DNA from: Escherichia coli
GTDB taxonomy: Bacteria; Pseudomonadota; Gammaproteobacteria; Enterobacterales; Enterobacteriaceae
Assembly: GCF_030384885.1 (NCBI RefSeq)
Contig: NZ_CP128613.1
Strand: one strand, 5' to 3'
DNA: 64,000 nucleotides
Part shown: piece by piece, positions 1 to 64,000 of the stretch
Layout: the number at the start of each line of letters is the position of its first letter
Numbering within the stretch: the stretch's first letter is position 1
Notes under the pieces: model-generated
Told to the model about the DNA's origin: nothing
Database searches by the model: none
What the model saw: the letters and a program-made list of their open reading frames with translations, nothing else
Program-made: the position numbers and the translations under genes

Positions 1-24
1 ATTGGAGATGGAAAAGTTTCTAAA

Positions 25-840
25 CTAAAGAGTGTAGCGTATTTTAACGTGCTTATTTACAGGATAATATTTGTCACCTAATTCCTGCACTCTATTAGAT
101 ACCCATTGATTTAATCGTGCATCATCTCTGTATGTTTTCACATTCAGAACGGAGAGCAATAACATCACTAGCGATTCAGGAAAAACAGGGTAAATATTTT
201 TTAAGTGCAATAATAATTCATACGCAAGCGCCTGCTTAATAGGTGCGTCTGCATCCGGAATGCGCGACATTTCGCGAAGCCATTTTTCTACATGCTCACA
301 TTCTTTCCCTTCACGGAAAAGTCTCAACAAAGGCATATGGTGCTCAAGAAGAATGCATTTGCAATCTGTTCGTACTGAATCGATAAACTGCACTAATTTC
401 TTAAGTCCGGTGAAGCGTCCGGCATGGATATTCTCTTTAATATCAAGAAACACGTCATCCTGATCATATACCCAAACGGTCCCTTTTTGATTTTCAAGTA
501 TCCGAAAAACAAACTTAATCGGGTAATCAGGGTAATCCACCCAGTCATAAACTCCAGGGAAATCATTAAATTGCACATTTATGGTAAGCGCATTGTCGGC
601 TGCCCACTCGCAATCTCGTACGGCAGCCATGAGATAAATGAGTTTATCATCATCGACTAAATCATCACGACAATCATAAGGATAATCATAGTATTGTTTA
701 ATCAAAACCTTGAATATATCGACACAAGAAACCAGTGTACTTCTGATATCTTCAGGTAACTGATTGTTTTTAAACGTATTGTGTACGCTTTGTTTCGTAT
801 ATAGCAACAAATTATTGTGCGGCGCTTTTAATGGTATCAT
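25..840 (-). CDS. yahL: Uncharacterised protein YahL
   Basis: 271-aa ORF whose sequence I recognise as near-identical to K-12 YahL. It lies next to yahK as in K-12. Confidence 0.85.
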   Translation of the reverse strand: MIPLKAPHNNLLLYTKQSVHNTFKNNQLPEDIRSTLVSCVDIFKVLIKQYYDYPYDCRDDLVDDDKLIYLMAAVRDCEWAADNALTINVQFNDFPGVYDWVDYPDYPIKFVFRILENQKGTVWVYDQDDVFLDIKENIHAGRFTGLKKLVQFIDSVRTDCKCILLEHHMPLLRLFREGKECEHVEKWLREMSRIPDADAPIKQALAYELLLHLKNIYPVFPESLVMLLLSVLNVKTYRDDARLNQWVSNRVQELGDKYYPVNKHVKIRYTL

Positions 841-1082
841 TGCGATCTCTCTTAAATAAAAATAAACGTCGCAGATAATAAAGCCCTGATTAAACCAGGC
901 ACTATCAGAAATCGCTCATAACTAATATATGCAGCATTGTGTACTGGAGGGAATTAATTTAACAATTTGAATTTACGTTATAGATTTTACTGCTACTTTG
1001 ATAGTATTTCGCCCTTCTTAACTAAAAAGTTAAGTGGAGGGCGAAATTAATATGTTAAATCATAGAGCATTTATTAATTTTT

Positions 1083-2132
1083 TCAGTCTGTTAGTGTGCG
1101 ATTATCGATAACAAAACGATATTTCACATCACCACGTAGCATTCGCTCATAGGCTTCATTAATTTGATCGGCCCGAATCATCTCTATATCAGCCACGATG
1201 CCATGTTCGGCGCAAAAATCGAGCATCTCCTGTGTTTCTGGAATGCCGCCAATCATAGAGCCGGCTATCGCGCGGCGTTTCATGATCAGGTTGAAAACTT
1301 CCGGCGATTTATGCGGTGTCGCAGGCGCACCAACCAGCGTCATGGTGCCATCGCGCTTCAGCAAGGTGGTAAAATCGTCGAGATTATGTGGCGCAGCTAC
1401 GGTATTCAAAATGAAATCGAAACTCTTCAGATGAGTCGCCATCTCATCGGCATTGCGTGAGTTAACAACTTCATCGGCCCCCAGGGCTTTTGCCGCTTCG
1501 CGTTTTGACTCAGACGTGGTAAACGCCACTACATGCGCCCCCATCGCGTGGGCCAGCTTTATCCCCATATGCCCCAGACCGCCAATGCCGACCACTCCCA
1601 CTTTTTTACCCGGCCCGGCCTGCCAGTGACGTAGCGGCGAGTATGTGGTGATCCCTGCACACAACAAAGGCGCCACCGCCGCCAGCTGCTCTTGCGGGTG
1701 ACGAATACGCAGAACATATCGCTCATGAACGACGATCTGTTGTGAGTAGCCGCCCAGCGTATGGCCCGGTTCATCCGGCGTCGGCGAGTTATAGGTGCCG
1801 GTCATGTGATCACAGTAGTTTTCCAGCCCATCTTCACACTCTTCGCAATGTTTACAGCTGTCGACAATGCAGCCGACACCGACCAAATCGCCCGGTGCAT
1901 GTTTTTTTACCTGATCACCAACGGCTACCACGCGCCCCACAATTTCATGACCCGGCACGCAGGGGTAAACCGTCCCCGCCCACTCGGAACGCACCTGGTG
2001 GATATCGGAATGGCAGACGCCACAGTAAGCGATTTCGATTTTGACATCATGCGGTCCCGGTTCACGCCGGGTAATATCCATCGGTTCCAGCGGTTGTTTA
2101 GCGGAATATGCACCAACAGCTTTGATCTTCAT
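1083..2132 (-). CDS. yahK: NADPH-dependent aldehyde reductase, Zn-dependent alcohol dehydrogenase family
   Basis: 349-aa ORF with CGVCHSD and GHEIVG catalytic-Zn motifs, a structural-Zn Cys cluster (CKHCEECEDGLENYC) and a GIGGLGH nucleotide fold. Matches K-12 YahK. Confidence 0.92.
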   Translation of the reverse strand: MKIKAVGAYSAKQPLEPMDITRREPGPHDVKIEIAYCGVCHSDIHQVRSEWAGTVYPCVPGHEIVGRVVAVGDQVKKHAPGDLVGVGCIVDSCKHCEECEDGLENYCDHMTGTYNSPTPDEPGHTLGGYSQQIVVHERYVLRIRHPQEQLAAVAPLLCAGITTYSPLRHWQAGPGKKVGVVGIGGLGHMGIKLAHAMGAHVVAFTTSESKREAAKALGADEVVNSRNADEMATHLKSFDFILNTVAAPHNLDDFTTLLKRDGTMTLVGAPATPHKSPEVFNLIMKRRAIAGSMIGGIPETQEMLDFCAEHGIVADIEMIRADQINEAYERMLRGDVKYRFVIDNRTLTD

Positions 2133-2218
2133 TGTGTTTACTCCTGATTAGCTATGTGTATTTGGCGATGCCTGATATGTCATCGCGGCAAAACGCGTCC
2201 ATTGAATATAGCCAATAT

Positions 2219-3175
2219 TTAAACCACCCGATCCAGCCCCAACATGCCGCGAGCCTGAATGAAACAGAGCAGCAACGTTCCCCATAAGGCCATCGTCAGG
2301 TAGGGGCTTATCCCGAGAATATTGAAGCCGCTTTCAATAATTTGCAGAAGAAACAGCGCCAGCACCATACCAATTATCCGCCCGCTGCCGCCGTCCGGAT
2401 TAACCCCGCCGAGTACTGCCGCGAGGATTGACACCAGCAAGTACGATTCGCCATAAGAGGCCTTAGCCGAGTTGAGTTTCGACATCATCAAAAATGCTGC
2501 TACCGCACAAAGCAAGGCGGAAATGACATACACCCATATCAGCACCCGACGCGTGTTAATACCGGAGTAAAGTGTTGCTCGTTCGTTAGAACCAATCAGA
2601 TAAATGGATTTACCGAGCGGCGTTTTCTCCAGCAATATCCACAGCCCCAGCGCCACTGCGGTAAACAACCACATCGGTAGCGGAATACCGAACCACTGTG
2701 CATGATTCAACCACAGCACCCATGAGGGATAATTGGCAATGGCGCTACCGCCTGTCACCAGAATATTTACCCCCTTGAGCAACGTCATCATCCCAAGCGT
2801 TGCAAGAATTGGCGACACTCGAATACCAGCAATCAATACGCCGTTACATAAACCGATTATCACCGCCGCGCCAGCGCCCGCCAGCAGCGTAGCGACAACC
2901 GTAGCAATACCCGGTGGATACTGAGTCGCCACCCACGCCATCACCAGTGAACAGGCGTTAGCAGTGGCAATAATTGACAAGTTAATGCCACCGCAAAGCA
3001 TGGTCACCGCCATAGCCAACGCCAGAATGCCCAGCACGGGCATTTGCGAAGCGACGGACTGGAAATTACTTATCGACCAGAAAATCTCCGGCATAGTAAT
3101 GCTGAAGGCGGCAACAGTTAGCACCAGCAGGCCGATCAAGTAAAACTCAATGTTATTACGCCACGATTTTTTCAT
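2219..3175 (-). CDS. Sugar ABC transporter permease (RbsC/LsrD-like)
   Basis: Polytopic hydrophobic ORF. Start placed at the internal ATG (MKKSWRNN...), which forms an ATGA stop/start overlap with the upstream permease. Absent from K-12 at this position. Confidence 0.8.
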   Translation of the reverse strand: MKKSWRNNIEFYLIGLLVLTVAAFSITMPEIFWSISNFQSVASQMPVLGILALAMAVTMLCGGINLSIIATANACSLVMAWVATQYPPGIATVVATLLAGAGAAVIIGLCNGVLIAGIRVSPILATLGMMTLLKGVNILVTGGSAIANYPSWVLWLNHAQWFGIPLPMWLFTAVALGLWILLEKTPLGKSIYLIGSNERATLYSGINTRRVLIWVYVISALLCAVAAFLMMSKLNSAKASYGESYLLVSILAAVLGGVNPDGGSGRIIGMVLALFLLQIIESGFNILGISPYLTMALWGTLLLCFIQARGMLGLDRVV

Positions 3176-4143
3176 AGCAGACTCCGGTTCTGATGCTGAC
3201 TCCACGCCGTGGCGCTAATGCTGGCAACGATGATGATGCCTGTGATCAATGTTTGCCAGTAAGACGAGACTCCCAATAAATTTAGCCCGTTTTGCATCAC
3301 TGCCAACAACACCACGCCGAGCAAAGTACCGGTTAACGTGCCGCGCCCGCCGAGCAAACTAGTGCCGCCAAGCACCACCGCAGCCAGTACTGTCAGCTCA
3401 TAACCCAGAAGAGAATCGGGGGCGACAGTCATCACCGTCCACGACTGCACTACACCCGCAGCACCAGACATCAATCCCATATAGCCGTAAACGAAAAGTT
3501 GCAGTTTCAGCACGCTAAAGCCGATGCGACTGGCTGATTCACGGTTCCCGCCAAGGGCATAAATTTTGCGCCCTACACTGGTGAAATTCATGATAAACGC
3601 TGTCAGCAGCACAACCGTAATCATGGCGATCAGCGGCAGACCAAGGCCATAGTCATAGCCGTCAACATCGGTGTACTTGAACAACATTACCCCCTGCTCA
3701 AACCACGGCGGAAAGTCGTACAGCCACACACCTTTACTCAACCATAACAGCAGGCCATAGAAAATATTCAGCGTCGAAATGGTGATGATGATAGAAGGCA
3801 CCCGTAGGCGATTAACCAGTAAGGCGTTTATTAAGCCAAGTAAAATGCCGATGCCGCCCGCCAGGGCAAACGCGACAGCAAAGTTGCCACCCATTTTTTG
3901 TAGCAACAGCACCATGCCGTATTGCGCAATGATGGTCATTGCCGGAAACGAAATATCAATTCCACCGGAAATTAACACCACAAACAAACCACAGGCGAGA
4001 ATAGTCAACATGGCATAGTTATTGGCGAGATCGTACAAATTACCGAATGTCAGAAACTCGTCGCTGCGCCAGGCAAGGCCAACAAACAGCCCCACAATCA
4101 GTAATGCCAGCCAGAATTCATGACGTTTTTTCAGTTCAACCAT
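3172..4143 (-). CDS. Sugar ABC transporter permease (RbsC/LsrC-like)
   Basis: 323-aa polytopic membrane ORF that overlaps the ATPase stop codon by 8 nt, suggesting translational coupling. Confidence 0.85.
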   Translation of the reverse strand: MVELKKRHEFWLALLIVGLFVGLAWRSDEFLTFGNLYDLANNYAMLTILACGLFVVLISGGIDISFPAMTIIAQYGMVLLLQKMGGNFAVAFALAGGIGILLGLINALLVNRLRVPSIIITISTLNIFYGLLLWLSKGVWLYDFPPWFEQGVMLFKYTDVDGYDYGLGLPLIAMITVVLLTAFIMNFTSVGRKIYALGGNRESASRIGFSVLKLQLFVYGYMGLMSGAAGVVQSWTVMTVAPDSLLGYELTVLAAVVLGGTSLLGGRGTLTGTLLGVVLLAVMQNGLNLLGVSSYWQTLITGIIIVASISATAWSQHQNRSLL

Positions 4144-5620
4144 TTACCACCTCCGCAATCCTGGCCTGAGAACTGCTGTCAGGCAGGAAGCTATGGGTGA
4201 TCTGACCTTTTTGCATTACCAAAATCCGGTGGCTTTGATACCACGCTTCTTCAATTTCATCGCAGATCATCAATACCGCAATGCCATGAGCCGCCAGATC
4301 GCTGATAATGCCGTATATTCCTGCTTTGTTGGCGATATCAACACCGACAGTCGGGCTATCGAGAATCAACAGTCGTGGCCCAATCGCCAGCCATTTGGCG
4401 ATCGATACTCGCTGCGCGTTACCCCCGGAAAGCGTATTCACCGGGAGATGTGGGTCAGAGACTTTGATGGTCAATGCCTTAATTAGCCTGTCCACCAGGT
4501 CACGCACTTTAGCTTCACTCAGAAAGCCGAAGCGATCTTTTACCTTGTGAAAAACAGTGCTAATGATGTTGTCTTCAATAGATTGCGCCATCACCAAACC
4601 GCGCGACATGCGATCTTCCGAAACATAACCAATACCGTGGCGGATGGCGTCCTGGTTACTATGCAGTGTAACCGGCTGACCGTTGATGAGGATCTCACCA
4701 GCATCCGGTCGGGTCATACCAAACAGACTCAGACATAATTCCGTGCGCCCCGCACCAAGCAGGCCAACAATCGACACCACTTCGCCCGCTTCCACCCGCA
4801 AGTTAATATTTTGATATTCCCCATGACGACTTAAATTACGCACCTCCAGCACTGGGGTGCTGGATTTTCCCTGCCACAACTCTCGCACCTGATATTCAAA
4901 CTCCTGGCCGGTCATCAGGAAACCGAGTTGTTTTGTGGTCATCTCTGCAGCCGGAAAGGTCCCGACCAGCTCACCATCTTTCAACACTGAAATACGGTCG
5001 GAAACTTCCATCACCTCTTCCAGACGATGACTGACGAAGACCACGCAAATCCCGCGTTCCCGCAATTGATGCACCACCTGTAATAACCCTTGCACTTCCT
5101 GATGGGTCAGCGAAGCGGTTGGTTCATCCATCACGATCAACCGTGCGTCCTGCGCCAGTGCACGGCAAATTGCCACCAGCTGACAGCGGGCAATTGAAAG
5201 CTCAGAAACGAGCGTATCCAGTGGCAATGTGACGTTAATACTGGTCATTGCCGCCTGCGCCACCTCACGCAGACGACGTCGGTTAACAAACAGACCGTGG
5301 TGATAGTGATTCACGGCGATATTCTCCCAGACACTCAGGTTAGGAAATAAAGAGAGGTCCTGATAAATCACCTGAATCCCCTGCGCCACCGAAGCGGCGG
5401 GTGTCAGCTTTGACCAGTTTTTCCCACCAAGCGTAATTTCCGCCCCCTCATCCGGGCGATAAACACCGGACATAATTTTAATCAACGTCGATTTACCACA
5501 GCCGTTTTGCCCGGCAAGGCAGTGCACCTCACCCGACATAAAGTCGAGAGAAACATCGCGCAGCGCTCGCGTGGCATGAAACGTTTTGTTGATATGACGA
5601 AGGGAAAGGAAGGTTTCCAT
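4136..5620 (-). CDS. Sugar ABC transporter ATP-binding protein with duplicated ATPase domains
   Basis: Two ABC cassettes: Walker A GQNGCGKST, signature LSGGNAQR, Walker B LLILDSPT/LIVMDEPT. Start chosen at ATG 5620 (METFLSL...), preceded by AGGGGA; the ORF-track TTG start at 5635 is less likely. Confidence 0.88.
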   Translation of the reverse strand: METFLSLRHINKTFHATRALRDVSLDFMSGEVHCLAGQNGCGKSTLIKIMSGVYRPDEGAEITLGGKNWSKLTPAASVAQGIQVIYQDLSLFPNLSVWENIAVNHYHHGLFVNRRRLREVAQAAMTSINVTLPLDTLVSELSIARCQLVAICRALAQDARLIVMDEPTASLTHQEVQGLLQVVHQLRERGICVVFVSHRLEEVMEVSDRISVLKDGELVGTFPAAEMTTKQLGFLMTGQEFEYQVRELWQGKSSTPVLEVRNLSRHGEYQNINLRVEAGEVVSIVGLLGAGRTELCLSLFGMTRPDAGEILINGQPVTLHSNQDAIRHGIGYVSEDRMSRGLVMAQSIEDNIISTVFHKVKDRFGFLSEAKVRDLVDRLIKALTIKVSDPHLPVNTLSGGNAQRVSIAKWLAIGPRLLILDSPTVGVDIANKAGIYGIISDLAAHGIAVLMICDEIEEAWYQSHRILVMQKGQITHSFLPDSSSQARIAEVVNG

Positions 5621-5668
5621 AGCATCCCCTGGCAATAAGAATCGGGGCTTTCGCCCCGAAGAAATGGA

Positions 5669-6655
5669 TTAATAAAGTGAGTCAATATTGTCTTTGTTGA
5701 CCAGTAATACCTTATGGAAACGGATAATTCGCTTATCCATATCTACGTCGGCCTTACCGAGATTCTCCATTTCTAATCCAGGTTTGATCTCTTCACCCTT
5801 CAGCAACGTGCTGGCGACGGCCGCGAGTGCGTAACCTGCAGAGGCCGGATCGTAAGTAATCCCTTCGGTGATATCACCACTTTTAATCAGTGATGCCGCC
5901 TGTGAAGGGATCATCATGCCATAGACTGCGACTTTATTTTTCGCCCGTTTCTCTTTCACCGCACGTCCCGCGCCAATCGGACCGTTTGAACCAAAGGAGA
6001 CAACCGCTTTCAAGTCAGGATAGGTTTTCATGAGGTCCAGTGTGGTACGACGTGAGTCATCCACACTCTCGGCAACCGGCATGCGGCGGGTAACTTCATG
6101 CATATCCGGGTAATGCTCTTTCTGGTATTTCACCAGCAAGTCAGCCCATAAGTTATGCTGCGGCACGGTCAAACTACCCACGTAAATCACATAGCCGCCC
6201 TTGCCACCCATGCGTTTCGCCATATGTTCAACATATTCAGCGGCAAATTTTTCGTTATCAATGATTTCGATATCCCAGTTAGCACTTGGCTGACCGGGGG
6301 ATTCGTTGGTCAGAACCACAATTCCGGCATCTCGCGCTTTTTTGAATACCGGTTCCAGCACGTTGGCATCGTTTGGCACAATTGTAATTGCATTAACCTT
6401 ACGGGCGATTAAATCCTCAATGATTTTAACCTGTTGCGGAGCATCAGTACTTGAAGGTCCCACCTGTGACGCATTAACACCAAAGGCTTTACCCGCCTCG
6501 ACCACACCTTCGCCCATGCGATTAAACCACGGCATACCATCGACTTTAGAGATATTCACCACGACTTTTTCCGCTGCCTGGAGCGGCGAGGAAATTAGCG
6601 CAGCGCCTAATAACAGCGAAGACACCATATTGATAACAAAACGTTTATTCATCAT
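5669..6655 (-). CDS. Periplasmic sugar-binding protein (LsrB/RhaS-like type I PBP)
   Basis: 328-aa ORF with an N-terminal signal peptide (LLLGAALISSPLQA/AE) and periplasmic-binding-protein-like sequence. It is the first gene of the 4-gene transporter operon. Confidence 0.8.
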   Translation of the reverse strand: MMNKRFVINMVSSLLLGAALISSPLQAAEKVVVNISKVDGMPWFNRMGEGVVEAGKAFGVNASQVGPSSTDAPQQVKIIEDLIARKVNAITIVPNDANVLEPVFKKARDAGIVVLTNESPGQPSANWDIEIIDNEKFAAEYVEHMAKRMGGKGGYVIYVGSLTVPQHNLWADLLVKYQKEHYPDMHEVTRRMPVAESVDDSRRTTLDLMKTYPDLKAVVSFGSNGPIGAGRAVKEKRAKNKVAVYGMMIPSQAASLIKSGDITEGITYDPASAGYALAAVASTLLKGEEIKPGLEMENLGKADVDMDKRIIRFHKVLLVNKDNIDSLY

Positions 6656-6815
6656 TTCAGCCTCATTGCAGGGTAGTCAGGAAGTGTTCGCCCAAATTAG
6701 CGCGCTGGAGAGAATAAGAATTTTCGAATATTTTTATGCAGAATAAACAGCCCTATTTCAGGCAGCTATTAAAAATTTGGTTATAAATATGGACAAAACG
6801 GGCAGTAACAATAAG

Positions 6816-6831
6816 TGTGACAATCATCACG
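6816..6831. promoter_or_regulatory. Candidate CRP site TGTGA-N6-TCACG upstream of the ABC transporter operon
   Basis: Matches 9 of 10 positions of TGTGA-N6-TCACA. It lies about 160 nt upstream of the binding-protein start in an AT-rich intergenic region. Confidence 0.4.
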
Positions 6832-6905
6832 TAAAAAATAGTAAAACAAACACAATTAACGATATTTTATGTTTGTGAGTTTATTTCATGCGGATAGAGA
6901 GTTAT

Positions 6906-7316
6906 CTACACAACTTCAATGAGGGCATATTCTTCAAAAATAACGTCCATTTCGGGTGAATAGCTTCCCTCTGCCTGGAAAAAACGACGGTGTTCATTGC
7001 GCCAATATTCAAGACTAAGATCACCTTCACCTTCCTTACGGGCAAGCTCCGCGGTGACATCAGAAAATCGCAGTAAATGCAGGCCAATCACTCTGATAAC
7101 ACATACAGGCTCACCACGGCTATTTTCTACAATCTTATACTCACCAATCATCGGAAATGCGTTGTCTTCAATACATCCTGCCAGCGAACCACAGGAAGCA
7201 GTTTTAACACCAGTTGCAATCAACGTTGCGAGGTAATCGGCCAACGCTGCTGAATCGCCAAAACTACAAAAGGAAGCATGGGGATATTTTTGTGAGATTT
7301 TTTCTTTTATGGTCAT
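6906..7316 (-). CDS. ASCH-domain protein
   Basis: 136-aa ORF with the pattern I associate with ASCH proteins (SFGDS..LAD.L..L...G.KTA.C ... EGEGD.SL.YWR..H..FF). Not present between yahK and yahJ in K-12. Confidence 0.7.
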   Translation of the reverse strand: MTIKEKISQKYPHASFCSFGDSAALADYLATLIATGVKTASCGSLAGCIEDNAFPMIGEYKIVENSRGEPVCVIRVIGLHLLRFSDVTAELARKEGEGDLSLEYWRNEHRRFFQAEGSYSPEMDVIFEEYALIEVV

Positions 7317-7613
7317 GAGAATATTTTCGCGATTACGGAAAAAAAATCACATCTTAATTACTGTCGATAACTATCAGCAAGAGGATCATTGGTTTTTCTA
7401 TGTTTAATCTTTTTTATCCGAAGCAGGTCACATTTATGGCTTGATAAATACCTTTGTTAAAACTCACTTTTGTGTATTTCTCTCAAATAATCCCCTGGAA
7501 ATTATGCCGGGAGATTATAAAGTTCAGGATCATTCATTAACAAACCATTCCCGCCCCACTCCCTGGGGCTTAAATCTCTTACTATTCACCGTTGCAGGCG
7601 TTTCAAATTCGTA

Positions 7614-8996
7614 TCAACCTGCCACACTCCCCCACACCAGTTGCCCTTTATGGAACGTTGCGGTTCTCGGCGAGATACGCGCCACCGCCTCGGCGGAACA
7701 GGAGGCGTCCACCAGCACAAAGCTGGCGTCATCCTGCGCTTTAGGCCAGACGCGCTCGCCTTTTTCGTTGAGCGGCAATACATCACCAGTGGCTAAAAAC
7801 AGCGAGCGGGAAAGGTTCTGTTCGTTAGGGCGAATATAGAGCTGCGCGTACAGATTGGCTTTTTCCAGCATGTCGCCCAGGCCGTAAGGCGACCAGTGGT
7901 CAATAACGCTGTCAGTGCCAGTCATTACTTTTACGCCTTTGTCGTGCAGTTGTCTAAGCGGCATATGCAGCGTGCCAATCGGTACCGTCGAGGCAATAGA
8001 AATTTGCTGCGCCGCCATCCGGTTCGCCAGTTCATCTACCTGTTGCTCGTTGAGGGTAGCCAGCGCAAAGGCGTGGCTGATGGTCAGCTTGCCTTTTAGC
8101 TGCGGCGTTTTCTCCACTGTTTCAACCATATAATTGATGGCCGCCACGCCCGCCGGAGTGGTTTCGTGCAGGTGAAGATCGACGCCTTTGTCGTAGTCCA
8201 GCGCAATCTGGAACATGGTGTCGAGGGATTTTTCCATCGCGCCATCAACACTGGTCGGGTCCAGCCCGCCAACGTAATGCGCGCCTGCCTGCATTGCTTC
8301 ACGCATCAAGGGTTCCGATTTCGACAGCAGCAAACCGTGCTGCGGGAAGGCGACAATTTCACACTCGAAGCCCGCCTGACGTCGCGCCAGCACCGCCTGC
8401 AAATTTTGCAGATTTTTCAGGCCGGAAACCGGTTCGATATTGCAGTGGCTGCGGGCAATGGTGGTGCCTTTCGACTGCAATAAATCGATCAGTTTTTCTG
8501 CCCGCTCCTGCGTGTAGGGTTGCAGTTCCGGCAGCATTTTTTGCTCGAGTTTGATCATGTCCTGGATGGTGGTGCCTGCCGGGCGATTGAGCGAGCGCCA
8601 CGGTCCGCCGTAAAAGGTTTTGTCGAGATGAATATGCATGTCGCGAGTAGTGGGCAGCATCAGCTTACCGCCAGCGTCATATTGCGGCAGCGTGGCGTCC
8701 GGATGCTGCTTGTTCTCATGTAGCGCAACAATTTTACCGTCCTGAATCTCCACGGTCTGGCGCGCCGTGCGGGTCTGCACCGCCACACCGTTTTCGTAGT
8801 CAAAACCGGTTTCCAGCAGCACGTTATCAAGATAGTAATGCGGGTCAGTGATTTTCATGGTGTTATTCGCGTCGCAGTGGGTTGTGCCAGAGACCTCCGC
8901 ATGGGCGAATGGCACAGAGGTACCAAACAGCGCGGCGGCGGTGACCATCTTACCGCTCTGGCTCAGAAATTCACGGCGGCTATTGTTTTTTTTCAT
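7614..8996 (-). CDS. yahJ: Amidohydrolase-superfamily deaminase with a Tat signal peptide
   Basis: 460-aa ORF matching K-12 YahJ. The N-terminus carries the SRREFL twin-arginine motif, a hydrophobic stretch and AHA. Metal-dependent hydrolase HxH motif (DMHIHLD). Confidence 0.9.
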   Translation of the reverse strand: MKKNNSRREFLSQSGKMVTAAALFGTSVPFAHAEVSGTTHCDANNTMKITDPHYYLDNVLLETGFDYENGVAVQTRTARQTVEIQDGKIVALHENKQHPDATLPQYDAGGKLMLPTTRDMHIHLDKTFYGGPWRSLNRPAGTTIQDMIKLEQKMLPELQPYTQERAEKLIDLLQSKGTTIARSHCNIEPVSGLKNLQNLQAVLARRQAGFECEIVAFPQHGLLLSKSEPLMREAMQAGAHYVGGLDPTSVDGAMEKSLDTMFQIALDYDKGVDLHLHETTPAGVAAINYMVETVEKTPQLKGKLTISHAFALATLNEQQVDELANRMAAQQISIASTVPIGTLHMPLRQLHDKGVKVMTGTDSVIDHWSPYGLGDMLEKANLYAQLYIRPNEQNLSRSLFLATGDVLPLNEKGERVWPKAQDDASFVLVDASCSAEAVARISPRTATFHKGQLVWGSVAG

Positions 8997-9005
8997 CTTA
9001 CGTCC

Positions 9006-9956
9006 TTACGTTTTAATAATATGGGTGCCCGTTTCGCCACGCAGCGCCGCGGGCAGGCATTCCGGCGTGGTGATAATCACTTCTTTACCGCCCTGTTCCA
9101 GGAACGTCAGGCTGGCGATGATTTTTGGCAACATGCTGCCTGGCGGGAAATGCCCTTCCTGCATATAGCGGGTCATGGTGGCAATATCCACCCGATCCAG
9201 CGCCTGCTGCTGCGGTTTGCCAAAATGAATACAGACTTTTTCCACGCCAGTGGTGATCACCAGAATGTCGGCGTGAATTTCACGGGCCAATAGCGCGGTA
9301 GAGAGATCTTTGTCGATAACCGCGTCCACGCTTTGGTAATCCCCCGCTTCACTGCACACCACCGGAATTCCACCGCCGCCCGCGCCAATTACCACAAAGT
9401 CTTGTTGGATCAGCGCCTTAATGGCAGGTGCTTCGACAATACGTTTCGGTTCCGGCGAGGCGACCACGCGGCGATAGCCGCGTCCGGCATCTTCAACAAA
9501 ACGCCAGTCAGGGTTAGTCTTTTGTAATTCGTCACGCTGGCTGTCACTAAAGAATGCGCCGATGGGCTTGGTGGGATGGGCAAACCCCGGATCGTTTTTA
9601 TCCACTTCCACCTGAGTCACCACAGTGACGGCTTTTTTCTCGCCGTGGCGCGCCAGCCGATTGTTCAGCGCCTGTTGGATCAAGTAGCCAATGCCGCCTT
9701 GCGTATCTGCCACACAGTTCGCCAGCGGCGTTAAGGGCAGCCCTTCGCGCTCGTGGGCAATCTCCGCACGGCGTAGATCCAGCCCAACCTGCGGCCCGTT
9801 GCCGTGGGTCAGCACAATGTCGTAATCGGAAGCCAGCATTTCCAGCACCGTATCGGCGACGGCCTTCACCGCCTCCGCCTGATGCTCAATCGACTGGCTG
9901 GCGTTATCTTTGATAATGCTGTTGCCACCAATGGCAACGACCACAAGCTCTTTCAT
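9006..9956 (-). CDS. yahI: Carbamate kinase-like protein
   Basis: Matches K-12 YahI (316 aa) from the internal ATG (MKELVVVAIGGN...). The 39-codon upstream extension in the ORF track has no homologous support. Amino-acid kinase fold motifs are present. Confidence 0.88.
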   Translation of the reverse strand: MKELVVVAIGGNSIIKDNASQSIEHQAEAVKAVADTVLEMLASDYDIVLTHGNGPQVGLDLRRAEIAHEREGLPLTPLANCVADTQGGIGYLIQQALNNRLARHGEKKAVTVVTQVEVDKNDPGFAHPTKPIGAFFSDSQRDELQKTNPDWRFVEDAGRGYRRVVASPEPKRIVEAPAIKALIQQDFVVIGAGGGGIPVVCSEAGDYQSVDAVIDKDLSTALLAREIHADILVITTGVEKVCIHFGKPQQQALDRVDIATMTRYMQEGHFPPGSMLPKIIASLTFLEQGGKEVIITTPECLPAALRGETGTHIIKT

Positions 9957-10051
9957 ATTGTTATGTCCGCTACAGAGGGTGATGAGGTTATGAAAGTGAG
10001 GTTGCCCCTCTCCCCAGAAGGGAGAAGGGATCGTAAAGTGCACTTTGCAGG

Positions 10052-11470
10052 TCAGACGCCGTAACGTTCGCACCAGCCAAGAATGGCTTTTTCGAAGCAG
10101 GCGAATGGTGGATGCACAATGCCCGCGCCAATCATGCCGACGCCCGCATCTTTATGGGCAATGGCGGTGTTGATCACTGGCAGAATGCCACTGCTACCCA
10201 CGCGGGTGATGTCGATTGCCGACGGCACGCCCATAAATCCGAGCAGCGGAATGGTGACGTTCGGGTTTTCGCCGAGGGTGATTTCACGCATCTGGCGGGA
10301 GAAATCGATAGCCTCTTCCACCGTACCGCCCACCAGCGCGACGATAGCGGGTGCGGTCGCCATAGCAAATCCACCAATGCCGTAGGTTTCGGTGATGGCG
10401 CTGTCGCCAATATCCAACCCAGAATCTTCCGGCTTATAACCTGCAAACATCGGGCCGATCACCTGCTGCGCCGGACCGGTAAACCATTGCCCCGGCAGGC
10501 CGCTGACCCGCAGGCCGAACTCGACGCCGTTACGCGCCATCGTGGTCACCACGGTGCTGTATTCGATGCCGTGCGCCGCATCCATCGCCGCTTTACACAT
10601 CGCCATCCACGTCGGGCCGGAGAAGTAGTCGCTGCTGGCGACAAACTCAAACACTTCGCGCTGTTGCTCGACGGAATAACCCGCCTGAATAATCCCCGGC
10701 GTCAGCGCCTGAATCAGCAGCGTCGTCCCGGCGTTATTGCGGTTATGGCATTCATCGCCCATATGCAGCGCCTGCGCCAGCATCAAGCGCAGATCGATCT
10801 CGCCGATAATTTTCATCGCGTCACGCAGCATTGGCCCCTGCACATCGCGCATCCAGTTGAGGCGGTCAATCACGCTCTGATCGTTGGCACCCATACGCAA
10901 AATCTTCGCCATCTGCTCGCTCATATTGGTGTAAGCGATGTTGCCGTAGGTTTTGTTTTTCACGATGTGCATAAACATCGAGGCAGAGGTAACACCCGCC
11001 ATCGAACCCACGCAGTCATGCTCGTGGCACGGCGAGAAAGTGATCTCCCCGGAAGCCGCCAGTTCGGCCGCCTCGTCGAGATCTTTCGCCAGCCCTTCGA
11101 ACACCAGGGCCCCGGTGACCGCGCCTTTCATCGCGCCGCACATTTTTTCCCAGGTCACTGGCGGCCCGGCGTGAAGAATGGTTTTCGCCGTCATGCCTGG
11201 CACCACGTTAATCGCCTGATCAAAGCCAATCAGTACCGGATGCGACTGGATAATGCGTTCCAGCGCCTGCTGGTTAGCGGCGGCGATTTTGTCTGCCAGC
11301 GGTGAATCGGCAATGTTGTCCAGCGCCTGCACCACCTGCATATTGCCCTGCCCCGGCGGCGTCCAGTCGAGTTGGGTCACTTCTACATACTGCTTTTTCA
11401 GGTCATCGCTAAACATGGCGATGCCGACGTTAATAACGTTCAACGGTTGGCTAAACAGTGACTGGCTCAT
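10052..11470 (-). CDS. yahG: DUF1116-family protein (YlbE paralog)
   Basis: 472-aa ORF matching K-12 YahG. Its start ATG shares one nucleotide with the yahF stop codon. Confidence 0.88.
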   Translation of the reverse strand: MSQSLFSQPLNVINVGIAMFSDDLKKQYVEVTQLDWTPPGQGNMQVVQALDNIADSPLADKIAAANQQALERIIQSHPVLIGFDQAINVVPGMTAKTILHAGPPVTWEKMCGAMKGAVTGALVFEGLAKDLDEAAELAASGEITFSPCHEHDCVGSMAGVTSASMFMHIVKNKTYGNIAYTNMSEQMAKILRMGANDQSVIDRLNWMRDVQGPMLRDAMKIIGEIDLRLMLAQALHMGDECHNRNNAGTTLLIQALTPGIIQAGYSVEQQREVFEFVASSDYFSGPTWMAMCKAAMDAAHGIEYSTVVTTMARNGVEFGLRVSGLPGQWFTGPAQQVIGPMFAGYKPEDSGLDIGDSAITETYGIGGFAMATAPAIVALVGGTVEEAIDFSRQMREITLGENPNVTIPLLGFMGVPSAIDITRVGSSGILPVINTAIAHKDAGVGMIGAGIVHPPFACFEKAILGWCERYGV

Positions 11471-13017
11471 CAGGCTTCCTCCCCTTTGCAGATAAATTCA
11501 CGCGCCAGCAATCCGGTATTGGTGCTACTGCTCGCCAGAATCACTCCGGCATCAAGCAGCATCTGGCTTTGTTGTTCTAATGATGGCGTATCGAGATCGG
11601 TGCCCAGTACATAGGCGAGAATGATCAACTCGCGTCCTTCGGCAGCGGCGATCGCTTTCGCTTCTTTGATCGCCTTGATGGTGGAACCGACCGGATCTTC
11701 ATGCGATCCAAATCCGAGCACAAAATCCATCACGATCACCGCCACTTCTGGATCACGCGCTTCTTCGATCAAGCGACTGATGCGGTTGGTGGGGTCAATC
11801 ATTGGATGCGGCTTGCCGTTGGTGAAGTCGTCATCGCCAAAGTCGAGGAAGGTGTGTTTGATGCTGCGGTTGATATCTTGCAGGCGGAATTCAGGATCGG
11901 GCTGGATGTTGCTGTAGACATCGCCGTGTTTTTCCATCACCGCGAACATGGTTTCGTCGCACAGTGTGCCGCCGCAGAACAGGCCACGAATGTATTTCTG
12001 CCGCGGTTGCAGACGCGCACGCACATCCGCAATCAACGGCTGGTTCAGGGTATGCAGGTCGAGATGTTCTTGTTTCACGCCACAGAGCATCACCGCTTTC
12101 AACGCCGCCTCTTTGGTGCCGCGGGCAAACTGTAGCCCGTGCTCGTCCACCGGTGTTTCGCCACGGCCGAGGAAGCAGACCACCACCGGCTTGCGGCAGG
12201 CGCGTGCGCGTTCCAGCACTTTGCGGGCCACCGCAGGCGCGGGCGGTTTGGAGATAAGTACAATGATTTCAGTTTGCGGATCGTTTTCCAGCATCCCGAT
12301 AGCGTCGAGCATCATCAGGCCGCCGATTTTCTCGCTCAGGTCGCGCCCGCCGGTACCGATCAGTTGCGAAACGCCGCCGCCAAATTCATGAATGCGGACG
12401 CTCAGCTCCTGGCTGCCGGTGCCGGATGCGCCAACAATACCGATGTTGCCGCGACGCACGGCGTTACCAAAGCAGAGCGCCGCGCCGTTGATAATCGCCG
12501 TGCCGCAGTCTGGCCCCATCATCAGCAGCCCTTTTTCGTGGGCCAACTGTTTGAGCGCCAGTTCATCTTCAACCGAGACGTTATCGGAAAACAGCATCAC
12601 GTTAAGATCGTTTTGCAGCGCCTGACGTGCTTCGCGAGCGGCAAACAGACCGTTGACCGAAATCACGGCCAGGTTACTTTCCGGGATATGCTTTTTGGCG
12701 CTGGCAATCGTGGCGTAACGCGCCTCGTGCGAGCCACTTTGCGCTTTGCTGTTGAACAGTTCTTCAATCTCCACCAGCAACTGCTCGTTGTCTGCGCCCG
12801 CTTTGCCGTTGATGACAATCATCAGGTCGCCGTTTTTCGCCTGTTCCAGCTCCGGCGTCAGCAGCCCTAAATTCTTCAGAACGCCTTTGTTCATTTCGGT
12901 CGCCATCGCCACAAATGCCTGCTCGACACCGTCGAGTTTATTTGCACGTGTGGAGATAGACATCAGCGAGACAGAATCAAAATAGGTATTCGGTTTAATG
13001 ACTATTTTAACTGACAT
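11470..13017 (-). CDS. yahF: FdrA-like acyl-CoA synthetase / succinyl-CoA ligase alpha-like protein
   Basis: 515-aa ORF matching K-12 YahF, with CoA-binding/ligase-like glycine-rich segments. It overlaps the yahE stop by 11 nt. Confidence 0.88.
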   Translation of the reverse strand: MSVKIVIKPNTYFDSVSLMSISTRANKLDGVEQAFVAMATEMNKGVLKNLGLLTPELEQAKNGDLMIVINGKAGADNEQLLVEIEELFNSKAQSGSHEARYATIASAKKHIPESNLAVISVNGLFAAREARQALQNDLNVMLFSDNVSVEDELALKQLAHEKGLLMMGPDCGTAIINGAALCFGNAVRRGNIGIVGASGTGSQELSVRIHEFGGGVSQLIGTGGRDLSEKIGGLMMLDAIGMLENDPQTEIIVLISKPPAPAVARKVLERARACRKPVVVCFLGRGETPVDEHGLQFARGTKEAALKAVMLCGVKQEHLDLHTLNQPLIADVRARLQPRQKYIRGLFCGGTLCDETMFAVMEKHGDVYSNIQPDPEFRLQDINRSIKHTFLDFGDDDFTNGKPHPMIDPTNRISRLIEEARDPEVAVIVMDFVLGFGSHEDPVGSTIKAIKEAKAIAAAEGRELIILAYVLGTDLDTPSLEQQSQMLLDAGVILASSSTNTGLLAREFICKGEEA

Positions 13018-13870
13018 AATTCCCTCCGTAGGTTTGGCTCAGCGCACAAGCATCGGCCATGCCATACAGCATGTCGCAGCCGGAACTGGAGCCAATATGT
13101 TTAATTTTTTCTATTGCCTGGGTTGAATTCCCAGGGATGCCATAAATAATGTCGTGAATAAAATGGTGAATATTTTCCCGACAACGTTGCTGTAATGCGG
13201 CTTCCAGCGTTATGGCACTTAGTAACGTGGTATTATTTCTGCCGCGTTGCAGACCGAGATAAAATTTCTCTTTGTATTTTTCCGCCGGATGCCCGGAAAT
13301 AAATAAAATAAGTACCAGCCCGGTCAGATAATCATCGGCTGATGGCGTAAGGCCAATCCCTAACCCCATCATATTAGCAACCGCCAAAGCGATATTTTGT
13401 TTATCGCTTACTGCCTGAATAACTGCCCGTCGTTTAATACGTAATTCTTTATTTAACGCCTGATAAAACGGATTATCGCCGCAATAATTAAACAGGGTTT
13501 CATTTTCCCCCAGGTGCTGATGAATAATGTCGTGCCACTGTTGCCAGGCGATAAGGTGAAATTTTTCAGCAGTCATTTGCAAGGTTGGGGACAGCCAACG
13601 CTGGCAATGACTCATCTCTATATGAAGATGTTGACCAACCGTAATGCCTTGATCGTCAAACTGAACTTTATCACCATGATGGAACAGACCATTAAAGTGA
13701 GTGAGTGCCAACCGACAACTGTTTGGCGCATTGTCGTACTCTTCACAAAGCAGCGTCAGCAACTGCTGGCGGGCCGGAAGTGCGATATTTACCGCTCTGG
13801 CAAAGACCTGTTCAACCTGTCCTTGCCCCCGCTGCGCCAGAAAATCAGCATCCGCAGTTAGCGCCCACAC
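13007..13870 (-). CDS. yahE: DUF2877-family protein (YlbF paralog)
   Basis: 287-aa ORF matching K-12 YahE, in the same operon as yahFG. Confidence 0.85.
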   Translation of the reverse strand: MWALTADADFLAQRGQGQVEQVFARAVNIALPARQQLLTLLCEEYDNAPNSCRLALTHFNGLFHHGDKVQFDDQGITVGQHLHIEMSHCQRWLSPTLQMTAEKFHLIAWQQWHDIIHQHLGENETLFNYCGDNPFYQALNKELRIKRRAVIQAVSDKQNIALAVANMMGLGIGLTPSADDYLTGLVLILFISGHPAEKYKEKFYLGLQRGRNNTTLLSAITLEAALQQRCRENIHHFIHDIIYGIPGNSTQAIEKIKHIGSSSGCDMLYGMADACALSQTYGGNYVS

Positions 13871-13909
13871 ACACCGTCTTTCTGGTGTGTTGATAGCAAG
13901 CCTCCCGGT

Positions 13910-14515
13910 TTATGCACCTGCGGCAATCAGTAACTGCGCAATCTCTTCAAAGCCTCGTTCCCGCGCCAGTTCCAGCGGCGTTTTACCATATTTATCGGTC
14001 AGATGCGGGCTGGCACCGTGCTCCAGCAATAACTGGACAATCGCCTGCTGTTTAATCCCACCATCGTTAAGCACAATCGCTTCCAGTAGCGGCGTCCAGC
14101 CAACATGGTTGGTCTGGTTAACGTTAATATCCGTATGCGCCAAAAGCTCTTTTACAATACTTAAATGGCCTTTTTCACAGGCAGGCGTCAGGCCGACACC
14201 GCCGAAACGGGTTACACAATTAAGGTCTGGTTTAGCCGGTAAAATAATTCGTAGTAGCGTTAAATCACCGTTCAGGCAGCTCATTAAAAAAGGATTTAAA
14301 CAGGTCTGGTCTTGTTTATTAATATCCGCACCGGCATCAATTAACGCCTGAACGCAAGCATATTGCTGATATAAACTTGCCAGCGTAATTGCCGTTTTCC
14401 CCTGGCGATCGCAGGTATTAATATCGACACCCAGCGCAAGGCAGGTTTTTACTTTATCGATATCACCCTGTTGTGCAGCCAATAAATAATCGGCAGGTAG
14501 ATTTTTTATACTCAT
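13910..14515 (-). CDS. yahD: Ankyrin-repeat protein
   Basis: 201-aa ORF with repeated ankyrin-type units (G.TPL..A...G....V..LL..GAD.N). Matches K-12 YahD. Confidence 0.88.
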   Translation of the reverse strand: MSIKNLPADYLLAAQQGDIDKVKTCLALGVDINTCDRQGKTAITLASLYQQYACVQALIDAGADINKQDQTCLNPFLMSCLNGDLTLLRIILPAKPDLNCVTRFGGVGLTPACEKGHLSIVKELLAHTDINVNQTNHVGWTPLLEAIVLNDGGIKQQAIVQLLLEHGASPHLTDKYGKTPLELARERGFEEIAQLLIAAGA

Positions 14516-14772
14516 TCACATTCCCCTGGTATTTGTGGCTGTTTTCGATGAATTGAGAATAGCAACGATAATCTGATAAAAGAACCCGCTTAAATTTAAT
14601 TCGCCGTATTTCGCCTTTTTGTTGAATGATGTTCAACAATCTTTTCGCAGTGTGCGGTAGTGCAATATTTGTTTCTTTGACCCGATACCCTTTCACTCAA
14701 TCAGGTTTTATTTCTCTATAGTCTGCACATGTAAGAGTAGCTTTCGTCCATGTCTAACCAGAGGGGAACAAG

Positions 14773-15270
14773 ATGAACGGACTCACGGCAACGGGTGTCA
14801 CCGTCGGTATTTGTGCAGGGCTTTGGCAGTTAGTGTCTTCACATGTCGGGCTCTCTCAGGGATGGGAATTATTAGGAACCATTGGCTTTGTCGCCTTTTG
14901 CAGTTTTTATGCCGCAGGCGGCGGTAAATCGGGGTTTATCAAGAGCCTGGCGGTTAATTACTCCGGGATGGTGTGGGCGTTTTTCGCCGCGCTGGCTTCC
15001 GGTTGGCTAGCCTCGGTGAGTGGGATTTCCGGCTTCTGGGCGAGCGTGATTATGACTGTACCCTTCTCGGCGGTGGTGGTCTGGCAAGGACGTTTCGGTT
15101 TACTGTCTTTTATTCCCGGAGGCTTTCTCGGCATGACGCTATTTTTTGCCAGCGGGATGAACTGGACGGTGACATTACTGGGTTTTCTGGCGGGTAACTG
15201 CGTGGGAATAATTTCAGAATATGGCGGACAAAAATTAAGCGAAGCGACGACTAAACGCGACGGGTATTAA
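14773..15270 (+). CDS. yahC: Inner-membrane protein YahC (DUF1097)
   Basis: 165-aa hydrophobic ORF matching K-12 YahC. Confidence 0.85.
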   Translation: MNGLTATGVTVGICAGLWQLVSSHVGLSQGWELLGTIGFVAFCSFYAAGGGKSGFIKSLAVNYSGMVWAFFAALASGWLASVSGISGFWASVIMTVPFSAVVVWQGRFGLLSFIPGGFLGMTLFFASGMNWTVTLLGFLAGNCVGIISEYGGQKLSEATTKRDGY

Positions 15271-15361
15271 AAGTTATTCAAAAATGATTATCTATCTTTA
15301 ACCGATACCTCTACAGTCATGACTGGAGAAATTCAAATTAGATAATGGCGGGAATGGTTTA

Positions 15362-16294
15362 ATGAACTCAATTTTCACCGAAGAAAACCTGTTGGCGTTT
15401 ACTACCGCTGCGCGTTTTAGCAGCTTCAGTAAAGCGGCAGACGAGTTGGGTTTAACCACTTCCGCCATTAGCTACACCATCAAGCGAATGGAAACGGGGC
15501 TGGATGTGGTGCTGTTCACCCGTAACACCCGCAGTATTGAGTTAACCGAGTCCGGGCGTTATTTTTTCCGCAAAGCTACCGACCTGCTGAATGATTTTCA
15601 CGCCATCAAACGCAGCATTGATACTATTTCGCAGGGCATTGAAGCACGGGTTCGCATTTGTATTAACCAGCTGCTTTATACGCCCAAACACACCGCACGC
15701 TTATTACAGGTACTGAAAAAGCAATTTCCAACCTGCCAGATTACCGTCACCACCGAAGTGTATAATGGCGTCTGGGATGCGATTATTAATAATCAGGCGA
15801 ATATCGCTATCGGCGCACCCGACACGCTGCTGGACGGCGGCGGCATTGATTACACGGAGATTGGCGCGATTCGCTGGGCTTTTGCTATCGCCCCGGATCA
15901 CCCGTTAGCCTTTGTGCCAGAGCCGATCGCTGAAAGTCAGCTACGTCTCTACCCCAATATCATGGTGGAAGACACCGCGCATACGATTAATAAAAAAGTG
16001 GGCTGGTTGCTGCATGGGCAGGAGTCGATTCTGGTGCCAGATTTCAACACCAAATGTCAGTGCCAGATTTTAGGCGAAGGAATTGGTTTTTTGCCGGATT
16101 ACATGGTCCGTGAGGCGATGGCGCAATCCCTGCTGGTTACCCGACAAATCCATAATCCGCGCCAGGATTCACGCATGTTACTGGCGACCCAGCACTCTGC
16201 CACCGGTCAGGTGACGCAGTGGATTAAAAAACAATTTTCGCCAAATGGCATATTAACGGGGATCTATCAGGATTTACTGCATCGGGAGAATTAA
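15362..16294 (+). CDS. yahB: LysR-family transcriptional regulator
   Basis: 310-aa ORF with an N-terminal LysR-type HTH (FSKAADELGLTTSAISYTIKRME). Matches K-12 YahB. Confidence 0.9.
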   Translation: MNSIFTEENLLAFTTAARFSSFSKAADELGLTTSAISYTIKRMETGLDVVLFTRNTRSIELTESGRYFFRKATDLLNDFHAIKRSIDTISQGIEARVRICINQLLYTPKHTARLLQVLKKQFPTCQITVTTEVYNGVWDAIINNQANIAIGAPDTLLDGGGIDYTEIGAIRWAFAIAPDHPLAFVPEPIAESQLRLYPNIMVEDTAHTINKKVGWLLHGQESILVPDFNTKCQCQILGEGIGFLPDYMVREAMAQSLLVTRQIHNPRQDSRMLLATQHSATGQVTQWIKKQFSPNGILTGIYQDLLHREN

Positions 16295-16335
16295 TCGCTG
16301 CCAACCTCCCGATGCGCTGTGAATAGCGGTTTACA

Positions 16336-17424
16336 TCAACCACCTGCTTTCATTACCCATTCAGAGATAAATTTATTACCCGGTACTGGCGGAGAGTACA
16401 AATAGCCCTGCAAAAAGTGAACGCCTTTGCCGATCATTAAATCCGCCTGCTCCTGGGTTTCTACCCCTTCCGCCACGATACTCAGACCAGGCTTACGCGC
16501 CAGTTCGACAATATTGTCCACAATATGACCGGAGATTTCGTCAACACTCGCCATTTGCACAAACGACTTGTCAATTTTAATAAAATCGACCGGAAACGCC
16601 TGCAGATAACGATAGGTCGCATAACCCGTACCAAAGTCATCCAGCGCAAAGGTAATGTTATGCTGATGAAGGCTGTCAAATATCGCTCTGGCTTCTGGCG
16701 TTACCGGAATGGGGTTGCGTTCCGTTAGCTCAAGAACCAGCTTGATTTTATCGTTACCTAATTTCTTGACCAGGTTCAGACACTCTTTTTCAAATCCTGC
16801 GGCCAAAAAACATCCTGCCGAGACGTTGATTCCAATATGGAAATTATCCGGCAGCAAATGTTTTACTGGCATCAGAATATCCGCAGTCTGTTTCATCAGC
16901 TGGCGAGTCATTATGACAATAAGACCGGATGACTCCGCCAGAGGAATAAACTGATCCGGTGGGATAATTCCCGTTTGCGGATGTTCCCAGCGGACAAGCA
17001 CTTCACAGCCCGTCAGTACCCCAGTCTGCGCGCAGAAAACCGGTTGGATCCACGGTTTGAATTCGTGATTTTCCAACGCCAGACTGATGGCTTCAGGCGT
17101 GACGATATGGTGATAGTGATTATCATTAATATATTTGTGACTATTATTACCCGTGGCGGATATGATCTCCGGATTGTACTGAAAGAAAATATCCCGCCAG
17201 AAAGTAATATCGCTCTGAATCCCCAGTTTCTCAAAGAGCTGTTTCTTTTGATGTGAAATGGTCTTTGCACTGCGATTTCTGTACTGTGATATTTCTGTTA
17301 CAGACATTCCCTGCATCAGCAGCTTGAGTAGCAGTCGTTCTTTCTCGGATACGCTACCAGGCAATGACAAATGAACCGTTGTACCGAACTCTTGCAGAAA
17401 AACACGAAAATCACATGAATTCAT
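16336..17424 (-). CDS. pdeL: c-di-GMP phosphodiesterase with LuxR-type HTH and EAL domain
   Basis: Matches K-12 PdeL/YahA (362 aa) from MNSCDF. It has an N-terminal LuxR HTH and a C-terminal EAL domain (ELTE, DDFGTGY). Confidence 0.92.
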   Translation of the reverse strand: MNSCDFRVFLQEFGTTVHLSLPGSVSEKERLLLKLLMQGMSVTEISQYRNRSAKTISHQKKQLFEKLGIQSDITFWRDIFFQYNPEIISATGNNSHKYINDNHYHHIVTPEAISLALENHEFKPWIQPVFCAQTGVLTGCEVLVRWEHPQTGIIPPDQFIPLAESSGLIVIMTRQLMKQTADILMPVKHLLPDNFHIGINVSAGCFLAAGFEKECLNLVKKLGNDKIKLVLELTERNPIPVTPEARAIFDSLHQHNITFALDDFGTGYATYRYLQAFPVDFIKIDKSFVQMASVDEISGHIVDNIVELARKPGLSIVAEGVETQEQADLMIGKGVHFLQGYLYSPPVPGNKFISEWVMKAGG

Positions 17425-18299
17425 GAACACACCTTTTATCTTTTATCGCTGTTCAGTATGAGTGATTACCTGTGGATTCCTGAGCACACATAAGGGGTAA
17501 CCATAAACATTAGCGATGCCATACGTATAACATCCCACATCACTATCAAGAAGATTATCTTTACCTCTGATGCTCGCTCAAAAACAGTTACGCTAAATAC
17601 CTTAAAAAGGTAATCACAAGTCAAACTCAGGAGATAATCACGCAAGAATGCAATATTAAAATTCAGATACTCATTTTTGGTAATAAAGAAGTAGTTGGAC
17701 TATTTCGATATTTATAATTTCCCACTACGTATTGACGCCCATTCATGAGTAAAGGCGCATTATATGAATTTAACAATCCAGATCAACTGAAAATACCTCA
17801 ACCTCATAAACACATAGCGTCAACATTCAATGACATAATGAGTAAAGATGTTGGTTATGCATACACGTCATTACTCTATGCCAATCCCTTAACAACCTGC
17901 TTTTTAAGACTGAATCCATTCAGCAATAGATAGCCAACATTATAACAATGACAATAAAAACAATATTTAAAACAATCAATAAAATATCAGACACAAACAA
18001 TTAAACCTTAAACAACAAACAGTTACATTGATTTTAGTTGATTTGCGCTATGCGTTCCCCATGAATAAAGCGTCATTTCAAATTAGCACCAATATTTACA
18101 TTAAATAAGACTAAGCTTATTGAACATTCACAACAGTCCAAACGTAGTGTTTGGGCTTCAATAGTTCTTTTCTTTTTTATTATCTGTTGCCTGGCAATCA
18201 TCAATCGATACTAAGGGCTTAACTGTACAGATATAACGTATCAAGAGGTAAGAGAAACCACGCCATATGCAGACATGGCGCGGTTTTATGCAATAACAA

Positions 18300-20333
18300 T
18301 CACGCGTCCGGGAACATTACGCTATTACCCGGCGCTTCACGATGGAGATGGATAAAGTTTAGGTGCCGCTCGTACTGATCGAGAATATCGGTGATCACCT
18401 GCTCTTTGCTGTAGTCCATCAGGTCGTTACCCTGGCTGCCTTCTAACAGGAAGGTTTCCAGCCGGTAATAGGTCGATTTCCCGCTACGTGCGCGGTAGGT
18501 AAAGCCCGGCACCGAATATTGCTGTGGCCAAATCTGATAGACAAAGTTTTGCTCTTCACCCATATGCACCAGCAAATCCAGATGCCCTAACTGTTGTCCC
18601 TCTTCCGGCGGCAGGCTTTTTAGCTCCACGTACGCGCCGCGCAACCGCAGCTCCTGCGCCACTTCTTCCATTGCCGGGTAACAGACCGTCTCCATCATCT
18701 GTTTGGTGTAACGCGTGCCCGGATAATTCATCAGGCGCGAGAGACGTTTTTTCCAGCTCAGGCGATCCTGAAGCCCCAGCGGTCGCGGCGCGGTATCACG
18801 GTTGGCACTTTCACGGCGGTAATCTTCTACCTTCAGAGATTTATACAATCCCGCCATCACGAAGAAAATCACAAAGCTGAACGGCAGCCCCATGATTACC
18901 GTGGTGTTTTGCAGCGCGGATATCCCGTTGGTCATCAGCATGCCAAGCGTCAGCAGACCAATCGCCACCGACCAGAAGACGCGCAGCCAGCCGGGGGCGT
19001 CGCTGTTGATATCTTTAAGCTGCGAGGTGAAATTCCCCAGCACCAGCGCGCCGGAGTCCGCCGAGGTCACATAAAACAGCAGGCCAGTAATGGTGGCAAC
19101 CGAGGCGCTAAAGGTAAACGCCGGATACTGCGCCAGCAGGCTGTAGAAGCCGCGCTCCGGATGGACCATCGCTTCCTCGGCAAATGCCGCGCCGCCGTGG
19201 ATGATTTCATACAGCGCGCTATTGCCGAATACCGAGAGCCATAACAGCGTGAAGGTAAACGGAATAATCAACGTGCCCAGCACGAACTGGCGAATGGTGC
19301 GTCCACGCGAGATACGCGCCAGGAACAGGCCGACAAACGGCGACCAGGCTACCCACCATGCCCAGAAAAAGAGCGTCCAGTTATTCATCCACTCAACCGG
19401 GCGGTCAAAGGCGAAACTGTTGAGCGTCATGCCCATAAAGCGGTTAACGTAATCGCCAACGTTCAGCACCAGCGCATTAAGCAGGAACGAGGTGTCGCCC
19501 ATAAACAGCACGAACAGGATCAACCCCAGCGCCAGTGCGACATTGAGTTCAGACAATACGCGAATGCCTTTGTCGACACCGGAAGTCACCGAGATAGTCG
19601 CGATGATTACCGACAGCGCGATCAGCGCCGCTTTCGCCGCCATTGAATCCGGGATATCAAACAGTACGCTCAGGCCATAGTTAAGCTGCACCACGCCAAT
19701 GCCGAGCGTGGTGGCAATCCCGAAGATGGTGCCGATCACCGCTGCAATATCCACCGAGTGACCAATCGGCCCGTTGATCCGTTTACCGAAAATCGGATAC
19801 AGCGCCGAGCGGATCGTGAGCGGCAAATTATAACGATAGCTGAAGTATCCGAGCGCCATGCCCATCAGCGCATACATCGACCAGCCGGTTAAGCCGTAGT
19901 GAAACAGCGTCCAGACCATCGCCTGACGCGCCGCTTCCATCGTCTGCCCTGCCCCTTCCGGCGGCTGCATATACTGCGTGACCGGCTCAGCAACGGAGAA
20001 GAACATCAGATCAATACCAATCCCGGCAGCGAACAGCATCGCCGCCCAGCTCAGTAGACTGAATTCCGGTTTGGATTGTTCAGGCCCGAGCTTCACCGAA
20101 CCAAAACGCGAACAAGCGATGCAGACCACAAAGACAATATAGAGCGTTGCCGCCAGCAGATAGTACCAACCGAAGGTTTTAGAAACCCAGTCCAGCGTGC
20201 GGCCAATCCACAGGGCCGAGAAGTCGCGAAACAGGATCGTTGTCAGGGAAAACAACAAAATCAGTCCGGCGGAGGTGTAAAACACCACCGGATTGATTTT
20301 GTCCTTTTCCCTGCTGTGCGAAAGGTCTGTCAT
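18300..20333 (-). CDS. betT: Choline transporter, BCCT family
   Basis: 677-aa polytopic ORF matching K-12 BetT, divergent from betIBA. Confidence 0.95.
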   Translation of the reverse strand: MTDLSHSREKDKINPVVFYTSAGLILLFSLTTILFRDFSALWIGRTLDWVSKTFGWYYLLAATLYIVFVVCIACSRFGSVKLGPEQSKPEFSLLSWAAMLFAAGIGIDLMFFSVAEPVTQYMQPPEGAGQTMEAARQAMVWTLFHYGLTGWSMYALMGMALGYFSYRYNLPLTIRSALYPIFGKRINGPIGHSVDIAAVIGTIFGIATTLGIGVVQLNYGLSVLFDIPDSMAAKAALIALSVIIATISVTSGVDKGIRVLSELNVALALGLILFVLFMGDTSFLLNALVLNVGDYVNRFMGMTLNSFAFDRPVEWMNNWTLFFWAWWVAWSPFVGLFLARISRGRTIRQFVLGTLIIPFTFTLLWLSVFGNSALYEIIHGGAAFAEEAMVHPERGFYSLLAQYPAFTFSASVATITGLLFYVTSADSGALVLGNFTSQLKDINSDAPGWLRVFWSVAIGLLTLGMLMTNGISALQNTTVIMGLPFSFVIFFVMAGLYKSLKVEDYRRESANRDTAPRPLGLQDRLSWKKRLSRLMNYPGTRYTKQMMETVCYPAMEEVAQELRLRGAYVELKSLPPEEGQQLGHLDLLVHMGEEQNFVYQIWPQQYSVPGFTYRARSGKSTYYRLETFLLEGSQGNDLMDYSKEQVITDILDQYERHLNFIHLHREAPGNSVMFPDA

Positions 20334-20397
20334 CCAGTATCCCCACTGTTATTGTTACCATTTAAAATCAAATTAGTAACAATTAAGACACATTTTA

Positions 20398-20417
20398 TAT
20401 TGAACGTCCAATCAATA
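20398..20417. promoter_or_regulatory. Candidate BetI operator (dyad TATTGA-N8-TCAATA) in the betT/betI divergent promoter region
   Basis: A perfect 6-bp dyad is seen in the 128-bp betT-betI intergenic region. Assigning it to BetI is inference from its position. Confidence 0.45.
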
Positions 20418-20461
20418 ACGGCTTTAATGTATAAACAACGCTGATGAATGGAGTGGCAAAA

Positions 20462-21049
20462 ATGCCCAAATTGGGGATGCAGTCGATCCGGCGCAGACAA
20501 CTGATCGACGCCACGCTGGAAGCAATAAATGAAGTAGGTATGCACGATGCGACGATCGCGCAGATCGCCCGCCGGGCGGGCGTTTCCACCGGGATCATTA
20601 GCCACTATTTCAAAGATAAAAATGGTCTGCTGGAAGCAACCATGCGTGATATCACCAGCCAGCTGCGTGACGCGGTCTTGAACCGCTTACACGCGCTACC
20701 GGATGGCAGCCCTGAGCAGCGATTACAGGCGATTGTTGACGGAAATTTCGATGAGACTCAGGTCAGTAATGCTGCGATGAAAGCCTGGCTGGCGTTTTGG
20801 GCCAGCAGTATGCATCAGCCGATGCTTTACCGTTTGCAGCAGGTGAGCAGCCGCCGATTGTTGTCGAATCTGGTGAGCGAATTTCACCGCGAGTTACCGC
20901 GCAAAGAGGCACAGGAGGCAGGTTATGGCCTGGCCGCGCTGATTGACGGTTTATGGCTGCGCGCGGCATTGAGCGGTAAACCGCTGAATAAATCTCTCGC
21001 ACACTCGCTCACCCGCCACTTTATCACTCAGCATTTACCCACCGATTAA
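20462..21049 (+). CDS. betI: TetR-family repressor of the bet regulon
   Basis: Matches K-12 BetI (195 aa) from [11 protein letters not shown]. TetR-type HTH present. Confidence 0.93.
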
Positions 21050-21062
21050 CCGAGGAGACGTG

Positions 21063-22535
21063 ATGTCCCGAATGGCAGAACAGCAGCTTTATATACATGG
21101 TGGTTATACCTCCGCCACCAGCGGTCGCACCTTCGAGACCATTAACCCGGCCAACGGTAACGTGCTGGCGACCGTGCAGGCCGCCGGGCGCGAAGATGTC
21201 GATCGCGCCGTGAAGAGTGCCCAACAAGGGCAAAAAATCTGGGCGGCGATGACCGCCATGGAACGCTCGCGCATTCTGCGTCGAGCCGTTGATATTCTGC
21301 GCGAATGCAATGACGAACTCGCTAAACTGGAAACCCTCGACACCGGAAAAGCGTATTCAGAAACCTCAACCGTCGATATCGTTACCGGCGCGGACGTGCT
21401 CGAGTACTACGCCGGGCTGCTCCCGTCGCTGGAAGGCAGCCAGATCCCATTGCGTGAGACGTCATTTGTTTATACCCGCCGCGAACCGCTGGGCGTAGTG
21501 GCAGGGATTGGCGCATGGAACTACCCGATCCAGATTGCCTTGTGGAAATCCGCACCGGCGCTGGCGGCAGGCAACGCGATGATTTTCAAACCGAGCGAAG
21601 TCACCCCGCTTACCGCGTTAAAGCTGGCTGAAATCTACAGCGAAGCGGGCCTGCCGGACGGCGTATTTAACGTGTTGCCGGGCGTAGGTGCGGAAACCGG
21701 GCAGTATCTGACCGAGCATCCGGGCATCGCCAAAGTGTCGTTTACCGGCGGCGTCGCCAGCGGCAAAAAGGTGATGGCTAACGCGGCGGCCTCTTCCCTG
21801 AAAGAGGTGACCATGGAGCTGGGCGGTAAATCGCCGCTGATCGTTTTCGACGATGCAGACCTCGATCTCGCCGCCGATATCGCCATGATGGCGAACTTCT
21901 TTAGCTCCGGTCAGGTGTGTACCAATGGCACCCGCGTGTTTATTCCGGCGAAATACAAAGCCGCGTTTGAGCAGAAAATACTGGCGCGCGTTGAACGCAT
22001 TCGCGCGGGCGACGTTTTCGATCCGCAAACTAACTTCGGCCCGCTGGTCAGCTTCCCGCATCGCGATAACGTGCTGCGCTATATCGCCAAAGGCAAAGAG
22101 GAAGGTGCTCGGGTGCTCTGCGGCGGCGATGTGCTGAAGGGTGATGGCTTCGATAACGGCGCATGGGTTGCTCCGACCGTATTCACCGATTGCTGCGACG
22201 AAATGACTATCGTGCGCGAAGAGATCTTCGGCCCGGTGATGTCGCTCCTCACGTATGAGTCTGAAGACGAAGTGATTCGCCGCGCCAATGATACCGACTA
22301 CGGTCTGGCGGCGGGTATCGTCACGGCGGATCTGAACCGCGCGCATCGCGTCATTCATCAGCTGGAAGCCGGCATTTGCTGGATCAACACCTGGGGAGAA
22401 TCCCCGGCGGAGATGCCCGTTGGCGGTTACAAACACTCCGGCATTGGCCGTGAGAACGGCGTGATGACGCTCCAGAGTTATACCCAGGTGAAGTCCATCC
22501 AGGTTGAGATGGCTAAATTCCAGTCCATATTCTAA
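21063..22535 (+). CDS. betB: Betaine aldehyde dehydrogenase
   Basis: 490 aa from [10 protein letters not shown]. Aldehyde dehydrogenase motifs present (ELGGKSP, catalytic Cys in [13 protein letters not shown]). Confidence 0.95.
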
Positions 22536-22548
22536 CCAGGAGGTTTAT

Positions 22549-24237
22549 TTGCAATTTGACTACATCATTATTGGCGCCGGCTCTGCCGGCAACGTCCTCG
22601 CGACACGTCTGACTGAAGATCCGAACACTACCGTGCTGCTGCTTGAAGCGGGCGGCCCGGACTATCGCTTTGACTTCCGTACCCAAATGCCCGCTGCGCT
22701 GGCGTTCCCGCTACAGGGTAAACGCTATAACTGGGCGTATGAGACCGAGCCGGAACCGTTTATGAACAACCGTCGCATGGAGTGCGGACGCGGTAAGGGG
22801 CTTGGTGGATCATCATTGATCAACGGCATGTGTTACATCCGTGGTAACGCGCTGGATCTCGATAACTGGGCGAAAGAACCCGGTCTGGAGAACTGGAGCT
22901 ACCTCGACTGCCTGCCCTACTACCGCAAGGCCGAGACGCGCGATGTGGGCGAGAACGACTACCACGGCGCTGATGGCCCGGTAAGCGTGACCACCTCAAA
23001 ACCGGGTGTCAATCCGCTGTTTGAAGCGATGATTGAGGCGGGCGTGCAGGCGGGCTATCCGCGCACAGAAGACCTTAACGGTTATCAGCAGGAAGGTTTC
23101 GGCCCGATGGACCGCACCGTCACGCCGCAGGGCCGTCGCGCCAGCACCGCGCGGGGTTATCTCGATCAGGCTAAATCGCGCCCGAACCTGACTATTCGAA
23201 CTCACGCCATGACCGATCACATTATCTTTGACGGCAAACGCGCGGTAGGCGTCGAGTGGCTGGAAGGCGACAGCACCATCCCAACCCGCGCAACGGCCAA
23301 CAAAGAAGTGCTGTTATGTGCAGGCGCGATTGCCTCACCACAAATCCTGCAACGCTCCGGCGTCGGCAACGCTGAACTGCTGGCCGAATTTGATATTCCG
23401 CTGGTGCATGATTTGCCCGGCGTGGGCGAAAATCTTCAGGATCATCTGGAGATGTACCTGCAATACGAGTGCAAAGAACCGGTTTCCCTCTACCCTGCCC
23501 TGCAGTGGTGGAATCAGCCGAAAATCGGTGCGGAGTGGCTGTTTGGCGGCACCGGCGTGGGTGCCAGCAACCACTTTGAAGCAGGCGGATTTATTCGCAG
23601 CCGTGAGGAATTTGCGTGGCCGAATATTCAGTACCATTTCCTGCCAGTGGCGATTAACTATAACGGCTCGAACGCAGTGAAAGAGCACGGCTTCCAGTGC
23701 CATGTCGGATCGATGCGCTCGCCAAGCCGTGGGCATGTGCGGATTAAATCCCGCGACCCGCACCAGCATCCGGCGATTTTGTTTAACTACATGTCGCACG
23801 AACAGGACTGGCAGGAGTTCCGCGACGCGATTCGCATCACCCGCGAGATCATGCATCAACCGGCGCTGGATCAATACCGTGGCCGCGAAATCAGCCCCGG
23901 CGCGGAATGCCAGACAGATGAGCAGCTCGATGAGTTCGTGCGTAATCACGCCGAAACCGCCTTCCACCCATGCGGTACGTGCAAAATGGGGTACGACGAG
24001 ATGTCCGTTGTGGATGGCGAAGGCCGCGTGCACGGGCTGGAAGGATTACGCGTAGTCGATGCGTCAATTATGCCGCAGATTATCACCGGCAATCTGAACG
24101 CCACGACCATTATGATTGGCGAGAAAATGGCGGATATAATTCGCGGACGAGAAGCGTTGTCCAGAAGTCTGGCGGCGTATTTTGTGGCGAATGGGATGCC
24201 AGTAAGAGCGAAAAAACTGAATCGCGATTTGAACTAA
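22549..24237 (+). CDS. betA: Choline dehydrogenase (GMC oxidoreductase)
   Basis: TTG start preceded by CCAGGAGG, as I recall for K-12. FAD fold GAGSAGN present. The product is 562 aa here, about 6 residues longer at the C-terminus than my recollection of K-12 BetA. Confidence 0.93.
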
Positions 24238-24433
24238 CGCAGGAACTTATAAGCTTGAGAGTTACCGTTCTACGATAAGGACCGAATCCTTATATAAAAA
24301 ACATAGGTAACTCTCATGCTTCATATCCAGTATTCATGATGCTGGTTTTTTGCTGATGTTTTTACCAGAATATTCCTGATACAGACTATTAATTCAAGCT
24401 TATCTGCGACAGATTTCATTTTCTGGATATATT

Positions 24434-24714
24434 ATGAGTGACAAATCAAACAGGATATCGATCTGATTGAAATTTTATTTTATCTGAAGAAAAAGATTCG
24501 TGTTATTCTGTTTATTATAGCTGTTTGTATGACAATGGTGCTATTATTTCTGTACATCAATAAAGACAATATAAAGCTGAGTTACAGCCTAAAAATAAAC
24601 CACACAACATCAGGCATACTTGTAAGCTGTGATAGCAATAATAACTTTGCCTGTCAGACCACAATGACTGAAGATGTTATTCAGCGAATTACGAGTTTTT
24701 TAGACCAGTACTAA
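24434..24714 (+). pseudogene. ykgH: ykgH remnant (5' frameshift and premature stop)
   Basis: The frame encoding QIKQDIDLIEILFYLKKKIRVILF... matches my recollection of the YkgH N-terminus. In this window it is preceded by an in-frame TGA, and the ATG at 24434 is in another frame and stops after 10 codons. The reading frame ends at 24714, far short of the roughly 220 aa of K-12 YkgH. Confidence 0.5.
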
Positions 24715-24870
24715 TGCTAAAAATTGCCTTGTCAAAAAAATGGTAGATGAATACAAACAAAACTCTGGGCAGTAATAAACAGCATTCTGACAGAGAGTGC
24801 CTGTATAAAGCTGAAGTGACAATGACCGGGAAGGGAGCCCGTCTTCAGGAAAGGATTCCTGTCTTTTTCA

Positions 24871-24911
24871 CTGTAAATATCCTGGCATTATTAATGTCAG
24901 GATATTTACAG
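24871..24911. other. Perfect 14-bp inverted repeat (CTGTAAATATCCTG-N13-CAGGATATTTACAG)
   Basis: Seen directly. It lies in the degenerate ykgH-ykgG spacer. It could be a hairpin, a terminator or a protein-binding site. Confidence 0.5.
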
Positions 24912-25017
24912 AAGAGGAGCATAACCATGACGGAACGGGGTTAAGTCAGGTTGTCCTTAACGCTATTCACAACCTCGTATACCGCCTTCAGGTTTATGTC
25001 CAGACTTCATATCTCTC

Positions 25018-25713
25018 TCAGCAATCCTCAATAATCAGATACACCGCTTTCACCGGACCATGAACCCCGACGACTTTGATAAGCTCAATGTCCGCCGTTG
25101 AACTGGGACCACTGATGATGTTAATACATGACGGCATTCGTTCACCGGCCTGCGCTTTCTGATGCAATTTTTCTGCGAGTTGCGCTACACGCGGCAGGAT
25201 TGTGCTTTTACGCAGGATAAAAAGAGAAGATTCCGGGAGCAGGCTCAATGAACGCCCGCGCCCGGCGGCGGAAAAAAGAACCACGCCTCCCGATTCGGTT
25301 AAACCATATTCAGCATACACTACGCCAACTTTAGCCTGCTCTGCTTGTGATATGTTCTCAATACCTTTCGCCGGATCCCAAACAACGGCATTGCATTCCT
25401 GCTGCAAACGTTCGCTAATCCCCAACTCCTCCAGCCTCGTGTCACCGCTAATCACGACCGACTGCTCTCCCAGCTCTTTACACAGACATATTGCAGCTTC
25501 TGCCGCCTTCGCCTCGCTGGTCAGTTCACAGCGCGTCAACATAACATCGCTGGCAAACTGGATAAACGCGTCACAGCGCTGCTGTTGGTTAAGTTCGGTA
25601 AGCCGCTCGTTAGCATAGTTGTTAAGCGGCGCATCTTCTGCTTGCGGTTCAAGTCGCTGCGGGCGACCCAGTGCCTGAGCAACGTTATTCAAAAATTCGC
25701 TCCGATTATCCAT
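25018..25713 (-). CDS. ykgG: LutC-like lactate utilisation protein
   Basis: Matches K-12 YkgG (231 aa) from MDNRSEFLNN. It overlaps the ykgF stop by 8 nt; the longer ORF-track start is unsupported. Confidence 0.88.
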   Translation of the reverse strand: MDNRSEFLNNVAQALGRPQRLEPQAEDAPLNNYANERLTELNQQQRCDAFIQFASDVMLTRCELTSEAKAAEAAICLCKELGEQSVVISGDTRLEELGISERLQQECNAVVWDPAKGIENISQAEQAKVGVVYAEYGLTESGGVVLFSAAGRGRSLSLLPESSLFILRKSTILPRVAQLAEKLHQKAQAGERMPSCINIISGPSSTADIELIKVVGVHGPVKAVYLIIEDC

Positions 25714-27133
25714 TCTTTTTCTCCTGCGCCTGATGTTTCTTAAACCAACTACGGAAACTCTCTCCGTCAGCTTCAGGAAGATCGCGTGCTTCCATCCAGT
25801 CGCTAATCGCGCCAAATTTGAGTGGTGTTTTGCCGCCATTGATAAACCAGCTTGCCGCATGAGCACCAGCCATCATCCCGACTTTCCACAATCCTGGATG
25901 ACTATTGGCATAAGCGAACATTTTTATCGCCCGTTGCTCTGCTTTTGCGGTGATCCCTTTTTCAGCCATCACCCGACGATGACGCAAAATCAGTTTTGAC
26001 AGAGGAATACGCACCGGACACACGCTGTCACAAGCCGTACATAAAGAGCAAGCGTAGGGTAAATCTTTAAAATCTTCATAGCCGCCAAGTAACGGGGAAA
26101 TCACCGCACCAATTGGCCCAGGATAAATAGAACCATATCCATGACCGCCAATATGGCGATATGCCGGACAGGTATTCATACAGGCTCCGCAGCGAATACA
26201 ACGCAGCACATCCCGAAATTCAGAGGCCAGCACCTCAGAACGCCCGTTATCGACAATAACCAGATGAAACTCTTCAGGACCATCAACGTGCCCCGCTTCG
26301 CGCGGTCCTGTCAGCCAGGTGTTGTATCCCGTCAAACGTGCACCAACGGCACTGCGCGCCAGCATGGTGATCAATACATCTACCTCGGCAAACGTGGGGG
26401 CAATACGCTCCATTCCCATCACGGCAATATGCGTTTTAGGCAGCGTGGTACACATTCGCGCATTACCTTCATTGGTCACCAGGCATACCGAACCGGTCTC
26501 TGCCACCGCGAAATTACAGCCGGTAATACCTATTTCAGCACTGAGGAAATCTTCGCGGATTTTTTGCCGAATGAATAAGGTCATCGCTTCAGGCGTTTCC
26601 GGCCCCTCATAACCCAGACGTTCGTGTAGCACTCGACGGATCTGATGGCGATCTTTATGAATTGCCGGGACCACAACATGAGAGGGCGGATCTTGATCCA
26701 GCTGGAGAATGTATTCACCCAGATCGGTTTCAATCACCTGAATACCAGCATCCTGCAACACATGATTGACACCAATCTCTTCGGTCACCATCGATTTAGA
26801 TTTCACCACCTTCCGGGCATTTTTGCGTTGGGCGACCTGTAAAATGTAGCGGGTGGCGTCTTCTTTAGTTTTTGCAAAATAGACGTGACCGCCGTTTTGC
26901 GTCACTTTTTCAGAGAGCTGGTACAGATAAGCGTCGAGATTACTCAGAACATGATCACGTATCTGGGCGGCCCGATCGCGCCACTCCTCCCAGTGCCCCA
27001 ATTCATCGACCATTTTTTGCCGATTTGCCCCAATACGCTGCTGCGCGTTTGCCACCGCTTTGCGCATGATCGGATCTTCAATTTGCTGACGGATGCGTGT
27101 CTTAAAATCTGTATTACTGGTTTTGATCGACAT
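25706..27133 (-). CDS. ykgF: LutB-like iron-sulfur lactate utilisation protein
   Basis: 475-aa ORF with two ferredoxin-type Cys clusters (CIRCGACMNTCP, CSLCTACDSVCP). Matches K-12 YkgF. Confidence 0.92.
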   Translation of the reverse strand: MSIKTSNTDFKTRIRQQIEDPIMRKAVANAQQRIGANRQKMVDELGHWEEWRDRAAQIRDHVLSNLDAYLYQLSEKVTQNGGHVYFAKTKEDATRYILQVAQRKNARKVVKSKSMVTEEIGVNHVLQDAGIQVIETDLGEYILQLDQDPPSHVVVPAIHKDRHQIRRVLHERLGYEGPETPEAMTLFIRQKIREDFLSAEIGITGCNFAVAETGSVCLVTNEGNARMCTTLPKTHIAVMGMERIAPTFAEVDVLITMLARSAVGARLTGYNTWLTGPREAGHVDGPEEFHLVIVDNGRSEVLASEFRDVLRCIRCGACMNTCPAYRHIGGHGYGSIYPGPIGAVISPLLGGYEDFKDLPYACSLCTACDSVCPVRIPLSKLILRHRRVMAEKGITAKAEQRAIKMFAYANSHPGLWKVGMMAGAHAASWFINGGKTPLKFGAISDWMEARDLPEADGESFRSWFKKHQAQEKKNG

Positions 27134-27143
27134 CTTTATATCC

Positions 27144-27863
27144 TCAGCGGCTCATCAGCACTTCAGCAATATGCATCACTTTGACTTTCTGCCCTTCCCG
27201 TTGTAATCGTCCACTGATGTTTAGCAGGCAACTCACGTCAGCACCAATTAAATACTCAGGGCGGACTTCCATCAGGTGCACAACCTTTTCTTTCACCATC
27301 TCGCCGGATATTTCGGCCATTTTGACCGAGAACGTGCCGCCAAATCCGCAGCAGGTATCCTGTTCAGCAAAGGTCAACAGCTCCAGTCCACGCACATTTT
27401 TCAGCAGCGTAAGTGGCTCGTCCTTCACCCCCAGCTTACGGGCCAGGCTACAAGATGGGTGATACACCGCTCTCCCTTGCAAACTGGCACCTACATCGAC
27501 TACCCCTAATGTATTAACAATAAAAGAGGTGAGATCCTGCATACGCGCGGCAACCTTTTCGGCACGTGATGCCCATTCAGGCTCATCCGCCAGATACGTT
27601 GGGTAACTTTTTACGGCATAGGTACAGGAGCCAGCCGGTGAAATAATGGGATCGTCGTTATCCTCCAGTGCGGCGATCAGATTTTTCATCCCTGGAATCG
27701 CTTCTTTGATATAACCACTATTGATCGCAGGCTGACCGCAGCATCCCTGTTTCTCCGGGAAATTTACGCGACAGCCGAGTTTTTCCAGTAGCAGCACGGA
27801 GTCTCGTGCCATTCTTGATTTCAGGGCGTCACCAATACAGGTGACAAAGAAATTGACATTCAC
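27144..27863 (-). CDS. ykgE: LutA-like Cys-rich (CCG-domain) oxidoreductase subunit
   Basis: 239-aa ORF with CCG motifs (GCCGQP, TCCGFGG). Matches K-12 YkgE. Confidence 0.92.
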   Translation of the reverse strand: MNVNFFVTCIGDALKSRMARDSVLLLEKLGCRVNFPEKQGCCGQPAINSGYIKEAIPGMKNLIAALEDNDDPIISPAGSCTYAVKSYPTYLADEPEWASRAEKVAARMQDLTSFIVNTLGVVDVGASLQGRAVYHPSCSLARKLGVKDEPLTLLKNVRGLELLTFAEQDTCCGFGGTFSVKMAEISGEMVKEKVVHLMEVRPEYLIGADVSCLLNISGRLQREGQKVKVMHIAEVLMSR

Positions 27864-28380
27864 AACTAATACTCCATTACTTCATGCCCATTTATGCCCG
27901 ATGGTTCCCCCCACCAGGGGATCAATCATCAATAAATATGGCGTTCTTTTTTAATTGGCTAGCAACATACCACCCCTCATTTGTATGACAAATGATAATC
28001 TTTCATCCAAACTTCAAATGCAATAACTAATTTTATTTCTTTCGGCATCGCTCACATTTTATAGGGAAATCGACGATCATTTTTGGCATAAGAAATTCAT
28101 TTAAAAAGGCCACATCCCTTATACCTATTCAGAGCTACTTATTCAGGGGTTGTTGAGATATACAATGATGGTGTACTAACAAAATCACCGGCAATAATCA
28201 GGTATCAAGTAATAGTCGGTATTTTATTTAATTAAAGCAATTTAGTTTGCGTTTTTATTTAGATACTGGGCCAGCATTCTTCAAAAAAACATATAAAACA
28301 CTGTTGGAAATAGAAATAGTTGAAAGGCTCACAACACCCGGAATGCTGATTATCTTTGCTCCGATTCCTGGCGGTTTTAT

Positions 28381-29235
28381 TCAGGGTGCAAGCTGTCTGA
28401 CCCTTTCCCGATATTCTCCCGGGGTACAACCAAACTCGCGGACAAACGCCTTGTGAAAAGATGATTCACTGGCATAGCCTACTGACTCAGCAATCACCAC
28501 AACAGGGAACGTTTCCCGGGAAAACATCTGGGCCGCTATTTGTAGACGCAACTTTGTTAATACAGCCAGCGGCGTGGTTCCGGAAACATCACGGAAAAGC
28601 TGGGCAAAACTTGCCCGGGACATGTGGGCGATGCTGGCCAGCGATTCGACGGTCCAGGCGTGTCCTGGCATTTCCAGCATTTGCTGTATTACCGCACCAA
28701 GACGTGGATGCAGAAGCAAACTGAGAATGTTTTTCTCAGTATTAACCTGTGCAATCCACTCACGCACCGCGAGGGTAAAGAATGTAGCGCAGATCTGGCT
28801 ACACAGTGCATCCACTCCCGGCATTGCCGATTTGGACTCCTGTTGTAAAAACGGGATCGCCTCCCTCAGCCAGTTATATTCCACGCTGTGGTTAACCGGT
28901 GCTAAAAACAGCGTTTCCGGCAAAGACGTTAAAAAATAACGCGCCGAATGTTGCAGCCGAAGAGTGCCGCAGACAATACAGGTCGATTCATTATCGACAT
29001 GACTCAGGCGATGAGCTGAATTTTGTGGTAGCAGGACCACATTTCCCGGGCGTAATGTAAAAATCTCCCCCGTCGGCATTTCCAGCTTCGCCGCTCCTTG
29101 CGTTAACGCATGCCAACGAATAACCGATAATTCCCCGGCACCATGTGGAAGCTGCCAGTCACTTCCTAACACGCAATTCTTATCGATCGTTCCTTGTGGA
29201 GCGTTAAGCATCAACAAACGGCTAAGGGCATCCAT
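28381..29235 (-). CDS. rclR: AraC-family reactive-chlorine-responsive activator
   Basis: 284-aa ORF matching K-12 RclR (YkgD), with a C-terminal AraC HTH. Divergent from rclABC. Confidence 0.92.
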   Translation of the reverse strand: MDALSRLLMLNAPQGTIDKNCVLGSDWQLPHGAGELSVIRWHALTQGAAKLEMPTGEIFTLRPGNVVLLPQNSAHRLSHVDNESTCIVCGTLRLQHSARYFLTSLPETLFLAPVNHSVEYNWLREAIPFLQQESKSAMPGVDALCSQICATFFTLAVREWIAQVNTEKNILSLLLHPRLGAVIQQMLEMPGHAWTVESLASIAHMSRASFAQLFRDVSGTTPLAVLTKLRLQIAAQMFSRETFPVVVIAESVGYASESSFHKAFVREFGCTPGEYRERVRQLAP

Positions 29236-29460
29236 ATCAGACTCCTGAGTGGTTTTTGATTACAAACACCAACAATCTTAGACAATAATTAATCTAATAC
29301 CATCAAATGGTTAATCATGATTTTTGTTTTGTGATTCTGATTAAGAAAAAGAAAATACCAGACGATAAGACAAAATATCAAGCGTTGTGAAGAAATGTTA
29401 ATTGCTCTTTTGCGTCTATAGTCATGATGTCAAATGAACGCGTTTCGACAGGAAATCATC

Positions 29461-30786
29461 ATGAATAAATATCAGGCAGTTATTATTGGTTTTGGCAAGG
29501 CTGGAAAAACATTAGCCGTCACGCTGGCAAAAGCAGGTTGGCGTGTGGCTCTCATCGAACAATCAAATGCAATGTATGGCGGGACCTGTATTAATATCGG
29601 CTGTATCCCAACCAAAACATTGGTTCATGACGCACAGCAGCACACAGATTTTGTCCGTGCCATACAGCGTAAAAATGAAGTGGTTAATTTTTTACGTAAT
29701 AAGAATTTTCATAATCTTGCGGATATGCCCAATATCGACGTGATCGACGGCCAGGCGGAGTTTATCAATAATCATAGCCTGCGTGTTCATCGGCCTGGGG
29801 GAAATCTGGAGATTCATGGCGAGAAAATTTTTATTAATACCGGTGCACAAGCCGTGGTTCCGCCAATTCCTGGAATTACCACCACGCCTGGTGTATATGA
29901 CAGCACCGGATTACTTAATCTAAAAGAATTGCCTGGGCATTTAGGTATTTTGGGCGGCGGATATATTGGCGTTGAGTTCGCCTCTATGTTCGCTAATTTT
30001 GGCAGCAAAGTAACCATTTTAGAGGCAACTTCGCTGTTTTTGCCTCGGGAAGATCGGGATATTGCTGATAATATCGCGACGATTTTACGCGATCAGGGCG
30101 TCGATATTATCCTCAATACCCATGTGGAGCGAATCAATCACCATGAAAATCAAGTGCAAGTGCATAGCGATCACGCCCAACTGGCGGTGGATGCACTGTT
30201 AATAGCTTCCGGTCGTCAACCGGCTACCGCTTCGTTACATCCAGAAAATGCAGGTATCGCAGTAAACGAACGTGGGGCAATTGTCGTTGACAAGCAATTA
30301 CATACCACCGCAGACAATATTTGGGCGATGGGAGATGTTACCGGCGGGCTGCAATTTACTTACATTTCACTGGATGATTACCGCATTGTGCGTGATGAAT
30401 TGCTGGGAGAAGGCAGACGTAGTACTGATGATCGGAAAAATGTGCCTTATTCCGTATTCATGACACCGCCACTGTCCAGGGTTGGTATGACAGAAGAACA
30501 AGCCAGAGAGAGTGGTGCAGATATTCAGGTGGTGACATTGCCTGTAGCTGCAATTCCGCGCGCAAGAGTGATGAACGATACCCGTGGGGTATTAAAAGCG
30601 ATTGTTGATAATAAAACCCAACGTATATTAGGGGCATCACTGCTGTGTGTTGACTCCCACGAGATGATCAATATAGTAAAAATGGTGATGGATGCCGGGC
30701 TGCCTTATAGCATATTACGCGATCAGATATTTACTCATCCGTCGATGAGCGAATCACTCAATGATCTATTTTCATTAGTCAAATAA
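29461..30786 (+). CDS. rclA: Pyridine nucleotide-disulfide oxidoreductase RclA
   Basis: 441 aa from MNKYQAVIIGFGKAG. Redox-active GGTCINIGCIP motif present. Matches K-12 RclA. Confidence 0.93.
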   Translation: MNKYQAVIIGFGKAGKTLAVTLAKAGWRVALIEQSNAMYGGTCINIGCIPTKTLVHDAQQHTDFVRAIQRKNEVVNFLRNKNFHNLADMPNIDVIDGQAEFINNHSLRVHRPGGNLEIHGEKIFINTGAQAVVPPIPGITTTPGVYDSTGLLNLKELPGHLGILGGGYIGVEFASMFANFGSKVTILEATSLFLPREDRDIADNIATILRDQGVDIILNTHVERINHHENQVQVHSDHAQLAVDALLIASGRQPATASLHPENAGIAVNERGAIVVDKQLHTTADNIWAMGDVTGGLQFTYISLDDYRIVRDELLGEGRRSTDDRKNVPYSVFMTPPLSRVGMTEEQARESGADIQVVTLPVAAIPRARVMNDTRGVLKAIVDNKTQRILGASLLCVDSHEMINIVKMVMDAGLPYSILRDQIFTHPSMSESLNDLFSLVK

Positions 30787-30796
30787 ACTCAAAATC

Positions 30797-30824
30797 AGAC
30801 GCCAGGACAAATATTCTGGCGTCT
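30797..30824 (+). terminator. Hairpin between rclA and rclB (AGACGCCAG-N10-CTGGCGTCT)
   Basis: A 9-bp perfect stem starts 11 nt after the rclA stop. No strong U-tract follows, so it may be an attenuator or stabiliser rather than a full terminator. Confidence 0.35.
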
Positions 30825-30894
30825 CAGAGAAAAGAATCTTATTAATTCCTTGTTATTATATAACTTCTTAATCACTTCATTGATGGTATTTTAT

Positions 30895-31131
30895 ATGTTT
30901 AAAAAACCTGTTTTATTTGCAACACTATTATCTGGCGTTATGGCATTTTCCACCAATGCAGATGATAAAATAATTCTGAAACATATCAGCGTCTCGTCAG
31001 TATCAGCATCACCGACAGTTCTGGAGGATGCCATTGCTGATATAGCCAGAAAATATAATGCTTCATCCTGGAAAGTCACATCGATGCGAATTGATAATAA
31101 TTCAACCGCAACAGCAGTATTGTATAAATAA
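30895..31131 (+). CDS. rclB: Periplasmic protein RclB
   Basis: 78 aa from MFKKPVLFATLL, with a signal peptide. Matches K-12 RclB (YkgI). Confidence 0.88.
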   Translation: MFKKPVLFATLLSGVMAFSTNADDKIILKHISVSSVSASPTVLEDAIADIARKYNASSWKVTSMRIDNNSTATAVLYK

Positions 31132-31142
31132 GGATGTTCACA

Positions 31143-31736
31143 ATGGAAAAATACCTGCACCTGTTAAGTCGGGGAGATAAAATTGGCCTGACATTGATTC
31201 GTCTGAGTATTGCGATTGTTTTTATGTGGATTGGGTTATTAAAGTTTGTCCCTTACGAGGCAGACAGCATTACACCATTCGTCGCAAACAGTCCACTAAT
31301 GTCGTTCTTTTATGAACACCCGGAAGACTATAAACAGTATCTGACTCACGAAGGCGAATACAAACCAGAAGCAAGGGCATGGCAATCGGCCAATAATACC
31401 TATGGTTTTTCCAACGGTCTTGGCGTCGTGGAGGTGATTATTGCTCTGCTGGTTTTGGCTAATCCTGTCAATCGCTGGTTAGGTTTATTGGGAGGGCTGA
31501 TGGCATTTACCACACCGTTGGTAACACTCTCATTTTTAATCACCACCCCGGAGGCATGGGTACCCGCATTGGGTGACGCTCATCATGGTTTCCCTTATTT
31601 ATCCGGTGCTGGTCGCTTGGTATTGAAAGATACTCTGATGCTGGCAGGTGCTGCCATGATAATGGCAGATTCGGCGCGGGAAATTCTTAAACAACGCAGT
31701 AATGAATCCAGTTCAACGTTAAAAACTGAATATTGA
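31143..31736 (+). CDS. rclC: Inner-membrane protein RclC
   Basis: 197 aa from MEKYLHLLSRGDK. Matches K-12 RclC (YkgB). Confidence 0.9.
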   Translation: MEKYLHLLSRGDKIGLTLIRLSIAIVFMWIGLLKFVPYEADSITPFVANSPLMSFFYEHPEDYKQYLTHEGEYKPEARAWQSANNTYGFSNGLGVVEVIIALLVLANPVNRWLGLLGGLMAFTTPLVTLSFLITTPEAWVPALGDAHHGFPYLSGAGRLVLKDTLMLAGAAMIMADSAREILKQRSNESSSTLKTEY

Positions 31737-31895
31737 TAATCCGAACACTGTCTGTTGTTCACTTTTTCAGGCGTCAGGCCCCCTTTCTGATGATGAAGCC
31801 TGACGCCATATTACCGGAGATATGACAGAGTGAAGATCAATATCACTCCCCTGTTAAAAGATTCTTGTCGTCTCAGGTAAAATACATGATTAATA

Positions 31896-32780
31896 TCAAT
31901 CATGTATTTTTACAGCAAGACAACCACGAACAAATTCAGGATTAAAATGTTTTACCGACTCCCCAACATAACCCAAATCAAGCGAACTAATTTGTGCCAT
32001 TTCTTTCTCTGTCAGTGAGAAATCCCAGATAGCAAAATTTTCTTCGATACGCTGTTGATGTGTCGATTTCGGAATAACGACCACTCCCCGTTGAATATTC
32101 CAACGCAGAATGACTTGAGAAATCGATTTTTGATGGGCATCTGCAATACTCTGAAGCAGATTATTTTCAAAGGGTTTATGTCTTCCACCGCCTAACGGAG
32201 CCCATGCTTCAGGCTTCACGTTATAATACTTCATGGTTGCCAGCGCCTCTGGTTGGGCAAAATAGGGATGCAACTCGACCTGGTTGACCATCGGTTTAAC
32301 TCTTGCCGTTTCACAAAAGTTCGCCAGAACATGAGGATAGAAATTGGAAACCCCAATTGCTTTTAATTTGCCCTCTTCATAGGCATCTTCGAGTGCACGC
32401 CACGCACTGAAATAATCGCGCATAGCCTGGTGCAATAAATAGAGGTCGAAGTATTCTAGTCCCGATTTTTTTAATGACGCTTCAATACCTGCTTTTGCCG
32501 TATCCTGATTCAACATATCCTGCACCCACAATTTAGACGTTATAAATAACTCATCTCGGGTACATAAACCTTCAGATATAGCTTCACGAACGGCTTCACC
32601 GACGGCATCTTCATTACCGTATACCGCTGCAGTGTCGATGAGTCGATAACCCGTGCGGATAGCGTTCAACACTGACTGTTTGCACACGTTTTTATCGGTA
32701 ACCTGAAAAACACCAAATCCCATCATCGGCATTTTCAGATTGTTACTTAATACGGAAAATTCCACTGTCAGTCCCTCCAT
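31896..32780 (-). CDS. Aldo-keto reductase (intact)
   Basis: 294-aa ORF with the AKR catalytic tetrad context (D in IDTA, Y in VYGNE, K in SKLW, H in LLHQ). Divergent from ykgA. As far as I recall, K-12 retains only a pseudogene fragment here. Confidence 0.85.
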   Translation of the reverse strand: MEGLTVEFSVLSNNLKMPMMGFGVFQVTDKNVCKQSVLNAIRTGYRLIDTAAVYGNEDAVGEAVREAISEGLCTRDELFITSKLWVQDMLNQDTAKAGIEASLKKSGLEYFDLYLLHQAMRDYFSAWRALEDAYEEGKLKAIGVSNFYPHVLANFCETARVKPMVNQVELHPYFAQPEALATMKYYNVKPEAWAPLGGGRHKPFENNLLQSIADAHQKSISQVILRWNIQRGVVVIPKSTHQQRIEENFAIWDFSLTEKEMAQISSLDLGYVGESVKHFNPEFVRGCLAVKIHD

Positions 32781-33013
32781 TAGGCATGAACAATGAGTCT
32801 ACGTTAAAACGTAACCTCAAATTAGTATGTGGATTTTGATATCACTTATGCAAAAAATTCATTAATAATGTAGGACTGAAACCTCTCTATTTTCGGGGAC
32901 AACGAAGCAGACGCTACCAGTGCTTTTGCCTTCGCCCTTGCTGTTTTTGATACACTTAGGGCCCAGGGCATAACGAAAATGTGCGATATGACAAAGAATT
33001 AACGGAGAATGTG

Positions 33014-33871
33014 ATGATCAGGCAGAAGATTCTACAGCAGCTCCTGGAGTGGATTGAGTGCAATCTTGAGCACCCTATTTCAATCGAAGATATCGCACAG
33101 AAATCTGGCTACAGCAGACGCAACATCCAGCTTCTGTTCCGAAATTTCATGCATGTGCCTTTGGGAGAATACATTCGCAAACGAAGGCTTTGTCGTGCCG
33201 CCATTCTTGTCCGGCTCACCGCGAAATCTATGCTTGATATTGCACTCTCTTTGCATTTTGATTCACAGCAGTCATTCAGCCGCGAATTTAAAAAGTTATT
33301 CGGCTGCTCTCCCCGTGAATACCGCCACCGTGATTATTGGGATCTCGAAAATATCTTCCCTTCTTTTTTAATACGTCAACAGCAAAAGACGGAGTGTAGA
33401 TTAGTCAACTTTCCTGAGACACCTATTTTTGGCAATTCATTTAAATATGATATTGAAGTGTCGAATAAATCACCGGATGAAGAAGTCAAACTGCGACGTC
33501 ATCATTTAGCCAGATGTATGAAGAATTTTAAGACGGATATCTATTTCGTCTCCACGTTCGAACCGTCAACAAAATCGGTCGATTTGCTCACAGTTGAAAC
33601 TTTTGCCGGTACGGTATGCAAACAAACCGATTCAGAGATGTCGAAAGAGTGGACAATTAACCGAGGACTGTATGCCTCTTTCCGCTATGAAGGTGAGTGG
33701 GAGCACTACCCTGAATGGGCGCGAAACCTCTATCTGATGGAATTACCTGCCAGGGGGTTAGCCAGAGTGAACGGCAGTGATATTGAGCGATTTTATTACA
33801 ATGAAGATTTCGTAGAAAAGGATAGCAATGATGTTGTTTGCGAAATATTTATCCCTGTTCGTCCGGTTTAG
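33014..33871 (+). CDS. ykgA: AraC/XylS-family regulator with a GyrI-like C-terminal domain (Rob-like)
   Basis: N-terminal double HTH (ISIEDIAQKSGYSRRNIQLLF..., SQQSFSREFKKLFGCSP) and a C-terminal effector-binding-like domain. Start placed at the ATG 6 nt after GGAG. Confidence 0.85.
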   Translation: MIRQKILQQLLEWIECNLEHPISIEDIAQKSGYSRRNIQLLFRNFMHVPLGEYIRKRRLCRAAILVRLTAKSMLDIALSLHFDSQQSFSREFKKLFGCSPREYRHRDYWDLENIFPSFLIRQQQKTECRLVNFPETPIFGNSFKYDIEVSNKSPDEEVKLRRHHLARCMKNFKTDIYFVSTFEPSTKSVDLLTVETFAGTVCKQTDSEMSKEWTINRGLYASFRYEGEWEHYPEWARNLYLMELPARGLARVNGSDIERFYYNEDFVEKDSNDVVCEIFIPVRPV

Positions 33872-33991
33872 TTATCGCTATGTCTAAATGAATTTATAAC
33901 AAGACTACTGTCAGGCAATTCAATAAATAATGGCGTTGAAGATGTCAACGCCATTATTGTTTATTAGAATGTTACTTTCATACTCTTAATA

Positions 33992-36900
33992 TTATTTCAT
34001 CGCCTCCTCGCCCGTTGCCGTATTGGCATCCACCGCGGTAATGGTCACCGTCACTGGCTTCATTTCGTACCCGCCATAGGTCAGGGCGTTAAATGTGAAC
34101 GTATAGACACCAGGCTTGCTGGTACTAAATGTACGCGTGATTTTTCCGCTCACGAAATGGTCATTTTTCGACGGCAGGAACTGATAATCCTTCTCCGTCA
34201 CCCCTTCCGGCGTCTGAATGTCGACCCACATATTCCCGCCAACGGGGTTATTTGCCGACATCAGGGTCACCTCCAGCTTCGCAGTCGATTTCCCATCCGC
34301 CACCAGAGATTGCACATCAGATGATGCGGCGAGCACCGCGTTTTTATCATCCGCCACGAAACTGGATTCAGCCGTTTTCGTTGATACCTGACCGTTGTCC
34401 TGACTCACTTGCGCCGTAAGTGTATATTTCGCTGCAACAGTCGTGGTGGCGGTGAAAATAGCCTGCCCTTGCTCATTCGTTGTCGCTGTGCCATTCGGTT
34501 CCAGGTTTAACGAAGCCGGGCTGGCGGTCAGCGTCACTTCGCTATCTTTCAACAAATTGTTATTGGCATCAGTCACCGTAACTTTATACGTCTGTTTGGC
34601 TTTGCCATCCGCCACTGCACGGTTGCCAATCACCTCAATACTGGAGATGGTCGCCGTAGTCTTATCCGCCACAAACGTAATGCTCTTCGCGTCTGAAGGC
34701 TGGTTATTTCCTGCTGAAGCCGTGATCTCATACGTTCCGGCAGTCACTGAAACCACCTGCAACTCTGCTTTCCCCTCATCGTTGGCTTTCACCCAGACAT
34801 TATCGCCAGTAAGCGGTTTGACACCCCGGGGCAGATTAAATGTCACCAGAGTTCCTGGAACAGGGTTACCGTTTTTATCCTCAACGGTCGCCGTCAGCGT
34901 AAAGGCATCTTTGCCGTTTGCCACTTTTTGAGCGGCAGTGTCAACCTGCAGGTTTGCCTGACCGGTGCTGGCGTCTGCGTTGAATTTCACCGTGACCGTC
35001 TTCTGAGCATTATTCACTGAGGCCGTGATACTGTGTTCCCCAGCAACGGTTGCTATCAACTCAATGTCCGCTTTACCTGCCGCATTGGTTGTTACTGTAT
35101 TCCCCGTCTTGCTAGTCACACCCTGCGGTAAAGTCAGCGTAACTTCTTGCCCCTGCAACGGGTTACCATAGCTGTCCACGACGGTCAGGGTTACCTGGTT
35201 AGCAGACTGTCCATTTGCCAGTTGGTTATTCACCTTCACCGCCATATCACTGATCACTGCCCGGGAAGCGTCGCCTGCAACATTCAGCACCAATGGCTGA
35301 GCAACGGCATTTTGGCCGTTCACGCGTGGCATGACAGACAACTGACCTGCAGCCGATCCCAGCGTTAAGGTCGACACGTAGACCCCATTACCTTTCTCTG
35401 TCCAGTTTCCTGCTGAAGGACGCTCACTCCCCGTGCTGGCGGCACCGCTAAACACTGGTGCATCTGGCTTCAGCCCGGTGACCGGGTTCCCGTACGCATC
35501 CTTCACGGTGAAGGTGAGTTCCGTCGTCGTTTTAACCGTTGGAGTCTTATTGTCCGCAACAAGCGTAGAGTTCGCTGATGACATCTCCCCGGCGATGACC
35601 GTCAACTGCGCGGCTTCGGTGGCTGCTGGCTGGCCGTTGAAGAGCGGCATGACACGAAGCTCGCCCGTCTTTCCGCCTGTGGTCAACGTAGCAACATAGG
35701 AACCGTCACCTTTTTCGGTCCAACTGGAAATAGTCGCCCCTTCAGAGGCGGTCCCCGTCAAACTTGCCGACAACGAAAGACCACTGATAGCGTTGCCATG
35801 CGCATCTTTCGCCACCAGCGTCACGGTTGTGCTTTCGCCTGCTTTTACGCGATCTGCGGCTACAGACACTGTCGACTGGCCTGAAGATAACGCATCAGCC
35901 ACCACGGTTACTTTTGCCGCGTTTGCTGCCGCGTCCTGCCCATTGAGCTTCGGCATAACCTCTAATTCACCCGCCGTAGAGCCGAGAGTAATTTGCGCAG
36001 TCCACGTCCCATCACCATTATTTGTCCAGCCCGATGCCGTAGAACCTACAGCAGCGGCACCCGCTAATGACGGCGCTTCCGGCGTGAGGCTGGTCACAGG
36101 GTTGTCATAGGCATCTTTTGCCGTCCAGATTGCCGTAACTGTACCGCCAACCACCGGTTTATCAGGATTCAGTGTGATGGACGAATGTGCTGCATCAAGC
36201 GGCCCGGCAACAAACTTCAGCGTTTGTTGTAACGTGCCCAGCTGATACTGCTCGCTGAAGGCACGCACAACAACGTTTCCGGCACGGGTCGAAGAAACCG
36301 TGGCGCTGTAAACCCCTGGTTTTATTTCCGAAATGGCACCAACGGTTACACCATTAGTGTCTTGCGGAACAAGTCGCAGGCGGCTGGCTTCTCCCGTCAC
36401 CGGATTACCCTCGGAGTCCACCGCTGTCAGTGTCAGCGTGTAGGCTTGCTGACCATCAGCAACCACATCACCTGACGGCTCGTTAGCGCTCAGGGTGGAG
36501 TTTGCCACATCCATCATCGTGGCCCGCAGTTCTGCAGTGACAGTTTTGCTCATGTCATCAACGCTAACAGTAATCGTTACCTCACCTGACTGCGTTCCGG
36601 TAGTAAAGACAGACTGATACACCCCTGCTTCAGTTTCGGTGAACTCACCCAGTGTGGGTTTTGCCTGTGATTTAGTGGCCTTCAGGGTACGAGTCACAAT
36701 ATTTCCAGCCGGTTTGAAGGTTAGTTCAGTCTTGATCTGATCTTTCATGCCCGTGACTGGCTGGCCCTCGGCGTCGCGCAGAGACAGCACCAGCGGCTTT
36801 TGCTCATTACCGTTAGCAAGCATTTGAATACTGCTCTGACCGTCAAGCGTTAACGCCGTACGATCGGCGCTCATACCAGCTCCGCTAATAACCACTTCTG

Positions 36901-38245
36901 TCTGCACACGTTTCGAGGCATTGCCTTTGTTATCGTAGGCAACTGCTGAAATCGCATAATAATTGTCTTTGCCTGGACGGTAAGCCGGGAGCGTTACTTG
37001 CCACTGACTACCCTGACCGGTAATTTTGCCACCTTCAGCCAGTAATGACGGCGCTTCCCACTGCACATTTTTCAGTCCGTGAGTTGCTTTGCTGACCACA
37101 AGCCCCAGGGAAACCGTCTGACCGCCCTTGCCTTCAATACGCTCAGGCAGAGCAATACGGATCACTTCAGATTTGCGGTACTCAAGAACGATGTTGTTAT
37201 TACGCTCAACCAGGTCATAGCGGCTGCCTGCCAGCATTCGACGCTCGCGAATGCTGTCTGTATCGAGTTGTTTTTGCAGAGGTTCGCCAATTCGGTAGTT
37301 AACTTCCAGGCCAAAGCGAGTGTCATTCTCACCACTCTTGCCCTGCTTATGCCCGGCGCTCAGTGTCAGAAGAGGCACTGGTGTATAGGTTACCTCGGCA
37401 GAAATAGCATGCGGGTCTTTCTGGCGTTTATCTTTACCAAACAGCCCGACTTCATCGCCATAATACTGCTCATACATCAGGCTTGCGCCAAGCTGCGGCC
37501 AGGCAGGTAAATAGCCCTCAGCACGAATATCCCAGCCATTCGCCGGGCGTTCCTGATAATCCTCAACATCCGGTGATTTTTTCCAGCCAGAAGCCCGGAT
37601 ATAACCATTGGCGCTCAGTTTCAAATAATCACGCCAGTATTCCGCACCAACACCAATGCGGGTATGACTACGGGATAAATCATGATCGATAAAAGTATTC
37701 ACCCCCGCCATCCAGTCATTTCCTGAAAAATGACGCCAGCCAAAACCAATATTTGACTGAGTACGATCGTCGGTACGATGTATTGCCCCCTGAGTGAACA
37801 ACATATTTGTCGGCGTGTCATAAATCGGATAAAGCATTTCCAGCGAAGAGTCCTTCAGCGAGAAATTTTTATCGACATTCAGTTTGACGCGCGCAGTACC
37901 ATATTTCCCGAGCCACTCCTGTATTTCCTGGTTAGCTTTAGCTGTGGCCATTCCGGTAATAAAGTTACGTGTCGCATCGCTATCTGGCTGACTGCTTAAA
38001 AATGTCCCGGCATTTGCGGCAAACGATGCGACATTTTTCTCCACATTATTATCAGCAGCTACCGTGGTATTTTCCATGCTCAACCGTGGCTGAACCGCAT
38101 GCTGCGCGCGTGCTGCCATTACTGGGGTAAAGGTGACAGCGAGTGGGAAAAGAACCTGAACAGAGATATTTGCCCACGCCACGCAGCGGGCCAGAACTGA
38201 ATAACGAAATCGTGGTTGTTTATGACCTGTTTTATAACGTGACAT
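33992..38245 (-). CDS. eaeH: Intimin/invasin-like outer-membrane adhesin EaeH/FdeC, intact
   Basis: 1417-aa uninterrupted ORF with an N-terminal signal/anchor, a beta-barrel-like region and a long array of Big (bacterial Ig-like) repeats visible as recurring T.T...KDA.GNP..G units. Confidence 0.92.
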   Translation of the reverse strand: MSRYKTGHKQPRFRYSVLARCVAWANISVQVLFPLAVTFTPVMAARAQHAVQPRLSMENTTVAADNNVEKNVASFAANAGTFLSSQPDSDATRNFITGMATAKANQEIQEWLGKYGTARVKLNVDKNFSLKDSSLEMLYPIYDTPTNMLFTQGAIHRTDDRTQSNIGFGWRHFSGNDWMAGVNTFIDHDLSRSHTRIGVGAEYWRDYLKLSANGYIRASGWKKSPDVEDYQERPANGWDIRAEGYLPAWPQLGASLMYEQYYGDEVGLFGKDKRQKDPHAISAEVTYTPVPLLTLSAGHKQGKSGENDTRFGLEVNYRIGEPLQKQLDTDSIRERRMLAGSRYDLVERNNNIVLEYRKSEVIRIALPERIEGKGGQTVSLGLVVSKATHGLKNVQWEAPSLLAEGGKITGQGSQWQVTLPAYRPGKDNYYAISAVAYDNKGNASKRVQTEVVISGAGMSADRTALTLDGQSSIQMLANGNEQKPLVLSLRDAEGQPVTGMKDQIKTELTFKPAGNIVTRTLKATKSQAKPTLGEFTETEAGVYQSVFTTGTQSGEVTITVSVDDMSKTVTAELRATMMDVANSTLSANEPSGDVVADGQQAYTLTLTAVDSEGNPVTGEASRLRLVPQDTNGVTVGAISEIKPGVYSATVSSTRAGNVVVRAFSEQYQLGTLQQTLKFVAGPLDAAHSSITLNPDKPVVGGTVTAIWTAKDAYDNPVTSLTPEAPSLAGAAAVGSTASGWTNNGDGTWTAQITLGSTAGELEVMPKLNGQDAAANAAKVTVVADALSSGQSTVSVAADRVKAGESTTVTLVAKDAHGNAISGLSLSASLTGTASEGATISSWTEKGDGSYVATLTTGGKTGELRVMPLFNGQPAATEAAQLTVIAGEMSSANSTLVADNKTPTVKTTTELTFTVKDAYGNPVTGLKPDAPVFSGAASTGSERPSAGNWTEKGNGVYVSTLTLGSAAGQLSVMPRVNGQNAVAQPLVLNVAGDASRAVISDMAVKVNNQLANGQSANQVTLTVVDSYGNPLQGQEVTLTLPQGVTSKTGNTVTTNAAGKADIELIATVAGEHSITASVNNAQKTVTVKFNADASTGQANLQVDTAAQKVANGKDAFTLTATVEDKNGNPVPGTLVTFNLPRGVKPLTGDNVWVKANDEGKAELQVVSVTAGTYEITASAGNNQPSDAKSITFVADKTTATISSIEVIGNRAVADGKAKQTYKVTVTDANNNLLKDSEVTLTASPASLNLEPNGTATTNEQGQAIFTATTTVAAKYTLTAQVSQDNGQVSTKTAESSFVADDKNAVLAASSDVQSLVADGKSTAKLEVTLMSANNPVGGNMWVDIQTPEGVTEKDYQFLPSKNDHFVSGKITRTFSTSKPGVYTFTFNALTYGGYEMKPVTVTITAVDANTATGEEAMK

Positions 38246-38795
38246 TGAGATAATTTCCTGATGAACGAATTAACGAACATAGGCAAACACAAATAATGGT
38301 GTCTGCTTGTCAGAAAAGCCGGGGATTTCCCGGTTTCCTTTTCCGCAGAAAAGGAAATACCTTTATGTAAGAAAGTACACCGCCACCTAATATATCCAGT
38401 GTCTGTAGCCACTCATCAGGTGGGTGGGCGCGGGATTATATTTTTATTTATGGGTAAAAATTTAGCTTTTTGTGCAAGTCATTAAATAGATACCTAAGTT
38501 ATATTTCTTACTCTGCGGACAGTGAATAATTCATTATTCAGAGTGAATAATAATGACCTGCTTTTAATTTACCACGATTGGAAATACGTCGAAGTAGGTA
38601 TATACGCCAGGATAAACCGATATATTTTTTTTGGATATTCATTTTCCTTCATCGGACTGTAAATTGCGGGGATATCGAACTTGCACGACTCATCGCAACA
38701 CTCAAACAGATTTATGAATTTCGTTCATAACCCCTGACAAATCCTGCCGTCTAATCGAGCTCTTCCCTTTACGTTATGCTTCTCATGAACGATAA

Positions 38796-39386
<591 letters not shown>

Positions 39387-39578
39387 GCGATTATGCATCT
39401 ACCTATTTACGTCGGTCACTCAGTCAGAGTCTTGCCCATATTCAATGAGGTTCAACACCGCAGCCAATGAAAAGTAGGCCATGCGGGGATTAATAGCATT
39501 ACTCATTAACCAATCGCTCTTTTCATTTACGTGCTCTTTATGTAACGTATTGCTTTTATTGATCTTCCTAGAGTTTGC

Positions 39579-39935
39579 ATGAATAAGAATCTCATCCTCG
39601 CATTTGCATTATTTTCCTTACCTGTATTTGCAGAAGAAGATCTGGGGCCAGGCAAATATGTTTGTGACATTAGGATTTCCAGCCTGGATACCGCTACTCA
39701 AATTCTGTCAAAATCCGCAACAGTTCTCGATAATGGAAACAATTTCATCGTTCAAATGCCAAATGGAGATCAATTGTACTCTCCAGATCTGGAAAATGTT
39801 GATGATGGTATAAAACAAAAAGCAACAATAGGTGGAGTGACATTTATTCGTCGTCCAACTTTTAACGATCGCTTCATCGTGGAAGATGGAAATACAGGAT
39901 TCTTCTATAAGATGCGAAACTGCGAGAAGAAATAA
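39579..39935 (+). CDS. Small secreted protein of unknown function
   Basis: 118-aa ORF with a signal peptide (LILAFALFSLPVFA/EE) and two Cys residues. No family recognised. A long imperfect hairpin follows at 40003-40052. Confidence 0.55.
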   Translation: MNKNLILAFALFSLPVFAEEDLGPGKYVCDIRISSLDTATQILSKSATVLDNGNNFIVQMPNGDQLYSPDLENVDDGIKQKATIGGVTFIRRPTFNDRFIVEDGNTGFFYKMRNCEKK

Positions 39936-40223
39936 AGGAAGTTTGATAGCGATATCCTCCTGATTTTCAGGCTTTGTACCTGTTCAAGACTTACAACTAC
40001 AAGCCGCTACGTGTTAACGCCTCCCAAAATAACCACCGTTAACCGTAGCGGCCATAGATACTATTATTTTAGCCACATTACTGGTGATAATGATAATTGA
40101 TATTATGGCCGTATAGAAAATAAGTATTAATTATCAGAAAGTTTATTATGTAAACGCGTCCTAATGATTACGTTATTCCTCTTACCGATATTCGCCCAGA
40201 GCAACCATCAATTACACACATCA

Positions 40224-41150
40224 TTAACTTTCTATTTTTACTCTTTTCTCCACCATAAAATCAATAAAAGCACGAACTTTAGAGGGCATTCTCACCCGTG
40301 ATGAAACATAAATATAAAATCCAGGAAATGAAACAGCCCAATCCTCAAGAATCGGCTGTAACTTGCCCGCATTGATATGTTCAGCGATTGCAAAATCCAG
40401 ATGTTGAATGATACCCGTTCCATTCAGCGCCATTCGTATCATGCTTTCGTCATCATTAGAAATATACTTACCTGAAACCTCTATTTCGAACTCTTCATTA
40501 CCCCCCACAACATTAGAAAACTCCCATGCAGAGAGTGCACCGCTACTTTTATGCCGCAACCGAAGGCAATTATGGTTACTCAGTTCCTGAGGCGTTTCAG
40601 GAATACCGTGTTCTTTTAAATAATCTGGCGATGCCACAGTAACCAGTTTAATAAGCGGAGAAACAGGAACGGCAGTCATATGCTCATCCAGTCCTTGCTC
40701 AAGACGTATGCCCACATCACAGCCGTCCGCAATAATGTTAGATAAACCGTCATCCATAATGAGTTCTATCTTTGTTTTGGGGTAACGAGTAAGAAACTCG
40801 CCAATATGAGGCTCAACAAGCATCCGTGCTGCAACACGGGAGGAATTTATTCTCAACAGGCCTGTAGGTTCAAGTTGGGTATCACCAACATCTTTCAAAG
40901 CATCATCAATTTGCCCCAAAGCCGACACCAGCACTTCATACAGACGCTGTCCTTCCTCAGTAAGCGACATATTGCGGGTCGTACGGTATATCAGCTTGGT
41001 GTTAAGACGTTCCTCAAGAGATTTTAAATTCTGGGACAATGCGGCCCGCGTAATACCCATTTCAGAAGCGGCTCTGGAAAAACTGCCGGCACGAACAATC
41101 AGCGCAAACCAGGCAAGAGAAGGCAAAATTGAAGGCTCTATTTTCATCAT
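40224..41150 (-). CDS. LysR-family transcriptional regulator
   Basis: Start placed at ATGATG (MMKIEPSILPSLAWF...) after AAGG. LysR HTH present (FSRAASEMGITRAALSQNLKSLE). Divergent from the hydrolase gene. Confidence 0.85.
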   Translation of the reverse strand: MMKIEPSILPSLAWFALIVRAGSFSRAASEMGITRAALSQNLKSLEERLNTKLIYRTTRNMSLTEEGQRLYEVLVSALGQIDDALKDVGDTQLEPTGLLRINSSRVAARMLVEPHIGEFLTRYPKTKIELIMDDGLSNIIADGCDVGIRLEQGLDEHMTAVPVSPLIKLVTVASPDYLKEHGIPETPQELSNHNCLRLRHKSSGALSAWEFSNVVGGNEEFEIEVSGKYISNDDESMIRMALNGTGIIQHLDFAIAEHINAGKLQPILEDWAVSFPGFYIYVSSRVRMPSKVRAFIDFMVEKRVKIES

Positions 41151-41306
41151 TGTAAACCTTAACTTAACACTGTGATAGATATTAGACCATTGATGATAAC
41201 CAATACAAGTCATACTATTACGCCGTTCTCGATATGAACACAAATGCCAGTTGCGGATAATAGAAATGATATTTAAATCTGTTTAGGCAAATCCCTGGAG
41301 CTTGAA

Positions 41307-42227
41307 ATGAAAACGGTTTCGATAAAACACACTTACTGGGATATAGCTGCTGATATCTATTTCCCTGACGATTTTAATAGTGAAAAAAAGTATCCTGCCA
41401 TTATCAGTGCCCATCCAATTGGAAGCTGCAAAGAACAGACATCGGGTAGTGTGTATGGTGCCGCCCTGGCAAAAGCTGGCTTTATCGTCATTGCTTTTGA
41501 TGCCAGTTTTCAGGGAAGCAGCGGTGGAGAACCGCGTTATCTGGAAGATCCAACAATGCGAGTAAAAGACTTCAGCATTGTCGTTGATTACCTTACCACC
41601 TTACCTTACGTTGATGCCGGGCGTATTGGTGTACTGGGTATTTGTGGTGGAGGTGGATATGCCATTAATGCCGCAATGACAGAACGTCGGATTAAAGCCA
41701 TTGGTACTGTCACGGGTGCAAACTACGGGCGTCTTATGCGTGAGGGATTTACAGCGTTTAATCCTATCGGAGCACTCGAAGCAATGGCGCAACAAAGAAC
41801 AGACGAAGCTAACGGCGCAAAACTTCGCGTAGATGATTTACTCCCCTCTTCTCCGGATGCAGCTCTTGAAGCGGGATTAACAGAAATAGACCTTTTTGAA
41901 GCAACAGAATATTATCGTTCGCCACGAGGCTGTGCGACTAATGGGGTAAATCGTTCGCTATTTTCACATCAGACTGTTGCCGTGGGCTGGGATGCTTTTC
42001 ATCTTGCAGAAGTCCTGTTAACTCAACCACTAATGGTTGTAGTGGGCGATAGAGTGGGCGCTTTTGGTGCCTATCGTGACGGCTGCGAAATTATTGGTCG
42101 TGCAGCCTCAAAACATAAAGAGTTGGTCGTGGTTGAAGGTTATTCACATTACGACCTGTATGATAAGCCAGAACCTGTGAAACAGGCGCTCGATAAATTA
42201 ATTCCTTTTTACAAAACACATTTGTAA
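41307..42227 (+). CDS. Alpha/beta hydrolase, dienelactone-hydrolase-like with a Cys nucleophile elbow
   Basis: 306-aa ORF. It has a GICGGGG nucleophile elbow (G-x-C-x-G) and a late His (YSHYDLY). Confidence 0.7.
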   Translation: MKTVSIKHTYWDIAADIYFPDDFNSEKKYPAIISAHPIGSCKEQTSGSVYGAALAKAGFIVIAFDASFQGSSGGEPRYLEDPTMRVKDFSIVVDYLTTLPYVDAGRIGVLGICGGGGYAINAAMTERRIKAIGTVTGANYGRLMREGFTAFNPIGALEAMAQQRTDEANGAKLRVDDLLPSSPDAALEAGLTEIDLFEATEYYRSPRGCATNGVNRSLFSHQTVAVGWDAFHLAEVLLTQPLMVVVGDRVGAFGAYRDGCEIIGRAASKHKELVVVEGYSHYDLYDKPEPVKQALDKLIPFYKTHL

Positions 42228-42399
42228 TAACCTTGCAGGGAGATTCATTATCTCCCTGAGATTTATCCTTTATTGACTACACAACAATAATGAAATTACT
42301 CAAAAAGAATTCTATTAAAGGAAAAAAGCATCAAAAAGTAGCAACTCAACTTATTAAGATTATACGCATTAAAATCAGATAAACATTTGAGGTATTGTT

Positions 42400-43542
42400 A
42401 TGACAAATAAACACCCATCATTGTTTTCTCCTTTTATGCTGACAGAAAAAATAAAGCTACGTAATCGTATCGTTATGGCCCCTATGACGACCTGGTCAGC
42501 GAATCCTGATGGAACCATCTCTGAGCAAGAACTCGAATTTTATAAACGCCGCTCACAAAATGTTGGTTTAGTAATAACAGGATGTACCTATGTCACGCCA
42601 AGCGGCATTGGGTTTACTCATGAATTTGCCGCATATGACGACCGTTTCATTAACAGCCTTGAAAAGTTAGCAGCGGCAGCCCAAAGTGGGGGTGCTCCGG
42701 CTATTTTGCAGATTTTCCACGCCGGTAATAAAGCCATCCCGGAGCTTGTACCAAATAACGATGTTATTAGTGCCAGCGCATCAAGCGTAAAATCTGGTGA
42801 CTTTATGAAGAGAGTGGTACAAAGCAGGGAAATGACTGAAAACGAAATTCAGGAAACCATTAGAGCATTCGGAGATGTCACAAAAAGGGCGATTAAAGCA
42901 GGTTTTGATGGCATTGAACTTCATGGTGCGCACGGATTCCTTCTACAGAATTTCTTCTCCCCTCTATTTAACCAGCGTAATGACCGATGGGGAGGAGATC
43001 TCGAAGGACGTATGCGCTTCCCGCTGGCCGTATTACAGGAAGTAAAAAATGTAGTCTATGAATATGCGACAAAGCCCTTTGCCATCGGTTACAGAATATC
43101 TCCTGAAGAATCTGCAACAGGGGGGCTGCGGATAGAGGATACTTATAAACTCCTTGATCGGCTCATTTCATCCGGTATTTCGTATATACATACCTCGCTG
43201 GTCAGTATTAACGATAGCTACCCTGTTGAGTCGCCAAATGGCCCCCGAACTATTGAATTGATTTTAAATCATATTGCAGGCAGAGTGCCGGTAATCGCTG
43301 CAGGTAAAATACGCACACCGTCTCAGGCTCAAGAAGCAATTTCCACTGGCCTGCCACTTGTTGCGATCGGTAAAGGGCTGGTGATAAATCCAGAATGGGT
43401 GACTTTAGCTGAATCAGGTAGAGGCCATGAAATTCAAACAACCCTTAATCCACAACTTGTTCCTGAATTAACCATTCCGGATAAACTATGGGATCAAATT
43501 CAGACATCGAAAGGAACTGGCTGGTTTCCGTTAATGGATTAA
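42400..43542 (+). CDS. NADH:flavin oxidoreductase (Old Yellow Enzyme family)
   Basis: 380-aa ORF with OYE-type TIM-barrel motifs (MAPMTT, QIFHAGNKA, GFDGIELHGAHGFLLQNFFSP). Confidence 0.85.
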   Translation: MTNKHPSLFSPFMLTEKIKLRNRIVMAPMTTWSANPDGTISEQELEFYKRRSQNVGLVITGCTYVTPSGIGFTHEFAAYDDRFINSLEKLAAAAQSGGAPAILQIFHAGNKAIPELVPNNDVISASASSVKSGDFMKRVVQSREMTENEIQETIRAFGDVTKRAIKAGFDGIELHGAHGFLLQNFFSPLFNQRNDRWGGDLEGRMRFPLAVLQEVKNVVYEYATKPFAIGYRISPEESATGGLRIEDTYKLLDRLISSGISYIHTSLVSINDSYPVESPNGPRTIELILNHIAGRVPVIAAGKIRTPSQAQEAISTGLPLVAIGKGLVINPEWVTLAESGRGHEIQTTLNPQLVPELTIPDKLWDQIQTSKGTGWFPLMD

Positions 43543-44014
43543 ATATCTATTACTCTCCCGAGAGTAAAACTATCAAACCAATGAGTAACCGATACAGCCT
43601 CGCAAATTCTTTCAGATAATTAACCCGTCACTGCGGCACGTTCTCTCATAAGGCGTGCCTGCTGTGTAATCCAGTATGTATCCGGCATACTTGACGGTTT
43701 AATAGAACTCAATTCCTTTCCCAGGTTACCAACAACGATATCTTGTATAACACCCCAGGAGATACGACATTATGATGAGATGAGGTATGCTCCTCAGCGC
43801 CAATCAACGCCAGGGCTGGGCCAGTTTTGAGATCAGACTCATTCCCGGACTGACTTCAGGCGACATATATCAATGACGTTGGGGCAATAAAAGATAGCCG
43901 ATGTAATACATCTATTCAAATTTGTGATACATGTCAAAAAATTGGTTGACCAAACTCGTTATTTATATAAGGGCACTTACGAAGTGCACTCTTTTTTAAA
44001 GCGAGGAAGTACCA

Positions 44015-44116
44015 ATGAAAGAGAATAAAGTACAGCAAATCAGTCATAAACTGATTAATATCGTTGTTTTTGTCGCAATTGTAGAATACGCCTATTTATT
44101 TCTCCATTTCTATTAA
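44015..44116 (+). CDS. ykgR: Small membrane protein YkgR
   Basis: 33-codon ORF MKENKVQQISHKLINIVVFVAIVEYAYLFLHFY, recognised as K-12 YkgR. It is too short for the ORF track. Confidence 0.75.
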   Translation: MKENKVQQISHKLINIVVFVAIVEYAYLFLHFY

Positions 44117-44451
44117 TAACGGCAATAAACTGTTCACTTCAGTGATATTTAAAATATGCATCCTCTCCCTTTTTTTTAAGTAATTATTATATTCGTGGGG
44201 GAGGAATACACGCTGTCAGGTAATCAATCAAACTGCGATAAATCATCGGCCAGTAAAGTGGAGATAGCCTCCATTCTCGAAAAATTCATACTCTCAGCGA
44301 AACCATCATCAATCACTCATCCAGGCGTTTATGGGAGCGTCGCCAATGGCTGCTAACAATGCCAGACTTCCCCGTTGCCGAAATTCCACATACCACAAAT
44401 GGTCACAGGAATTGGGTGTTGAAATGATTCGGATGAGCATGTATCTTTACG

Positions 44452-44469
44452 GTTATGTTATAACATAAC
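44452..44469. promoter_or_regulatory. Zur box (palindrome GTTATGTTATAACATAAC) in the ykgM promoter
   Basis: A perfect 18-bp palindrome about 12 nt upstream of the ykgM start. Zur repression of ykgM-ykgO is established. Confidence 0.8.
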
Positions 44470-44480
44470 AGGTAAAAATG

Positions 44481-44744
44481 ATGAAACCCAATATCCATCC
44501 TGAGTATCGTACTGTGGTGTTCCATGACACCAGTGTTGATGAGTACTTTAAAATCGGCTCGACTATCAAAACAGACCGTGAGATTGAGCTGGATGGCGTA
44601 ACGTATCCGTACGTGACAATTGATGTCTCTTCGAAATCGCACCCGTTCTATACAGGGAAGCTGAGAACAGTGGCATCAGAAGGAAATGTTGCACGGTTCA
44701 CCCAACGTTTTGGTCGTTTTGTTAGCACGAAAAAGGGGGCGTGA
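44481..44744 (+). CDS. ykgM: Zinc-independent ribosomal protein L31 paralog
   Basis: 87 aa from [10 protein letters not shown]. It lacks the CxxC zinc ribbon. Matches K-12 YkgM. Confidence 0.93.
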
Positions 44745-44884
44745 TGAAAGTCCTTAACTCTCTGCGTACCGCAAAAGAACGCCATCCAGACTGTCAGATT
44801 GTGAAGCGAAAAGGACGGCTGTATGTGATTTGTAAATCTAATCCACGTTTTAAGGCCGTTCAGGGACGTAAGAAAAAGCGTTGA
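44744..44884 (+). CDS. ykgO: Zinc-independent ribosomal protein L36 paralog
   Basis: 46-codon [49 protein letters not shown]. Its ATG overlaps the ykgM TGA. Confidence 0.9.
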
Positions 44885-44934
44885 TTCATAATTCGCCGGA
44901 TTAACGATATTTGTCTGATTAATAATCAGACCGG

Positions 44935-44972
44935 ATTAATGTTGGTGTATTGATTACACCAACATTAATTTT
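44935..44972 (+). terminator. Candidate rho-independent terminator of ykgM-ykgO
   Basis: A perfect 15-bp stem (ATTAATGTTGGTGTA / TACACCAACATTAAT) followed by a T-run. It is preceded by a second 9-bp palindrome at 44913-44931. Confidence 0.55.
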
Positions 44973-45206
44973 CCTGGAAATATATTCTTTAAGTTCATTT
45001 AAAGCCAACTGCCTGACGTTTCTCTCTGAATATTCCATTATATTCATGTTGATTTATTGACCAACTTCTCCCCTGTATGCTGGTATCAACTCTCTTTTAG
45101 ACTGAACAAGCCACTCCGCCCCCTCCCTTTGCGGAGCAGCCTGCATTTACACTCAAACTGTTAAGATGATAAATGTGGTAAATCTGTTGGTACTAACATA
45201 AAACGT

Positions 45207-45437
45207 TTACGCCACAGGAACAGCCTGATCCACCGGTAACCCCATCGCCGACGTTCGAGTGCCAGTTAGAGTAACGCGCACAGATGACTGCACGCAGTGC
45301 CCTGTCAAAGAGGCCATCGTTCCTGTGACAGCTGGCAGCCTTCGTTTAACTTCACTTAATTTGGCTCTTGGGGGGCTTACCGAACAGATGACGTAGTCAC
45401 ACCTATTCAATTTTTCACCACTTATTGGAGTAAACAC
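45207..45437 (-). CDS. ykgL: Uncharacterised protein YkgL
   Basis: 76-codon ORF in the position and orientation of K-12 ykgL. No functional evidence for coding. Confidence 0.5.
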   Translation of the reverse strand: MFTPISGEKLNRCDYVICSVSPPRAKLSEVKRRLPAVTGTMASLTGHCVQSSVRVTLTGTRTSAMGLPVDQAVPVA

Positions 45438-45900
45438 CCATAACCATTTTGTGCGGCATGTTAATCCATTAAAACACCTTATTGATTGTCAAATCCTCTT
45501 TAATGATGGCCAATAATAGTTTTATGTTCTATTTATTATCATTAAAACTTGTTTTTTTACTAGTCGAGCACAAAACGCATTAAGACTATTCCTAACACCT
45601 CAGGGCAAAGTTCCTGGCTAATATAAAATGTAAGTAAGAATTGAACGTTATATTGCCAATAACCTTATGAAACTGAATGTCTTTTTCTTCTTATCAAAAA
45701 AGCAATATTTTCATTTTTAGTAAATATTGACTTAACCATGGAATTCCTTTTCTGTTCACATATTGACACTCATCAGGAAAAAAACATAAATTTAAGCCCA
45801 ATCGAAAATAATTAAAACTTAATCTCGTTTAACCTATATTGATATGTGCTACGTATCTTATTTACTTCCGATTTACTAACAACACTGAATGTACCTGTAA

Positions 45901-46512
<612 letters not shown>

Positions 46513-46586
46513 ACTCCAGGCAAGTTAGTTTTAAAAAATGACTCACAGGGACATCATGTCCTCAATTTAACTCGGGAAGAAAAGCA

Positions 46587-47174
46587 ATGAAAAAAAAGGT
46601 TCTGGCAATAGCTCTGGTAACGGTGTTTACCGGCATGGGTGTGGCGCAGGCTGCTGACGTAACAGCTCAGGCTGTAGCGACATGGTCGGCAACAGCCAAA
46701 AAAGACACCACCAGTAAACTGGTGGTGACGCCACTCGGTAGCCTGGCGTTCCAGTATGCCGAAGGCATTAAAGGCTTTAACTCACAGAAAGGTCTATTTG
46801 ACGTGGCTATTGAGGGTGACTCAACGGCTACCGCCTTTAAACTGACCTCACGTCTTATCACCAACACCTTAACCCAGTTGGATACCTCAGGTTCCACACT
46901 GAATGTGGGCGTGGATTATAACGGCGCGGCAGTCGAAAAAACTGGCGATACCGTGATGATCGATACCGCCAACGGCGTACTGGGCGGCAACCTTAGCCCG
47001 CTGGCTAACGGTTACAATGCCAGCAATCGTACCACCGCACAGGATGGTTTCACCTTCTCCATCATCAGCGGTACCACCAATGGTACCACCGCAGTAACCG
47101 ATTACAGCACTCTACCGGAAGGCATCTGGAGCGGCGACGTTAGCGTACAGTTCGACGCGACCTGGACCAGTTAA
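46587..47174 (+). CDS. ecpA: E. coli common pilus major subunit
   Basis: 195-aa ORF with a signal peptide. Matches EcpA/MatB. Confidence 0.93.
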
Positions 47175-47231
47175 TCTCTCTGATGTACCAGCAGGGGTAG
47201 CCCCCCTGCTTTATTCCTGGACGGAATTGTT

Positions 47232-47900
47232 ATGAAAAAGCACCTTCTGCCTCTCGCTCTGCTGTTTGCCGGAATATCTCCGGCCCATGCGCTGGATGTC
47301 GGCGATATATCATCGTTTATGAACAGTGACAGCAGCACGCTGAGCAAAACAATCAAAAACAGTACCGACAGTGGTCGCCTCATCAATATCCGTCTCGAAC
47401 GGCTCTCTTCACCGCTTGACGACGGGCAGGTTATCGCAATGGACAAGCCGGATGAGTTGCTACTCACTCCCACCAGCTTGCTGCTACCCGCCCAAGCCAG
47501 CGAAGTGATCCGCTTCTTCTATAAGGGACCAGTAGATGAGAAAGAGCGCTATTACCGCATTGTCTGGTTCGATCAGGCCCTCAGTGATGCGCAGCGCGAT
47601 AATGCCAACCGCAGCGCTGTAGCCACTGCTTCCGCCCGCATCGGCACCATTCTGGTCGTCGCCCCCCGCCAGGCGAACTACCGCTTTCAGTACGCCAACG
47701 GCTCCCTGACAAATACAGGAAATGCGACGCTGCGGATCCTCGCCTACGGCCCCTGCCTGAAAGCCGCCAATGGTAAGGAGTGTAAAGAAAACTACTACCT
47801 GATGCCGGGCAAGTCGCGTCGTTTTACCCGCGTGGACACTGCGGATAACAAAGGACGGGTTGCACTTTGGCAGGGTGATAAGTTCATTCCCGTGAAATAG
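47232..47900 (+). CDS. ecpB: Ecp pilus chaperone
   Basis: 222-aa ORF with a signal peptide. Matches EcpB. Confidence 0.9.
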
Positions 47901-47925
47901 ATAGCTGTGCAGATGGATAACGACA

Positions 47926-50451
47926 ATGCCTTTACGACGGTTCTCCCCAGGACTGAAAGCCCAGTTTGCCTTCGGCATGGTCTTTTTGTTCGTTCAGCCC
48001 GATGCCAGCGCTGCTGACATAAGCGCGCAGCAAATAGGTGGGGTGATTATTCCGCAGGCCTTCAGTCAGGCGCTTCAGGACGGCATGAGCGTCCCGCTCT
48101 ATATTCATCTTGCCGGTAGCCAGGGTCGCCAGGACGATCAGCGAATCGGCAGCGCTTTTATCTGGTTGGATGATGGACAGTTACGCATCCGGAAAATACA
48201 GCTGGAAGAGAGTGAAGATAACGCCAGTGTCAGCGAACAAACTCGACAGCAGCTGATGGCTCTGGCGAACACCCCGTTCAATGGGGCCCTTACCATCCCC
48301 CTGACTGACAACGCGCAGTTGGATCTCAGCTTGCGCCAACTGCTGCTGCAGCTGGTAGTCAAGCGCGAAGCACTGGGCACCGTACTACGCTCACGTAGCG
48401 AAGACATCGGGCAATCCAGTGTTAACACCCTCAGCAGTAACCTGAGCTATAACTTCGGCATCTATAACAACCAGTTGCGTAACGGCGGGAACAATACATC
48501 CAGCTATCTGTCGCTAAATAACGTGACAGCACTGCGCGAACATCATGTGGTGCTCGACGGCTCGCTGTATGGGATCGGTAGCGGTCAACAGGACAGTGAA
48601 TTATATAAAGCGATGTATGAACGCGATTTTGCTGGTCACCGATTTGCCGGTGGAATGCTCGACACCTGGAACTTGCAGTCCTTAGGGCCGATGACCGCCA
48701 TTTCAGCAGGGAAGATTTACGGCCTTTCCTGGGGAAACCAGGCCAGCTCCACCATCTTCGACAGCAGCCAGTCGGCCACGCCAGTGATCGCCTTTTTACC
48801 TGCAGCGGGCGAAGTACATCTCACCCGTGATGGGCGGTTACTGAGTGTTCAGAACTTCACCATGGGCAATCATGAAGTGGATACCCGAGGTCTACCGTAC
48901 GGTATTTACGATGTGGAAGTTGAGGTGATCGTTAACGGTCGCGTGATCAGCAAACGCACTCAACGGGTCAATAAGCTGTTTAGCCGGGGGCGCGGTGTCG
49001 GTGCGCCGCTGGCGTGGCAGATATGGGGCGGTAGCTTTCATATGGATCGCTGGTCGGAAAACGGGAAAAAGACGCGACCAGCTAAAGAGAGCTGGCTAGC
49101 AGGTGCCTCGAGCTCCGGCTCACTGAGTACGCTTAGCTGGGCGGCAACGGGATATGGATACGATAATCAGGCGGTGGGTGAAACCCGTCTGACGCTGCCG
49201 CTTGGGGGAGCGATCAACGTTAACCTGCAAAATATGCTGGCCAGTGACAGCTCATGGAGCAGCATCGGCAGCATCAGCGCCACTCTACCGGGAGGCTTTA
49301 GTTCGCTATGGGTTAATCAGGAAAAAACCCGCATTGGCAATCAATTGCGACGTAGCGATGCCGACAACCGTGCAATCGGCGGCACACTCAACCTGAACTC
49401 ACTGTGGTCGAAGCTGGGCACATTCAGCATCAGCTACAATGATGACCGCCGTTACAACAGCCATTATTACACGGCAGATTACTATCAAAATGTCTACAGC
49501 GGTACCTTTGGTTCGCTTGGCCTGCGAGCCGGTATTCAGCGCTATAACAACGGCGACAGCAGCGCCAATACAGGGAAATATATCGCTCTCGATCTCTCGC
49601 TACCTCTGGGCAACTGGTTTAGCGCAGGGATGACCCATCAAAACGGCTACACCATGGCAAACCTGTCAGCACGCAAACAGTTTGATGAAGGGACCATTCG
49701 CACTGTTGGTGCCAATCTGTCACGAGCCATCTCCGGCGATACCGGTGATGACAAAACCCTCAGCGGTGGGGCGTATGCACAGTTCGACGCTCGTTACGCC
49801 AGCGGAACGCTGAACGTCAATAGCGCGGCGGACGGCTACGTCAATACCAACTTAACTGCCAATGGCAGCGTTGGCTGGCAGGGTAAAAACATTGCTGCCA
49901 GCGGGCGGACTGATGGCAACGCCGGGGTGATATTCAATACCGGGCTGGAGGACGACGGTCAGCTCAGCGCCAAAATCAACGGACGGATTTTCCCGCTTAA
50001 CGGCAAGCGCAACTACCTCCCGCTCTCTCCGTATGGGAGATATGAGGTGGAGTTGCAGAACAGCAAAAACTCAATCGACAGCTACGATATCGTCAGCGGC
50101 CGCAAAAGCCATCTGACCCTCTATCCAGGCAATGTCGCCGTCATTGAGCCAGAGGTGAAGCAGATGGTTACCGTCTCCGGTCGTATCCGTGCAGAAGACG
50201 GCACACTGCTGGCTAACGCACGGATTAACAACCATATCGGCCGAACCCGAACCGATGAAAACGGCGAGTTTGTCATGGACGTGGATAAGAAATACCCCAC
50301 TATCGATTTTCGCTACAGTGGCAATAAAACCTGCGAAGTGGCACTGGAACTCGACCAGGCGCGCGGTGCCGTCTGGGTCGGTGATGTGGTCTGCAGCGGC
50401 CTCTCATCGTGGGCGGCGGTGACGCAGACAGGAGAAGAGAATGAGAGTTAA
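47926..50451 (+). CDS. ecpC: Ecp pilus outer-membrane usher
   Basis: 841-aa ORF matching EcpC. Confidence 0.92.
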
Positions 50452-52084
50452 CCTACTGATAGCGATGATAATCTTTGCGCTATTCTGGCCAGCAACCGCG
50501 CTCAGAGCTGCAGTGAGCAAAACAACCTGGGCGGATGCACCGGCACGCGAGTTTGTGTTTGTCGAAAACAACTCAGACGACAACTTTTTCGTCACTCCTG
50601 GCGGGGCGCTGGATCCGCGCCTGACCGGTGCCAACCGCTGGACCGGTTTAAAATACACTGGCTCAGGAACCATCTATCAACAAAGCCTCGGCTACATTGA
50701 TAACGGTTACAACACCGGCCTTTATACCAACTGGAAGTTTGATATGTGGCTGGAAAATTCGCCGGTTTCATCTCCTTTAACTGGCTTGCGCTGCATCAAC
50801 TGGTACACAGGGTGTAATATGACCACCAGTCTTATCCTGCCGCAAACCACCGACGCCAGTGGATTTTATGGCGCGACGGTGACCAGCGGCGGCTCGAAGT
50901 GGATGCACGGCATGTTGTCAGACGCGTTTTACCAGTATCTGCAACAAATGCCCGTTGGCAGCAGCTTTACGATGACCATCAATGCCTGCCAAACCTCAGT
51001 GAACTATGACGCCAGCAGCGGCGCGCGCTGTAAGGATCAGGCCTCCGGCAACTGGTATGTTCGCAACGTCACCCATACGAAAGCAGCAAATTTGCGGTTG
51101 ATAAATACCCATTCGCTGGCGGAGGTATTTATCAACAGCGACGGAGTACCGACTCTGGGCGAAGGGAACGCCGACTGCCGGACGCAAACCATCGGCAGCC
51201 GTTCAGGATTAAGTTGTAAGATGGTTAACTATACCCTGCAAACAAACGGGCTCAGCAACACCTCAATCCATATATTCCCGGCGATCGCCAACTCGTCGTT
51301 AGCCTCGGCCGTCGGGGCGTACGATATGCAGTTCAGTCTGAATGGCAGTTCATGGAAACCGGTGAGCAATACCGCCTATTACTACACCTTCAACGAGATG
51401 AAGAGCGCAGACTCGATCTATGTTTTCTTCTCGAGCAACTTCTTTAAGCAGATGGTGAACCTGGGGATCAGCGATATCAACACCAAAGATCTATTCAACT
51501 TTCGCTTTCAGAACACCACATCACCGGAGTCTGGCTGGTATGAATTTTCTACCTCCAACACGCTGATTATCAAACCCCGTGATTTCAGCATCAGTATTAT
51601 CTCCGATGAATATACTCAGACACCGTCGCGAGAGGGATATGTCGGCAGCGGCGAACCGGCACTCGATTTCGGCTATATCGTAACCACCAGCGGTAAAACA
51701 GCTGCCGACGAAGTGCTGATCAAGGTGACCGGACCCGCGCAGGTGATTGGCGGGCGCTCCTATTGTGTCTTCAGCTCCGATGACGGTAAGGCGAAAGTAC
51801 CGTTCCCGGCGACGCTTTCCTTTATTACCCGCAACGGAGCTACAAAAACCTACGATGCCGGGTGCGATGATAGCTGGCGGGATATGACCGATGCGCTGTG
51901 GCTAACCACACCGTGGACTGATATCTCTGGCGAAGTGGGGCAGATGGATAAGACCACAGTCAAATTTTCGATTCCAATGGATAACGCCATTTCGCTGCGT
52001 ACGGTAGATGATAACGGCTGGTTTGGCGAAGTCAGCGCTTCAGGAGAGATTCATGTTCAGGCGACGTGGCGTAACATTAACTAA
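50441..52084 (+). CDS. ecpD: Ecp pilus tip adhesin / polymerised minor subunit
   Basis: 547-aa ORF matching EcpD. It overlaps ecpC by 11 nt. Confidence 0.92.
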
Positions 52085-52763
52085 GACCCTGCTGACAGTG
52101 GTCTGTATGCTGGCGACACCTTTGACACAGGCGATTTCGGTCGGCAATCTGACTTTTTCACTGCCGTCCGAGACTGACTTTGTCAGCAAACGTGTAGTGA
52201 ATAACAACAAAAGCGCGCGGATATACCGTATTGCCATCAGTGCCATCGATAGTCCAGGCAGCAGTGAATTGCGCACTCGACCGGTGGATGGTGAACTGCT
52301 TTTCGCTCCCCGCCAGCTGGCGTTGCAGGCTGGTGAGAGTGAGTATTTTAAATTTTACTATCATGGTCCACAGGATAACCGCGAGCGCTACTACCGGGTC
52401 TCATTTCGCGAGGTCCCCACTCGCAACCAGACAAGACGCAGCCCAACCGGCGGCGAGGTCAGCACGGAGCCGGTGGTGGTGATGGATACCATTCTGGTAG
52501 TACGACCTCGTCAGGTTCAGTTTAAATGGTCCTTCGACCAGGTGACAGGAACGGTAAGTAACACCGGCAACACGTGGTTTAAGCTACTGATTAAACCAGG
52601 ATGTGATTCGACCGAAGAGGAAGGCGACGCCTGGTATCTACGTCCGGGAGACGTAGTTCATCAGCCTGAGTTACGTCAGCCGGGGAATCATTATCTGGTC
52701 TATAACGACAAATTCATTAAGATTAGCGATTCCTGTCCTGCTAAGCCCCCTTCGGCGGACTAA
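52053..52763 (+). CDS. ecpE: Ecp pilus chaperone (second)
   Basis: 236 aa from [11 protein letters not shown]. Matches EcpE. It overlaps the ecpD 3' end. Confidence 0.88.
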
Positions 52764-52844
52764 GACTTATCCATCGGACGAGGGAAGAATTCCACCTCAG
52801 AGACTCAAATAATCGTTTAAATGATGTGGAAGCGATCGTCAATG

Positions 52845-53045
52845 TCACCTGTAATGATGGGCTTTCTCATATGTACACCATAGTGTTCAGGAGACACGGA
52901 AAAGTGCCAGGCAGCCTGCTAACGAGTGGTTTCTTCACGAATTAGTACGTAAAATCGGTAACGGCTGGAAATCATTCAATACTCACACTATCGAAAGTTC
53001 CCCAGCCAACCGCGGTACGTTCTTACATACGATGTACCGCTGTTC
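52845..53045. repeat. Non-coding segment A, paralogous to 57005-57215
   Basis: By-eye alignment. A 14-nt identical block (GAAATCATTCAATA) is followed by a core where about four fifths of roughly 65 positions match. Weaker similarity extends about 120 nt upstream. Confidence 0.6.
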
Positions 53046-53076
53046 TCTTTACGATTTATAGCTGTACTGGTGAATT

Positions 53077-53406
53077 ATGAGCAATCTGAATCCATGCATG
53101 ACGTGTGGTGCCTGTTGTGCATTTTTCCGCGTCTCTTTTTACTGGGCCGAAGCCGACGATGCTGGCGGTACCATTCCCGCCAGGCTCACTGAACAAATAT
53201 CCCCTTTTCACCGATGCATGAGCGGTACCAATCAGAAAAACCCCCGATGTATTGCCCTTGCAGGAACACCGGGCAAAAATGCCTGCTGCACGATATATAA
53301 AAATCGATCGTCCACGTGCAGAGAATTCGCCATGTCTGGTGAGAACGGAGAAGTCAATGAGGCTTGCAATCGTGCAAGAGCTAAATACGGGCTGACACCG
53401 TTATAA
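53077..53406 (+). CDS. ykgJ: YkgJ-family Cys-cluster (zinc/iron-chelating) protein
   Basis: 109-aa ORF with the [11 protein letters not shown] motif. Matches K-12 YkgJ. Confidence 0.9.
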
Positions 53407-53429
53407 ATATGCAATAATTAATTGCACTG

Positions 53430-53462
53430 CCCCGCCAGCTATAATCGCGGGGCTTCGTTTTT
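53430..53462 (+). terminator. Rho-independent terminator of ykgJ
   Basis: CCCCGC-N11-GCGGGG stem followed by a T-rich tract, 24 nt after the ykgJ stop. Confidence 0.6.
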
Positions 53463-53611
53463 CAGGGATAACAAAACCCGAAACTTCTTCCATCTGCCAG
53501 CAACAATGCCTCTTCCTCTATAGTGTTCTCCGGATCTACAGCATCCTGAAGTAGCGCGATGTACTCACTGGCTATCTGCATCAGAAAGTTAAAAACAATG
53601 TTTTTAACCTA

Positions 53612-53640
53612 TAAAAATGGCGCTGTATTTGCGCCATTTT
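53612..53640 (-). terminator. Bidirectional terminator downstream of yagU
   Basis: AAAAATGGCGC-N7-GCGCCATTTTT: a stem flanked by A and T runs, 15 nt after the yagU stop. Confidence 0.7.
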
Positions 53641-53654
53641 TATCATTCAATGCA

Positions 53655-54269
53655 TTATCTGTTTGAGCCTAAAGGGATCTCAGGGTCTGGCTCATGAGTA
53701 ATTCTGTTTCGTAAATCTCTGCGAATAATTTCAATGGACCAGAACCAGACTAAATGTCCAAAAATTTCAGAAACATTCTCATACCACGGGAGATCAAACA
53801 GAGGTGGCGTCAGTCCCATGAGAGGGAATGAAATCATATGAACAAAAAGTTGGGCTAAAGCACCTGCCAGTAAGCCCTGCCAGAGTTTAATTTTTGGAAA
53901 TACTTCAGCGACCACACAATAACCGACAGCAAACACTATCGAAAAGATAATGTGCGTAACACCAACCCAGTTAAAGACATGCCCGGCAAAGGTATAAACA
54001 GCCGCATTGGGATCTGTCAGCCCCAGCCAGTCTCGAAGAAAAATATACGGAGGATTGAGAAAATTACGGGAGCAATCAATTTGCCCAGCAGCCCTGATTA
54101 ATGATTCCGGGCCACACGCTGCATTAAACATATCCACCGGGCTACGTGGCGGCAATGGAACTTCAGCCCCCCACTTCACAAATGCGGAAACAACGCCAGC
54201 AATTAGCCCAATGAATGCAGCAAGACCATAACGTCTGCGGTTCGGTGGAGTTTGTTCAAATATATTCAT
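53655..54269 (-). CDS. yagU: Inner-membrane protein YagU (DUF1440)
   Basis: 204-aa ORF matching K-12 YagU. Confidence 0.92.
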
Positions 54270-54475
54270 ATTTACCCTGTTTGTTTCATTATGTTGTACA
54301 CCTCTTCAGGAGTATTCATAAAACAAGATAAATGTAAAGAACTGTATTGTTTTGTATAATGCAATGGTGACTAATCGCCAATTAATATAAGCACCATCAT
54401 TTCTCCATATTTTTATGTTAGAAGTGACAAGGAGAAATGTAATGTTTCTCTCAGAGAATATAAATCATTCCTTTT

Positions 54476-54500
54476 GCCCACCTTAATGGTGGGCTTTTTT
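54476..54500 (+). terminator. Rho-independent terminator (GCCCACC-TTAAT-GGTGGGC-TTTTTT)
   Basis: Canonical GC stem plus T6, seen directly. It terminates a short plus-strand transcript that would include a 14-codon ORF with a strong SD. Confidence 0.65.
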
Positions 54501-54724
54501 ATGCAAAACCTGAACACCCTGTGGTATTCCCCTGGCATTATCACTTTCGCGATTAACCAACAGCCAGACCAGCAAACACGCCACTACAGGCACAGCAAAA
54601 TCCATCAGGCTTGCCACACCCCATGCGTGCGGCTCAAAGCCGCCCCGCCATGGCATATTAATCCGCTTACCATTTTCGAACAGCTGATTGGTTTAGTCCG
54701 GTGTTTCCCTGCTTGCACTTAAAA

Positions 54725-54820
54725 ATGAGCGGATGGGAAACTCTCGAAATGGTTCGTCGATATGCTCACCTTTCAGTCAGGCATTTCACCGCGCACGCGA
54801 GCAAAATCAAAGGCACATGA
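54725..54820 (+). pseudogene. Tyrosine-recombinase (phage integrase) C-terminal remnant
   Basis: Translates to [30 protein letters not shown], the conserved extreme C-terminus of phage integrases including the catalytic Tyr (RYAHL). Upstream sequence in the same frame has no integrase character. It is transcribed toward the tRNA fragment 46 nt away. Confidence 0.7.
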
Positions 54821-54865
54821 GGAGAATGTGGTTGACTTAAAAACGAGGAAACTTATTGATTTAAA

Positions 54866-54911
54866 TGGTGCCGATAATAGGAGTCGAACCTACGACCTTC
54901 GCATTACGAAT
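54866..54911 (-). other. thrW: 46-nt 3' fragment of tRNA-Thr(CGU) thrW: prophage attachment-site copy (attR of the prophage to the right)
   Basis: The reverse complement reads ATTCGTAATGCGAAGGTCGTAGGTTCGACTCCTATTATCGGCACCA. That is the anticodon loop to the CCA end of thrW as I recall it. The 5' half of the tRNA is absent. Confidence 0.8.
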
Positions 54912-55282
54912 TATAAGAATCCGTTTCTAATTCAAAGCATTACCACATCAACACTGCGCTCACACGTCCCACCACATCAAAACATGTAAAGCCTTGCAAG
55001 CCATTGTGAGGCCTTATGTGTCTCAGTTTTGTCCCACCTTGTATTACGACTTGCATAACCAATGAAGATAAACGTGACGACAAACGACGCAGCAGTCTTC
55101 TTTTCTTTCACACTTTCCCCACTCAGCATGCATACCTTCTACTATAACTGTAGTGAATGTCTGTTATGAGCGAGGAGCGGACTATCTTTCTGTGCTAAGC
55201 ACAGAAGTTTAAATTAATAAATAGAGATTAAGATGTTTATTGGTTACATTGATATTTATAATTTGATTGCCTTGAAATTCCT

Positions 55283-55322
55283 AAGCCGAATTCATGACGT
55301 CTTCATCACATGAATTCGGCTT
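55283..55322 (-). terminator. Perfect 14-bp inverted repeat 30 nt downstream of the 447-aa gene
   Basis: AAGCCGAATTCATG-N12-CATGAATTCGGCTT, seen directly. There is no clear U-tract, so terminator function is tentative. Confidence 0.45.
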
Positions 55323-55351
55323 ATGCATAATACTAAGTTGGTTTTATTAAG

Positions 55352-56695
55352 TCATTTCTTTGCCGCGCTTTTATTGCACTTCTTACAGCCTTCAATCAAT
55401 TTTTCAGTTATTATATAATAATAAGGAATGTAAATGTTTAACCCGCAAGTTTTAATCGAATCGAAAGCAAGAACTTTCACAATGGATTCTTCTCCATCTT
55501 TCTCCATTAGCAATATATCACTTAAAGGCAAATCATTAGGATTGTAAATCCTCACATCGCCAGGCTGTCTTTCATAGGCTTCGATGTCATCACCTGGTTG
55601 GCCATAGGCTAAATGAGTGGCTTTAATCCAGTTTATTGGTTCAGCATTTTGACACCAGGAGATTATTTTTTCTAATTTTTCAGGTGTGTAAGCTTTTACA
55701 TAATCTCCATGTTTTTCACATCTACCTAGTTCTGAAAAATGGCCCAGGGTGTATTCATAAGAATAATCACCAGCAGTCAATGGTAGTCTAAAGTATTGCT
55801 GAGGCAATGCCTTCTGGACTTTGGTTTTACTCAGCAAATTAAAGGTGATATCATAAAGTTGATATAGACAAACACCCTCTCGATCTGGATATCCATAAGG
55901 CTTGATGTCAGAAAGCATCTCAATATCAGAATTATAAACACTTGCATAATCATCACTTCCAAACATGAAAAAACCTTTTGATAGAATGAATATTGCATTA
56001 GGAAGAACGTTTTTTTCAAAATTCTGCGAGTGAGTTTTTATTTCTTGTACTATGTCCATCCAATCCATATCAGTATCATAGGCGAAGATAATTCCAAAAC
56101 CATTAGTCTGAATTCTCTCCTCTGAATGTATAAATATGTTCTGATTTATACCATGTTTCTTTAGTTTTTTGAATGAGCGGATATTTTCGAAAGCACTTTT
56201 CAGTTCTTTTTTTGTTAGTTTTGACTTAACCTGAATCACACCATAGCAGTACTCCACAGGTAAAACCTCAAAAATTTCCTGTCGCTGCATAAGCGAAAAT
56301 GAATTAAAAGCATCATAAAAAAGAATGTCGATTTCATTACTGAGATGTCCTGAGGTTGACGCTACACGGACACTTGATTTTGAGATGGCATAGCTTTGCG
56401 GTAAGAGTTTATTTTCATTGAAAAAGCATCTTAAGAGTTCCTCTCTGACAGTACCAACATCTCTTGGATGCTTAATATCTTTCGATATTTCAAAATCTTG
56501 AAGCATTTTCCTCTGTAAGTGAATGAACTCCCTTTCAAGACCATAAAATTCTTTATCTTTAGATCTCAGTTTGCTTGCACGAGAAACTTGATCGGATATC
56601 CATTCCTTTGTGCGAGACTCTCTCTCAGCAAAATCATCACGTTGTTTTTTTACAGCACCGGTCAAGCGTTTTCTTGTGTTTTCATTATCGGACAT
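55352..56695 (-). CDS. Orphan 447-aa protein with a restriction-endonuclease-like (PD-(D/E)xK-type) core; candidate defence gene
   Basis: A long ORF in visibly AT-rich DNA, with AAGG 8 nt before the ATG. No hydrophobic segments. Residues about 76-160 read HPRDVGTVREELLRCFF...GHLSNEIDILFYD...YGVIQVKSKL, which fits the helix-E / strand-D / (E/Q)xK layout. I recall the same layout from DUF6602-type proteins; this is unverified. Confidence 0.75.
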   Translation of the reverse strand: MSDNENTRKRLTGAVKKQRDDFAERESRTKEWISDQVSRASKLRSKDKEFYGLEREFIHLQRKMLQDFEISKDIKHPRDVGTVREELLRCFFNENKLLPQSYAISKSSVRVASTSGHLSNEIDILFYDAFNSFSLMQRQEIFEVLPVEYCYGVIQVKSKLTKKELKSAFENIRSFKKLKKHGINQNIFIHSEERIQTNGFGIIFAYDTDMDWMDIVQEIKTHSQNFEKNVLPNAIFILSKGFFMFGSDDYASVYNSDIEMLSDIKPYGYPDREGVCLYQLYDITFNLLSKTKVQKALPQQYFRLPLTAGDYSYEYTLGHFSELGRCEKHGDYVKAYTPEKLEKIISWCQNAEPINWIKATHLAYGQPGDDIEAYERQPGDVRIYNPNDLPLSDILLMEKDGEESIVKVLAFDSIKTCGLNIYIPYYYIITEKLIEGCKKCNKSAAKK

Positions 56696-57004
56696 AAATT
56701 AACCTTAAGTTGATAAGTTTTGTGGTGAATTTATAAAGCCTGAGGGATAAACATTTATAGTCTATAAGTTACTATTTATTTGAGATAGTAAGCCAATTTT
56801 ATTAGATGAAGAAACGTTCATAACCTCCTCAACTACGTTTCAATCGGCAACATCGGAGAAGTACACTTTGACAATATATAGCATATTGAAGCAGCTGTAA
56901 CTTAGAGCGCGTACACTCAAGATTTCCCGCTGCGGTGATGGCGGACGACTGCGTTTGATAACTCATTTCCCTCACCAACTATCGGACCTGTTCCTGATTG
57001 ATTA

Positions 57005-57215
57005 TCACATTATAATGTGAGCAATGTCCGCTCCTAGCACATAGCAGTTCTAGAGACAATGGCGTAAAGTCATGGAGAATCGGTGGGAGGATATTCAGTT
57101 TCATTCATGCCGAAATACGGTAAAATCTATAACAGATAGAAATCATTCAATATTCGCACTATCAGAAGCTGGCCAGCCAACCGCGCACGATTTTGCATAC
57201 GACATGCTACGGTTT
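57005..57215. repeat. Non-coding segment B, paralogous to 52845-53045
   Basis: See segment A. B begins at the palindrome TCACATTATAATGTGA (57005-57020) and ends at the stop codon of the pin remnant. Confidence 0.6.
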
Positions 57216-57556
57216 CATTTATCTCCGACCGGAAACTTCTTATACAGTGTCGATACACCAACATCATAGATGATCTCCACCTTCTGGCGAGGAACGCCTG
57301 ATGCAATTAATCGCCCGGCCTGCGCCCTTTGTTCTGGTGTAAGTTTGGGACGACGTCCACCAATTCGTCCCTGTGCGCGAGCAACTTCCAGTCCAGCTTT
57401 TGTTCGTTCAACAATCAGTTCTCGTTCCATTTCAGCCAGGGCACCCATCACATGAAAGAAAAAACGCCCCATCGGTGTGCTGGTATCAATAGCATCCGTC
57501 AGGCTGCGAAAATTAACGCCACGTTCGCGCAACTCCTCAACCAGAATGACCAGATG
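57215..57556 (-). pseudogene. pin: Pin/Gin/Hin-type serine DNA invertase, C-terminal two thirds only
   Basis: HLVILVEELRERGVNFRSLTDAIDTSTPMGRFFFHVMGALAEMERELIVERTKAGL...STLYKKFPVGDK aligns with Pin from about residue 75. The N-terminal catalytic Ser region is missing. Confidence 0.8.
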
Positions 57557-57814
57557 GACAAGCGTGCCGGGACCGGGTTTATTCAGCGCTTCAATCAGGC
57601 GATCGCGCTGGTCAAAGCAGTCATCTCCCACCACATAAGCTGTGATGGACGGGCGGAAAGTGACTTTTCCCAGATCTTCGGTATAGGGCTTGTCGCGGTT
57701 CGGGTATTCATGTGTTTCCACACGGCGACCGGTTCCCGCACTTTCTTCTTCAACCTTAAACGGCACACCTCGAAATGACGCATCCTGAAGCCTGTCTTTC
57801 CACGTCATATACAC
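57557..57814 (-). pseudogene. Mu N-like DNA circularisation (tail/baseplate) protein, N-terminal ~86 codons fused in frame to the pin remnant
   Basis: W.DRLQDASFRGVPF...HEYPNRDKPYTEDLGK...GDDCFDQRDRLIEALNKPGPGTLVH matches the DNA-circulation N-terminal domain pattern. The ORF continues directly into invertase sequence. Confidence 0.75.
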
Positions 57815-57823
57815 TCCGAAAAT

Positions 57824-57850
57824 AAAAAAGCCACCTATTAGAAGGTGGCC
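57824..57850 (-). terminator. Rho-independent terminator of the 176-aa gene
   Basis: On the minus strand: GCCACCT-TCTAAT-AGGTGGC followed by TTTTTT, starting 20 nt after the stop codon. Confidence 0.75.
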
Positions 57851-57869
57851 TTGTAATGAATTTTATTAA

Positions 57870-58400
57870 TTAGCGAGTCAGAAACAACGAATCTTTATAC
57901 TTTTGCTGTTGTTCATTTAAATACTTAGCTGTTTCATCGCTGGCAAATGGAAATATTACCGTATTTTTAGGCATGGTAATTTCTTTTTTGTCCAGCGTCA
58001 GAGTAAACATAGGAACATACTGAGCAGAGTAACGCACCGCAGAAACGAGCTCTAGTTTAGACTCTTCAATAACACTTAAATTATCCAGGCTAACTTTCTC
58101 TTCATCTTTTTTCTTTGACGCATTTAAAGTTTTTATTACTTTATTTAATTTCTCCTGAAAATCCTCCTTAAAGTTTTCAGGATTGCCGTCGACAACAAGA
58201 ATCTGTTCACCCTGATTATCTGGAAAAATAATCTTTGCACTTATCAATTTATTTTCTTTATAAACATCACCAAGTTTTATGGCTCCTCCAGATAACTGAA
58301 TAATATGTTCATCTTTAAAGGAGATGTTGCCAGAGATTATGAGAGATGAAAAAATAGCCGCTGCTCCAAGAATTACACTTGCTGTGATATAGCCTTTCAT
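57870..58400 (-). CDS. Membrane-anchored 176-aa protein of unknown function (prophage moron)
   Basis: AT-rich ORF with one N-terminal hydrophobic helix (ITASVILGAAAIFSSLIISG) and a Lys/Glu-rich soluble domain. It has its own terminator and is inserted between tail-gene remnants. Confidence 0.65.
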   Translation of the reverse strand: MKGYITASVILGAAAIFSSLIISGNISFKDEHIIQLSGGAIKLGDVYKENKLISAKIIFPDNQGEQILVVDGNPENFKEDFQEKLNKVIKTLNASKKKDEEKVSLDNLSVIEESKLELVSAVRYSAQYVPMFTLTLDKKEITMPKNTVIFPFASDETAKYLNEQQQKYKDSLFLTR

Positions 58401-58491
58401 TTTTCGCCTATTAACATTTTTCTAAATGTGCATTAATTCTATCACTCTATTTATGACTTACAACCAGCAATACATGTGAGGGGAATCCTGG

Positions 58492-58729
58492 CTACCAAAA
58501 TCGGGTATAGCCAACATCGTGATTTATATCAATGCCACTGGAGCGTGTTTCCGTAACCCGCATACCTGGTGGCATATTTATAAATGATACCTTGATCTCA
58601 CCATCAACTTTTGGCGCGGTAGCTTTATTAATCATGAAGGGATTCGGGCCTGTGGCATCGGAGGCGTTGTTTGCCTGAGCCGGATCCACCGCCGGATAAG
58701 GAGTGTATCCCCGTGCCGGTATTCCCGTC
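58492..58729 (-). pseudogene. Phage tail protein C-terminal remnant (possibly tape measure)
   Basis: The frame ...YTPYPAVDPAQANNASDATGPNPFMINKATAPKVDGEIKVSFINMPPGMRVTETRSSGIDINHDVGYTRFW* ends upstream of the Mu N-like gene, where Mu-type tails place the tape-measure 3' end. The assignment is positional only. Confidence 0.3.
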
Positions 58730-59623
58730 TTCGATATTGTTGAAGGTGGCGCGATCGGTGTTCTGCACCATGTGCAACGGCACCCGGAACAGACGACAGA
58801 TTTCTTCAAGCTGAAACTTGCGGGTTTCCAGGAACTGGCTGTCCTCGGCGTTCAGCGCCATCGACTTCCAGTCCAGCCCCATCTCAAGGATCATCGGGCG
58901 GTGAGCATTACCAAGCCCGGTGTGACGCTCCTCAAAATCTTTCTTCAGGCGCTCATAAGCCTGATCCGACAGCGTCTGTTCTGTACGCAACACACCCGAC
59001 GTCACCGCGCCATTGCTGAACAGTCTGGCCCCGTGCTCTTCGGTCGCAGCTGCCAGCGATATTGCCTCACGGGCATAGGCGATGGGATTCAGTCCCACCA
59101 GACCGTCCAGCGTCAGCGTGCGCACATGCCAGATATCCTCCTGGCTCAGTACATCCGTGGAGCCATCCGGGAATGTGACCTGATAGACCGGCTCCCAGCT
59201 ACTGTTAAGCTTCGGTACCACACAGCCGGGATCGACGGGCAGCAGTTCAGCCACTTCGCCAAATGCTTTCACTTTGTAGGCGTAAAAGTTTCCCCGCAGG
59301 CACAGACAGGTGACCACCAGCTCCCAGAACTCCTGCGGCGTCATATAGCCATTGGGATGCGTGGAGATCAGCTTATGCAGACGTTCGCCAGTGGCTCTCT
59401 GCTTCAGGCTGCCGTTCAGGTGATACAGGTTGCAGGGCAACATCCCGACCGACTCCGCCAGCACCCTGACACAGGAAAAAACCGCCGTCAGTCGCATGGC
59501 CCGCTGGCTGCTGATCTGCTTTCCGGTATAGGTGTCGTAGGACAACCCGATGGCATCCGCCAGCTCTGCTGGCGTGGTCACCGGTGCGTCACTTTTTCGT
59601 TGAAATAATCCCGAAAAGAACAC
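58730..59623 (-). pseudogene. HK97-family portal protein, truncated after about 298 codons
   Basis: Portal-like sequence runs up to ...RVPLHMVQNTDRATFNNIE. The frame then runs into unrelated sequence from another gene in a different frame. Confidence 0.75.
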
Positions 59624-59805
59624 TATTTACCTCCGCCGACAGACAGCTGTGTACGATCGAGATATCGCGCCACCAGCCACGACCAGAACAGGCACAGCGC
59701 CCCGGCAACAACAAAACCCGCCGGGGGATAAATCAGCCAGGCACCATATGCCAGCAAAAGCGCACCCAGCACGCCCACCAGAGGCGCGAGAATCAGCATG
59801 ATCAT
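59623..59805 (-). CDS. Small hydrophobic phage protein between terminase and portal
   Basis: 60-codon ORF with two predicted TM helices, tightly packed between terL and the portal gene. Confidence 0.5.
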
Positions 59806-59816
59806 AATTACCTCAG

Positions 59817-61550
59817 TTAAAGCGAGCGGATCCCGTAGGACTCAATGTGGTCAGACAGCGTGTCTTCTTTCTCGTACAGCATGGCTCTGCCAACCGCCAT
59901 AATCAGCGCAACTGCACCATCGATTTTGTTTTCCGCCTGCTCTTTGACGGGTTTCACCACATCATCGTTACCCGGAATGGTTTTGCCGACCACGTTGCCG
60001 ATACACCAGGTCATGATGGGATTGCCGTCATGATGAAAGCGCCCCGATTCAATTGCCGCTTCCAGCTCTTTCATCGGGTCGGACATGTTGGTGTAGTTCT
60101 GAATGATAGTGATGGGGTTCAGGTCTTCATCAGCAAGGTCATGTGACAACCCGGTCGCCCCGAAGGGGTCGATGGGTGACTCACTGACCGGGCTGATTTT
60201 GTTCGCCGCTTTGGCCTCCTCGAGGATGTAGCGATAATCCACCTCCGCACCATCGGTAACGGTCAGAACGCCCATTTCCACCCATTTCTGAAAGCGTTCG
60301 GCTGTCCGTCGATCTTCATTTTTCTCGACGCTGTACACCGTGTCATACGGTACCCAGAAACGCGGGGCCACACTGTAGTAATGCGTTTTACCGTCAATCT
60401 CGCGGGTATAAAGTCGCGCCATGCTGTTCATATCCAGCTTACGCGCCAGGTCAAAGGCCAGAATGCACGGCTGCCCCTCGAACTGCTCAAGAGTCAGTGA
60501 TTTATCCTCGCATCTCTGCCAGCTCACCAGGTTGAAATACGCCGAACGCGCCGACACCCAGATATTGAGGTGTTTTGTTTTAAAGACGTTTGCCAGACGG
60601 GCGTTATTTTTCGCACGTTGCTGCTGGCTTAACAAAAACTCGCGATAAACCGACACACCGATATTCGGGTTAGCTTTTTCAAGTACCTGCGGGTCGGTCC
60701 AGTCGTCGCCTTCGTCAACGGTATAGATGATCCCGAACAGTTCATCGTTGGGCACCGAGCCGTTGAGCATCTCGATGACTTCCCGCCGTTTGTCGTAGCA
60801 CGGCCCCTCAATGTTGTACCCGGCGGTGGTAATGGCCCACATCAGTGGCTGGCGTCGCGCCCCCATCCCGGTAAGCATCGTGGTGTAAAGCGCATCTGTG
60901 GCGTGCTCGTGATATTCATCCACCACCGCACAGTGGGGTGATGAACCATCACCGGGGTTACCGATCAGCGGTTCAAACCGCGCACCATCCTCCGGACGGT
61001 TCATGTTTGAGGCGTTAACCTCAATCCCGAACGCTTCCGTCAGCATGGGTGTGCGTTTACACATCAGTCGTGCCGGACGAAAGACTTCCCATGCCTGTTT
61101 CTCCGTCGTGGCACCGGAATACACTTCCGCGCCGAACTCGTTATCACAGGCAAAACAATACAGGGCGACACCGGCAGAGATTGCCGATTTGCCGTTCTTA
61201 CGGGGGATTTCGGTATACACCTCACGGAAGCGGCGCAGCCGGGAGCCTTTATTGACCCAGCCAAACGCGCAGCAGATCACAAAGAGCTGCCACGGCTCCA
61301 GCGTGATGGGCATCCTCTTAAATGCCCACTCACCCTTGGTGTGCGGCAACAGCTGAATAAATTTCGCGGCCCGTTCAGCCAGGTCCTTGTCGAAGCGGTA
61401 ACGAAACGACTTACTTTTTTCCTCCATCAGGTCATCAAGATGGCGCTGGCAGGCCTGAATCACAAACTGGCAGGCCACAATCTTTCCGTGCACGACATCA
61501 CGGGCATACTGATTGGCAGCATTTACGTTGGGGTAAGATTTCCGGCTCAT
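59817..61550 (-). CDS. Terminase large subunit
   Basis: 577-aa ORF with an ATPase Walker A-like motif (PRKNGKS) and a nuclease C-terminal domain. Located between terS and the portal gene. Confidence 0.88.
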
Positions 61551-62050
61551 GATTCGATGATTTTCAGAAACGGGTTAGTGGCTTTCTTCTGCCCCGCCAG
61601 GCCAATCAGACGCTGGCGGCTGCTGGGGTCGAGTCCGAGCATTGCCCCCGTACTGCTCATCTCGGACTCCTGTTCTTTTTTGGCGGTCAGCTCCGGATTT
61701 TTGACCATACCGCCCATTGCACCGGTGATGGTGTTGCCCTGTCTGGCAATATTTTTCACGGCACGTCGCCAGAACTCGTAGGCCACGCACCACCGCTCAA
61801 GCACCGCGAGGTCAGTCACGCACAGCAGGCCCTGACCGCAGAGTTCTTTAGTTGTCAGTTGCCACATGATCGTGGCGAGAGGGAGATCTTCTTCAGCGAA
61901 CCACTCCGGTGGCTCAACACCTTTGATGGGCGTAAAAACAGGTTCATCTTTATTCAGGGCTCGCTTGCCGGGGTTTCCGGCCAGCGCCTTGCGCGCCGTT
62001 GGCTTGGGGCGACGCCCGGAACGCCCCGCCGTTCCAGCCATATGCGGCAC
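61547..62050 (-). CDS. Terminase small subunit (P27 family)
   Basis: 167-aa ORF whose N-terminus [29 protein letters not shown] is typical of the P27-family small terminase. It overlaps terL by 4 nt. Confidence 0.8.
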
Positions 62051-62091
62051 TCCTGGTTAAATTTCATTTTTCGCGGGTATAAAAAAACGAT

Positions 62092-62140
62092 GGGGCGGGC
62101 AGTCCGGAAGACGTCAGGTCACAGGGATTTGACCCGCCCC
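62092..62140. other. GC-rich inverted repeat (GGGGCGGG-N33-CCCGCCCC) between HNH and terS: candidate cos region
   Basis: The repeat is seen directly. In HK97-like phages cos lies between the HNH gene and terS. No known cos sequence was recognised. Confidence 0.3.
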
Positions 62141-62166
62141 TCCCCTCTGGCAGTGGGAACTGGTTC

Positions 62167-62517
62167 TTACTTCAGCCGTTCACGGGCCGTCTTCGCCTTA
62201 TGACACGGCCAGCACAAACTCTGCAGATTACTGTCGACATCAGTGCCGCCATGCGATTTAGGGATGATGTGGTCAACGGTCTTCGCCTCACGCACCACAC
62301 CAGCACGCAGACATAACTGACACAGGCCTTTGTCACGCTTCAGGACACGCGCGCGGATACTGTCCCACTTCGAACCGTAGCCGCGCTGATGACGGGATTG
62401 TCCAGGTTTGTATTGCTTCCAGCCTTCGCTTTTGTGGCTTTCGCAGTAGCCTGAAGGGTCCGTGGTTGTAAAGCGGCAGCCGCGAACACGGCAGGCTTTT
62501 GGGGTTCGTGGGGGCAT
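62167..62517 (-). CDS. HNH endonuclease (terminase-associated)
   Basis: 116-aa ORF with the HNH motif (DHIIPKSHGGTDVDSNLQSLCWPCH) and Cys pairs, immediately upstream of terS. Confidence 0.88.
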   Translation of the reverse strand: MPPRTPKACRVRGCRFTTTDPSGYCESHKSEGWKQYKPGQSRHQRGYGSKWDSIRARVLKRDKGLCQLCLRAGVVREAKTVDHIIPKSHGGTDVDSNLQSLCWPCHKAKTARERLK

Positions 62518-63041
62518 ATGTACTCCAATGAAGAAACCAGCGAAATAGCTGCCTTCATTCGTAGTAAACCTTTTTCATCAACGCAGTAATGGATTCTTTG
62601 AAGAGTCGCGATCAATACAACTCACTAATGGAGAGACTTGTCTCACGCATGAGACAAATTTCCCGTTTGATTTAATGGACACTATAGAGGGACAGAATGC
62701 CTTCCTCACTCGAATCACATCAATTAAGGAGGTTCAACATGTTTCATTCCACAAGTCATCAGGCTGTAATTATGGCAGCATCAGTTTGTGCCAAAGACCT
62801 TTTCCGCTTCACTTTGAGCCTGATTCATTTCTACCTGACCGGCTCGCCTCTATCTTTTTAATCCCCGCTTTATCCAAATTGCATTGCCATAATGCCGACA
62901 ACACACTGACATTCAAATCCAGACTACCTCCAATAGTCTGACCGTACACCTATATAGTTTTAATTTTCATCAATCCATTTAACTATCGTTTAATTGTTGT
63001 CACATAGGATTCTGCCGTTTTTAACAATGCAGGATAATAAG

Positions 63042-63335
63042 ATGAAAAAAATGTTGTTTTCTGCCGCTCTGGCAATGCTTATTACAGGATGTGCTCAACA
63101 GACGTTTACTGTTGGAAACAAACCGACAGCAGTAACACCAAAAGAAACCATCACCCATCATTTCTTCGTTTCGGGAATTGGACAGGAGAAAACTGTTGAT
63201 GCAGCCAAAATTTGTGGCGGCGCAGAAAATGTTGTTAAAACAGAAACCCAGCAAACATTCGTAAATGGATTGCTCGGTTTTATTACTTTAGGCATTTATA
63301 CTCCGCTGGAAGCGCGTGTGTATTGCTCACAATAA
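63042..63335 (+). CDS. bor: Bor lipoprotein (serum resistance)
   Basis: 97 aa from MKKMLFSAALAMLITGC (lipobox). Near-identical to lambda Bor as I recall it, and on the strand opposite the lysis genes as in lambda. Confidence 0.92.
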   Translation: MKKMLFSAALAMLITGCAQQTFTVGNKPTAVTPKETITHHFFVSGIGQEKTVDAAKICGGAENVVKTETQQTFVNGLLGFITLGIYTPLEARVYCSQ

Positions 63336-63366
63336 TTGCATGAGTTGCCCATCGATATGGGCAGCT

Positions 63367-63828
63367 CTATCTGCACTGCTCATTAATATACTTCTGGGTT
63401 CCTTCCAGTTGTTTTTGCATCGTGATCAGCCTCTCTCTGAGGGTGAAATAATCCCGTTCAGCGGTGTCTGCCAGTCGGGGGGAGGCTGCATTATCCACGC
63501 CGGAGGCGGTGGTGGCTTCACGCACTGACTGACAGACTGCTTTGATGTGCAACCGACGACGACCAGCGGCAACATCATCACGCAGAGCATCATTTTCAGC
63601 TTTCGCATCAGCTAACTCCTTCGTGTATTTTGCATCGAGCGCAGCAACATCACGCTGACGCATCTGCATGTCAGTAATTGCCACGTTCGCCAGCTTCAGT
63701 TCTCTGGCATTTTTGTCGCGCTGGGCTTTGTATGTAATGGCGTTATCACGGTAATGATTAACCGCCCATGACAGACAGACGATGATGCAGATAACCAGAG
63801 CGGAGATAATCGCGGTTAATCTGTTCAT
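63367..63828 (-). CDS. Rz: i-spanin Rz
   Basis: 153-aa ORF with an N-terminal TM and a coiled coil. Matches lambda Rz. Confidence 0.92.
63426..63608 (-). CDS. Rz1: o-spanin Rz1 (embedded in Rz in the +1 frame)
   Basis: 60-aa ORF with lipobox VVGC and a proline-rich body. Matches lambda Rz1 and lies entirely inside Rz. Confidence 0.9.
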
Positions 63829-64000
63829 ACCTCAATCTCTCTGACCGTTCCGCCCGCTTCTTTGAATTTTGCAATCAGGCTGTCAGCCTTATGCTCGAAC
63901 TGACCATAACCAGCGCCCGGCAGTGAAGCCCAGATATTGCTGCAACGGTCGATAGCCTGACGAATATCACCGCGATCAATCATCGGTAAAGCGCCACGCT
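63825..64000 (-). CDS. R: Lambda R-type endolysin (transglycosylase), C-terminal part only; 5' end lies outside the window
   Basis: The reverse-strand translation ...[57 protein letters not shown] matches the lambda R C-terminus. Its stop codon overlaps the Rz ATG. Confidence 0.88.

Follow-up and report, generated by a model that had tools for sequence, protein, structure and literature searches.

An unstudied sister operon in Escherichia coli of the enzymes that draw ATP and ammonia from the final step of allantoin breakdown

Our analysis of a 64,000-nucleotide stretch of E. coli DNA (the window) points, with moderate confidence, to yahB and the genes yahD, yahE, yahF, yahG, yahI and yahJ as a catabolic module for substrate-level phosphorylation, built like the All module of allantoin breakdown, belonging to a separate orthogroup and acting on a different, nucleobase-like compound. 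Rather than oxalurate itself, that compound would most likely be a ureide akin to oxalurate or allantoin, with a link to the breakdown of purines or pyrimidines.

Gene layout and control region

The window matches E. coli 2013C-4282 (NZ_CP027579.1) at 100% identity, and there the RefSeq annotation gives the same gene names. The features are as follows.

7614-8996, minus strand: yahJ, 460 aa, last gene of the unit, lying outside the block covered by the earlier note
9006-9956, minus strand: yahI, 316 aa, carbamate kinase family
9957-10051, minus strand: yahG-yahI spacer, 95 nt with an 11-bp hairpin (about 10005-10029)
10052-11470, minus strand: yahG, 472 aa, AllG-family (DUF1116) subunit
11470-13017, minus strand: yahF, 515 aa, AllF/FdrA-family subunit
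13007-13870, minus strand: yahE, 287 aa, GTG start, AllH-family (DUF2877)
13910-14515, minus strand: yahD, 201 aa, ankyrin-repeat protein, first gene of the operon
14554-14665, minus strand: yahD control region, with conserved blocks in a 13-taxon upstream alignment
14773-15270, plus strand: yahC, 165 aa, DUF1097 inner-membrane protein (PF06496)
15362-16294, plus strand: yahB, LysR-type regulator, divergent from yahD

The coordinates agree with the earlier note in placing the ankyrin gene yahD before yahE, the carbamate-kinase-like yahI after yahG and the LysR gene yahB nearby, and they bear out the overlaps of 11 nt between yahE and yahF (13007-13017) and of 1 nt between the yahF stop and the yahG start (ATGA at 11470). 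The 95-nt gap between yahG and yahI means that these two genes are not coupled; the longest open reading frame at the yahI locus extends to 10073 from a GTG, a start that is over-extended. Since yahJ starts 9 nt past the yahI stop, spacing together with conserved synteny indicates that it belongs to the same transcription unit as yahI. The five genes previously described as a unit are confirmed, but yahJ and the conserved operator had been omitted from it.

The 260 nt upstream of yahD were aligned across 13 taxa, including Aeromonas, Providencia and one IncF plasmid copy. The flanks have diverged, whereas several blocks are kept: a -10-like GTTGCTATTCT (14554-14566), a conserved block at 14582-14604, an inverted repeat ATTGTTGAA-N5-TTCAACAA of the LysR T-N11-A type (14618-14640) and GCAC-N5-GCAC (14650-14665). 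A simple sigma-70 scan upstream of yahD gave nothing above chance, as would be expected if the promoter there depends on an activator. YahB may bind the conserved operator. Its best NCBIfam match is AllS (NF007501, 265 bits versus a cutoff of 372), followed by PunR, and on sequence evidence it is a paralog of this allantoin activator. The gene adjoins the module in Enterobacterales, Janthinobacterium (70%) and Pasteurella (61%) and has a dN/dS of 0.01-0.03; the literature mentions YahB only within lists of uncharacterised regulators.

Paralogy with the All module and a separate orthogroup

The earlier note had described an allantoin-region block of the same families, tied to the conversion of oxamate or oxalurate to carbamoyl phosphate, which is correct and by now experimental, and had proposed that the yah genes are its paralog. 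This paralogy is real and reaches further than claimed. The All module (PMC11326118, PMC9843812, PMC12535856) shares with the yah block three enzyme families, an operonic carbamate kinase and a paralogous LysR activator, with identities of 45.3% for YahG/AllG, 38.6% for YahF/AllF, 37.7% for YahI/AllK, 37.6% for YahB/AllS and 25.3% for YahE/AllH. The two modules differ in gene order (E-F-G in Yah, F-G-H in All) and in the location of a segment of about 45 residues, which lies at the N-terminus of YahG in one and at the C-terminus of AllF in the other (YahG residues 12-53 match the AllF C-terminus). The yah block is not adjacent to allDCE, and three components are peculiar to Yah: the conserved ankyrin gene, the Tat-exported deaminase and the nucleobase-type permease, which E. 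coli has lost.

Sequence comparison places the Yah proteins in a separate, extremely conserved orthogroup. Yah-type F proteins are 60-72% identical across phyla versus about 36% to AllF, and Yah-type G proteins are 71-79% identical between Proteobacteria and Firmicutes versus about 45% to AllG; when AllG-family proteins are clustered at 50% identity, the entire Yah-type G clade falls into a single one of the 568 clusters. Within the block, yahG shows the strongest conservation (dN/dS 0.02-0.04), its product being 85-99% identical across Enterobacterales and 71-79% identical to counterparts in Bacillales, Beta- and Alphaproteobacteria, and every yah gene is under purifying selection (dN/dS 0.01-0.26). 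An ankyrin protein in a metabolic operon had been called unusual; it is, and it is also conserved across phyla, the gene being a signature of the module kept in almost all lineages examined. YahD orthologues (51-72% identity) lie beside E-F-G genes in Brevibacillus, Janthinobacterium, Pasteurella, a metagenomic island and IncF plasmids, and fusions of the ankyrin domain with TPR repeats occur in Bosea-type and Bacillales loci. YahD itself (dN/dS 0.05-0.13) has ankyrin Pfam matches, no signal peptide and a predicted cytoplasmic location.

Could the Yah module simply repeat the function of All? YahEFG and YahI would then be a second oxamate carbamoyltransferase and carbamate kinase acting on oxalurate from another source (parabanate or oxidised purines) and under other regulation. 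The three common families, the carbamate kinase and the AllS-like regulator would suit such a duplicate, as would the NCS1 carrier of the Bacillales versions, which is most similar to allantoin permease. Partial substitution by YahF or YahE would also explain why, in an allFGH deletion, allGH alone gives 16% and allFG alone gives back 7% of wild-type oxamate (PMC11326118). We nevertheless consider this explanation unlikely. K-12 deletions of allF, allG or allFGH yield zero oxamate despite intact yahEFG (PMC11326118). More than 90% of E. coli genomes keep both modules, with All present in 5407 and Yah in 5005 of 5426 complete genomes (at least 80% coverage for the yah block), and the All system has no counterpart of the permease, ankyrin partner and deaminases of Yah. 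Moreover, Yah and All proteins are only 25-45% identical, compared with 60-79% among Yah orthologues across phyla, which argues for a distinct and tightly constrained specificity. The substrate-distinct pathway put forward in the earlier note thus receives indirect support from the orthogroup, its coexistence with All, its own permease and deaminases elsewhere and the K-12 allFGH deletion result.

Deaminases, transport and retention in E. coli

YahJ falls into an NCBIfam subfamily of its own (NF005312, 714 bits versus a cutoff of 447). Its closest solved structure is N-isopropylammelide isopropylaminohydrolase AtzC (6nbo, E 1.9e-44), with cytosine deaminases ranking after it (CodA, E about 1e-16 to 1e-20). 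AtzC and CodA are mononuclear amidohydrolases, and the YahJ sequence shows HxH and further metal-ligand motifs. What distinguishes YahJ from these relatives is an N-terminal twin-arginine signal peptide (MKKNNSRREFLSQ...AHA|E); 70 of 74 YahJ orthologues carry the Tat motif, as do the Pasteurella and Shinella homologues, and a published list of Tat substrates includes YahJ (PMC7549933).

Two unrelated deaminase folds can accompany the module. One is Tat-YahJ, found in Enterobacterales, Pasteurella and the metagenome loci L094 and L099. Bacillales and loci L095, L097, L098 and L149 have a CDA-fold deaminase of about 150 aa, in most cases together with an allantoin-permease-like NCS1 carrier. The Janthinobacterium locus and one metagenomic island are without any deaminase, and Shinella has the YahJ-permease pair without E-F-G. 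Genes of purine and ureide catabolism are found near the module, including PucR- or AllS-type regulators, AllC-like M20 and AllB-like amidohydrolases and a racemase of the hydantoin/allantoin racemase family.

In 58 of 70 full-length loci, a gene for a nucleobase-type permease (516 aa) sits between yahG and yahI; Citrobacter, Serratia and Brevibacillus are among the taxa with the complete module. With a coverage threshold of 80%, none of the 5426 complete E. coli genomes has the permease gene on its chromosome, and no permease remnant was found in the 95-nt spacer of the window. This distribution shows that E. coli lost what appears to be the module's own, ancestral transporter, a loss that may impair the pathway in this species. 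The hairpin in the spacer is not exceptional (-23.2 kcal/mol, z = -1.5); in K-12, the corresponding spacer is 421 nt long, contains REP elements and is annotated as a doubtful ORF, yahH. The gene yahC is present in 12 of the 70 full-length loci, exactly the permease-less ones, between the operator and yahB. Because this anticorrelation probably goes back to a single evolutionary event, it argues only weakly for YahC acting in transport.

These losses raise the question of whether the E. coli block is a cryptic, disabled leftover of a horizontally acquired module that contributes nothing now. Such decay would account for the missing permease, the REP-filled K-12 spacer, the many truncated YahE entries in E. 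coli and Shigella, the re-acquisition of a complete copy on IncF plasmids of avian strains and a literature that offers neither a phenotype nor an inducer for the yah block. Still, we find it improbable. All yah genes are intact in the window and in the 5005 genomes that carry the block; in the permease-less clade (E. coli, E. albertii and Kluyvera), yahF, yahG, yahI and yahJ have dN/dS values of 0.02-0.08; and the operator upstream of yahD is conserved. Furthermore, a yahJ deletion mutant was mildly outcompeted in mouse co-infection (competitive index 0.70, p = 0.02; PMC7549933).

Catalytic core and proposed reaction

The family assignments made in the earlier note for YahD, YahE, YahF, YahG and YahI hold in matches to Pfam and NCBIfam profiles. 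YahF matches FdrA (NF004760, 490 bits versus a cutoff of 433) and has an invariant G[KR]PHPMIDP motif. With its CoA-binding Rossmann (CoA_binding) and Ligase_CoA domains it shares the fold of succinyl-CoA synthetase (SCS) alpha and of the NDP-forming acyl-CoA synthetase superfamily, and its structural matches are PDB 3dmy (FdrA) and SCS alpha chains. The SCS phosphohistidine position, in an uncertain alignment, is Tyr in YahF and Phe in AllF. YahG matches PF06545 (AllG, 298 bits), and an orthologue has a solved structure, 3clq; sequence-profile comparison found no link between YahG and SCS subunits, including SCS beta. Natural fusion proteins of about 1000 aa combine CoA_binding, Ligase_CoA and AllG domains and point to F-G as the catalytic core; close coupling of F and G is common to All and Yah.

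AllH/YahE is the least important subunit in both modules, AllH being substoichiometric (PMC11326118). YahE (PF11392 AllH, 99 bits) is probably an accessory subunit. That YahEFG form an obligate trio is doubtful, since 27 of 70 related loci (27 species) lack yahE. YahI scores 641 bits against the carbamate kinase model NF009007 (cutoff 266) and 344.5 against TIGR00746 arcC, slightly under the equivalog cutoff of 358. Of the 80 enterobacterial and Aeromonas loci, 74 carry a carbamate kinase gene and the other 6 are short or truncated contigs; most of the distant loci have one linked to the module as well. The points weighing against the module as read here include the sub-cutoff arcC score, the Tyr/Phe at the SCS histidine position, the missing profile link between YahG and SCS subunits, the permease loss in E. 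coli, the deaminase-free loci and the Shinella pair that stands apart from E-F-G.

We propose that YahJ, bearing the signal seen in its sequence and exported by Tat according to the literature, would hydrolytically deaminate an N-heterocyclic (amino or imino) or guanidino-type precursor in the periplasm. The deaminated ureide would then enter the cell, in most species through the AzgA-like nucleobase-type permease whose gene separates yahG from yahI; in permease-less E. coli another carrier would be needed, for which YahC is a candidate, or the pathway would be crippled. The YahF-YahG core would catalyze R-NH-CO-NH2 + Pi -> R-NH2 + carbamoyl phosphate in a half-reaction like the acyl-phosphate step of SCS, carbamoyl-amide phosphorolysis being presumably the chemical analog of the conversion of succinyl-CoA to succinyl phosphate. 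YahE would serve as a dispensable accessory subunit of this core and YahD as an orthogroup-specific ankyrin scaffold or partner. YahI would transfer the phosphate of carbamoyl phosphate to ADP, giving ATP, and the carbamate would decay to CO2 and NH3. YahB would activate the yahD promoter via the conserved inverted repeat when substrate is present. A point against this scheme is that the core includes no conserved ring-opening enzyme that would turn a heterocycle-type deaminase product into a terminal ureide able to yield free carbamoyl phosphate.

Arginine and agmatine deiminase pathways consist of a deiminase, a catabolic transcarbamylase, a carbamate kinase and an antiporter. The Yah module may follow the same logic, with removal of nitrogen leading to a ureido compound, then to carbamoyl phosphate and finally to ATP, and with a dedicated carrier. 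Unlike those pathways, it has neither a deiminase of the guanidino-modifying-enzyme fold nor a transcarbamylase of the ATCase/OTCase fold; its deaminase is of the amidohydrolase or CDA fold and is predicted to be periplasmic in Gram-negative species. The E. coli ygeW-yqeA region of anaerobic purine catabolism likewise pairs an orphan carbamoyl-transfer enzyme (YgeW) with a carbamate kinase paralog (YqeA), but YgeW has the classical ATCase/OTCase fold and the region is without FdrA, AllG and AllH proteins.

It is quite improbable that the module runs in reverse, with YahI using ATP and carbamate to produce carbamoyl phosphate and YahFG carbamoylating an imported or periplasmically generated amino-heterocycle for detoxification or metabolite synthesis. 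The equilibrium of transcarbamylases generally lies on the side of the ureido product, the direction in which AllFGH was assayed (PMC11326118), and the ankyrin/TPR partners and virulence-plasmid linkage could suit a non-nutritional role. However, all of the gene context points to catabolism (uptake-type permeases, deaminases, PucR-/AllS-type regulators, AllC-/AllB-like hydrolases), the paralogous All module is catabolic in vivo (PMC11326118), and neither an exporter nor downstream biosynthetic genes are conserved. Least credible of all is a literal reading of the annotation "acyl-CoA synthetase FdrA", in which YahF would be an NDP-forming acyl-CoA synthetase, YahG and YahE its other subunits and the carbamate kinase loosely associated: for all the clear likeness of YahF to SCS alpha chains, no ATP-grasp (SCS beta-like) domain was found in the block or in natural F-G fusions, the catalytic histidine is not evidently conserved, the carbamate kinase gene is a near-constant companion, and assays of the homologous AllFGH showed transcarbamylase activity with carbamoyl phosphate and oxamate (PMC11326118).

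The yah cluster still belongs to the E. coli y-ome (PMC11551758). Our results identify yahD-yahJ within it as an unstudied sister operon of the enzyme set that draws ATP and ammonia from the final step of allantoin breakdown.

Composition of the yah block and its F-G core

The yah block is a module of the AllFGH-AllK type. The genes named in the earlier note all lie on the minus strand exactly where it had placed them, and their families were upheld by Pfam and NCBIfam, as was that of the nearby LysR regulator yahB.

Genes of the yah block in the window
yahD, 13910-14515, minus strand: ankyrin repeats (Pfam)
yahE, 13007-13870, minus strand: GTG start; AllH family (PF11392, 99 bits)
yahF, 11470-13017, minus strand: FdrA/AllF family (NF004760, 490 bits against a cutoff of 433; PF02629 and PF00549)
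yahG, 10052-11470, minus strand: AllG family (PF06545, 298 bits)
yahI, 9006-9956, minus strand: carbamate kinase (NF009007, 641 bits)
yahJ, 7614-8996, minus strand: amidohydrolase (NF005312), with a GGA ribosome-binding site ahead of its start

The claimed overlaps were also confirmed: 11 nt between yahE and yahF, and a single base, within ATGA, between yahF and yahG. A gap of 39 nt separates yahD from yahE. The carbamate kinase gene does follow yahG, 95 nt downstream, in a linkage that is conserved, and only 9 nt lie between its stop and the start of yahJ. Since yahJ adjoins yahI in essentially all related loci, it is part of the same unit. The unit thereby extends beyond the block of the earlier note, to yahJ and to an AllS-like regulator with its conserved operator. 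The window is identical to the chromosome of E. coli 2013C-4282; of 5426 complete E. coli genomes, 5005 have the block almost whole.

The AllF-AllG-AllH enzyme was purified in 2024 and found to interconvert oxalurate plus phosphate and oxamate plus carbamoyl phosphate; its genes share an operon with the catabolic carbamate kinase gene allK, and the yah genes go unmentioned in that study (PMC11326118). The measured activity bears out the earlier claim that the three families, together with a carbamate kinase, are tied to the oxamate/oxalurate-to-carbamoyl-phosphate step. Identities between the window and K-12 All proteins are 38.6% for YahF/AllF (513 aa), 45.3% for YahG/AllG, 25.3% for YahE/AllH, 37.7% for the kinases YahI/AllK and 37.6% for the regulators YahB/AllS. 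Gene order differs, being E-F-G in Yah and F-G-H in All. Moreover, YahG residues 12-53 match the last 45 residues of AllF, meaning that the boundary between F and G is placed differently in the two systems. Among 1.84 billion cluster representatives we found 568 AllG-family clusters (50% identity; E <= 1e-30), many of them being fusions of CoA_binding, Ligase_CoA and AllG domains, about 1000 aa long. The shifted boundary and the natural fusions together indicate that F-G is one enzyme.

The three families of the E-F-G trio are indeed present in the window, but the constant core is F-G rather than E-F-G. yahE is absent from 27 of the 70 full-length loci, among them those of Enterobacter, Lelliottia, Leclercia and Aeromonas cavernicola, and there yahF comes about 100 bp after yahD. 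For many species yahE would be dispensable; where present, it encodes the fastest-evolving protein of the module. Its absence agrees with the genetics of AllH: an allH deletion keeps a little oxamate production, and AllH is substoichiometric in the purified enzyme (PMC11326118). Several large clusters from E. coli and Shigella sonnei contain truncated YahE (173-222 aa; full length, 287 aa), which may reflect either frequent yahE inactivation or gene-calling artefacts.

By analogy with AllFGH, the only system for which the activity is known, YahFG would catalyse carbamoyl transfer (ureide + Pi <-> amide or amine + carbamoyl phosphate). Neither Pfam nor NCBIfam matched OTCace_N or OTCace domains (the ATCase/OTCase fold) in the nine proteins scanned, and neither the yah proteins nor the natural F-G fusions have an ATP-grasp domain. 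In a MAFFT alignment, with large insertions in this region, His246 in the phosphohistidine loop (GHAGA) of SucD, the alpha chain of succinyl-CoA synthetase (SCS), aligns with Tyr in YahF and with Phe in AllF. By this alignment YahF does not evidently keep the catalytic histidine of SCS, which would be a weak point of the mechanism proposed below. The possibility that YahG is an SCS-beta-like or YahF-like domain found no support, as hhalign comparisons of the YahG profile with the YahF profile and with SucC, the SCS beta chain, gave about 0.2% probability. An AF2 model of YahG built from a 21-sequence alignment was unusable (pLDDT 37.7).

Yah-type loci as a separate orthogroup

Taking one genome per species, we collected 80 loci in which identity to YahG was never below 85%; the genera represented are Escherichia, Kluyvera, Citrobacter, Enterobacter, Serratia, Providencia, Proteus and Aeromonas. 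All 80 share the same synteny: divergent yahB, then yahD-(E)-F-G-(X)-I-J. The comparison was extended to distant Yah-type loci spanning five phyla or classes. The G proteins of Brevibacillus, Janthinobacterium, Bosea, Pasteurella and a metagenomic island share 71-79% of their residues with E. coli YahG but 45-47% with AllG; for the F proteins the figures are 60-72% with YahF and 35-37% with AllF. All Yah-type G sequences fall into a single 50%-identity cluster of their own, so that the Yah proteins are not orthologues of AllF, AllG and AllH, the oxamate carbamoyltransferase proper. The all genes of K-12 map to 0.53-0.55 Mb and its yah block to 0.335 Mb, and in none of the 80 enterobacterial loci do all genes, allDCE included, flank yah. 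That YahEFG is a second oxalurate enzyme we consider improbable. Indirect evidence on oxamate formation from allantoin comes from a K-12 allFGH deletion, which makes none with yahEFG intact (PMC11326118). When the deletion was complemented, allGH alone restored 16% and allFG alone 7% of wild-type oxamate (PMC11326118, Table 3); chromosomal YahF and YahE could be the source of the missing subunits.

The allFGHK genes are present in 5407 of the 5426 E. coli genomes. Taken with the count for yah, this means that the two modules coexist in more than 90% of strains, which argues against redundancy. The earlier suggestion of a second, substrate-distinct pathway is thus supported, as far as sequence comparison goes, by both the separate orthogroup and this coexistence. 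The block might instead be a disabled remnant in E. coli, which we consider improbable. The dN/dS ratios, obtained from reference comparisons with E. albertii, Kluyvera and Citrobacter, are as follows; two outliers, yahJ against strain ECDA1023 and yahF against E. albertii, were left out as they likely stem from frameshifts or poor sequence in those assemblies.

Range of dN/dS for genes of the block
yahG: 0.02-0.04
yahF: 0.06-0.08
yahI: 0.03-0.08
yahJ: 0.04-0.07
yahD: 0.05-0.13
yahB: 0.01-0.03
yahE: 0.21-0.26

The All module has no ankyrin gene, whereas the Yah module has a conserved one. A YahD orthologue (51-72% identity) adjoins E-F-G in all Yah-type lineages examined but one, a low-GC metagenomic type, making this gene a conserved hallmark of the orthogroup. 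Bosea-type and many Bacillales loci encode an ankyrin-TPR fusion protein of about 390-450 aa. The ankyrin protein would be an integral, conserved partner of the module, presumably as a scaffold or subunit. A role in anti-phage defence was discarded: PADLOC gave only generic ankyrin-repeat matches for YahD and none for YahE, YahF, YahG, YahI or YahJ. A distant relative of YahD (111 bits) is the 201-aa ankyrin protein EF0377 of E. faecalis V583 (PDB 3hra). According to the literature, its gene is co-transcribed with EF0378 (Amidohydro_3-type), and infection of insects and mice strongly induces both genes. EF0377 is too distant to count as evidence on YahD and is a lead only; its pairing with EF0378, away from any E-F-G genes, may hint at a tie between the ankyrin partner and the amidohydrolase step.

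Export, transport and control

The nearest solved relatives of YahJ are AtzC, followed by cytosine deaminases. Its N-terminus, MKKNNSRREFLSQSGKMVTAAALFGTSVPFAHA followed by E (also given as MKKNNSRREFLSQ...AHA followed by E), is a predicted twin-arginine (Tat) signal of textbook form, with S/T-R-R-x-F-L, a hydrophobic stretch and an AxA site. The Tat motif is found in 70 of 74 YahJ orthologues and in homologues from Pasteurella and Shinella. YahJ has been listed among Tat substrates, and an ExPEC strain deleted for yahJ was mildly less fit in mice (PMC7549933). In Shinella, a YahJ-like enzyme and the permease described below are paired and E-F-G is absent, which favours conversion in the periplasm followed by uptake. 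Two unrelated deaminase folds recur beside Yah-type modules. The Tat-YahJ type occurs in Enterobacterales, Pasteurella and two metagenome loci (L094, L099), and a CDA-fold deaminase of about 150 aa in Bacillales and four others (L095, L097, L098, L149). In most loci of the second type the deaminase is accompanied by an NCS1 carrier, best matched by allantoin permease (444 bits, below the cutoff).

In 58 of 70 loci a permease gene is located between yahG and yahI. It encodes a protein of 516 aa with 12-14 predicted transmembrane segments that has no match in Pfam or NCBIfam, is 65-81% identical across phyla, and is named in source databases xanthine permease, AGZA-family permease or adenine/guanine/hypoxanthine permease. 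It is missing from the chromosome in all 5426 complete E. coli genomes; the E. coli version of the module has lost its permease. The small DUF1097 membrane protein gene yahC, on the plus strand, is present in exactly the 12 of 70 loci that lack the permease (E. coli, Kluyvera, Raoultella, C. amalonaticus and one Klebsiella). Permease loss and yahC gain were probably one event, and for this reason YahC as a substitute carrier is a lead only. The yahG-yahI spacer of the window contains no permease remnant, and a putative deletion scar, a 54-bp megablast match between the Enterobacter permease ORF and 131 E. coli genomes, turned out to be an unrelated repeat at yjdP-phnP. The site is structurally unstable within E. 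coli: the spacer measures 95 nt in the window (9957-10051), with one unexceptional hairpin (z = -1.5), and 421 nt in K-12 (NC_000913.3, 339744-340164), where it is filled with REP sequences and annotated as the doubtful ORF yahH. Between yahJ and yahK the window carries an ASCH-domain gene (6906-7316), which has a separate promoter-like site at 7543-7514, and a four-gene sugar/AI-2-like ABC transporter, together spanning 2219-7321 on the minus strand; 2213 of 5426 E. coli genomes have this segment complete, and K-12 lacks it.

Near-identical plasmid copies of yah proved to be F-prime plasmids and chromosomes filed as plasmids. The true plasmid copy matches at about 82% identity; it is a second copy, Citrobacter-like, and belongs to IncF plasmids. 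It consists of a LysR gene and Ank-E-F-G-permease-carbamate kinase and was found on about 70 conjugative IncF plasmids from avian and extraintestinal E. coli, for example p1108-IncFIB (NZ_MG825378.1, 3719-12158; locus L174). This copy is flanked by IS1 and IS26, the latter cutting after the kinase gene and removing yahJ. The permease missing from the chromosome is thereby restored to the strains that carry one of these plasmids.

YahB is matched best by the family of AllS, which activates the allantoin genes, though at 265 bits the score stays under the equivalog cutoff. An alignment of the control region from 13 taxa revealed four conserved elements upstream of yahD, with diverging flanks.

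Conserved elements upstream of yahD (13-taxon alignment)
14554-14566: -10-like element GTTGCTATTCT
14582-14604: conserved block
14618-14640: inverted repeat ATTGTTGAA-N5-TTCAACAA
14650-14665: GCAC-N5-GCAC

Such an arrangement is as expected for a LysR-activated promoter, to which YahB would bind. Scans for promoter-like and terminator-like sites gave chance level only. The RNA-family scan produced no Rfam match and thus no riboswitch.

Proposed mechanism and the wider AllF-AllG family

From the gene content, couplings, homologies, conservation, export signal and operator, we infer a mechanism of five steps. In the periplasm YahJ would deaminate a precursor of amino, imino or guanidino type; the deaminated product would be taken up; YahF-YahG, with YahE and YahD, would split off its terminal carbamoyl group with phosphate; YahI would make ATP; and YahB would induce the operon. 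The arginine and agmatine deiminase pathways follow the same logic. We lean, with modest confidence, towards this general mechanism. Besides the histidine, it has two weak points: no conserved ring-opening enzyme joins a heterocycle-type deaminase product to a terminal ureide, and some Yah-type loci have no deaminase. The literature search on yahB, yahD-J, DUF1116 and DUF2877 found no functional data, papers on gemcitabine evolution and low oxygen touching on yah genes only incidentally.

Regulators at Yah-type loci are either AllS-like LysR or PucR-type proteins, and recurrent neighbours include an AllC-like M20 amidohydrolase, an alpha/beta hydrolase, AllB-like cyclic amidohydrolases and a racemase from the same family as hydantoin and allantoin racemases. 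An F-G subtype further removed from Yah, about 50% identical to YahG, occurs in three metagenome loci (L161, 5555-14217; L168, 5016-15281; L163, 2474-9905) beside a molybdenum hydroxylase (xanthine dehydrogenase family), a PF04199 'cyclase' (formamidase-like) hydrolase and amidohydrolases. An AllH-like or ankyrin gene is lacking in most of these loci. The isochorismatase-like hydrolase family includes biuret and triuret hydrolases. One such isochorismatase-like hydrolase is encoded, together with genes annotated yahE/yahF/yahG, a carbamate kinase and a permease, in a third, paralogous E. coli set, located in the APEC O1 tkt1 pathogenicity island (APECO1_2632-2638; PMC3349570). In nitrifiers, allFGHK homologues adjoin biuret and triuret hydrolase genes (PMC12625717). 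Judged by these neighbours, the family looks like a general ureide-phosphorolysis device that ends various N-heterocycle pathways. The AllF-AllG enzyme family is thus large, with its 568 clusters, and modular, and oxalurate is probably only one of many substrates.

A more specific and frankly tentative possibility is that Yah represents a third 'deiminase-type' pathway of substrate-level phosphorylation, next to those for arginine and agmatine, built from unrelated folds and acting on a nitrogen-rich purine- or pyrimidine-derived metabolite. It would combine a periplasmic or CDA-type deaminase with an SCS-fold carbamoyltransferase dependent on an ankyrin-repeat subunit, and with a divergent carbamate kinase. 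The substrates might be, for example, an analogue of allantoin or oxalurate and its guanidino or imino form; even a cyclic ureide opened directly by phosphate is conceivable. If this pathway exists, YahD would be the first bacterial ankyrin protein shown to be integral to a metabolic enzyme.

The genes yahC-yahJ are still among the dense clusters of uncharacterised genes in E. coli K-12 (PMC11551758), and even the closest relative, AllFGH, was assigned a function only in 2024. As the module's permease is missing from it, E. coli K-12 is the wrong organism for a substrate search; the full set is found in Citrobacter, Serratia, Enterobacter or Brevibacillus. If the proposed pathway is real, enteric bacteria, Bacillales and many soil bacteria would share a very conserved way to gain ATP and ammonia from a nitrogen-rich compound. 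It would then also bear on the nitrogen economy of the gut and urinary tract, a relevance suggested by the mild fitness cost of yahJ deletion in ExPEC and by the complete copy on IncF plasmids of avian pathogens.

Follow-up and report, generated by a model that had tools for sequence, protein, structure and literature searches.

A candidate single-gene anti-phage nuclease of the NucC branch in an arm-bounded prophage cassette of Escherichia coli

A 447-amino-acid protein encoded near one end of an Escherichia coli prophage remnant is probably a stand-alone DNA endonuclease of the NucC branch (DUF6602) that works independently of a cyclase and, as the sole cargo of a small cassette, most likely constitutes a single-gene anti-phage system. 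We infer this defensive role from genomic context and homology, and it is supported because cassettes of the same type carry validated defence genes and because Damona, another DUF6602 system (see below), provides a precedent. The gene lies in a 64,000-nucleotide stretch of E. coli DNA that is here called the window.

The gene and the prophage remnant around it

The focal gene was called as an intact open reading frame (ORF) of 447 codons plus a stop codon, beginning with ATG. Its setting is the one that an initial annotation had read from the DNA: a lone minus-strand ORF between a thrW fragment and a dead invertase, embedded in AT-rich DNA, with its own Shine-Dalgarno sequence and a perfect 14-bp inverted repeat after the stop. 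The gene and its flanks comprise the following elements.

55352-56695, minus strand: coding sequence of a DUF6602 / NucC-like nuclease with a putative C-terminal zinc domain (ORF, Pfam, PADLOC and homologs)
56703-56706, minus strand: Shine-Dalgarno-like AAGG, 7 nt 5′ of the ATG, read from the sequence
56762-56821, minus strand: upstream ORF of 19 codons (MNVSSSNKIGLLSQINSNL), read from the sequence, with a strong Shine-Dalgarno sequence, GAGGAGG, at 56824-56830
55277-55328, minus strand: terminator-like hairpin without a U-tract, 29 nt 3′ of the stop codon of the 447-codon ORF
54867-54912, minus strand: 3′ 46 nt of a tRNA gene, an attachment-site remnant of the prophage
57215-57555, minus strand: 3′ two-thirds of the pin invertase gene, lacking the N-terminal catalytic region (ORF and homology)

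The flank on the thrW side measures 439 nt (54913-55351) and that on the invertase side 519 nt (56696-57214). The coding sequence has a GC content of 35.4% (GC3 30%), compared to 48.7% for positions 1-54000 of the window. A 1344-nt ORF in DNA of 35% GC, together with 330 full-length homologs of 47-98% identity, indicates a real gene rather than a chance reading frame. At NCBI an identical protein, found on 105 contigs, bears the name ‘DUF6602 domain-containing protein [Escherichia coli]’, and in four complete E. coli genomes and the database entries examined the only labels are ‘DUF6602 domain-containing protein’ or hypothetical.

The downstream hairpin has its paired segments at 55283-55296 and 55309-55322, and its predicted RNA fold of −22.5 kcal/mol (z = −4.1) was equalled by none of 200 shuffled sequences. 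It is not a textbook intrinsic terminator, because the U-tract is absent, and it was not called by a terminator scan. The 19-codon upstream ORF is possibly a leader peptide, a status that we regard as uncertain. Its start codon and Shine-Dalgarno sequence are conserved in three related copies of the gene (L001, L035 and L036, with GAGGTGG in L036), while the peptide itself diverges. A scan for sigma-70 promoters gave seven matches compared to 7.6 in shuffled sequences, and we therefore claim no promoter for the gene. An Rfam scan of the cassette gave nothing credible.

On the other side of the gene, the segment at 54867-54912 matches a partial tRNA in Rfam (T-arm and acceptor, E = 0.11, below the gathering threshold), and ARAGORN found no whole tRNA anywhere in the window. 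The same 54 bases occur in 5017 of 5426 E. coli genomes, and we take the fragment to be thrW. The invertase gene is indeed truncated: within a fusion ORF at 57215-57814, a deletion joint at 57555/57556 connects the C-terminal ∼113 amino acids of Pin to the N-terminus of a DNA circularization protein.

That this place is a cargo slot at the prophage end, as had been proposed, is borne out by another strain (L002) that carries a retron Ec67-type reverse transcriptase (RT) at exactly the position of the focal gene. The survival of an intact gene in a decayed prophage had also been taken as a sign of host-level selection. This argument is weak, since the sole E. coli orthologue compared (L001), which adjoins an intact pinE gene and tail module, differs by one codon only, making the gene too young for the decay around it to be informative.

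Nuclease domain, active site and C-terminal domain

The protein divides into three parts.

56546-56695, minus strand: residues 1-50, a charged N-terminal extension that is mainly one long helix (13-45) in the AF2 secondary structure
55811-56545, minus strand: residues 51-295, a complete NucC-type PD-(D/E)xK nuclease domain with candidate residues E85, E121, D123, E148, Q155 and K157
55355-55810, minus strand: residues 296-447, a family-specific C-terminal domain with C326-x2-H329, C437-x2-C440 and a Lys-rich tail

Pfam DUF6602 (PF20247), a family that the initial annotation had named, matches residues 69-178 over profile positions 2-104 of 104 (E = 4.6e-23, 81.5 bits against a cut-off of 27). 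Among the profiles of PADLOC-DB 2.0, a collection older than Damona, the protein matches PD_DExK (2e-27) and the NucC effector (3e-17), and NucC was also found among PDB sequences, at 7e-9 from the single sequence and 3e-12 from a family profile. When the predicted structure was compared with those of NucC (PDB 6p7p, 6uxf and 7zgv), 222 of 240 residues could be aligned, including the embellishments that build the ligand pocket. The model thus shows residues ∼50-295 adopting the whole NucC fold. The next nearest structures are the type II restriction endonucleases (REases) Bse634I, Kpn2I and NgoMIV. The earlier assignment to a restriction-endonuclease fold consequently stands, but the closest relative is specifically NucC and not a generic restriction enzyme.

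The domain contains the REase core typical of the PD-(D/E)xK superfamily, with a helix Glu, a strand Asp and the Lys of a (D/E/Q)xK motif, which is the layout that had been proposed from the letters alone. All of the residues and motifs named at that time (D123, D128, Q155, K157, RCEKH and GCKKC) are present, and none of 148 relatives deviates at E85, D123 or K157. D128, previously suggested to be catalytic, is not essential, as distant members carry D in 26 cases, N in six, and A and E in one each.

Alignment with NucC equates D73 with D123, E104 with Q155 and K106 with K157, so that the NucC motif IDx30EAK (D73, E104, K106) is broken by the change of E104 to Q155. Residue 155 is Q in 140 of the 148 members. 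The loss of this acid appears to be offset nearby: positions 121 and 155 hold E and Q in 139 members, Q and E in six, and E and S in one, and NucC itself reads Q-I-D...E-A-K at these positions. That the pair contains a single acid in 146 of 148 members speaks for a functional metal site. This covariation shows E121 to be the predicted second active-site acid, the metal-binding acid having moved there from the ExK position, and catalysis is probably preserved despite the broken motif.

NucC is an effector that is activated by cA3, which it binds through R53, Y81 and T226/V227, and checked by a cyclic trinucleotide. The complete NucC fold, pocket embellishments included, would also suit a second-messenger effector working in trans, which would sense cyclic oligonucleotides supplied by a CBASS or type III CRISPR system elsewhere in the genome, or a nucleotide of phage origin. 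We rate this reading as quite improbable. The position of NucC R53 is R or K in 134 of 148 members, and the family at large may therefore bind a phosphate ligand, but the residue is Ser (S101) in the window's own clade. The position of Y81 (N131 here) carries D, N or E in 144 members and S, G or T in the other four; it is aromatic in none of the 148, so that the cA3-stacking Tyr of NucC is absent. The equivalent of the gate loop (residues 181-198) is the most variable segment of the alignment, with pLDDT below 50 at 184-191 and no conserved His or Tyr, and the family lacks the gate-loop latch formed by H136 and Y141 in NucC. Furthermore, no ORF surveyed in the window looked like part of a cyclase system or of a CRISPR locus, type III included; the scan with defence profiles covered two proteins, the focal one and that of a 176-residue ORF.

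The nuclease domain is followed by a region that had not been recognised at first sight and that retains this status in systematic searches. Residues 296-447 have no Pfam match at E values up to 10 and no fold neighbour in the PDB, and a phmmer search of 1.84 billion representative sequences gave 85 matches, all from the protein's own family. The alignments show that this ∼150-residue domain is always carried by the family and, as far as sequence can define it, is confined to this architecture. All 148 relatives share C326, H329, C437 and C440 without exception, which lends plausibility to the zinc knuckle suggested previously, and we treat these four residues as a putative Zn site. Homology of the domain to the SEC-C protein that partners a 281-residue DUF6602 subfamily was considered and dropped (hhalign probability 1.7%).

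The N-terminal extension (residues 1-50, pI 9.9) is poorly conserved, being shorter in some members and composed of other residues in others. The highest 19-residue Kyte-Doolittle mean of the whole protein is 1.2, in keeping with the absence of transmembrane segments and the charged N-terminus noted before.

The cassette, its arms and the neighbourhoods of homologs

The focal gene is the sole cargo of a unit that is bounded by a pair of inverted 22-nt arms.

55161-57047, no strand assigned: cargo cassette of 1887 bp consisting of arm A, hairpin, gene, upstream ORF, 5′ region and arm B, delimited by the limits of nucleotide homology
55161-55182, plus strand: cassette arm A (CTGTTATGAGCGAGGAGCGGAC), left boundary, 22/22 against the arm consensus
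57026-57047, minus strand: cassette arm B (CTGCTATGTGCTAGGAGCGGAC), right boundary, inverted relative to arm A, 22/22 against the arm consensus

Elsewhere in the window the score against the arm consensus reaches 17 at most, and the arm core AGGAGCGGAC occurs at two places only in the 64 kb, where 0.03 occurrences are expected. Nucleotide alignments with two unrelated prophage contexts (L035, 98%; L036, 87%) stop inside the arms. In the comparison with L002, the strain with the retron, only the arms and the DNA beyond them are homologous, and the same arms flank the retron there.

On other occasions these arms bound SduA (Shedu), PD-T7-1, PD-T4-5, PD-T7-5, PD-T4-3 and PDC-S35, as well as type IV REases and TIR and HEPN proteins. 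At the classical Z/fun hotspot of P2 they likewise enclose the cargo, and phage 899 has an array of two cassettes bounded by them. A/B arm pairs were present in 47 of 47 distinct cassettes found elsewhere. In arrays the arms are separated by a 22-nt spacer and each junction forms a 66-nt hairpin. The cassette is one of a type that populates accessory-gene hotspots of temperate enterobacterial phages. However, some cassettes with the same arms carry genes unrelated to defence (arsenic resistance, EAL and LysR proteins), and membership alone proves no defensive function. Two related ideas were abandoned. Folding of each arm as a hairpin by itself is not a general feature, as some copies reach −8.2 kcal/mol and the arms in the window only −0.7 and −0.9 kcal/mol, and the AT-rich 176-residue ORF at 57870-58400 lacks arms and is not a second cassette.

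PD-(D/E)xK enzymes can serve as transposase subunits or homing enzymes, and a protein that is the only ORF in a unit with 22-nt inverted terminal arms, found at three different prophage positions, could conceivably move that unit. More broadly, it could have no role in immunity at all and act as a cassette transposase or homing nuclease, as an addiction module, or in recombination or repair in the manner of RmuC, to which DUF6602 proteins are distantly related (Darracq et al., bioRxiv 10.1101/2024.07.02.601686). We consider such functions very unlikely. The same arms bound at least 68 unrelated cargo families, the retron RT, Shedu and PD-T7-1 among them, and a DUF6602 protein is found in none but the focal cassette. 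Something other than the nuclease must therefore mobilise the arms, and we rejected the possibility that it is the transposase of its own cassette. No target-site duplication was seen at the cassette, and no antitoxin-like partner was found at 23 loci that encode homologs.

The homologs themselves also favour a role in defence. Although rare in E. coli (∼4 of 5426 complete genomes), the gene belongs to a family that also occurs on plasmids of Vibrio parahaemolyticus, and the loci examined represent Gamma-, Beta- and Alphaproteobacteria, a Negativicute and an Acidobacterium. No full-length copy was found among 50,697 isolated phage genomes. All-against-all BLAST comparison of the neighbours at the 23 loci revealed no conserved neighbour family and no operon partner, consistent with the gene having been described as stand-alone. 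Most homologs (L003-L025) are situated in defence islands. Within three genes we observed Avs3, two complete type I CBASS systems, a type II restriction-modification system, ThsA, a DpdE/ZorD-like helicase, a CARF deaminase, and LmuA-like, IetS-like and RES-domain proteins. Profile matches to JetA/JetB also occur among the neighbours, at a locus that was not assigned, and a second E. coli allele resides in an integrase island with Drt5. A search of these neighbourhoods, which the initial annotation had proposed as a check, thus found them rich in defence genes.

The same survey bears on the possibility of a second-messenger effector in trans. At two of the 23 loci a CBASS cyclase and a 2TM effector lie directly upstream on the same strand, and the CARF deaminase is a neighbour at one locus. 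However, no cyclase lies within three genes of the homolog at the other 21 loci, and each of the two cyclases already has a 2TM effector of its own, for which reason we dropped the idea that the protein is a CBASS effector.

We also looked for the families that would have pointed away from defence. No match to a glycosyl- or acyltransferase or to a phage structural protein was obtained with Pfam, NCBIfam or PHROGs profiles or in fold searches, the viral structures of BFVD gave no match to the protein, and transmembrane segments are lacking; roles in O-antigen modification or phage structure were accordingly set aside.

Proposed action and relation to known systems

Without a partner that confers immunity or modification, an unspecific nuclease has to be kept inactive as long as the cell is uninfected, and the protein is therefore probably latent. 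By analogy with NucC, a homotrimer that hexamerises upon activation, the latent state may be a trimer whose active sites are unpaired. Infection would switch the nuclease on through the C-terminal zinc domain, perhaps with help from the N-terminal helix, and this domain would replace the cyclic-trinucleotide pocket in its role. Activation would then lead to higher-order assembly and double-strand DNA cleavage, resulting in abortive infection or destruction of phage DNA.

A different arrangement, which we judge unlikely, is a restriction nuclease that is constitutively competent and either modification-dependent (type IV-like) or structure-specific. In this case the zinc domain would read a feature that phage DNA has and host DNA lacks, such as modified bases or unusual ends, and neither a switch nor cell death would be involved. 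A solitary REase-fold nuclease whose loci lack a methyltransferase partner in 22 of 23 cases is compatible with such an enzyme, as are the type II REases that follow NucC in structural similarity and the type IV REases among the cargo of the same cassette family. DNA binding would likewise be a conceivable task of the extra domain, given its putative Zn site and Lys-rich tail.

The combined picture of a NucC-fold nuclease released from cyclic-oligonucleotide control, equipped with a zinc-stapled sensor of new fold and carried by a previously unremarked A/B-arm mobile unit is a tentative one, and we hold it to be possible rather than probable in its entirety. If true, the family would stand apart from Damona and from the effectors of CBASS and CRISPR as a defence family in its own right, cassettes would shuttle defence genes among the hotspots of P2-like, lambdoid and e14/SfV-like prophages, and phage-borne immunity genes would have a dedicated integron-like or REP-like exchange mechanism. 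The family is a good candidate for catalogues of defence systems and raises the question of how one killing module is rewired to another trigger, for which it offers a compact one-gene test case. The arms may outweigh the gene in importance. If 22-nt A/B arms are general in temperate coliphages, they would permit unknown defence genes to be delimited and harvested by sequence, and they may explain the swapping of content at P2, lambdoid and e14-type hotspots.

Among known systems the closest in fold is NucC, an accessory endonuclease of type III CBASS and type III CRISPR systems (Lau et al., bioRxiv 10.1101/694703). The two proteins share 17% sequence identity. NucC is ∼200 residues shorter, without the 50-residue N-terminal helix and the putative 150-residue C-terminal zinc domain, and it retains the ExK glutamate that is Gln in the 447-residue protein, where the acid is at E121. 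Also, the gene for NucC belongs to a CBASS operon with a CD-NTase or to a type III CRISPR locus, whereas the 447-residue family shows no conserved linkage of this kind.

Structural similarity to the type IIP/IIF REases of the Bse634I / Cfr10I / NgoMIV / SgrAI group is far weaker than to NucC. In contrast to these enzymes, the protein has no cognate methyltransferase and shows no sign of sequence specificity. The cassette contains no methyltransferase, and the only one nearby, at the locus L009, has an EcoRII-like REase of its own.

The slot occupied by the cassette recalls the Z/fun and old/tin loci, which are anti-phage hotspots of P2-like phages (Rousset et al. 2022, PMC9122126). In both cases variable, AT-rich cargo of one to a few genes is found at a fixed place and is exchanged between phages. 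The focal slot differs in belonging to an e14/SfV-like prophage, between pin and the attachment site, and the arm sequences find no mention in that study.

Other DUF6602 proteins share the nuclease domain (25-31% identity over residues ∼53-250) but lack the C-terminal domain. They include 281-residue proteins followed by a small SEC-C zinc protein (Acinetobacter pA2503), 327-residue proteins preceded by YejK (V. parahaemolyticus plasmids) and a 340-residue paralogue in Pseudogulbenkiania. These occur on plasmids or in defence islands near Abi, SIR2 and TIR genes, apparently as two-gene arrangements rather than as one fused protein. A homolog search seeded with the Acinetobacter protein returned a separate 281-residue subfamily with no V. 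cholerae entry.

The nearest functional precedent is Damona, a validated single-gene DUF6602 anti-phage system from the chromosomal integron of Vibrio cholerae (Darracq et al., bioRxiv 10.1101/2024.07.02.601686), the existence of which makes the earlier term ‘undescribed’ too strong for the present gene. Damona likewise matches Cas PD_DExK and CBASS endonuclease profiles, its homologs are often found in prophages, and the small size of all the systems was stressed in the same report. The 447-residue family differs in its C-terminal domain, which is limited to ∼85 representative clusters, and its named relatives include no V. cholerae or Acinetobacter member. Judging from the published description of Damona, the two are probably sister subfamilies of DUF6602, alike in consisting of a single gene with a DUF6602 domain that travels in a small mobile cassette.

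Setting of the gene at the prophage end

The gene under study is a 447-codon reading frame running from 56695 down to 55352 on the minus strand, with 439 nt between its stop codon and a 46-nt tRNA 3′ fragment on the low-coordinate side and 519 nt between its start and a dead invertase on the opposite side. Its DNA is 35.4% G+C (GC3 30%) versus 48.7% over window positions 1-54000. A Shine-Dalgarno-like AAGG lies 7 nt upstream of the ATG, a perfect 14-bp inverted repeat lies 29 nt beyond the stop, and the protein has no segment with the hydrophobicity of a membrane helix. The initial annotation of a long, AT-rich minus-strand gene alone between the thrW-side fragment and the dead invertase, with its own SD and trailing inverted repeat and without TM segments, is borne out on all these points.

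Features in and around the cassette
54867-54912: tRNA 3′ fragment (partial Rfam tRNA match; occurs in 5017 of 5426 E. coli genomes)
55161-55182: arm A, CTGTTATGAGCGAGGAGCGGAC, 22-nt inverted repeat exactly at the similarity limits
55283-55296 and 55309-55322: downstream hairpin, the perfect 14-bp inverted repeat
55352-56695, minus strand: the 447-aa DUF6602 protein gene
57026-57047: arm B, reverse complement CTGCTATGTGCTAGGAGCGGAC, partner of the 22-nt inverted repeat
57215-57814, minus strand: Pin/DNA-circularization fusion ORF, deletion joint 57555/57556

The tRNA fragment is probably thrW; ARAGORN finds no complete tRNA anywhere in the 64-kb window. The 3′ end of an integrase gene (~54700-54860, plus strand), labelled an integrase fragment in the retron-carrying E. 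coli strain L002, adjoins the tRNA fragment and suggests that an older element has left remnants at this att site. In the fusion ORF the C-terminal ~113 aa of Pin follow, in frame, the N-terminus of a phage DNA-circularization protein, the deletion having taken out the tail-fibre and baseplate genes present between both partners in intact relatives such as the E. coli locus L001. Relative to L001, the window also lacks the paoABCD-yagP block between yagU and the prophage end. A second internal prophage deletion seems to have occurred at ~58490-59623 (minus strand), so that the tape-measure gene, at its C-terminal end, would run into mid-portal sequence; a 331-aa ORF there (58628-59623) has a portal-like start and an out-of-frame end, and the terminase genes (59817-62050) are intact. 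Between the tape-measure and DNA-circularization genes of the tail module, a 176-aa ORF (57870-58400, minus strand; 34% GC) with an N-terminal hydrophobic segment and a strong hairpin after it is possibly a moron. It is kept as a ‘hypothetical protein’ in many E. coli prophages, and has neither a PADLOC match nor cassette arms.

The hairpin after the focal gene (−22.5 kcal/mol, z −4.1) has no U-tract, and a terminator scan made no call there. On the upstream side, a 19-codon ORF (56762-56821, minus strand; MNVSSSNKIGLLSQINSNL) with a strong SD, GAGGAGG, lies 66 nt ahead of the focal start. Its start and SD are kept in L001 and in two prophage contigs carrying the gene elsewhere (L035 and L036), with a divergent peptide, and more distant homologs also have ORFs of 16-17 codons ~100-125 nt upstream. 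The 19-codon ORF may encode a leader peptide or be a chance product of AT-rich DNA.

A NucC-fold nuclease with a family-specific C-terminal domain

The DUF6602 assignment, proposed in the initial annotation, was confirmed by Pfam (PF20247, E=4.6e-23, residues 69-178). PADLOC profiles matched by the protein include a Cas-associated PD_DExK (2e-27) and two NucC effectors (3e-17 and 1.7e-16, residues 42-247); NCBIfam and PHROGs searches gave nothing informative. The full-length family is tight, with 330 matches of ~420-470 aa at 47-98% identity, all annotated as DUF6602 or hypothetical only, in Escherichia, Klebsiella, Yersinia, Serratia, Erwinia, Citrobacter, Pseudomonas, Burkholderia, Rhizobium, Acetobacter and others.

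The active site of this NucC-fold nuclease is conserved and internally compensated. Among 148 family members E85, D123 and K157 are invariant; at position 155, 140 members have Q and six have E. All six E155 members, and exactly these, have Q for E at 121, so that the 121/155 pair is E/Q in 139 members, Q/E in 6 and something else in 3. Retention of one acidic ligand at either position is what a working metal site with a migrated carboxylate would show. The Cfr10I/NgoMIV group is a known case of such migration.

Residues 296-447 match only 85 of 1.84 billion representative proteins, and essentially all of these matches are the C-terminal part of a 400-470-aa protein or a fragment of one; the domain is private to the family and obligatory. 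C326, H329 and C437 are invariant in 148/148 members and C440 in 147, the remaining sequence being gapped there, at identities down to 28%. The C326/H329 pair falls on a predicted β-hairpin and the C437/C440 pair at the start of the predicted last helix, a layout typical of a structural zinc site. Of the zinc knuckle proposed initially, the Cys/His pairs hold across the family, and the zinc site itself is putative. Zinc modules may be recurrent companions of DUF6602 nucleases: on A. baumannii pA2503 (L032, 2995-4172), a 109-aa SEC-C zinc protein is encoded 2 nt downstream of a 281-aa DUF6602 nuclease, with an Abi gene adjoining.

Exchangeable cassettes bounded by inverted arms

Four complete E. 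coli genomes carry the gene in an e14/SfV-like prophage with Mu-type tail genes, placed between pinE and the prophage end; E. coli 2014C-3075 (L002) has a retron Ec67-type RT at this place. Nucleotide similarity between the window and L035 or L036, where the gene sits in a nin-like region and between the Q antiterminator and lysis genes, respectively, is limited to 55159/55167-57040. Against L002, similarity is found only outside 55181 and 57022. Arms A and B, the ends of a 1887-bp cassette (55161-57047), coincide with these limits. Their 10-nt core has no other occurrence in the window (0.03 expected), and both score 22/22 against a degenerate consensus, with the rest of the window reaching at most 17. 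The L035, L036 and retron cassettes have the same arms and unrelated DNA beyond them. In L002, 8483-10705 corresponds to window 55182-57026, with a retron Ec67-family RT/endonuclease replacing the DUF6602 gene; between that cassette and pinE, L002 has an inserted GIY-YIG gene. The cassette shows that the focal gene is an autonomous, exchangeable unit that keeps company with validated anti-phage genes.

A scan of IMG/VR for the arm gave at least 120 loci. Among the loci listed there are at least 194 arms at a stringent score (≥19/22) and at least 47 distinct pairs that face inward, at spacings of 465-3987 bp (median 1615). Each of the 47 listed pairs combines one A (..TGAGCGAGG..) and one B (..TGTGCCAGG..; binomial p = 7e-15). 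These heterotypic arms (A ..TGAGCGAGGAGCGGAC, B ..TGTGCCAGGAGCGGAC) enclose AT-rich cargo cassettes of 0.5-4 kb in P2-like, lambdoid and e14/SfV-like prophages (window, L002, L035, L036, L158, L159 and L038-L157). In 15 of 18 cases among the loci listed, 22 nt separate the back-to-back arms of adjacent cassettes, and the 66-nt junction of tandem cassettes forms a long hairpin (−24.8 kcal/mol, z −6.9). The same arms bound the classical P2 Z/fun hotspot between G and FI, where phage 899 has a two-cassette array.

The cargo is AT-rich and diverse, with at least 83 ORFs (≥100 aa) in at least 68 unrelated families among the loci listed. It includes SduA of Shedu (8e-166), PD-T7-1 (6e-157), PD-T4-5, PD-T7-5, PD-T4-3, PDC-S35, type IV REases, HNH effectors, and TIR and HEPN proteins. 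A few of the listed cargo genes are clearly without a relation to defence. The focal gene is carried on a defence-type cassette. That it encodes a selfish or housekeeping nuclease seems highly improbable. The arms are not mentioned in Rousset et al. 2022 (PMC9122126), the iLund4u preprint or the literature searched by arm sequence, although older P2 literature may describe them. This cassette system is a more surprising lead than the focal gene, whose appeal is mostly its testability.

Elsewhere, homologs adjoin many defence genes, as had been proposed for examination: Avs3, two CBASS systems, a type II R-M system, ThsA, a DpdE/ZorD-like helicase, a CARF deaminase, and LmuA-like, IetS-like and RES proteins, with JetA/JetB matches near homologs but not assigned to a locus. 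Drt5 shares an integrase/AlpA/MobA island with a second E. coli allele (68% identity), and a 46%-identical copy is present on fifteen V. parahaemolyticus plasmids. The full-length gene is found in none of 50,697 isolated phage genomes and on three IMG/VR prophage contigs. Two homologs are pseudogenes, one split by a frameshift (L007, 10190-11371, Pseudomonas silvicola megaplasmid) and one truncated beside a Thoeris ThsA gene (L025, 10001-10862, Stutzerimonas xanthomarina). Other DUF6602 subfamilies, to which the 281-aa nuclease also belongs, differ in their partners: a 340-aa paralogue lies 4 kb from a 456-aa homolog in Pseudogulbenkiania (L015, 4980-6002), and a 327-aa nuclease follows the YejK nucleoid protein gene on a V. 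parahaemolyticus plasmid, with SIR2 and TIR genes near (L033, 2091-4080).

Mode of action and relation to NucC and Damona

NucC combines an IDx30EAK active site (D73, E104, K106), a three-fold pocket for cA3 (R53, Y81, T226/V227) and a gate loop with an H136/Y141 latch; it is activated from trimer to hexamer and is set in a CD-NTase or type III CRISPR context (Lau et al., bioRxiv 10.1101/694703). Profile alignments equate D73 with D123, K106 with K157, E104 with Q155, R53 with S101 and Y81 with N131. NucC itself has Q-I-D...E-A-K, where the family usually has E121 and Q155. The ligand-stacking tyrosine is lost, position 131 being D, N or E in 144/148 members and aromatic in none. R53 is replaced by Ser101 in the window's clade, whereas 134/148 members have R or K at 101. 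The gate-loop latch is also lost: its replacement (181-198) varies more than any other stretch of the alignment, and the focal model has pLDDT below 50 at residues 184-191.

Unlike NucC, the family has no partner gene, and no neighbour family recurs in 23 family loci from reference genomes. Two of the 23 have a cyclase directly upstream; in both, the cyclase precedes a 2TM effector of its own, and the two make up a complete type I CBASS. At both loci (L008, 8283-11380, Pseudomonas nitroreducens; L014, 8309-11305, Lucifera butyrica) the homolog is directly downstream on the same strand, and the two cyclases and 2TM effectors belong to different PADLOC families. This adjacency could reflect island clustering or a functional link. 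That the protein is an effector answering a second messenger in trans is very unlikely. Because the ligand-sensing features and the genomic setting are both missing, we class the protein as NucC-like, not as a NucC; it is NucC-like in fold and probably in chemistry.

NucC is sequence-unspecific and safe only through inactivity until trimers pair (Lau et al., bioRxiv 10.1101/694703). With neither a methyltransferase nor an immunity gene in the family, the enzyme is most likely latent in the cell until infection activates it. The C-terminal domain would act as sensor or assembly switch, perhaps assisted by the N-terminal helix, and activation would lead to DNA cutting. A direct, type IV-like restriction enzyme is an unlikely alternative to such latency. 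Single-gene defence by a regulated NucC-type nuclease is the reading we favour, with moderate confidence.

Damona, a single-gene DUF6602 system, protects against phages (Darracq et al., bioRxiv 10.1101/2024.07.02.601686); the focal family, also single-gene DUF6602, may be the same or a sister family. The initial view of the gene as a candidate single-gene anti-phage system was largely right, but given this precedent "undescribed" was too strong. We conclude that the gene encodes a NucC/DUF6602 nuclease that probably serves in defence, in a form that lacks a cyclase and carries a novel putative zinc domain.

What the first reader, a model, noticed from the sequence alone, without database searches (positions are those of the whole stretch)
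57824..58491. Self-contained AT-rich moron encoding a membrane-anchored 176-aa protein, inserted between tail-gene remnants
Seen in the sequence: a 176-aa ORF with one N-terminal TM helix and a Lys/Glu-rich extracytoplasmic or cytoplasmic domain. Its composition is strongly AT-rich compared with the adjacent phage genes. About 90 nt of spacer lies upstream, and a textbook rho-independent terminator (57824-57850) lies immediately downstream.

It sits between what looks like the 3' end of a tail gene and the Mu N-like gene, which in Mu-type tail modules are normally adjacent. An independent promoter/terminator cassette of foreign composition inside a late operon is the classical moron architecture. 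Such membrane-anchored morons are often superinfection-exclusion or host-interaction factors. I recognise no family.
Basis: partly seen in the sequence, partly recalled or inferred. Interest (0 to 1): 0.55.

Follow-up and report, generated by a model that had tools for sequence, protein, structure and literature searches.

The report
Membrane-anchored moron in a tail-gene hotspot
A decayed E. coli prophage still carries an intact AT-rich add-on gene ("moron") for a protein of unknown function anchored in the inner membrane and probably facing the periplasm. It sits in a tail-gene slot where related phages carry nothing or a different small gene, usually for another envelope protein, and its most likely, untested, job is to block infection by other phages.

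Summary
Window 57870-58400 (-) is a real 176-aa gene with 34% GC against 52-58% in its flanks. It has a 91-nt upstream spacer and a strong hairpin plus U-run immediately downstream. It lies between a tape-measure (TMP) 3' stub and a Mu N-like (DNA_circ_N) 5' stub.

The moron reading is supported.
- In SfV, SfI, SfII and most SfV-like E. coli prophages, TMP and N are adjacent.
- About 16% carry this gene in the slot. Others carry one of four unrelated small genes, three of them with envelope-targeting signals.
- Homologues at 59-30% identity occupy the same slot, or another myovirus baseplate slot. All are AT-rich and followed by a hairpin.

The protein has no Pfam, NCBIfam, PADLOC or PDB match. 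Its only family is PHROG 5485, of unknown function. The AlphaFold model (pLDDT 91) shows an N-terminal TM helix and a roughly 150-aa alpha/beta domain. Charge distribution and a remote lipoprotein homologue in a lytic Pseudomonas phage place that domain in the periplasm.

Function is inferred, not shown. Superinfection exclusion at the DNA-entry step, as with HK97 gp15, is the best guess.

The window's prophage has two deletions that remove the head and tail genes and leave this gene on a 1.2-kb island.

Verdict: a new, uncharacterised member of a known kind. Interest is moderate.

The parts
57870..58400 (-). 176-aa cargo gene. It encodes an N-terminal signal-anchor TM helix (aa 3-22) and a roughly 150-aa alpha/beta domain. 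It belongs to PHROG 5485, of unknown function.
   Evidence: Polymorphism across 78 E. coli loci gives pN/pS of 0.23.
58436..58463 (-). Candidate sigma-70 promoter, TTGTAA-16 nt-TAGAAT, with TG just upstream (extended -10). The -10 hexamer lies about 41 nt before the ATG.
   Evidence: This is a consensus match only and is not above shuffle expectation. A similarly placed 11-of-12 site exists in homologue L092.
58401..58491 (-). 91-nt AT-rich spacer between the TMP stop codon and the cargo ATG. It marks the left edge of the exchangeable cassette.
57827..57852 (-). Intrinsic-terminator hairpin. Its U-run continues into the ribosome-binding region of the N gene. The stem is specific to this cassette, while the T-run and RBS are shared backbone.
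58492..58728 (-). 3' stub of the tape-measure gene. The last ~53 codons (58492-58650) match TMP models. The stub is joined at 58728/58729 to the 5' two-thirds of the portal gene.
   Evidence: The junction has a 2-bp overlap, and 8.2 kb is deleted relative to L098.
57215..57808 (-). Fusion ORF of 197 aa from the ATG at 57808. It combines DNA_circ_N residues 1-86 with the C-terminal part of a Pin-type invertase, joined at 57555/57556.
   Evidence: 7.2 kb is deleted relative to L098.

Best explanation
This is a moron cassette sitting in a cargo hotspot between the tape-measure gene and the Mu-N-like hub/DNA-circularisation gene of an SfV-type lambdoid myovirus prophage.

**Shown**
- It is an optional, compositionally foreign, single-gene insert with sharply defined boundaries.
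- The gene is under purifying selection.
- It is followed by its own hairpin terminator.
- It belongs to a family of about 77 sequence clusters of ~175-aa proteins that recur in contractile-tail modules.

**Inferred**
- In a lysogen the Q-dependent late operon is silent. The gene is then transcribed from its own sigma-70 promoter in the 91-nt spacer and stopped at the hairpin before N.
- During lytic growth, Q-modified polymerase reads through the hairpin.
- The N-terminal helix inserts as an uncleaved signal anchor (N-in, C-out), displaying the alpha/beta domain in the periplasm.

**Most likely role (inferred, about 0.4)**
Superinfection exclusion after adsorption. The periplasmic domain would interfere with the tail tip, tape-measure protein or inner-membrane step that an incoming phage needs to deliver DNA. 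HK97 gp15 does this from the equivalent position next to a tape-measure gene.

Retention on a 1.2-kb island between two deletions in a dead prophage fits a host-beneficial function. The confidence given applies to the whole statement including the function. The moron and periplasmic-anchor part alone is about 0.85.
For: **Optional insert**
- Megablast with both flanks found matches in 1095 E. coli genomes. Only 171 hold this cargo.
- In an evenly spaced sample of 49 rows with both flanks, 28 slots are empty, 10 hold this gene and 11 hold four other cargoes.
- SfV, SfI and SfII have TMP and N adjacent.
- Boundaries are identical for all cargoes: the last TMP codons on one side, and the T-run plus RBS of N on the other.

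**Composition and homologues**
- GC is 31-37% against 47-58% in the flanks, in the window and in homologues at 59, 53, 41, 35, 33 and 30% identity. Each is followed by a hairpin and T-run.
- Intact prophages carry the gene in the same place (L001, L098, Leclercia).

**Real gene**
- 14 synonymous against 12 non-synonymous polymorphic sites give pN/pS of 0.23.
- 77 representative clusters are nearly all 165-195 aa.

**Topology**
- 61 of 63 members have a strongly hydrophobic N-terminal segment.
- 60 of 63 have a more positive N-flank than C-flank.
- The AlphaFold model with pLDDT 90.8 has a helix at residues 3-22.
- A remote homologue in Pseudomonas phage ventosus replaces the helix with a lipobox. 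Foldseek gives E 1.2e-6 and TM 0.54/0.64. hhalign gives E 1.3e-4, starting just after the lipobox Cys.

**Envelope theme of the hotspot**
- Three of the four other cargoes carry a TM helix, a signal peptide or a lipobox.

**Other support**
- One distant member follows a Lipoprotein_Ltp gene. Ltp is a known exclusion lipoprotein family.
- Moron definition and the gp15 precedent: PMC3594210.
- Promoter candidates.
- A Q antiterminator is present in the intact relative.
Against: - There is no expression or phenotype data.
- The promoter is only a consensus match, no better than shuffles, and no convincing candidate exists in 4 of 7 homologous loci.
- A terminator also exists in the empty slot, so it is not by itself proof of an autonomous unit.
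- Cargo identity roughly tracks tail-module divergence, and one homologue overlaps the upstream baseplate gene by 4 nt. Both are also compatible with a phage-cycle role tied to the tail.
- The retention argument rests on one clonal lineage.
Confidence: 0.42

Rival explanations
1. Envelope immunity or fitness factor that is not aimed at phages. The periplasmic domain would protect against periplasm-acting toxins such as T6SS effectors, colicins or muralytic enzymes, or against envelope stress. This would be lysogenic conversion in the manner of Bor, Lom or Cor's colicin M protection.
For: - The topology is periplasm-facing and membrane-tethered.
- One distant member lies next to a Rap1a gene, a family of T6SS immunity proteins.
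- Others sit in chromosomal, non-tail contexts.
- The gene is retained in a dead prophage.
Against: - The Rap1a neighbour is a single short contig and is on the opposite strand.
- No effector gene is paired with the family in any of the tail-module loci.
- An inner-membrane anchor does not suit surface functions such as serum resistance or adhesion.
- Most members with usable context sit in phage tail modules.
Confidence: 0.2
2. A late-expressed accessory phage function tied to the contractile tail. Examples would be helping tail-tip or TMP handling at the membrane during assembly, lysis or the next infection. It would be expressed by read-through of the late operon rather than from the prophage.
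For: - The family recurs at the TMP|hub junction at 59-30% identity, and in another baseplate operon.
- Its divergence roughly tracks that of N and the hub protein.
- In L100 it overlaps the upstream baseplate gene by 4 nt, so there is no spacer for a promoter.
- Promoter evidence is weak overall.
Against: - Viable phages SfV, SfI and SfII lack it, as do most SfV-like prophages. Unrelated genes replace it, including one on the opposite strand.
- A membrane-anchored periplasmic protein is not a plausible virion or cytoplasmic assembly component.
- The strong AT bias is kept over deep divergence, unlike the neighbouring tail genes.
- It stays intact in a prophage that has lost its tail genes.
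Confidence: 0.12
3. Selectively neutral passenger. The cassette would be hitch-hiking DNA that spreads by recombination between conserved flanks and has no function in the cell.
For: - No function or known domain is recognised.
- One of 79 E. coli alleles is frameshifted (L084).
Against: - pN/pS is 0.23.
- Length and motifs are conserved across 77 clusters down to about 20% identity.
- The family alignment supports a confident fold.
Confidence: 0.05

Closest known systems
HK97 gp15 moron (Juhala et al. 2000; Cumby et al. 2012; reviewed in PMC3594210)
   Same: - It is a single extra gene inside the tail operon, next to the tape-measure gene.
- Its composition is foreign and it is read as having its own promoter and terminator.
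- The product inserts in the inner membrane.
- It excludes superinfecting phages after adsorption in a way that depends on the incoming phage's tail region.
   Different: - gp15 is a small protein of the YebO family. This protein is 176 aa with a folded ~150-aa periplasmic domain and no YebO or other Pfam match.
- It sits after the TMP gene rather than before it.
- The host phage has a contractile tail, whereas HK97 is a siphovirus.
- No phenotype has been tested for this gene.
Membrane-tethered exclusion proteins of other phages: T5 Llp and phi80/N15 Cor (lipoproteins blocking FhuA), TP-J34 Ltp (lipoprotein blocking TMP-dependent DNA entry), T4 Imm and Sp, P22 SieA
   Same: - They are small proteins acting at the envelope, anchored by a lipid or a TM helix and facing the periplasm or outer surface.
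- They are expressed from the prophage or early in infection.
- The family here occurs with either type of anchor: a TM helix in enterobacterial prophages and a lipobox in lytic Pseudomonas phage ventosus.
   Different: - The comparison is by architecture only. The properties listed for these proteins are from established knowledge and PMC3594210/PMC10883804.
Cargo/defence hotspots at fixed positions in temperate phage genomes (e.g. P2 and P4 hotspots, Rousset et al. 2022, cited from memory)
   Same: The junction is fixed between conserved genes, and unrelated AT-rich cargo genes alternate among otherwise near-identical phages.
   Different: - The cargoes here are single small genes. Four of five are envelope-targeted, and none of the five matches a PADLOC defence model.
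- The slot lies inside the late tail operon.
- I found no paper describing this slot.
PHROG 5485 (and PHROG 34391, the N-terminal 106 aa)
   Same: The match is full length, 176 of 176 positions, E 3.8e-108. This is the family.
   Different: The PHROG carries no function annotation.

Membership tests
Moron (Hendrix/Juhala definition) | Extra gene between two genes that are adjacent in related phages | tested here: met
   TMP and N are adjacent in SfV, SfI and SfII, and in 28 of 49 sampled E. coli prophages.
Moron (Hendrix/Juhala definition) | Nucleotide composition different from the neighbouring genes | tested here: met
   GC is 34% against 52-58% in the flanks. The same contrast appears in six diverged homologous loci.
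Moron (Hendrix/Juhala definition) | Own terminator downstream | tested here: met
   A hairpin of -15.6 kcal/mol (z -3.9) is followed by a U-run. The stem sequence is cassette-specific. Caveat: the empty slot also has a terminator.
Moron (Hendrix/Juhala definition) | Own promoter upstream | tested here: inconclusive
   The window has a 9-of-12 match plus an extended -10 TG. L092 has an 11-of-12 match at the same distance from the ATG, and L013 has an extended -10. L002 and L100 have none, and L094 and L099 only weak extended -10-like matches. Match counts are not above shuffles.
Moron (Hendrix/Juhala definition) | Expressed from the repressed prophage | not testable with these tools
   This needs RNA-seq or 5'-RACE of a lysogen.
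HK97 gp15 / YebO family | Sequence membership in the YebO-like family | tested here: not met
   The Pfam-A scan at E<=1 returned no family for this protein. None of the 25 most frequently matched families listed for the 63 members was YebO.
HK97 gp15 / YebO family | Blocks DNA entry of superinfecting phage without blocking the receptor | not testable with these tools
   This needs plating, adsorption and DNA-entry assays.
Known exclusion/lysogenic-conversion envelope proteins with Pfam models (Ltp, Bor, Lom/Ail, T4 Imm) | Match to the family profile | tested here: not met
   [not shown]
PHROG 5485 | Full-length profile match | tested here: met
   E 3.8e-108, covering residues 1-176 of a 176-position profile.
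Tail structural/assembly protein of Mu/SfV-type tails | Present in all functional phages with this tail module | tested here: not met
   It is absent from SfV, SfI, SfII and vB_EcoM-689R6. tblastn of the protein against 50,697 phage records gave no match.

The most novel reading that the evidence does not exclude
The family could be a previously unrecognised class of periplasmic, membrane-tethered anti-injection proteins. They would specifically neutralise the tail tip or tape-measure step of contractile-tailed phages, and possibly of tailocins. The TMP|hub junction of Mu/SfV-type tail modules would then be a dedicated hotspot for envelope-level exclusion genes. Bacteria would keep these genes even after the rest of the prophage is deleted.
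Probability: 0.25. Interest if true: 0.6.

Novelty: new member of a known kind. Interest (0 to 1): 0.4.

Why it matters
**Testable candidate.** If the inferred role is right, this is a new and easily tested exclusion protein family. It is present in about 3% of complete E. coli genomes (178 of 5426) and in Leclercia, Lelliottia and Edwardsiella prophages. That is relevant to phage-therapy host range and to how prophages shape phage susceptibility.

**The slot.** Independently of function, the TMP|N junction is a clean natural cargo slot. It has at least five alternative cargoes and base-precise boundaries. That makes it a convenient place to mine for further envelope-acting phage genes, or to insert payloads into SfV-type phages.

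**Composition.** The AT-rich composition persists over divergence down to 30% identity. Low GC here is therefore a maintained property and not just a sign of recent transfer.

Tried and rejected
**Profile searches**
- Pfam, NCBIfam and PADLOC gave nothing for the protein or for 63 family members.
- A PDB sequence search with the family profile gave only noise, best E 0.2.

**Structure searches**
- The afdb50 Foldseek library was unavailable.

**Phage and genome collections**
- tblastn of the protein against 50,697 phage genomes gave no match. Isolated, sequenced SfV-like phages do not carry it.
- The genome-contig scan recovered only one locus, in Edwardsiella, because of pattern limits.

**RNA and repeats**
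- Rfam gave only sub-threshold leader-like hits on the terminator hairpin, which I judge to be chance.
- No direct or inverted repeats flank the cassette, so transposon-type insertion is rejected.

**Literature**
- Searches for the protein accession, for this slot and for SfV morons found nothing on this gene.
- The Cumby 2012 primary paper is not held.

**Signal peptide or lipoprotein**
- A cleavable signal peptide was considered and rejected. The hydrophobic stretch is about 20 residues, is conserved as a helix, and has no good -3/-1 site after it.
- A lipoprotein was rejected for this protein because it has no Cys at all.

Full report
**1. What is in the window**

The end of the window is E. 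coli chromosome: ecpD/ecpE, ykgJ and yagU at 50.4-54.3 kb (neighbouring annotations). A prophage follows.
- Its left attachment repeat is at 54850-54911. The same 62 bp occur at both ends of the intact relative in strain HZ13 (L098).
- Read on the minus strand from the right, it has Rz/Rz1 and a Bor-like gene, an HNH endonuclease, a small terminase and a large terminase (59817-61550).
- Next come ymfR, a portal gene truncated after about 300 codons, the last ~53 codons of a tape-measure gene (TMP) and the 176-aa ORF.
- Then come the first 86 codons of a Mu N-like DNA_circ_N gene fused in frame to the C-terminal part of a Pin invertase.
- The last gene is an AT-rich 447-aa DUF6602 nuclease-like gene.

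Aligned to L098, the window has two internal deletions: 7,165 bp (pin to N) and 8,235 bp (TMP to portal). Each junction has a 2-bp overlap, at 57555/6 and 58728/9. Together they leave a 1,175-bp island.

This exact arrangement is in none of 5,426 complete E. coli genomes. It is 100% or near-100% identical in three other assemblies or runs. It is therefore real but confined to one lineage.

**2. The observation**

- **ORF.** It is far longer than chance allows in 34% GC sequence: 0 of 2000 shuffles reach 176 codons.
- **Composition.** The gene is 34% GC (GC3 30%). The flanking phage genes are 52-58%.
- **Spacer.** 91 nt lie upstream of the ATG.
- **Terminator.** The hairpin at 57852-57827 is strong (-15.6 kcal/mol, z -3.9) and is followed by a U-run.
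- **Other features.** No other ORF of at least 40 aa, no RNA family above threshold and no flanking repeat occupies the interval.

**3. Is it an insert?**

Yes. Megablast of the intact junction from strain MLI107 (L001) finds the flanks in 1,095 E. coli genomes and the cargo in only 171.

In an evenly spaced sample of 49 rows with both flanks:

| Slot content | Rows |
|---|---|
| Empty (TMP and N 18-60 nt apart) | 28 |
| This gene | 10 |
| OB-fold (tRNA_anti-like) protein with an N-terminal TM helix, on the opposite strand | 4 |
| 164-aa protein with a signal peptide | 3 |
| bPH_1 domain protein | 2 |
| 225-aa lipoprotein | 2 |

- Phages SfV, SfI, SfII and vB_EcoM-689R6 have the empty form. 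Phage SKA5 has the 164-aa cargo.
- All forms share the same boundaries. On one side are the last few TMP codons. On the other is the T-run plus ribosome-binding site of N (...TTTTTATATCCGGAGTTTATATG).
- Each cargo brings its own hairpin stem, and the empty slot has a hairpin too (annotated terminator in SfII).
- All cargoes are AT-rich, at 31-42% GC.

This is a cargo hotspot, and the gene under study is its commonest occupant.

**4. The family**

- **Close relatives.** A word-indexed search found only E. coli copies (99% identity) and 52-59% identical 173-174-aa proteins, those with source names being from Leclercia and Lelliottia.
- **Wider family.** An exhaustive profile search found 77 representative clusters, nearly all 165-195 aa with the same architecture.
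- **Known-family searches.** Pfam, NCBIfam, PADLOC and PDB sequence searches are empty. PHROG 5485 (unknown function) matches end to end.
- **Selection.** Within E. coli, 78 loci give 14 synonymous and 12 non-synonymous polymorphic sites, so pN/pS is 0.23. One allele is frameshifted.

**5. Context of homologues**

| Locus | Identity to the query | Position |
|---|---|---|
| L092 | 59% | TMP\|x\|N |
| Leclercia L002-L005 | 53% | TMP\|x\|N |
| Edwardsiella L013 | 41% | TMP\|x\|N |
| L094 | 33% | TMP\|x\|N |
| L099 | 30% | Before N, in another remnant |
| L100 | 35% | Unrelated myovirus baseplate operon, between a spike-like gene and the sheath initiator |

- In every one of these loci the gene is 31-37% GC against 47-58% flanks, and a hairpin with a T-run follows it.
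- Cargo identity falls in step with N and hub identity: N 67-70% goes with cargo 41-59%, and N 41-44% goes with cargo 30-34%. The association with this tail module is therefore old, and the low GC is maintained rather than a transient mark of recent arrival.
- More distant members lie elsewhere. One is beside a tRNA gene. One follows a Lipoprotein_Ltp gene. One is next to a Rap1a (T6SS immunity) gene, and one is next to a thioredoxin gene.

**6. Structure and topology**

- With the 63-sequence alignment, AlphaFold gives pLDDT 90.8. The model has a helix at 3-22, beta strands at 32-58 and 69-72, a helix at 74-93, a long beta hairpin at 114-143 and a helix at 149-171.
- Foldseek against viral models finds one significant match, a 144-aa lipoprotein of the lytic Pseudomonas phage ventosus (E 1.2e-6, TM 0.54/0.64). 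I located that gene at MG018930 51995-52429. It has a lipobox (LLTGC). A profile alignment (E 1.3e-4) starts right after the lipid-modified Cys.
- The same domain therefore occurs with a TM anchor or a lipid anchor.
- 60 of 63 members have a more positive N-flank than C-flank, and the hydrophobic stretch is about 20 residues long.

Together these point to an uncleaved signal anchor with the domain in the periplasm. This is inferred, not shown.

**7. Expression signals**

- The window has TTGTAA-16-TAGAAT preceded by TG, with the -10 hexamer about 41 nt before the ATG.
- L092 has TTGTCA-16-TATAAT at the same distance, and L013 has TGTTATAAT.
- Four other loci have no convincing site, and the number of matches in each region is no higher than in shuffles.
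- The intact relative has a Q-family antiterminator upstream of the late operon.

The textbook reading is possible but unproven. In that reading the hairpin stops moron transcripts in the lysogen, and Q-modified polymerase reads through it.

**8. Interpretation**

The moron reading is well supported. It meets three of the four sequence criteria, and the promoter criterion is inconclusive.

The gene is absent from functional phages with the same tail, is replaced by unrelated genes, has foreign composition, and encodes a periplasmic membrane protein.

For function I commit to post-adsorption superinfection exclusion, at about 0.4. The reasons are:
- the HK97 gp15 precedent, an inner-membrane moron beside the TMP gene that excludes phages in a tail-dependent way (PMC3594210);
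- the envelope bias of the hotspot's cargoes;
- the lipoprotein homologue in a lytic phage, where a membrane-tethered periplasmic protein is typically an exclusion function (as with T5 Llp; from established knowledge);
- the Ltp neighbour of one distant member;
- survival of the gene between two deletions in a dead prophage.

Rivals are a non-phage envelope immunity or fitness role (0.2), a tail-linked late function (0.12) and a neutral passenger (0.05).

**9. Novelty and score**

Morons, tail-operon morons and exclusion proteins are all known kinds. This family and this hotspot appear to be undescribed in the literature I could search.

It is a new, uncharacterised member of a known kind. It is useful and cheap to test, but not surprising to a specialist. 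Interest is 0.4.

Noticed in passing
window 55352-56695 (-): A 447-aa AT-rich (35% GC) protein with a DUF6602 domain (Pfam 4.6e-23). It also hits the PADLOC models PD_DExK (2e-27) and NucC (1.7e-16). It lies inside the prophage between the att repeat and pin, and is also present in intact relatives (L098). It is a candidate stand-alone defence nuclease.
   Followed up: partly
window 57215-57808 (-) and junctions 57555/6, 58728/9: Two internal deletions, 7.2 kb and 8.2 kb relative to the intact HZ13 prophage L098, each have a 2-bp overlap at the junction. One creates an in-frame fusion of DNA_circ_N residues 1-86 with the C-terminal part of Pin invertase. The other joins the portal gene to the TMP 3' end. 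The arrangement is absent from 5,426 complete E. coli genomes but identical in three other assemblies or runs.
   Followed up: yes
window 54850-54911: A 62-bp sequence is present at both ends of the intact prophage in HZ13 (L098 2479-2540 and 42023-42084). It is the probable att core next to yagU.
   Followed up: partly
L006, L007, L008/L011, L009/L010 (TMP|N slot of other SfV-like prophages and phage SKA5): Four alternative cargo genes sit at exactly the same boundaries. They are a bPH_1 protein (125 aa), a tRNA_anti-like OB-fold protein with a TM helix on the opposite strand (148 aa), a signal-peptide protein (164 aa) and a lipoprotein (225 aa). None matches a PADLOC model, and two have no Pfam family.
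   Followed up: partly
L107 1995-2429 (-) = MG018930 51995-52429, Pseudomonas phage ventosus: A 144-aa lipoprotein (lipobox LLTGC) in a 97-kb lytic phage is a remote structural and sequence homologue of the family. It carries a lipid anchor in place of the TM helix.
   Followed up: partly
L100 4001-4513: A 35%-identical family member sits in a different myovirus baseplate operon, between a spike-like gene and the sheath initiator. It overlaps the upstream gene by 4 nt yet is still 33% GC against about 50%.
   Followed up: partly
L095 1-243; L101 89-418: Distant family members lie next to a Lipoprotein_Ltp-domain gene (Pfam 1.6e-25) and next to a Rap1a (T6SS immunity) gene. Both are on short metagenomic contigs.
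   Followed up: no
window 63035-63335 (+), 63367-63828 (-), 63426-63608 (-): A Bor-like lipoprotein gene and an Rz/Rz1 spanin pair lie at the right edge of the window. Bor is another classical lysogenic-conversion gene in the same prophage.
   Followed up: no
L084 5001-5529: One of 79 E. coli copies of the cargo gene carries a frameshift.
   Followed up: no
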